Shown here: in pieces, positions 1 through 11,469 of the stretch | Numbering within the stretch: position 1 is the stretch's first letter | Layout: each line of letters starts with the position of its first letter | Source of the DNA: a virus | Lineage: Duplodnaviria; Heunggongvirae; Uroviricota; Caudoviricetes | Reading direction: 5' to 3' (one strand) | DNA length: 11,469 nucleotides | IMG/VR virus record: IMGVR_UViG_2671180609_000014 | Translations under genes and position numbers: made by a program | Notes under the pieces: model-generated | What the model was told of the DNA's origin: nothing | Seen by the model: only the letters and a program-made list of their open reading frames with translations | The model's database searches: none

Positions 1-980
1 GGGGTGCCATTAGCACGCCAGTTGTAATCCACAGAATCCCGGGCTTTTTTAAATGCAACGGTTAATGTTGCTGGCTTAACCATCCCGCCGCGCTTAGCTG
101 TCCCTTTCGCGTGATGGTGGTGCAATAGCCACGGACTAAGAACGCAATCGCGGCAGGATGACACCACATCATCCAGGGTGAGATTTAATTTATCGCAACG
201 CAGAGCCAGAGGGATGGCAATCCGGGTTCCTGTTTTTTGCTGTTCGACATGAAGATAACCATCCCGGATATCCGAAAATTGCATTTTGCAAATATCTGAA
301 AGGCGCTGGCCTGTCATCAGTGCCAGCAGCATACCGCGCTGTAAAAAGTAACCATCCTTTTCCGCTGCGTTATAAATCATCATCCACTCATCAAAAGTCA
401 GTCGCTGTCTTGATATCCGCACCTGCGGTTTTTTTGCCGATTCTGCAGGGTTAAAGCCTGGCGGGACATCGCCCGTTTGCTGAGCTTCCCGGAAAACATC
501 GATCAGTACTTTCCTGAAAATTTGTCCCATTCTGTTATGTCCTCTGGCCTTGTACTCTTCCAGTACTGATACCACATCTTTTACGGTTATGGCATCTAAC
601 GGTCTGGTGCCAAAACGTTCATCAAATACCCTGAGAGGGGCCGCTTTCTGTTTCAGCGTGTTGAGTTTGATCTCGCCGTTTTCATATCTTTCCTGTTGAA
701 TTTTTCTGTAATTATTCAGAAAAATGGTAACGGTTGATGAACCGCCGGTATCACTAATAATTTTCTCCTGCAGACTGAGCATTTGTTCCATTTGCTGCCG
801 GGCAAGACGGCTGTTCGCTTCTGCTGCAATAGTTTCTGCCAGTTTCTGGTCAATACTGCCGAGACCGTGATTTTTGCCTGTTATGGGATGCCTGTAACGC
901 CAGTAAACTTTGTTATTTCTTTTGTCAAAATACGGAGATAATCCCGGAACATCGGTTTTATATTTTCGCGGGCGCGCCAT
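1..980 (-). CDS. int: Tyrosine integrase, lambda Int family (C-terminus beyond window edge)
   Basis: Minus-strand frame is open from ATG at 980-978 to position 1. Translation starts MARPRKYKTDVPGLSPYFDKRNNKVYWRYRHPITGKNHGLG (compare lambda Int MGRRRSHERRDLPPNLYIRNNGYYCYRDPRTGKEFGLG) and later contains QRLSDICKMQFSDIRDGYLHVEQQKTGTRIAIPLAL, matching the lambda Int core region QRVGDLCEMKWSDIVDGYLYVEQSKTGVKIAIPTAL. The His/Tyr catalytic motifs lie left of position 1. Confidence 0.9.
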   Translation of the reverse strand, partial: MARPRKYKTDVPGLSPYFDKRNNKVYWRYRHPITGKNHGLGSIDQKLAETIAAEANSRLARQQMEQMLSLQEKIISDTGGSSTVTIFLNNYRKIQQERYENGEIKLNTLKQKAAPLRVFDERFGTRPLDAITVKDVVSVLEEYKARGHNRMGQIFRKVLIDVFREAQQTGDVPPGFNPAESAKKPQVRISRQRLTFDEWMMIYNAAEKDGYFLQRGMLLALMTGQRLSDICKMQFSDIRDGYLHVEQQKTGTRIAIPLALRCDKLNLTLDDVVSSCRDCVLSPWLLHHHHAKGTAKRGGMVKPATLTVAFKKARDSVDYNWRANGT

Positions 981-1146
981 CTTCCAGTATCCTCTTCAAA
1001 GCAGGGTGATCTGTGGCGATCACCTCCGGCTTGTTTACCATTCCGACAAAGCGAGCTTGCGGATCCACTCGCCAGCGTCTTCCAACTTTTTTGGGGAGAG
1101 GAAATATCATTCCGGCTTTAGCGTATTTACTTAACGTACTCGGAGT
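958..1146 (-). CDS. xis: Excisionase (Xis-like); N-terminus lost in the N-run
   Basis: Minus-strand frame reads ...TLSKYAKAGMIFPLPKKVGRRWRVDPQARFVGMVNKPEVIATDHPALKRILEDGAPAKI with stop TAA at 960-958, overlapping the int start by 23 nt as xis/int do in lambda. The IFPLPKKVGRRWRV stretch resembles the lambda Xis wing IFPPPVKDGREYLF. The frame is open into the N-run, so the start codon is not visible. Confidence 0.7.
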   Translation of the reverse strand, partial: TPSTLSKYAKAGMIFPLPKKVGRRWRVDPQARFVGMVNKPEVIATDHPALKRILEDGAPAKI

Positions 1147-1250
1147 NNNNNNNNNNNNNNNNNNNNNNNNNNNNNNNNNNNNNNNNNNNNNNNNNNNNNN
1201 NNNNNNNNNNNNNNNNNNNNNNNNNNNNNNNNNNNNNNNNNNNNNNNNNN
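1147..1250. other. Run of 104 N (assembly gap or masked sequence)
   Basis: Positions 1147-1250 are all n. The run separates the 3' end of the exonuclease gene from the 5' end of xis; the true length of the missing sequence is unknown. Confidence 1.
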
Positions 1251-3437
1251 TTCGTCGATAAATTCCCGCAATTGTAATAGTGCATCATCTAACGGGATTT
1301 CATCGGTCATAATGGCAGATTGCGCTTCGCGTGATTGCTTAAGCCACCATTTAATGGTGTCCCGATCAATGACCCCGCCAGCAGTTTCCAGATCGATAGT
1401 CTTACTAAATTCCGGTCCCATATCTCCGGTTTGCGGATCGAAAAATATTGCACCTATTGAGATGATCGGGGCATCAGGATTTTTTCCCATGGTTTCAAGG
1501 TCGATCATTAGATGGTCACACGTCCTGCTGGTGGATGTGATTTCTTGATGACCGTTCACCTTAATTGAGTGATCTGCCGTCTCGCCAGTTTCATTATCGC
1601 TATCGTGATGCTGATTGCCGTCAGTGTTCTCCTTGTGTGGATGTTCAGCGCCTTCCATTTCCTCCGGATCATCTTCCTGAACTTCAACCTGATACTCTTC
1701 ATCGAATGTTTCCTGGTATGTTGCGTCGCCCATCACCGCGCCACAATCAGGGCAGTTGCCGCCGCCGGTCTGACCGCAGGCGGTGCAGACTTTTTCCGGT
1801 TCCTGTTGCGCTACTGGCTCAGGTTGTTTCGTTTCTGGCTCGTTTTGTTGCGTATTTGGGCTGTTTTGTTCCGCTTTCTGGTCGTTCTGTTCCGTTTCTT
1901 GCTGGTTCTGGTTCACAGAATCGCGGGTTTCAATCCCCTTCACCCATTTCGGATCATTCGGGTCGCTAATCCCTGCAACAAATTCACCACGTGATGCGGC
2001 GAGCAACTGATTGGCGTCAGGCTGGCTGATATTGGCTGCCTGCATAATTTTCTTTACTTCGTCAGCGGTAACTTTTACCGGTTCTGGTTGTTCAGAATTT
2101 TGTGCGGTATTTGCATTTTGCGGTAAGCCTGTGTATGTGCCATTTTTTCGGGCAAAATATTCTTCTTTTGTGATTTCAGTAGCCCCGGCAGCCAGCGCCT
2201 TATCCAGACCAGAAAGTTTGTTTGCGCGACCGTATTTTTCGCCATCCTTGTCGGTGAAGAGGAAGTAGAACGGCCCCTCACGCTCTACAGATGGTTCGAC
2301 TTCCACTTTGCATTCGGTTTTTTCGTTGTCCGGAATTGCCGTTTCCACTGCATCAGTTTCTGGTACTGGCGACGAGAGAGTGTCAGTTGCGCTCTGATTT
2401 GTTCCTTCATCTTCAAACACGCCCTTTGTAGTCAGGTATTCAGTAATGTATTTGTTCAGTGCCACAGGGTCTTTGTGAATGTCGATCGGACGTTCACGGA
2501 CAAGGCCAAAAATAGTCTGGCGGTCGTAGCGAAGGGCATCAGGCTGTTTGCGCATTGATGCCGAGATACGCTTCCAGTCTTCGCGGTCGTTGTCGATAAC
2601 TTCATTTTTTGCCCAGCGATGGATGCTGCCGTCAATGTTTCCGGCATCCACATCACCAGGCCAGAGAGCGTAGGCCAGTTCGTCATCCAGTGTTTTCCAT
2701 GTCTGCTTATATTCGCGACGAATGACTGCAGTGACAGGGGGGATTTTTTCTGCTGAGTTTTCAGTGTGCTGTCGGTGGACTCTGGCGCGGGCGAGATCAA
2801 CAACAGACGTGTATTTTCCGGTTTCCTTGCGTTCACCTTCGCGACGTTTTTTCCAGATGCGCATTTCTGCCTGAATTTCGGGCCATTTGGCACCAGGCTT
2901 ACATTTATGCTTAACCCACCCGATGGCATGCAGCTTAAGCTCCGGATACATGGCGTTAACTTCTGGCATTTTCATCAACGCTTCAACGATATGTCCGTCG
3001 AATGTTGCCATGTCTTCCTGCAACAATTCCTGCGCGCTAATCACCATATCAACGGTGATGTTTTCACATGTGTCGAACTTAACCATGACAGCGTTCTGTA
3101 CTTCAGGGGCCAGCTTGTCAAAAGCGACGTTCATCGGATCGGATTCAGTCTCAACCGGGACAAAGGAAGCAGCCCCCTCATCCCAGCGGTTTTCCTGCAT
3201 ATATTCAGCATCCCAGGAATCGAGGGCAGGGCGGGGTATACCGGGTTTATCCTCGCAAACAAGAAATTTATAAGCGCAGTCCTGAGCAGCCGGATAATGC
3301 TCCAGGAATTGCCAGTGAAATTTTGCGCGGGCGCGACGTTCATCACCGGCTTCAATGGCAGTGGCTACAGCGACTGCACCTTCTTCCTTTATTGCCTGTT
3401 CGTCCGGAATGGCGGCGCAAATAAAGACTTTACTCAT
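1251..3437 (-). CDS. Large RecE-like prophage exonuclease: unknown N-terminal domain, Q/E/P-rich linker with C4 zinc ribbon, C-terminal DnaQ-like (DEDD) exonuclease motif; 3' end truncated by the N-run
   Basis: ATG at 3437 preceded by GAGG 9 nt upstream, and at least 729 codons are open before the N-run. Residues about 478-605 (LLAASRGEFVAGISDPNDPKWVKGIETRD ... CTACGQTGGGNCPDCGAVMGDATYQETFDEE ... EEMEGAEHPHKEN) match, from memory, the central region of E. coli RecE. Residues about 640-729 (CDHLMIDLETMGKNPDAPIISIGAIFFD...) carry the Exo I DxE motif of DEDD 3'-5' exonucleases. The track's terminal LRVR after the X residues is an artefact of reading through the N-run. Confidence 0.8.
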
Positions 3438-3529
3438 TTTGTTTTACCTCATTACAGATTTAAGGGTGAACAAATCCCTGCCATTGCTGGCATATAAGAA
3501 TGAAATCGGATGTTTATTACGGAACTGTT

Positions 3530-3721
3530 TTAAAGACCTGCCGGGATTTCGTTATTATCCTGGTGAATAACTTTATCGACAGGGTAACAGTTACCGGGAA
3601 TTTTCTGTTCGGTTGCTGCAGTCACACACTCCTGCATTGTCCTGTGAACACTGACTGCAATATCAACTGGCTCTCCGGAAACAAGAAAAACTGTCAGAAC
3701 AAGTGCAAATGCTGTATTCAT
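3530..3721 (-). CDS. ydfD: YdfD-like small membrane/lysis protein (63 aa)
   Basis: MNTAFALVLTVFLVSGEPVDIAVSVHRTMQECVTAATEQKIPGNCYPVDKVIHQDNNEIPAGL has an N-terminal hydrophobic segment. Its ATG (3721-3719) overlaps the dicB stop (3720-3718) in an ATGA arrangement. Position and size match ydfD of the K-12 Qin dicB operon. The track ORF starts 18 codons further upstream, but the ATGA-coupled start is preferred. Confidence 0.65.
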   Translation of the reverse strand: MNTAFALVLTVFLVSGEPVDIAVSVHRTMQECVTAATEQKIPGNCYPVDKVIHQDNNEIPAGL

Positions 3722-3906
3722 TGCCAGCATCCTTTTTGTATCGGACGTAAACGGGCCAGCATTGAAAGAATGCATATTTTATTTAATAACTCCCGTTCGT
3801 GTTTTCTCTTGTTAATGGCATCTTCAGTAAATACAGGGTTACTGATAGTGACACCAATTTCAAAACAACCTTCAGACGTATTAACGTTTGGTAATAACGT
3901 TTCCAT
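3718..3906 (-). CDS. dicB: Cell-division inhibitor DicB (62 aa)
   Basis: METLLPNVNTSEGCFEIGVTISNPVFTEDAINKRKHERELLNKICILSMLARLRPIQKGCWQ is near-identical to my recollection of K-12 DicB. ATG at 3906 is preceded by GAGGA 9 nt upstream. It sits downstream of DicF on the same strand, as in Qin. Confidence 0.9.
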   Translation of the reverse strand: METLLPNVNTSEGCFEIGVTISNPVFTEDAINKRKHERELLNKICILSMLARLRPIQKGCWQ

Positions 3907-4075
3907 TATCGCGTCCTCAACAATGAATTTTGTGATGCGGTGCCTGGTGCCTCCAGGTGACGTTAACCAGTTAACAATTAACGCCGGATACAGAGAATCC
4001 ACCCATAACACTGTTTTTAGCTTTAACTGTTCCGCGTGCGCTTAGCCGCATTCACTGCATCACAAAATTCACTTT

Positions 4076-4131
4076 AAAAAGGGCGGACATCAGTTCATGG
4101 GCAAACAGATGCCGCCAAACGTCACCAGAAA
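4076..4131 (-). ncRNA. dicF: DicF small RNA with intrinsic terminator
   Basis: Minus-strand sequence UUUCUGGUGACGUUUGGCGGCAUCUGUUUGCCCAUGAACUGAUGUCCGCCCUUUUU carries the DicF 5' seed (UUUCUGGUGACGUUUGGCGG) and a GGCGG/CCGCC stem followed by a U-run. It lies immediately upstream of dicB. Mature ends are produced by processing, so coordinates are approximate. Confidence 0.75.
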
Positions 4132-4464
4132 ATTGATAACAGAGGGCGTTGCAGCGGGGTTGTCACTTAAGCGTATGGTCAACCTGACAACCCGGTGTCC
4201 TCAACGGGGAAGGAATAACCCCGCCATACTTACCGCTGCGCCATTTCGCGGAGTGCCACAACCGGAAGCGCACGGTCGACGAAAATTTAACGACAGGCTA
4301 TCTATGAACCAGCAACCTCGCCGTGCGCTTTCGCGTTATGCTCTGACTTTTCAGAGAAATATCCTTTCAGTAAACTGTCAGTGCCGGATGTTCACCCGTG
4401 TCCGGCGCACGCACTCCACTTCACCCGTGGAGAACTCCTTAATTACCAACCCTCAGGAGGGTGA

Positions 4465-4698
4465 ATGTTAAAATCAACTCTTATTGCTAAATGCCTTTAT
4501 CAAAATCGCATGGTAAGCAGCATTTCAATAGGCGAGTCTGCAGTTAAAAGTATTTTCGAAGAGTACTTTCCCGGGCATGATTTTAATAAATGGAATACCA
4601 AATTACCGCCAGCAGTTTCAACGCGTATTCTGAAAGCAACCGAAAGAGCAAGTACAATTCGCGTTAACTATTTCATTAAAGATTTGTGGGATCTTTGA
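4465..4698 (+). CDS. Hypothetical protein, 77 aa, convergent with and overlapping the 135-aa gene
   Basis: ATG at 4465 with AGGAGG 5 nt upstream; 77 sense codons in AT-rich DNA where chance ORFs are short. Product MLKSTLIAKCLYQNRMVSSISIGESAVKSIFEEYFPGHDFNKWNTKLPPAVSTRILKATERASTIRVNYFIKDLWDL has no motif I recognise. The SD could instead be part of a hairpin in the minus-strand transcript. Confidence 0.4.
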   Translation: MLKSTLIAKCLYQNRMVSSISIGESAVKSIFEEYFPGHDFNKWNTKLPPAVSTRILKATERASTIRVNYFIKDLWDL

Positions 4699-5083
4699 TA
4701 TCCACAGAGCCTAAAGTATGTGCATATGGATGTGCTATTATGCGCCCTCGCAGATTTGCATCATTTTCTAAATTCACTGAACGAAACAGGGCATCAACAA
4801 GGCTCTGTACAATGCAAAGGCAATCGAAGACTGTCGCCGTTTCTGTTTTGATTGATGAAAGAACATGGCCATTCACGCAAACAGAAATTACCCGTTTATT
4901 AACATCGCTTTCCTGCTTTTGATTATCAGAACCATATAGCCCAGAAAAAGCATTGCGCACATTACGAACCATATTATCGATGGTTTCTTTTTCTGCGGTA
5001 CTAAGGTCAAGAGTAGCCAGTTGTGAACGAACTATATTCGATGCCATTTCCTGTAATGGCGTTGGTAAATCTTTAAATTCCAT
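4676..5083 (-). CDS. Hypothetical protein, 135 aa (moron candidate in the dicB operon)
   Basis: ATG at 5083 preceded by GAGG about 8 nt upstream, and it starts 22 nt downstream of the 72-aa gene on the same strand. The ORF lies in an AT-rich stretch (about 4440-5100). Product MEFKDLPTPLQEMASNIVRSQLATLDLSTAEKETIDNMVRNV... is soluble and has no recognisable motif. Confidence 0.65.
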   Translation of the reverse strand: MEFKDLPTPLQEMASNIVRSQLATLDLSTAEKETIDNMVRNVRNAFSGLYGSDNQKQESDVNKRVISVCVNGHVLSSIKTETATVFDCLCIVQSLVDALFRSVNLENDANLRGRIIAHPYAHTLGSVDIKDPTNL

Positions 5084-5105
5084 TATTAGCCTCGTTGGTT
5101 AGCTA

Positions 5106-5324
5106 TTAACGTGGGTATGTAATCATTCTGGCAATGCTTAATGCCGCTGCTTTTTCCAGATTGGTGATATCCTGCTCCAGAGCGGACAGATTTTCAGCCT
5201 GCTTAGCCCTGGCTTCATTGGCCCATTTCAGGTCCTGCACCGCCTTAATTTTCTGGTGCATCCACTCATAAAGTTCATCATCGGTATAGTCTGGCGCGAT
5301 GATGACGGGGTCTCGTTTCTGCAT
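5106..5324 (-). CDS. Small hypothetical protein, 72 aa (positional counterpart of ydfC)
   Basis: ATG at 5324 with AAGGAG 6 nt upstream. Product MQKRDPVIIAPDYTDDELYEWMHQKIKAVQDLKWANEARAKQAENLSALEQDITNLEKAAALSIARMITYPR is charged and predicted helical. Size and position match ydfC of Qin, but I do not recognise the sequence itself. Confidence 0.6.
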   Translation of the reverse strand: MQKRDPVIIAPDYTDDELYEWMHQKIKAVQDLKWANEARAKQAENLSALEQDITNLEKAAALSIARMITYPR

Positions 5325-5396
5325 GTCGGCTCCTTGTGGTTAGCGTTGCCTGCTTTTTAACCACGTCAGGCGAGGTGGTATCCTCTGAGGGGTCTG

Positions 5397-5696
5397 TTAC
5401 TCGAGAGGAAATTGGTTATGAATACAATCAAGTTTTCTTGCCCAGAATGTGGTGGCTAAGTCTTTGACACATCCTTTAAGCCGCAGGGCTCTGACAGTTT
5501 CGCGGGAGCCATCTGCAAAAATTGTGGTCACCTTGTAACTGAAGATGAGTCCTCGCAGTTCGATGACGAAATCGTTGACAATATCTTCGGTGCACTCACC
5601 AGAGACTTTCTGAAGTAAAGGCGCATACCGCTTAGTTACCGCTCTGATAACTCTTACCTGTCCGGCAATGGCGCTGATATCAATATAAAGCGCCAT
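5397..5696 (-). CDS. Hypothetical protein, 99 aa (first ORF of the dicB operon; coding strand uncertain)
   Basis: Co-directional with the dicB operon and downstream of the putative promoter/operator. It has a weak RBS, and a protein-like zinc-ribbon frame with a better RBS exists on the opposite strand (see findings), so the coding strand is unresolved. Confidence 0.4.
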   Translation of the reverse strand: MALYIDISAIAGQVRVIRAVTKRYAPLLQKVSGECTEDIVNDFVIELRGLIFSYKVTTIFADGSRETVRALRLKGCVKDLATTFWARKLDCIHNQFPLE

Positions 5697-5829
5697 CGCT
5701 GTTTCTTTGCTGATCCCTGGACGCCTTCCATTCTGATGTTTGACTCGCCCACTGAGAAATCCTCTGCTTCCCCTTAACGCCGGGTAGCGGAACTGTTTGC
5801 TGAGAACACCGTGCGGTGTCTTGATGAGT

Positions 5830-5890
5830 AGAATTTAGAATAGCCTAAGAGTTATGGTCAAGCTTTTTGTGTAGAAAAACCTAAGCTTCT
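5830..5890 (-). promoter_or_regulatory. Putative early-left promoter with repressor operator repeats (OL-like)
   Basis: Minus strand carries CTTAGGTTTTTCTAC (5885-5871) and CTTAGGCTATTCTAAATTCTAC (5849-5828), matching CTTAGGTTTCTCTAC in the dicA-dicC intergenic region. A TTGACC (-35-like), 17-nt spacer and CTAAAT/TAAATT (-10-like) overlap the second repeat. Confidence 0.45.
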
Positions 5891-5958
5891 TGATGTAAAA
5901 AACACAAGTATTTGAAAGTTTGTGCTTTTTATTACAGAGAGTTGCGAAAAAAGGGGGG

Positions 5959-6366
5959 TTATTTATTTGCGCTTCTTTTGCGAGCTTTGAGTAGTTCTTC
6001 AAAAAGTTTGTTGAAATTCTCAACTCGAGCACGCATCTCTGACAACAGAGCCTTTTGCTCTGACTCAGGCAGTGCGTCGAACAGTTGAAGCAACTCTTTT
6101 TGATCTTCTGTCAGATTGACTGGCTGATTATCTGGGATCGGTTCGCCTGGTTGCTTATCTTCATCTCCAAAAAGAAGCCAAGTCGGCGAGCACTGAAGCG
6201 CCTGGCTCAGTGCGAATAATCTCTTCCCCGCTGGCTGTGTTTCATCTCTTTCCCATTGAGAAATTGTTACGTGAGCCACTTTGACCAGCTTACCTAATGC
6301 GGCCTGAGACAGTTTTAATTTTTTTCGCCTGTATAAGAGGCGAGCACCGAAGGTTTCGTTTTTCAT
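5959..6366 (-). CDS. dicA: DicA-like HTH (XRE family) prophage repressor, 135 aa
   Basis: MKNETFGARLLYRRKKLKLSQAALGKLVKVAHVTISQWERDETQPAGKRLFALSQALQCSPTWLLFGDEDKQP...ALPESEQ...MRARVENFNKLFEELLKARKRSANK has the same length as K-12 DicA and matches my recollection of it closely. It is divergent from a DicC-like gene and upstream of ydfC-DicF-dicB. Confidence 0.9.
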   Translation of the reverse strand: MKNETFGARLLYRRKKLKLSQAALGKLVKVAHVTISQWERDETQPAGKRLFALSQALQCSPTWLLFGDEDKQPGEPIPDNQPVNLTEDQKELLQLFDALPESEQKALLSEMRARVENFNKLFEELLKARKRSANK

Positions 6367-6442
6367 ATTAGGTAATTCTAATTTTTCTTGACTTAGGTTT
6401 CTCTACGATCTAGTTTCCTTAGGAAAATCTAAGGGTTTCGAT
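6367..6442. promoter_or_regulatory. Divergent dicA/dicC promoter-operator region (OR-like)
   Basis: 76-bp intergenic region containing CTTAGGTTTCTCTAC (6392-6406) and the palindrome CCTTAG-gaaaat-CTAAGG (6417-6434). A rightward TTGACT (6388-6393), 17-nt spacer and TAGTTT (6411-6416) could serve the dicC-like gene. Confidence 0.6.
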
Positions 6443-6670
6443 ATGTTGAAAATTGATGCTATAGCGTTTTTTGGCAGCAAAACAAAGCTTGCCAATGTCG
6501 CAGGAGTTAGGCTGGCAAGCGTTGCTGCATGGGGGGAACTGGTTCCTGAAGGTCGCGCGATGCGCCTGCAAGAGGCATCCGGCGGGGAACTTCAGTACGA
6601 CCCCAAAGTTTATGACGAATATCGTAAGGCAAAGCGGGCGGGGCGGTTGAACAATGAAAATCACCACTGA
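6443..6670 (+). CDS. dicC: DicC-like (Cro-position) small regulator, 75 aa
   Basis: Divergent from the dicA-like gene, with ATG 76 bp from the dicA start. Size matches DicC (76 aa), and MLKIDAIAFFGSKTKLANVAGVRLASVAAWGELVPEGRAMRLQEASGGELQYDPKVY... agrees with my imperfect recollection of DicC. Confidence 0.7.
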   Translation: MLKIDAIAFFGSKTKLANVAGVRLASVAAWGELVPEGRAMRLQEASGGELQYDPKVYDEYRKAKRAGRLNNENHH

Positions 6671-7205
6671 ACAGGTTTGTGAGGCTCTGGATACCTGGGT
6701 ATGCCGACCAGGAATGACACAGGAGCAGGCGACGATATTAATCACGGAAGCATTCTGGGCTCTGAAAGAACGCCCGAACATCGATGTTCAACGCGTCACG
6801 TTTAATGATGGCGAGGTTGATCAACGGGCGCTGGGCGTTAACCGGGTGAAGATATTCGAACGCTGGAAAGCTATCGACACCAGAGATAAGCGTGACAAAT
6901 TCACGGCGCTGATTCCGGCAATTATGGAGGCTATCCGGATCAGCGATTTCAGATTGTATTGTGAAATTACTGACGGAAAAAGCATTACGTACATGATCGC
7001 CGGGTTAAACAAAGAATATGGCGATGTGGTGGAGTCCGGGCTGCTTTTTGCGGATCCAGTTGTTGTGGAACGTGAGACTGACGAGCTTATAGAAAAAGCT
7101 ATTGCTTTCAAGCACGCGTATCGTCAGCAATACCAATATTACTTTGCAGATAAACAAATGTCTGCCAGGGGGGCGTATGAGTATCGATGCACTACGATGG
7201 GCTAA
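6654..7205 (+). CDS. CII-position protein, 183 aa (possibly YdaT-like; unverified)
   Basis: ATG at 6654 overlaps the last 17 nt of the dicC-like gene, and the ORF ends 29 nt inside the replication gene. Product MKITTEQVCEALDTWVCRPGMTQEQATILITEAFWALKERPNIDVQRV... contains RWKAIDTRDKRDKFTALIPAIMEAI, which I tentatively associate with the Rac YdaT family. Confidence 0.55.
   Translation: MKITTEQVCEALDTWVCRPGMTQEQATILITEAFWALKERPNIDVQRVTFNDGEVDQRALGVNRVKIFERWKAIDTRDKRDKFTALIPAIMEAIRISDFRLYCEITDGKSITYMIAGLNKEYGDVVESGLLFADPVVVERETDELIEKAIAFKHAYRQQYQYYFADKQMSARGAYEYRCTTMG

Positions 7206-11469: not shown

What the first reader, a model, noticed from the sequence alone, without database searches (positions are those of the whole stretch)
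1251..3437. RecE-like protein whose nuclease domain appears swapped for a DnaQ-like DEDD exonuclease
The central part of this at least 729-aa protein, including the zinc ribbon CTACGQTGGGNCPDCG and the acidic EEMEGAEHPH segment, tracks the middle of E. coli RecE as I recall it. After SDNETGETADH it diverges into ...CDHLMIDLETMGKNPDAPIISIGAIFFD..., which is the Exo I signature of 3'-5' DEDD exonucleases, not the PD-(D/E)xK 5'-3' nuclease of RecE. The first 340 residues or so are a separate domain I cannot assign. No RecT/Bet-type annealase gene is visible between this gene and xis, although the N-run could hide sequence.
Basis: partly seen in the sequence, partly recalled or inferred. Interest (0 to 1): 0.55.

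Follow-up and report, generated by a model that had tools for sequence, protein, structure and literature searches.

The report
Common prophage RecE-like 3'-5' exonuclease

Summary
Window 1251-3437 (minus strand) translates exactly as quoted. In complete O157 genomes that are 100% identical across the gene's flanks, the 104-N run hides 409 nt. Those 409 nt hold the last 94 codons of an 823-aa gene (RefSeq WP_000048551.1, 'exonuclease'), a 64-nt spacer and the start of xis. No recT is hidden there.

Domain by domain:
- Residues 262-625 align with K-12 RecE 278-591 (E 3e-61; about 73-75% identity around the zinc ribbon).
- Similarity stops at ETGE(T/V)AD, aa 622 / RecE 588.
- Residues 642-813 are a full Pfam PF16473 DEDDh 3'-5' exonuclease domain (2.4e-67). 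The nearest solved relative is T4 DexA.
- The N-terminus is 93% identical to K-12 YdfE and is a probable remote homologue of RecE's own N-domain.

The protein is not rare. It matches PHROG 2082 end to end, and its 90% cluster has 23,183 members. The DEDD module is in 4083 of 5426 complete E. coli genomes, against 1736 for RecE's nuclease domain.

Side observation: the same scaffold is also fused to a probable Rad52-like annealase that databases label 'exonuclease'.

The parts
1251..3437 (-). Visible part (aa 1-729 of 823) of the prophage 'exonuclease' gene. It is the intact orthologue of the K-12 pseudogene ydfE and matches PHROG 2082.
2763..3437 (-). YdfE-type N-terminal domain (aa 1-225). 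It starts with an alpha/beta part and continues with helices. No solved-structure relative was found. It is a probable remote homologue of RecE's PF06630 domain.
2403..2717 (-). Helical domain (aa 241-345) shared with RecE (RecE about 278-350) and with every other member of the scaffold family.
2133..2282 (-). Small beta-hairpin/helix mini-domain (aa 386-435) that K-12 RecE lacks but many scaffold relatives have.
   Evidence: This stretch falls in a gap of the RecE alignment. pLDDT is 93-96. It appears as 'Q_mid2' hits. dN/dS is 0.02-0.07.
1569..2006 (-). The only segment with DNA-level homology to K-12 recE (78% nt; aa 478-623 = RecE 458-589). It is mostly predicted disordered Q/N/E-rich and acidic linker.
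1740..1787 (-). CxxC...CxxC zinc ribbon (C551, C554, C563, C566), shared almost identically with RecE.
   Evidence: pLDDT is only about 56-60.
1251..1514 (-). First half (aa 642-729) of the PF16473 / DexA-like DEDDh exonuclease domain. The Exo I residues D646 and E648 are encoded at 1494-1502.
1147..1250 (.). Scaffold gap of 104 N. In 100%-identical genomes it replaces 409 nt holding aa 730-823 (Exo II D746, Exo III H796/D801, stop codon), a 64-nt spacer and the first 20 codons of xis. The hidden DEDD module is a multi-copy repeat in O157 genomes, which plausibly caused the gap.
   Evidence: Copy number is 5-8 places per O157 genome.
958..1146 (-). Excisionase gene (visible 3' part), directly downstream of the exonuclease gene.
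1..980 (-). Integrase gene (cut by the window start). The prophage sits next to ompW in matching genomes.

Best explanation
The gene encodes an 823-aa early-left-operon protein of DicA/DicC-immunity lambdoid prophages (PPompW type in O157:H7). It is a mosaic of three parts.

1. **Scaffold, aa 1 to about 435.** This consists of a YdfE-type N-domain, a helical domain and a mini-domain. It belongs to the same family as the non-catalytic N-terminal two-thirds of RecE.
2. **Tether, aa about 436-641.** This is a largely disordered Q/N/E-rich and acidic linker containing a Cys4 zinc ribbon. It is nearly identical to the RecE segment just before RecE's nuclease domain.
3. **Nuclease, aa 642-813.** This is a DEDDh (DnaQ/RNase T-superfamily) domain of the PF16473 / T4 DexA type. 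It stands where RecE has its PD-(D/E)xK 5'-3' nuclease.

**Shown.** The architecture, the intact catalytic pentad (D646, E648, D746, H796, D801), the absence of any annealase gene nearby, and purifying selection on all folded parts.

**Inferred.** The C-terminal domain removes nucleotides from 3'-OH ends by two-metal-ion catalysis, most likely on DNA, because its nearest characterised relative is the DNA exonuclease DexA. The scaffold brings it to the same, still unknown, partner or substrate that RecE's N-terminal region addresses. The protein acts during lytic development as a stand-alone processor of DNA 3' ends in a phage that has no recombinase of its own and depends on host recombination.

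It is not an exonuclease VIII and not half of a RecET-type two-component recombinase. The module exchange happened by recombination within the shared linker.
For: **Architecture.** Pfam finds PF16473 at aa 642-813, E 2.4e-67. The only PDB sequence hits are T4 DexA entries 8KEL/8KEN at E 6e-08; DexA is annotated and published as a 3'-5' DNA exonuclease. The catalytic motifs are aligned and located. The AF2 model of aa 640-819 shows the beta-beta-beta-alpha... order of an RNase H-like fold at pLDDT about 80-90, while aa 440-640 is mostly below 50.

**RecE relationship.** BLASTP E 3e-61. Nucleotide homology is restricted to aa 478-623 and ends at the domain border.

**N-domain.** hhalign against RecE's PF06630 domain gives 95% probability (E 2e-08) with bridging sequences and 52% (E 1.5e-4) without; the reversed control gives E 0.26.

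**Modularity.** All four N x C combinations exist among 50%-identity cluster representatives. Phage vB_EcoS-813R8 combines a RecE-type N-domain (70% identical to K-12 RecE) with a DEDD domain 99% identical to this one.

**No annealase.** recT is absent from all DEDD-type loci examined, and no SSAP is annotated between the repressor and int.

**Position.** The gene occupies the slot that recET occupies in Rac. No sigma-70-like promoter lies directly upstream on its strand.

**Selection.** dN/dS is 0.02-0.35 in all folded domains, and intact 823-aa ORFs occur in E. ruysiae, E. albertii and E. coli.

**Literature context.** Half of lambdoid phages encode no recombinase and rely on the host (PMC3784561). 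RecE's N-terminal region has unknown function but improves linear-linear recombination (PMC11611040).
Against: - No biochemical data exist for this protein. Polarity, DNA versus RNA preference and the in-vivo role are all inferred.
- The Pfam family is named after an exoribonuclease (Rv2179c), so RNA cannot be excluded.
- A stand-alone E. coli DexA homologue was reported as an anti-T4 defence nuclease (PMC12153337). That points to a different role.
- The gene is often broken. K-12 ydfE is cut by IS2, strains 107/109/110 carry IS1203 in it, and PPompW_EH1846 has a frameshift. Asadulghani et al. report this kind of system intact in only one of seven Sakai prophages. It is therefore dispensable for the lysogen.
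- In this window the last 94 codons are not sequenced, so intactness here is assumed from identical genomes.
- The scaffold's partner is unknown, and fold searches gave nothing.
Confidence: 0.7

Rival explanations
1. It is a prophage-encoded defence nuclease of the 'HREX' kind. The DexA-like domain would selectively digest incoming phage DNA carrying modified cytosines, such as T4 5hmC DNA, and so protect the lysogen.
For: Kang et al. 2025 report that the E. coli DexA homologue EcD digests the T4 genome but not unmodified DNA, and protects cells from T4 (PMC12153337). The present domain is 57-58% identical to stand-alone prophage exonucleases of about 190 aa such as phage LLS gp34. From the A78 numbering, EcD is probably of that kind; this is my inference. 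The module is extremely widespread and recently spread among prophages, with dS 0.02-0.03.
Against: The residues proposed for 5hmC recognition are not conserved. DexA W152 aligns with Y766, and D169 lies in a DexA-specific insertion that is absent here. The gene sits in the repressed early-left operon next to xis, in the slot of recET/red, not in a typical lysogen-expressed moron position. There is no PADLOC hit. The EcD result concerns a stand-alone protein expressed from a plasmid.
Confidence: 0.12
2. It is an exoribonuclease, like the Pfam namesake Rv2179c. It would trim or degrade RNA 3' ends, for example host or phage transcripts or sRNAs such as DicF, during induction.
For: PF16473 is described as '3'-5' exoribonuclease Rv2179c-like'. 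RefSeq names many copies '3'-5' exoribonuclease'. DEDDh enzymes often act on both RNA and DNA; this is general knowledge of the superfamily.
Against: By sequence, the only solved relative detected is the DNA exonuclease DexA. Rv2179c is not detected even at E<=10. The scaffold is shared with DNA-recombination proteins: RecE, and fusions to a probable Rad52-like annealase.
Confidence: 0.1
3. It is an ordinary RecE/RecT system whose true C-terminus and recT are hidden by the N-run.
For: The gene is widely annotated 'exodeoxyribonuclease VIII' and was described as an ExoVIII-type recombination system (PMC2669165).
Against: The visible sequence already diverges from RecE into the Exo I motif before the N-run. 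In 100%-identical genomes the gap holds only 409 nt, with Exo II/III, the stop codon and the start of xis. tblastn finds no recT or RecE nuclease domain in any DEDD-type locus. The NCBIfam RecE equivalog scores 279 bits against a cut-off of 1269.
Confidence: 0.01
4. It is a decaying relic of a defective prophage with no current function.
For: Disrupted copies are frequent: K-12 ydfE, IS1203 insertions and a frameshifted PPompW_EH1846 copy. The literature also reports disrupted copies in Sakai prophages.
Against: Intact 823-831-aa ORFs dominate the clusters. dN/dS is well below 1 in every folded domain, the catalytic residues are conserved, and the gene is intact across Escherichia species.
Confidence: 0.05

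Closest known systems
E. coli K-12 RecE (exonuclease VIII, Rac prophage, b1350)
   Same: Same genomic slot, the early-left operon upstream of xis/int. The helical domain, disordered linkers and zinc ribbon are homologous (aa 262-625 vs RecE 278-591, E 3e-61; 73-75% identity near the ribbon). The N-domain is probably a remote homologue.
   Different: There is no PD-(D/E)xK nuclease domain (PF12684), no above-threshold PF06630 match, and no adjacent recT. A DEDDh domain of presumably opposite polarity replaces the nuclease. There is an extra mini-domain at aa 386-435.
Bacteriophage T4 DexA (exonuclease A; PDB 8KEL/8KEN)
   Same: It is the nearest solved relative of the C-terminal domain. The DEDDh motifs Exo I, II and III are conserved.
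   Different: Identity is only about 29%. DexA is a stand-alone 227-aa protein with extra loops, including the one carrying D169. W152 is Y in the query. DexA belongs to a virulent phage that degrades host DNA.
Mycobacterium tuberculosis Rv2179c (namesake of Pfam PF16473)
   Same: Same Pfam family, matched end to end at 226.5 bits.
   Different: It is a stand-alone bacterial exoribonuclease. It is not detectable by pairwise sequence search from this domain.
E. coli K-12 ydfE (b1577, Qin prophage pseudogene)
   Same: 93% identical over aa 1-257, with the same neighbours (dicB, ydfD, then int).
   Different: The K-12 copy is truncated by IS2, so the linker and DEDD domain are lost.
Stand-alone prophage DEDD exonucleases (e.g. 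phage LLS gp34; probably EcD of the HREX report)
   Same: 57-58% identical to the C-terminal domain, and also located directly upstream of xis/int.
   Different: They are about 190 aa with no RecE-type scaffold. EcD has a reported anti-T4 activity that has not been tested for the fused form.

Membership tests
RecE / exodeoxyribonuclease VIII (NCBIfam NF007259; Pfam PF06630 + PF12684) | C-terminal PD-(D/E)xK 5'-3' nuclease domain (PF12684; RecE about 600-866) | tested here: not met
   There is no PF12684 hit, whereas K-12 RecE hits it at 4.1e-28. BLASTP shows no alignment beyond RecE 591. tblastn with RecE 600-866 finds nothing in any DEDD-type locus.
RecE / exodeoxyribonuclease VIII (NCBIfam NF007259; Pfam PF06630 + PF12684) | Whole-protein score above the NCBIfam equivalog cut-off | tested here: not met
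   279 bits against a cut-off of 1269. Only model positions 445-602 are matched.
RecE / exodeoxyribonuclease VIII (NCBIfam NF007259; Pfam PF06630 + PF12684) | N-terminal Exonuc_VIII domain (PF06630) | tested here: inconclusive
   There is no Pfam hit. The profile-profile comparison gives 95% (E 2e-08) with bridging sequences, 52% (E 1.5e-4) without, and E 0.26 for the reversed control.
RecE / exodeoxyribonuclease VIII (NCBIfam NF007259; Pfam PF06630 + PF12684) | Adjacent recT annealase gene (two-component recombinase) | tested here: not met
   The gene ends 64 nt before xis. There is no recT by tblastn in L001, L003, L004, L007-L011 or the window.
RecE / exodeoxyribonuclease VIII (NCBIfam NF007259; Pfam PF06630 + PF12684) | Central helical domain, linker and Cys4 zinc ribbon | tested here: met
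   BLASTP E 3e-61, 66/90 identical over aa 536-625, and 78% nt identity.
PF16473 Rv2179c-like / DexA-like DEDDh 3'-5' exonucleases | Domain match above Pfam gathering score | tested here: met
   105.4 bits on the visible half. 226.5 bits over model 2-177/177 on the complete protein, against a cut-off of 27.
PF16473 Rv2179c-like / DexA-like DEDDh 3'-5' exonucleases | Catalytic DEDDh residues (Exo I D-x-E, Exo II D, Exo III H-x4-D) | tested here: met
   D646 and E648 are visible in the window. D746, H796 and D801 are present in the 100%-identical complete copy. They match DexA D7/E9, D119 and H186/D191. Exo I and II were aligned by MAFFT; Exo III was read by motif, because MAFFT misplaced it.
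PF16473 Rv2179c-like / DexA-like DEDDh 3'-5' exonucleases | RNase H-like alpha/beta fold | tested here: met
   The AF2 model of aa 640-819 has the strand/helix order E-E-E-H-H-H-E-H-E-H-H at pLDDT about 73-93. The sequence hits DexA structures.
PF16473 Rv2179c-like / DexA-like DEDDh 3'-5' exonucleases | 3'-5' polarity and substrate (DNA or RNA) | not testable with these tools
   This needs a biochemical assay.
HREX defence exonucleases (EcD; Kang et al. 2025) | Residues proposed for 5hmC recognition (DexA W152, D169) | tested here: not met
   W152 aligns with Y766. D169 falls in a DexA-specific insertion that is absent from the query. The alignment is at only 29% identity, so it is of modest reliability.
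HREX defence exonucleases (EcD; Kang et al. 2025) | Protection of the host against modified-DNA phages | not testable with these tools
   There is no PADLOC model hit for the fused protein. An experiment is needed.
PHROG 2082 'exonuclease' / K-12 YdfE family | End-to-end match to the family profile, and identity to YdfE | tested here: met
   phrog_2082 matches 1-823 of 823 at 1846.6 bits. Identity to YdfE is 93% over aa 1-257.

The most novel reading that the evidence does not exclude
The non-catalytic RecE-type scaffold (N-domain, helical domain, disordered tether and Zn ribbon) may be a general delivery platform. Lambdoid phages would combine it with interchangeable DNA-end effectors: a 5'-3' PD-(D/E)xK exonuclease (RecE), a 3'-5' DEDDh exonuclease (this gene), a probable Rad52-like annealase (the phrog_2489 / ZF40 gp07 type) and at least one further module. 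The DEDD version, which is the commonest in E. coli, would then define an annealase-independent end-processing route of opposite polarity in 'recombinase-less' lambdoid phages. One possibility is trimming 3' tails so that host RecBCD can load. Under this reading, 'exonuclease VIII' annotations and counts of phage recombination systems based on them would be systematically wrong.
Probability: 0.25. Interest if true: 0.6.

Novelty: already known. Interest (0 to 1): 0.27.

Why it matters
The gene itself is catalogued. It has a RefSeq WP_ accession, it matches PHROG 2082, and its precomputed Pfam architecture is PF27430 + PF16473 + PF27432. It is present in about three quarters of complete E. coli genomes, so finding it in a window is not news.

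Two points have some practical value.

- **Misleading labels.** Many records and papers call it 'exodeoxyribonuclease VIII / RecE-type recombination system'. It has neither RecE's nuclease nor a RecT. Inferences about prophage recombination capacity or recombineering potential that rest on that label are therefore unsafe.
- **A handle on an open question.** The pattern of one scaffold with several swapped end-processing modules bears on what the N-terminal two-thirds of RecE does. The protein's own function remains experimentally untested.

Tried and rejected
- **PADLOC.** No hit for the fused protein.
- **Literature.** Searches for Rv2179c + phage, PF16473 and ydfE returned no functional study of this protein. 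One query was wasted because 'Qin' matches an author name.
- **IS element under the N-run.** I considered this because the top hits (strains 107/109/110) carry IS1203 in the gene. Rejected: that insertion lies at about aa 440, where the window is contiguous. A multi-copy repeat is the likelier cause of the gap.
- **Genome-contig scan.** It returned only 7 loci, too few for a context survey.
- **Pseudomonas phage LKA5.** I tested whether its DnaQ-type exonuclease near the Rad52-like gene is a PF16473 relative. It is not: tblastn finds nothing and Pfam assigns it to RNase_T.
- **Exo III alignment.** MAFFT misaligned DexA Exo III (H186/D191), so the H-x4-D motif was read by eye.
Full report
**1. 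Observation**

- The zinc ribbon CTACGQTGGGNCPDCG is at aa 551-566.
- EEMEGAEHPH is at aa 592-601.
- SDNETGETADH is at aa 613-623.
- The Exo I-like MIDLETMG is at aa 644-651.

The ORF runs into a 104-N scaffold gap at 1147-1250.

**2. What lies under the N-run**

The region matches many complete E. coli O157:H7 genomes at 100%. I compared the window with strain CDC#03-98 (locus L001).

- Window 1-1146 equals L001 5102-6247.
- Window 1251-4250 equals L001 6657-9656.
- The gap therefore replaces 409 nt.

In L001 the gene is 823 aa (6372-8843, WP_000048551.1, 'exonuclease'). It ends 64 nt before the excisionase gene, which is followed by int and, outside the prophage, ompW.

The hidden stretch holds aa 730-823, the spacer and the first 20 codons of xis. 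It has no room for a recT and contains none.

The hidden DEDD module occurs 5-8 times per O157 genome at 99% identity or more. That plausibly explains why a short-read assembly broke there. An IS1203 insertion seen in three strains lies elsewhere in the gene and is not the cause.

**3. Anatomy**

- **C-terminus.** Pfam places a complete PF16473 (Rv2179c-like 3'-5' exoribonuclease) domain at aa 642-813 (E 2.4e-67), with a weak RNase_T match over the same residues. The half visible in the window already scores 105 bits.
- **Nearest solved relative.** The only solved structures found by sequence are T4 DexA, 8KEL/8KEN. DexA is a 3'-5' DNA exonuclease.
- **Catalytic residues.** The DEDDh pentad is intact: D646, E648, D746 and H796-x4-D801.
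- **Models.** An AF2 model of aa 440-823 shows a confident RNase H-like alpha/beta domain for aa 640-819. The region aa 440-640 is mostly disordered, with a poorly defined zinc ribbon. A second model, of aa 1-470 (mean pLDDT 85), shows three folded units at 1-225, 241-345 and 386-435, separated by disordered linkers.

**4. Relation to RecE**

BLASTP against K-12 RecE aligns aa 262-625 with RecE 278-591 (39% identity, E 3e-61).

- Identity is 27/36 over aa 470-505 and 66/90 over aa 536-625.
- It falls to 1/15 immediately after ETGE(T/V)AD, which is aa 622 / RecE 588.
- At the DNA level, only aa 478-623 (RecE 458-589) is similar, at 78%.

The mosaic joint therefore sits at the border of the nuclease domains.

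RecE carries PF06630 (aa 2-178) and the PD-(D/E)xK domain PF12684 (aa 615-850). The query has neither above threshold. It reaches only 279 of the 1269 bits required by the NCBIfam RecE equivalog.

The N-terminal 257 residues are 93% identical to K-12 YdfE, a Qin-prophage pseudogene truncated by IS2.

I compared a profile of the YdfE-type N-domain with a profile of RecE-type N-domains.

- With bridging sequences the result is 95% probability (E 2e-08).
- Without them it is 52% (E 1.5e-4), in the same register.
- A reversed control gives E 0.26.

The two N-domains are probably distant homologues.

Fold searches with the N-terminal model found no informative relative.

**5. How common it is**

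- The protein matches PHROG 2082 end to end.
- Its 90% cluster has 23,183 member sequences, with precomputed Pfam architecture PF27430 + PF16473 + PF27432.
- The DEDD module is found in 4083 of 5426 complete E. coli genomes (8148 places).
- RecE's nuclease domain, always with recT, is found in 1736.
- The YdfE-type N-domain is in 3965 genomes.

The same gene sits in the same place (dicB-ydfD-gene-xis-int) at other attachment sites and in isolated phages.

Asadulghani et al. counted these genes as 'ExoVIII-type' recombination systems in seven Sakai prophages (PMC2669165). By the domain evidence above, that label is a misnomer.

**6. Modularity**

A search of 1.84 billion cluster representatives with aa 1-360 found only 177 clusters. 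Mapping domains on them shows all four combinations of N-domain (YdfE-type or RecE-type) with C-domain (DEDD or PD-(D/E)xK).

Phage vB_EcoS-813R8 combines a RecE-type N-domain (70% identical to K-12 RecE) with a DEDD domain 99% identical to this one.

Synonymous divergence between this copy and copies in E. ruysiae, E. albertii and a Qin-site E. coli prophage differs along the gene. It is 0.02-0.03 for aa 549-823 and 0.16-0.36 for the 5' part. dN/dS is 0.02-0.35 in all folded domains.

The Zn-ribbon + DEDD module has therefore spread recently by recombination, and the protein is under purifying selection.

**7. A side observation**

Sixteen clusters carry the same scaffold fused to a third C-terminal module (phrog_7838, labelled 'exonuclease'). 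By profile comparison it is neither DEDD nor PD-(D/E)xK.

- Its consensus contains the Rad52 signature KKSLTDAIKKALSxLGFSADVxLGLYD.
- Seven of the 16 fusions hit PF04098 Rad52_Rad22 in register, just under threshold.
- So do stand-alone homologues in Vibrio phage D79 (19.3 bits against a cut-off of 20.3) and in Pseudomonas phage LKA5.
- In D79 the next gene is annotated as a Mu Gam-like end-protection protein.
- The fused form in Pectobacterium phage ZF40 (gp07) occupies the same early-left slot.

These are probably scaffold::annealase fusions. That ties the scaffold to DNA-end and recombination functions.

**8. Mechanism**

*Shown:* the architecture, the intact active site, the absence of a partner annealase, the operon position and the selection pattern.

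*Inferred:*
- The C-terminal domain is a two-metal-ion 3'-5' exonuclease that most likely acts on DNA.
- It is tethered by a long flexible linker to a scaffold that targets the same unknown partner as RecE's N-terminal region. That region is of unknown function but enhances linear-linear recombination (PMC11611040).
- It works alone in a phage of the 'no own recombinase' class, which makes up about half of lambdoid phages (PMC3784561).

*Rivals:*
- **HREX-type defence nuclease** (PMC12153337). It is weakened by non-conservation of the proposed 5hmC-recognition residues, by the operon position and by the lack of a PADLOC hit.
- **Exoribonuclease role.** It is suggested by the family name and weakened by the closer similarity to DexA.
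- **Hidden RecET.** Refuted.
- **Relic without function.** Weakened by the selection pattern, although disrupted copies are frequent.

**9. Verdict**

The object is an already catalogued, very common prophage protein and is not a novelty of this window.

Interest is low to moderate. Its value lies in correcting the 'ExoVIII' label and in pointing to the RecE scaffold as a module-swapping platform.

Noticed in passing
Related proteins P0130, P0132, P0140, P0146, P0154, P0160, P0166, P0181, P0182, P0197, P0201, P0211, P0212, P0216, P0217, P0221; L019:3687-5852 (Pectobacterium phage ZF40 gp07); L018:6989-7756; L017:4989-5741: The same RecE/YdfE-type scaffold is fused to a module of about 270 aa that databases label 'exonuclease' (phrog_7838/2489). 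The module carries the Rad52 signature and hits PF04098 just below threshold, in register. Stand-alone homologues lie next to a Mu Gam-like gene or are annotated 'DNA repair protein'. It is probably a mislabelled annealase fusion.
   Followed up: partly
Related proteins P0126, P0210 (C-terminal about 260 aa; phrog_26058): A fourth C-terminal module on the same scaffold. It has no Pfam hit and no profile similarity to the DEDD or PD-(D/E)xK domains.
   Followed up: no
window 11246-11395 (+) and the ORF starting at 11393: A Sok antitoxin RNA (Rfam RF01794, 103.9 bits) overlaps the start of a Hok-like small hydrophobic ORF (MKQQKAMLIALIVICLIVIVTALVT...). The ORF runs off the window end. Together they form a hok/sok type I toxin-antitoxin locus.
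   Followed up: partly
window 4251-4320: The window carries about 70 nt, in the region upstream of dicB, that are absent from the otherwise 99.9%-identical strain CDC#03-98. No tandem repeat was detected.
   Followed up: partly
window 8705-8760 and 5418-5460: Several prophage genes here look damaged. The DUF1627-like ORF starting at 8705 has an in-frame TAG at about 8757. A small zinc-ribbon-like ORF starting at 5418 stops after 13 codons. Downstream fimbrial-like sequence is annotated as frameshifted in the matching genome.
   Followed up: no
window 1527: There is a single Chi octamer (GCTGGTGG) on the + strand inside the exonuclease gene, and none elsewhere in the 11.5-kb window. This is too little sequence to judge the Chi enrichment expected for recombinase-less lambdoid phages.
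   Followed up: no
L001 vs L007/L008/L014 (gene copies in E. ruysiae, E. albertii and a Qin-site E. coli prophage): There is a sharp drop in synonymous divergence from 0.16-0.36 (aa 1-548) to 0.02-0.03 (aa 549-823). This indicates recent horizontal spread of the Zn-ribbon + DEDD module among otherwise diverged copies.
   Followed up: partly

Follow-up and report, generated by a model that had tools for sequence, protein, structure and literature searches.

It is still disputed whether bacteria and phages have stretches of DNA with a functional protein gene on each strand, and the accepted cases are few. The closest described are the antisense pairs of Escherichia coli O157:H7 (ano/ECs2385, laoB/ECs5115, pop/ompA and asa), which rest on RNA-seq, Ribo-seq and phenotypes and are described as evolutionarily young and taxonomically narrow (PMC5960689, PMC5810103, PMC7103648, PMC6294744). 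The locus considered here lies in a window (the whole stretch analysed) of 11,469 nucleotides, IMG/VR record IMGVR_UViG_2671180609_000014 of the Caudoviricetes, which belongs to a lambdoid E. coli O157:H7 prophage. It resembles these pairs in that one open reading frame (ORF) is embedded antisense in another, both are proposed to be protein-coding and annotation keeps one of them. It differs in that the case for it is one of comparative genomics, in that conservation of both partners can be followed down to about 30% identity and outside the enterobacteria, and in that mobile elements carry the two together. The module has the same frame relationship as the shadow ORFs discussed in PMC7457138, which lie antisense in codon register, where stops are intrinsically scarce. 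A shadow would hardly be expected, however, to run on to a conserved start with a Shine-Dalgarno (SD) motif, to have a synonymous-site pattern of its own in that extension and to persist across saturated divergence, as the present ORF does.

Two further comparisons concern the zinc-ribbon protein encoded on the plus strand. The family NCBIfam NF047912 (ECs_2282) has a cut-off that the read-through product of the window passes, although the copy in the window is interrupted at codon 14; the description of the family is silent on a gene on the opposite strand. RalR/RalA, a type I toxin-antitoxin system, and the Lar restriction-alleviation family are known from the Rac prophage. The module shares with RalR/Lar (TIGR03655) a small zinc-ribbon-like protein, a place in a lambdoid early-left region and an antisense partner transcript, but it scores 15.6-17 bits against a cut-off of 39.6 and thus falls outside the family, and its partner is a conserved ORF rather than a short RNA.

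The reading favoured here, with a probability of about 0.7, is that the locus holds two genes nested antisense to each other, an old pair that travels on phages, insertion sequences and plasmids. The plus strand would encode a zinc ribbon of 63-76 aa with a C-terminal helix (ECs_2282 family) and the minus strand an alpha/beta protein of 93-118 aa, the frame of which would hold the entire zinc-ribbon gene antisense and about 25 codons more. For the zinc-ribbon half a family has already been defined; a literature search gave no description of the two genes as a pair and nothing on the locus. The features of the window copy are collected in Table 1.

Table 1. Features of the antisense module in the window (positions are those of the whole stretch).
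Feature	Position	Strand	Evidence
Candidate promoter of the zinc-ribbon gene: TTAACC, 16-nt spacer, TGg-TATCCT (extended -10)	5357..5384	+	Conservation, inference only
Shine-Dalgarno AGAGGA of the zinc-ribbon gene	5404..5409	+	Sequence reading
Zinc-ribbon gene, ECs_2282 family, 66 codons, pseudogene in the window	5418..5618	+	NF047912 score, Sakai alignment, pN/pS
Premature TAA, G-to-T at 5457, Glu14 GAA to stop	5457..5459	+	Alignment with 675SK2 and Sakai Sp12
Minus ORF, 99 aa, WP_001240336.1, phrog_21318; whole conserved core of the antisense partner	5397..5696	-	Open in 123/123 haplotypes
Non-overlapped part of the minus ORF, 26 codons, motif L-x-I-D-x-S	5619..5696	-	Minus-frame pN/pS 0.38-0.47, no stops, many synonymous third-position changes
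Remnant of the native minus start: GTG 5750-5752, SD AGAGGA 5760-5765 (tcctct on plus)	5745..5765	-	G1 alignment
Promoter-like TTGACC-18-TAAATT (5861-5832) and 60-bp leader, common to the K-12 Qin dicB-operon promoter region	5768..5861	-	

The zinc-ribbon gene and its stop codon

Read through from the ATG at 5418 to the terminal TAA at 5616-5618, the plus-strand product reaches 56.5 bits on NF047912 (cut-off 37) and so belongs to this family, which bears out the view of an earlier note on this DNA that its zinc-ribbon pattern is unlikely to be due to chance; the segment downstream of the internal TAA reaches 31.7 bits by itself, under the cut-off. The coordinates and translations given in that note, including the 99-aa minus ORF at 5696..5397, were all re-read and found correct. 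Its four cysteines are likewise present in a C-x2-C ... C-x2-C pattern, but the spacing that it gave as x19 is actually x21 (C8-x2-C11-x21-C33-x2-C36). The uninterrupted ORF of about 60-75 codons that characterizes members of NF047912 is absent from the window, with a TAA at codon 14. Homologues without this TAA, which the note had proposed to look for, were found, for example in strain 675SK2 and in Sakai Sp12. As these intact relatives read GAA under the TAA of the window, the lesion is a single G-to-T at 5457 and the plus gene of the window is a pseudogene, consistent with the suggestion that a real zinc-ribbon gene here carries a nonsense codon. Indeed, ECs_2282 of Sakai (prophage Sp12) equals the read-through product of the window except at residue 14, which is Glu14 in Sakai. 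Programmed read-through of the TAA was weighed as an explanation and discarded, since GAA stands in the intact alleles and this TAA has an independent counterpart in a second nonsense allele, observed at locus L081 (Glu44, GAG to TAG). Both are mild on the minus strand, where the change at 5457 turns TTC into TTA (Phe83 to Leu) and that of L081 is a silent Leu change. At another locus, L164, a serine stands in place of the fourth cysteine.

A profile search of 1.84 billion cluster representatives retrieved 78 clusters, mostly of 60-75 aa, with four invariant cysteines and a C-terminal helix, and NF047912 matches the plus partners in all four enterobacterial groups sampled (53-82 bits). The zinc ribbon is thus a real and widespread small-protein family. 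Within the overlap with the minus ORF, the plus frame has a pN/pS of 0.29-0.35, the lowest among the six frames (Nei-Gojobori). The same domain also starts longer proteins, namely phrog_4852 and the PADLOC candidate PDC-M14A. A contig scan with the zinc-ribbon alignment gave two doubtful distant matches and nothing else, and an AlphaFold2 model of the zinc ribbon from a six-sequence alignment (pLDDT 58) was set aside.

Upstream of the plus ATG, the candidate promoter lies in a block which is almost base-identical in groups G1 and G2 and in locus L130 despite the divergence of the ORFs; the promoter itself agrees with the consensus at 8 of 12 positions, under the threshold of the scan. The intergenic block GCCTGtcTTTTcACCACaTCAGGCtcGGTGGTAT (window 5350-5385; seen also in L087, L126, L129, L130 and L185) is near-identical across groups whose ORFs are about 30% identical, and two alternative hairpins (GCCTG/CAGGC and CCAC/GTGG), or a promoter, are possible in it. 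In the G3 loci L185, L188, L197, L234, L237, L238 and L239 a hairpin, TTCTTGCT-ATTCCCCAAC-AGCAAGAA, is found 40-110 nt ahead of the plus ATG and shows compensatory changes from one locus to the next, and a second copy of CCCCAACAG sits at the ribosome-binding site in G3 loci. This hairpin and the CCCCAACAG repeat may represent a structured leader of the zinc-ribbon mRNA.

The frame on the opposite strand

The minus product matches phrog_21318 over its full length (223 bits, positions 1-99 of 99), an automatic cluster of unknown function in which membership is no evidence of function, and it has no family match in NCBIfam and Pfam. Its homologues reach down to about 15-25% identity. Database matches for one strand only, on which the earlier note would have given up its reading, were encountered for neither strand, as both products have homologues. 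From a 40-sequence alignment, AlphaFold2 predicts a beta-alpha-alpha-beta-beta-alpha fold for the 99-aa protein (pLDDT 85.4, pTM 0.65; two of the five models confident), and fold and PDB comparisons of this model gave no structural or solved relative. In other G1 alleles the minus gene has a GTG start, an SD AGAGGA and a product of 118 aa. In the window and in ten further loci, the loss of 1 nt between 5745 and 5746 has put this native GTG out of frame, where it yields a 32-aa ORF (5654-5752), and the 99-aa ORF is left with a poor ribosome-binding site. With the nonsense codon on the plus strand and the loss of the start on the minus strand, both partners are damaged in the window copy, and this copy of the module is decaying. 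In prophages of Citrobacter freundii (L126/L127/L128 1495-2019, L104) the minus ORF has 174 aa, and its N-terminal extension resembles the C-terminal half of a 135-aa ORF of the window (VNGxxLxSI...GSxxI). This suggests that the minus protein and the protein of the 135-aa ORF (window 4676-5083, minus strand) may occur fused or adjacent.

Loci were gathered twice, through the plus protein and, separately, through the minus protein, and the sample comprises 123 unique haplotypes from four deep enterobacterial groups with about 30% identity between groups. The two ORFs are in exact codon register, so that position 3 of the plus codons faces position 1 of the minus codons. Whichever protein had found the locus, every one of the haplotypes has the in-register antisense frame open over the length of the zinc-ribbon gene; in six, the plus strand has a nonsense codon and the minus ORF is intact, and the reverse case occurs in none of the 123. 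In each group sampled the zinc-ribbon gene lies codon for codon antisense inside an open ORF of 93-118 aa, the ATG of which is always 72-84 nt past the plus stop in enterobacterial loci and the stop of which falls between -57 and +3 nt relative to the plus start. Each ORF has a start codon and a ribosome-binding site across the lineages, the minus GTG and SD of the window being out of frame: outside G1 the minus start follows SD motifs such as GAGGTG or AGGAG in nearly all lineages, and SD-like motifs stand upstream of the plus start in most.

According to the earlier note one of the two frames is probably a shadow. Stated for this locus, the zinc-ribbon gene alone would be real, and the minus frame would be kept open by a register in which its stops need TTA, CTA or TCA in the plus frame, and be annotated only where the true gene is broken or without a model. 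PGAP does call the minus ORF at loci with a broken plus ORF and the zinc ribbon at loci with an intact one, and in a single lineage an open frame is likely enough: the chance of an open minus frame given the plus protein is 0.1-0.5 per lineage (0.06-0.29 for an open plus frame given the minus protein), and 2 of 13 neighbouring genes are also without in-register antisense stops, the average being about 2.5 per 66 codons. Over the 80 unique plus ORFs, however, the stop-generating codons are missing altogether, TCA from 232 TCN codons and TTA/CTA from 238 Leu codons, that is 0/470, although at least 17 switches between synonymous codons have occurred; Leu is mostly encoded in this frame by the unusual CTC. 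In neighbouring prophage genes, TCA accounts for 25 of 66 TCN codons and TTA/CTA for 33 of 158 Leu codons. The minus frame, in turn, contains codons that would stop the plus frame in 0 of 704 cases. Both frames are thus open more often than codon usage predicts across divergent relatives, with combined probabilities that are rough because the lineages are not independent.

The Nei-Gojobori ratios flip at the plus stop, with the plus frame lowest inside the overlap and the minus frame lowest beyond it. Inside the overlap, the minus frame has a pN/pS of 0.6-0.9, as would be expected of a shadow (a naive value, the test being confounded there), and an OLGenie-like ratio of 0.40 for the same frame was dropped as evidence, since it is indistinguishable from that of a non-coding control frame (0.55). 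A shadow accounts poorly for what lies past the plus stop, where the minus frame remains open for 24-28 codons until it reaches an ATG, preceded by an SD and fixed in its distance, and bears a coding signature. In this stretch it is the sole frame free of stops, its pN/pS over 26-27 codons is 0.38-0.57, the lowest of the six frames, and synonymous third-position changes recur in Pro, Ala, Gln, Gly, Asp and Leu codons. The substitution patterns show purifying selection on the plus frame within the overlap and on the minus frame outside it, and the comparison of lineages shows both frames to be kept open and to carry translation signals.

Beyond the enterobacteria, three distant members of the family (GC 36-63%) all have the antisense frame open and an N-terminal h-x-h-D-x-S motif past the plus stop. 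A metagenome scan with a degenerate plus-strand DNA pattern added 13 further non-enterobacterial members, in 8 of which the minus ORF is complete and in 5 of which it is interrupted with the zinc ribbon intact. The loss of the minus ORF in 5 of the 16 distant loci would agree with a shadow, but complete ORFs are over-represented among them (11 of 16 against 4.0 expected, P=1.4e-4, a conservative estimate). With an HMM of the non-overlapped N-terminus alone, the expected minus ORFs were four of the top five among 3421 ORFs; as no single E-value is significant, this is informative as rank enrichment only. The minus protein has neither a family nor a fold match, as might be expected of a shadow product, but its pLDDT of 85 speaks against this. 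A shadow frame is therefore unlikely, and the claim of the earlier note finds no support either in the minus frame of the enterobacteria, which is open in every lineage sampled, with its own start and SD and a coding signature outside the overlap, or in the excess of complete minus ORFs in distant relatives.

Another explanation is that the minus strand serves as a regulatory antisense RNA on the zinc-ribbon mRNA in the type I style of RalR/RalA, the ORF being incidental. The fully antisense arrangement would suit this, as would the weak Lar/RalR-type resemblance (TIGR03655 at 15.6-17 bits, phrog_6422 at E=0.01), the presence of the module on mobile elements, like addiction modules, and that of a hok/sok locus within the same window. 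An RNA role, however, requires no open frame, fixed start, SD or synonymous-site pattern, the Lar-family score is far under its cut-off of 39.6, and an Rfam scan of 5050-6000 gave no family match at the locus, which makes this explanation very unlikely. That the minus gene alone is real and the zinc-ribbon ORF a by-product is barely credible: the minus ORF is longer and runs with the operon in all enterobacterial contexts, and the TAA allele is present in about 515 complete E. coli genomes, but the four cysteines are invariant over the 78 clusters, which would demand of the minus frame an A at a synonymous third position each time, pN/pS in the overlap is lowest for the plus frame, and the zinc ribbon persists where the minus ORF is broken and also heads longer proteins.

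Position in the prophage and on mobile elements

The genes of the window follow each other in the order int, xis, exo, ydfD-like, dicB, ydfC, the ORF pair and a dicA-like repressor, and past the repressor dicC-like, a ydaT pseudogene, replication genes and paa. The module occupies the position of ydfA-ydfB in the Qin prophage of K-12, between the dicB-operon promoter (downstream of dicA) and ydfC. The position is the same, but sequence similarity is absent: the comparison with Qin that the earlier note had proposed, made by blastn and tblastn against the K-12 dicA-ydfC interval, gave no homology to ydfA/ydfB (the sole tblastn hit is weak, E 0.039), and the module as a homologue of YdfA (DUF1391) or YdfB was rejected for want of DNA or protein similarity. 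In this region the window and K-12 have only ydfC (95%) and 60 bp of the dicB-promoter leader in common. The minus-strand transcript presumably starts from the promoter-like site at 5861-5832. In every enterobacterial phage context the minus ORF is co-directional with the surrounding operon and the zinc ribbon opposed to it, at sites which include the place right after the N antiterminator gene (L237, L238), the lysis/terminase interval (L239) and the tail module (L240).

In the interval between ydfC and dicB (3907-5105), a scan at Rfam gathering thresholds found no DicF RNA; in K-12 Qin, dicF is located at the equivalent place. The interval contains the 135-aa ORF mentioned above and, on the plus strand, a 77-aa ORF (4465-4698), which overlap tail-to-tail by 23 nt. 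The sok antitoxin RNA (Rfam RF01794) is matched over its full length at 11246-11395 on the plus strand (103.9 bits, gathering score 59), which implies a hok/sok-type type I toxin-antitoxin locus at the right end of the window. On an identical prophage, RefSeq records a frameshifted ydaT-family gene (window about 6655-7205; L001 6856-7406), and a fimbrial gene of the same prophage has a frameshift and an internal stop (window about 9605-10138; L001 9806-10339). Both broken genes would fit a decaying element.

The distant copies (L300, L255, L265 and L244, also L268 and L245) have mobile-element neighbours. These are IS1595-family transposases (at four loci, within about 50 bp), an IS1-like gene, a TrwC relaxase or an HNH gene, and in distant bacteria the module lies in either orientation relative to its neighbours. 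This suggests that it may be a passenger cargo of insertion sequences and conjugative elements. Under the reading as a nested gene pair, the module would travel as cargo of lambdoid and other phages, of IS1595 elements and of a relaxase-bearing element.

Possible expression and meaning of the pair

As an antisense nested pair, the module in the window would be the first cistron of a DicA-type early-left (dicB) operon, in replacement of ydfA-ydfB. In that position the minus gene would be transcribed with the operon, while the zinc-ribbon gene, being opposed to it, would need a promoter of its own, and we infer that both proteins are made. As the DNA is shared, transcription of one gene would interfere with that of the other, so that expression would be mutually exclusive; transcription would be convergent, and the lysogen would have the operon silent and the zinc ribbon expressed, a state that induction would invert. 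Such mutually exclusive expression through transcriptional interference is put forward tentatively, as the most likely way in which the module works. It is quite doubtful that the two same-register proteins are a functional, perhaps physically interacting pair, which might serve for addiction or as a switch, each strand being silenced when the other is transcribed, and which would have stayed together in distant bacteria on plasmids, phages and insertion sequences. If this were true, no antisense overlapping gene pair known in bacteria would be older or more widespread.

The locus also illustrates an annotation problem. NCBI has given a name only to the zinc ribbon, and the minus half is annotated simply as a hypothetical protein or as PHROG clusters. 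In E. coli genomes 98.8% identical over the stretch, RefSeq annotates the plus ORF as the NF047912 family; where the copy is 100% identical to the window, in about 515 of 5,426 complete E. coli genomes, it annotates the minus ORF. As RefSeq alternates between the two ORFs according to which of them is intact, the partner is never recorded. For the disputed question of protein genes on both strands, the module offers a directly testable case. Natural knockouts of a single partner exist in the TAA allele of E. coli and in the distant losses of the minus ORF, the O157:H7 Sakai genome contains an intact and a broken copy together, and each frame allows a stop to be introduced without a change in the product of the other.

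Follow-up and report, generated by a model that had tools for sequence, protein, structure and literature searches.

Does the DicA-like repressor of this prophage act through operators placed on both sides of its own gene? The window, by which we mean the whole 11,469-nt stretch of Caudoviricetes DNA that was analysed (IMG/VR virus record IMGVR_UViG_2671180609_000014), carries a repeated motif in the intergenic DNA on either side of a dicA-like gene. An earlier reading, made from the sequence only, had taken this for an OL/OR-like layout in which one repressor controls both its divergent partner and the leftward early operon.

Immunity genes and the repeated motif

The dicA-like immunity repressor gene (5959-6366, minus strand) encodes a 135-aa protein with an N-terminal helix-turn-helix (Pfam HTH_3, E 4e-14). 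The product is 63% identical to DicA of E. coli K-12, and its residues 2-69 match the N-terminal domain of the P22 C2 repressor (PDB 1adr/2r1j, E 1e-21), for which DNA complexes have been solved. No C-terminal self-cleavage domain of the LexA/S24 type was found in the protein; Pfam returned HTH families only, and the match to P22 C2 ends at residue 69. K-12 DicA likewise has no such domain (PMC10448788). Divergent from dicA and 76 bp away is a gene for a dicC-like Cro-type regulator of 75 aa (6443-6670, plus strand; Pfam P22_Cro, E 3e-13) with 83% identity to K-12 DicC. Both gene calls of the sequence-only reading were therefore correct.

The leftward (dicB) operon begins with an ORF for a 99-aa hypothetical protein (5397-5696, minus strand; ORF list and RefSeq annotation), which is listed as 118 aa in PPompW phage records. 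Further downstream of dicA are ydfC and dicB, both annotated in RefSeq, and a DicF-like RNA (4081-4130, minus strand) that scored 43.5 bits (E 1e-7), under the gathering score of 48. On the other side, a YdaT-family gene directly follows dicC. The annotated order as a whole is int, xis, exonuclease, dicB, ydfC, hypothetical ORF, HTH protein, Cro/CI-family protein, YdaT-family protein, replication genes, paa and hokD. Phage records label the HTH protein dicA and the Cro/CI-family protein dicC, and PPompW records have a gene labelled rem just past the window's right end. Over bases 5300-6800, the window shows 99.9% identity to an E. coli O157:H7 prophage and 99.7% to PPompW prophage records; several of the phage records nearest to it annotate a PPompW prophage inside Stx2a-converting phage sequence. 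Of 5,426 complete E. coli genomes, 751 have this immunity type, as a rule in one copy.

The 15-bp motif of the sequence-only reading is present at both places, as CTTAGGTTTCTCTAC at 6392-6406 on the plus strand and as CTTAGGTTTTTCTAC at 5885-5871 on the minus strand (the reverse complement of 5871-5885). The two copies are identical at 14 of 15 bases, as implied by the Y in the motif as it was first written. The related half-site pairs were also found where they had been described: 6417-6434 is the perfect 6+6 palindrome CCTTAGGAAAATCTAAGG, 18 bp long, and 5828-5849 contains TTTAGAATAGCCTAAG. The 15-mer is not the unit of repetition. The unit is an inverted repeat of 16-18 bp, CTTAGR-N4-YCTAAG with a TTAG-N6-CTAA core, each copy in an 18-bp frame. 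The four sites described earlier (two 15-mers and two half-site pairs) stand, but a fifth at 6367-6382 had been overlooked. Three of the five sites are located between dicA and dicC and two at the leftward promoter, and their central four bases are AAAA, TTTC, TAAT, TTTT and CTAT.

With up to three mismatches allowed, the 15-mer matched the 11.5-kb window four times compared to 0.41 expected, a count reached by 0 of 200 shuffles, and all four matches were inside the two intergenic regions around dicA. The refined model, CTTAGRNNNNYCTAAG with up to two mismatches, gave five matches (starts 5834, 5870, 6367, 6392 and 6418), a count that 1 of 200 shuffles reached, the expectation for the entire window being 0.94. 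Again, every match fell within the two dicA-flanking intergenic regions, which total 338 bp. When these 338 bases were themselves shuffled, 0.045 sites were expected compared to the 5 observed, and none of 20,000 shuffles reached even three sites, which rules out that the motif is equally frequent in DNA of matched composition. The bare core TTAGN6CTAA, at up to one mismatch, was not enriched in number in the window (5 versus 3.45 expected; 44 of 200 shuffles reach 5). Significance therefore resides only in the location of the matches and in the longer model, not in the count of bare cores.

Predicted operators and promoters on either side of dicA

Between dicA and dicC, the predicted operator OR3 (6367-6382; ATTAGGTAATTCTAAT), equivalent to K-12 Oa, adjoins the dicA start codon and has a perfect TTAG-N6-CTAA core flanked by A/T rather than C. 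The predicted operator OR2 (6392-6407; CTTAGGTTTCTCTACG), equivalent to Om, holds the plus-strand 15-mer and has an asymmetric CTAC half-site. It overlaps the -35 element and fills the spacer of the predicted PR-like dicC promoter (6388-6416, plus strand; -35 TTGACT at 6388-6393, 17-bp spacer, -10 TAGTTT at 6411-6416). Directly past this -10 is the predicted operator OR1 (6418-6433; CTTAGGAAAATCTAAG, within the 18-bp palindrome 6417-6434), which has 0 mismatches to the model, occupies the position of K-12 Oc, and covers both the expected start site and the dicC Shine-Dalgarno sequence. The dicC promoter was not reported by the consensus promoter scan because its -10 is weak (3/6 matches); it was assigned solely by alignment with P22 and with K-12, for which the dicCp start site has been mapped by 5' RACE (PMC3441716).

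A possible PRM-like -10 for dicA, TAGAAT (6375-6380, minus strand), is located inside OR3, 8 nt before the ATG. The sequence TTAG(A/C/T)AT does not vary among about 240 loci, and this place lacks a Shine-Dalgarno sequence; a promoter at this place would possibly make the dicA mRNA nearly leaderless.

On the left, the predicted operator OL2 (5870-5885; CTTAGGTTTTTCTACA on the minus strand) holds the minus-strand 15-mer and is positioned 9 bp upstream of the leftward -35. The predicted leftward promoter (dicBp, or PL-like; 5832-5861, minus strand) consists of TTGACC at 5861-5856, an 18-bp spacer and TAAATT at 5837-5832, and scored 9/12 in the consensus scan. The predicted operator OL1 (5834-5849; CTTAGGCTATTCTAAA on the minus strand), a match to the model, fills its spacer and overlaps its -10. 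The earlier remark that the sites overlap plausible -35 and -10 elements is thus borne out at TTGACT of the dicC promoter and at the spacer and -10 of the leftward promoter. It was the asymmetric CTAC half-site, common to OR2 and OL2, that made these two sites stand out as a shared 15-mer.

A third OL operator was not found in the window at up to three mismatches to the model, nor is one conserved in related loci. Its place in P22 is taken here by a hairpin just past the dicA stop codon (5896-5931, minus strand), which has an A-run on one side and a U-run on the other (RNA fold -10.3 kcal/mol, z = -3.0) and likely serves as the terminator of dicA, between this gene and OL. Other loci have hairpins with different stems at the same place.

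The beginning of the leftward transcript has a conserved leader (5762-5826, minus strand), which K-12 has too; its mean identity across diverse loci is 0.65. As its consensus fold is only a 4-bp hairpin, with 2/11 compensatory changes, we claim no RNA mechanism for it. No second copy of the leader (a nutR-like partner) was found in the window, and Rfam gave no match in the operator or leader regions.

Conservation, DicA helix 2 and alternative readings

Loci containing dicA were gathered from species-representative genomes (Pantoea, Enterobacter, Erwinia, E. ruysiae, E. albertii, Citrobacter and Yersinia) and from IMG/VR, giving about 240 usable loci, of which 163 were distinct. The same-immunity group was defined by the helix 2 sequence SQAALGKLV and comprises DicA proteins 70-100% identical. 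In these prophages, the DNA past the dicA stop codon is unalignable until two islands are reached, the first being (C/T)TTAGGTTTTTCTAC followed by a TTGAyC -35 and the second CTTAGGTTATTCTAAATT. Across 19 diverse same-immunity loci, mean identity to the window was 0.92 at OL2 and 0.86 at OL1, compared to 0.40-0.49 for the DNA around and between these sites; the low identity score of the -35 hexamer reflects an alignment shift, since each row of the alignment shows TTGA. In the dicA-dicC intergenic DNA, the entire stretch from OR1 to the ATG is conserved in same-immunity loci, as expected for a compact switch. OR1 is kept there as CCTTAGnTTTTCCTAAGG, GTAGAGAAACCTAAG of OR2 is kept across genera, and OR3 was found in about 240 loci of both immunity types.

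The bases flanking the core differ with the repressor. In loci with an SQAA-type helix 2, the base 5' of TTAG is C (193 C versus 1 G in the largest class), whereas in those with a TQRS or TQRE helix 2 (K-12 and the E. ruysiae, E. albertii and Citrobacter types) it is G and never C, in every class. The sites of the latter loci occupy the same positions and have the form TTGTTAG-N6-CTAACAA. The E. ruysiae type combines helix 3 as in the window with helix 2 as in K-12, and its flank is G, indicating that the operator flank tracks helix 2. This co-variation rests on few independent lineages, since the scan of species-representative genomes yielded only 11 DicA loci and most of those obtained when IMG/VR was scanned with the K-12 and E. 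ruysiae proteins were near-identical; it splits essentially two or three clades, and few independent events are therefore behind it.

A residue-level specificity code could be drawn from this pattern, in which residues 22-23 of DicA (AA versus RS/RE) set operator position 2 (C versus G) and His32 fixes TTAG; P22, by comparison, has Asn32 and TTAAG. We regard this code as doubtful. If it were true, then together with the asymmetric CTAC middle sites it would mean that several DicA-type prophages could share a cell without cross-repression, and that the DicF/DicB cell-division modules of O157:H7 would be independently switchable.

Published work bears on the same arrangement. For Qin, operators on both sides of dicA, like those of lambda OR and OL, have been described and credited to Béjar and colleagues in the 1980s (PMC10448788). 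A Reg-Seq study from 2020 gave the DicA site at dicB as low-evidence and of unknown location (PMC7567609); the conserved OL1 and OL2 islands locate this Qin-family site by comparison. Pan et al. studied the present O157:H7 locus, since the window contains exact matches to 11 of the 12 primers in their report, among them a 50-nt arm identical to 6393-6442. Overexpression of DicA decreased dicB in their experiments, while overexpression of DicC decreased dicA and increased dicB (PMC6915034). Control of both the divergent partner and the leftward operon by the repressor, as first proposed for this DNA, is supported by these genetic data together with the P22/Qin layout, the conservation of the sites and the co-variation with helix 2, and by published binding of the K-12 homologues, DicA at Oc (PMC3441716) and DicC to the left and right of dicA (PMC11430063). 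The two 15-mers are very probably part of a five-operator DicA set in a switch of the P22/Qin type.

OR2 and OL2 might instead form a functional class of their own, either as deliberately weak cooperative sites or as anchors for a loop between OL and OR. Most same-immunity loci, whether from Escherichia, Pantoea, Enterobacter or Erwinia, keep the CTAC/GTAG variant together with the T-rich spacer, and in P22 it is likewise OR2 and OL2 that are the least symmetric sites. However, we saw no sign of a second protein or of a loop, and a weak middle site bound cooperatively is already within the standard lambda/P22 model, so that this proposal, which we consider unlikely, would refine rather than replace the five-operator explanation.

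The sites might also be mainly targets of DicC, with DicA acting only at OR1 and repressing the leftward operon indirectly. In an in vivo assay, K-12 DicA bound Oc, an interaction abolished by one A-to-C change, and bound neither Om nor Oa in isolation (PMC3441716). DicC ChIP-seq gave a peak on either side of dicA with the motif TT(A/C/T)G...C(G/A/T)AA (PMC11430063), which is the core shared by the sites of the window and of K-12. Against this, the bases flanking the sites vary with DicA helix 2 to the left and to the right of dicA alike, K-12 DicA strongly represses dicBp in reporter fusions outside the locus (PMC10448788), and in P22 and lambda the repressor and Cro use common operators. A switch in which DicA has no direct part beyond OR1 is accordingly very unlikely. 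That the repeats are AT-rich promoter DNA, or H-NS, Fis or IHF sites, alike by chance or composition, is hardly credible: the intergenic DNA is indeed more AT-rich (GC 0.41 versus 0.47 for the whole window) and published work connects H-NS/Cnu and Fis with the regulation of Qin (PMC3441716, PMC10448788), but the intergenic shuffles reject this source, the sites are exactly palindromic in structure, their flank co-varies with the repressor, and their positions correspond to those of the P22 operators.

The proposed five-operator switch compared with Qin, CP-933P and P22

In the switch that we infer, which extends to DicA and DicC binding at the five sites, to their relative affinities and to the promoter assignments, DicA dimers would bind the predicted operators through the P22 C2-like N-terminal helix-turn-helix. 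Occupation of OR1 and OR2 would block the dicC promoter and keep dicC, ydaT and the replication genes off. OR3 would be a weak site, because of its A/T rather than C flanks, and its placement over the likely dicA promoter would provide autoregulation. Occupation of OL1 and OL2 would silence the leftward operon with ydfC, DicF and dicB, and the Cro-like DicC would very probably turn dicA down via the same sites. The CTAC half-site of OR2 and OL2 probably marks sites of intermediate affinity that are bound cooperatively. As K-12 DicA bound Oc but neither Om nor Oa in isolation, the weaker OR2, OR3 and OL2 may need cooperativity for occupation or may stay free of DicA.

Induction of Qin proceeds via the antirepressor Rem (PMC10448788). 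As the window's DicA has no cleavage domain, its induction is presumably also through an antirepressor; by analogy, DicA may be relieved in this way and presumably is not cleaved through RecA. The five predicted operators provide concrete coordinates for the silencing of the DicF/DicB cell-division inhibitors and of the prophage replication genes. What is new here is modest: the left operators are placed by comparison, and the operator flank is linked to helix 2 of DicA.

K-12 Qin has the same gene order as the window, with ydfC, DicF and dicB downstream, the same TTAG-N6-CTAA core at the same positions, and the same TTGACT and TTGACC -35 hexamers. The K-12 site at the place of OL1 is TGTTAGTCATGGCTAATC, and the K-12 leftward promoter reads TTGACC-17-TAATCT, compared to TTGACC-18-TAAATT here. 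The outer operator bases differ (CCTTAG...CTAAGG in the window and TTGTTAG...CTAACAA in K-12), and no window operator is identical to K-12 Oc (TTGTTAGTCATAACTAACAA), the flanks being CC/GG and not TTG/CAA. Helix 2 of DicA differs as well, reading SQAALGKLVKV in the window and TQRSLAKALKI in K-12. These differences in helix 2 and operator flank suggest that the window prophage is probably heteroimmune to K-12 Qin, that is, a heteroimmune variant of the Qin-type switch. The first leftward ORFs are also different, with the 99-aa ORF here in place of ydfA and ydfB in K-12, and the window prophage is much less decayed than Qin, having retained int, xis, exonuclease and replication genes.

The paaR2/ydaS/ydaT region of CP-933P in O157:H7, also a lambdoid prophage switch, comprises a CI-like repressor and a Cro-like partner followed by a YdaT-family protein, with operators at PR/PRM and at PL and a leaderless repressor gene (PMC8630535). 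As that region has its own operator repeats and an embedded toxin-antitoxin pair, its likeness to the window is one of organisation only.

The immunity region of phage P22 was read from the annotated record BK000583. Both systems combine a repressor having the C2-type N-terminal domain with a divergent partner of the P22_Cro family, and in both the operators take the form of inverted repeats on an 18-bp frame whose central 4 bp are A/T-rich. In P22, the repressor makes its contacts at operator positions 2-7 and 12-17 and none at the four bases in the centre, where A/T is preferred (PMC4267663); the window's 16-bp model is the frame of these contacted positions. From the c2 ATG to cro, P22 OR reads CAT-AGTTAAGTCATCTTAAAT-aaac-TTGACTAAAGATTCCTTTAGT-agat-AATTTAAGTGTTCTTTAAT, and from the dicA ATG to dicC, the window reads CAT-A-TTAGGTAATTCTAAT-ttttc-TTGACTTAGGTTTCTCTACGA-tctagttt-CCTTAGGAAAATCTAAGG. 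Operator centres in OR are spaced by 25 and 26 bp in the window and by 25 and 23 bp in P22, and the centres of OL1 and OL2 are 36 and 35 bp apart, respectively. In both, OR3 adjoins the repressor start codon, OR2 overlaps a TTGACT -35 that has the same place in the window's dicC promoter as in annotated P22 PR, and OR1 precedes cro or dicC. The P22 PRM -10, TAAGAT, is inside OR3, and the RM transcript begins 4 nt before the c2 ATG. The hexamers of P22 PL (TTGACC-17-TAAATT) are identical to those of the leftward promoter here, with a spacer of 18 bp in the window, and in both systems OL1 is positioned over the spacer and -10 and OL2 upstream of the -35.

The systems differ in their half-sites, CTTAGG/CTTAGA in the window and (A)TTTAAG in P22. 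Full-length C2 has a C-terminal cleavage domain, whereas the C-terminus of the window's DicA is short and helical. In the leftward operon, ydfC, DicF and dicB stand in place of gene 24 (N-like) and the other early-left genes of P22. P22 has an OL3 for which the window has no equivalent, giving two OL sites here compared to three in P22 and in the Qin literature. Judged from these alignments, the predicted layout matches the annotated P22 OR and OL nearly site for site, OL3 excepted. The control region is an ordinary, textbook one of the P22 type, and its logic is as expected.

Start and end of the repressor gene

We examined the region immediately upstream of dicA, the immunity repressor gene (5959-6366, minus strand). 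No Shine-Dalgarno sequence was found before its start codon (6366-6382, minus strand). A -10-like hexamer, TAGAAT (6380-6375, minus strand), lies inside OR3, the predicted operator abutting the gene, only 8 nt upstream of the ATG. The motif TTAG(A/C/T)AT at this same distance from the dicA ATG was invariant across approximately 240 loci of both immunity types, the prophage's own (CTTAG half-sites) and that of K-12 (GTTAG half-sites). The -10 element of P22 PRM is likewise located within OR3, and its transcript starts 4 nt upstream of the ATG of c2, the dicA counterpart. Taken together, these observations indicate that the dicA mRNA is probably nearly leaderless. Earlier work in K-12 did not find the dicA promoter (PMC3441716, PMC7567609).

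A hairpin bordered by an A-run and a U-run (5896-5931, minus strand; -10.3 kcal/mol, z = -3.0) was detected 3' of the dicA stop codon. As related loci carry hairpins at the equivalent position with quite different stem sequences, this structure fits a conserved terminator, possibly bidirectional, between dicA and the left operators.

Leader and genes of the leftward operon

Downstream of the predicted leftward promoter, some 60 nt form a conserved leader (5762-5826, minus strand; CATCAAGACACCGCACGGTGTTCTCAGCAAACAGTTCCGCTACCCGGCGTTAAGGGG). Loci from Pantoea, Enterobacter and Citrobacter retain it, as does K-12 Qin, despite differing downstream ORFs. Among 11 sequences, two compensatory CG-to-AU changes were seen in a small hairpin within the leader (CCGC-loop-GGCG). 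The leader had no Rfam match and no further copy anywhere in the window; possible identities are a nutL- or put-like element and an element acting in translation.

RefSeq gives the operon's first ORF (5397-5753, minus strand) a length of 99 aa (5397-5696), and the near-identical PPompW phage records give it 118 aa. No Pfam family matched it; K-12 Qin instead carries ydfA and ydfB at this place. Upstream of dicB, which starts at 3906 (minus strand), a DicF-like small RNA (4081-4130, minus strand) matched Rfam RF00039 with 43.5 bits (E 1.3e-7), slightly below the gathering score of 48. A weak STnc100 match (3887-4092, minus strand; 32.5 bits) overlaps it.

Right-hand genes and related prophages

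A sok antitoxin RNA (11246-11395, plus strand; Rfam RF01794, 103.9 bits) adjoins the annotated toxin gene hokD, and the two form a type I toxin-antitoxin pair within the prophage. Just right of the window end, at 11968-12228 of locus L001, lies a gene whose homologue is named rem in the PPompW records. In Qin, Rem is an antirepressor that relieves DicA repression (PMC10448788); the prophage may therefore retain a complete repressor/antirepressor module.

The divergent Cro-type gene dicC overlaps at its end with a YdaT-family gene (6654-7205, plus strand; Pfam YdaT_toxin, E 3e-5). The YdaT homologue of CP-933P behaves like lambda CII, activating a PRE-like promoter (PMC8630535), and by analogy a CII-like, PRE-activating role is possible for the protein encoded here.
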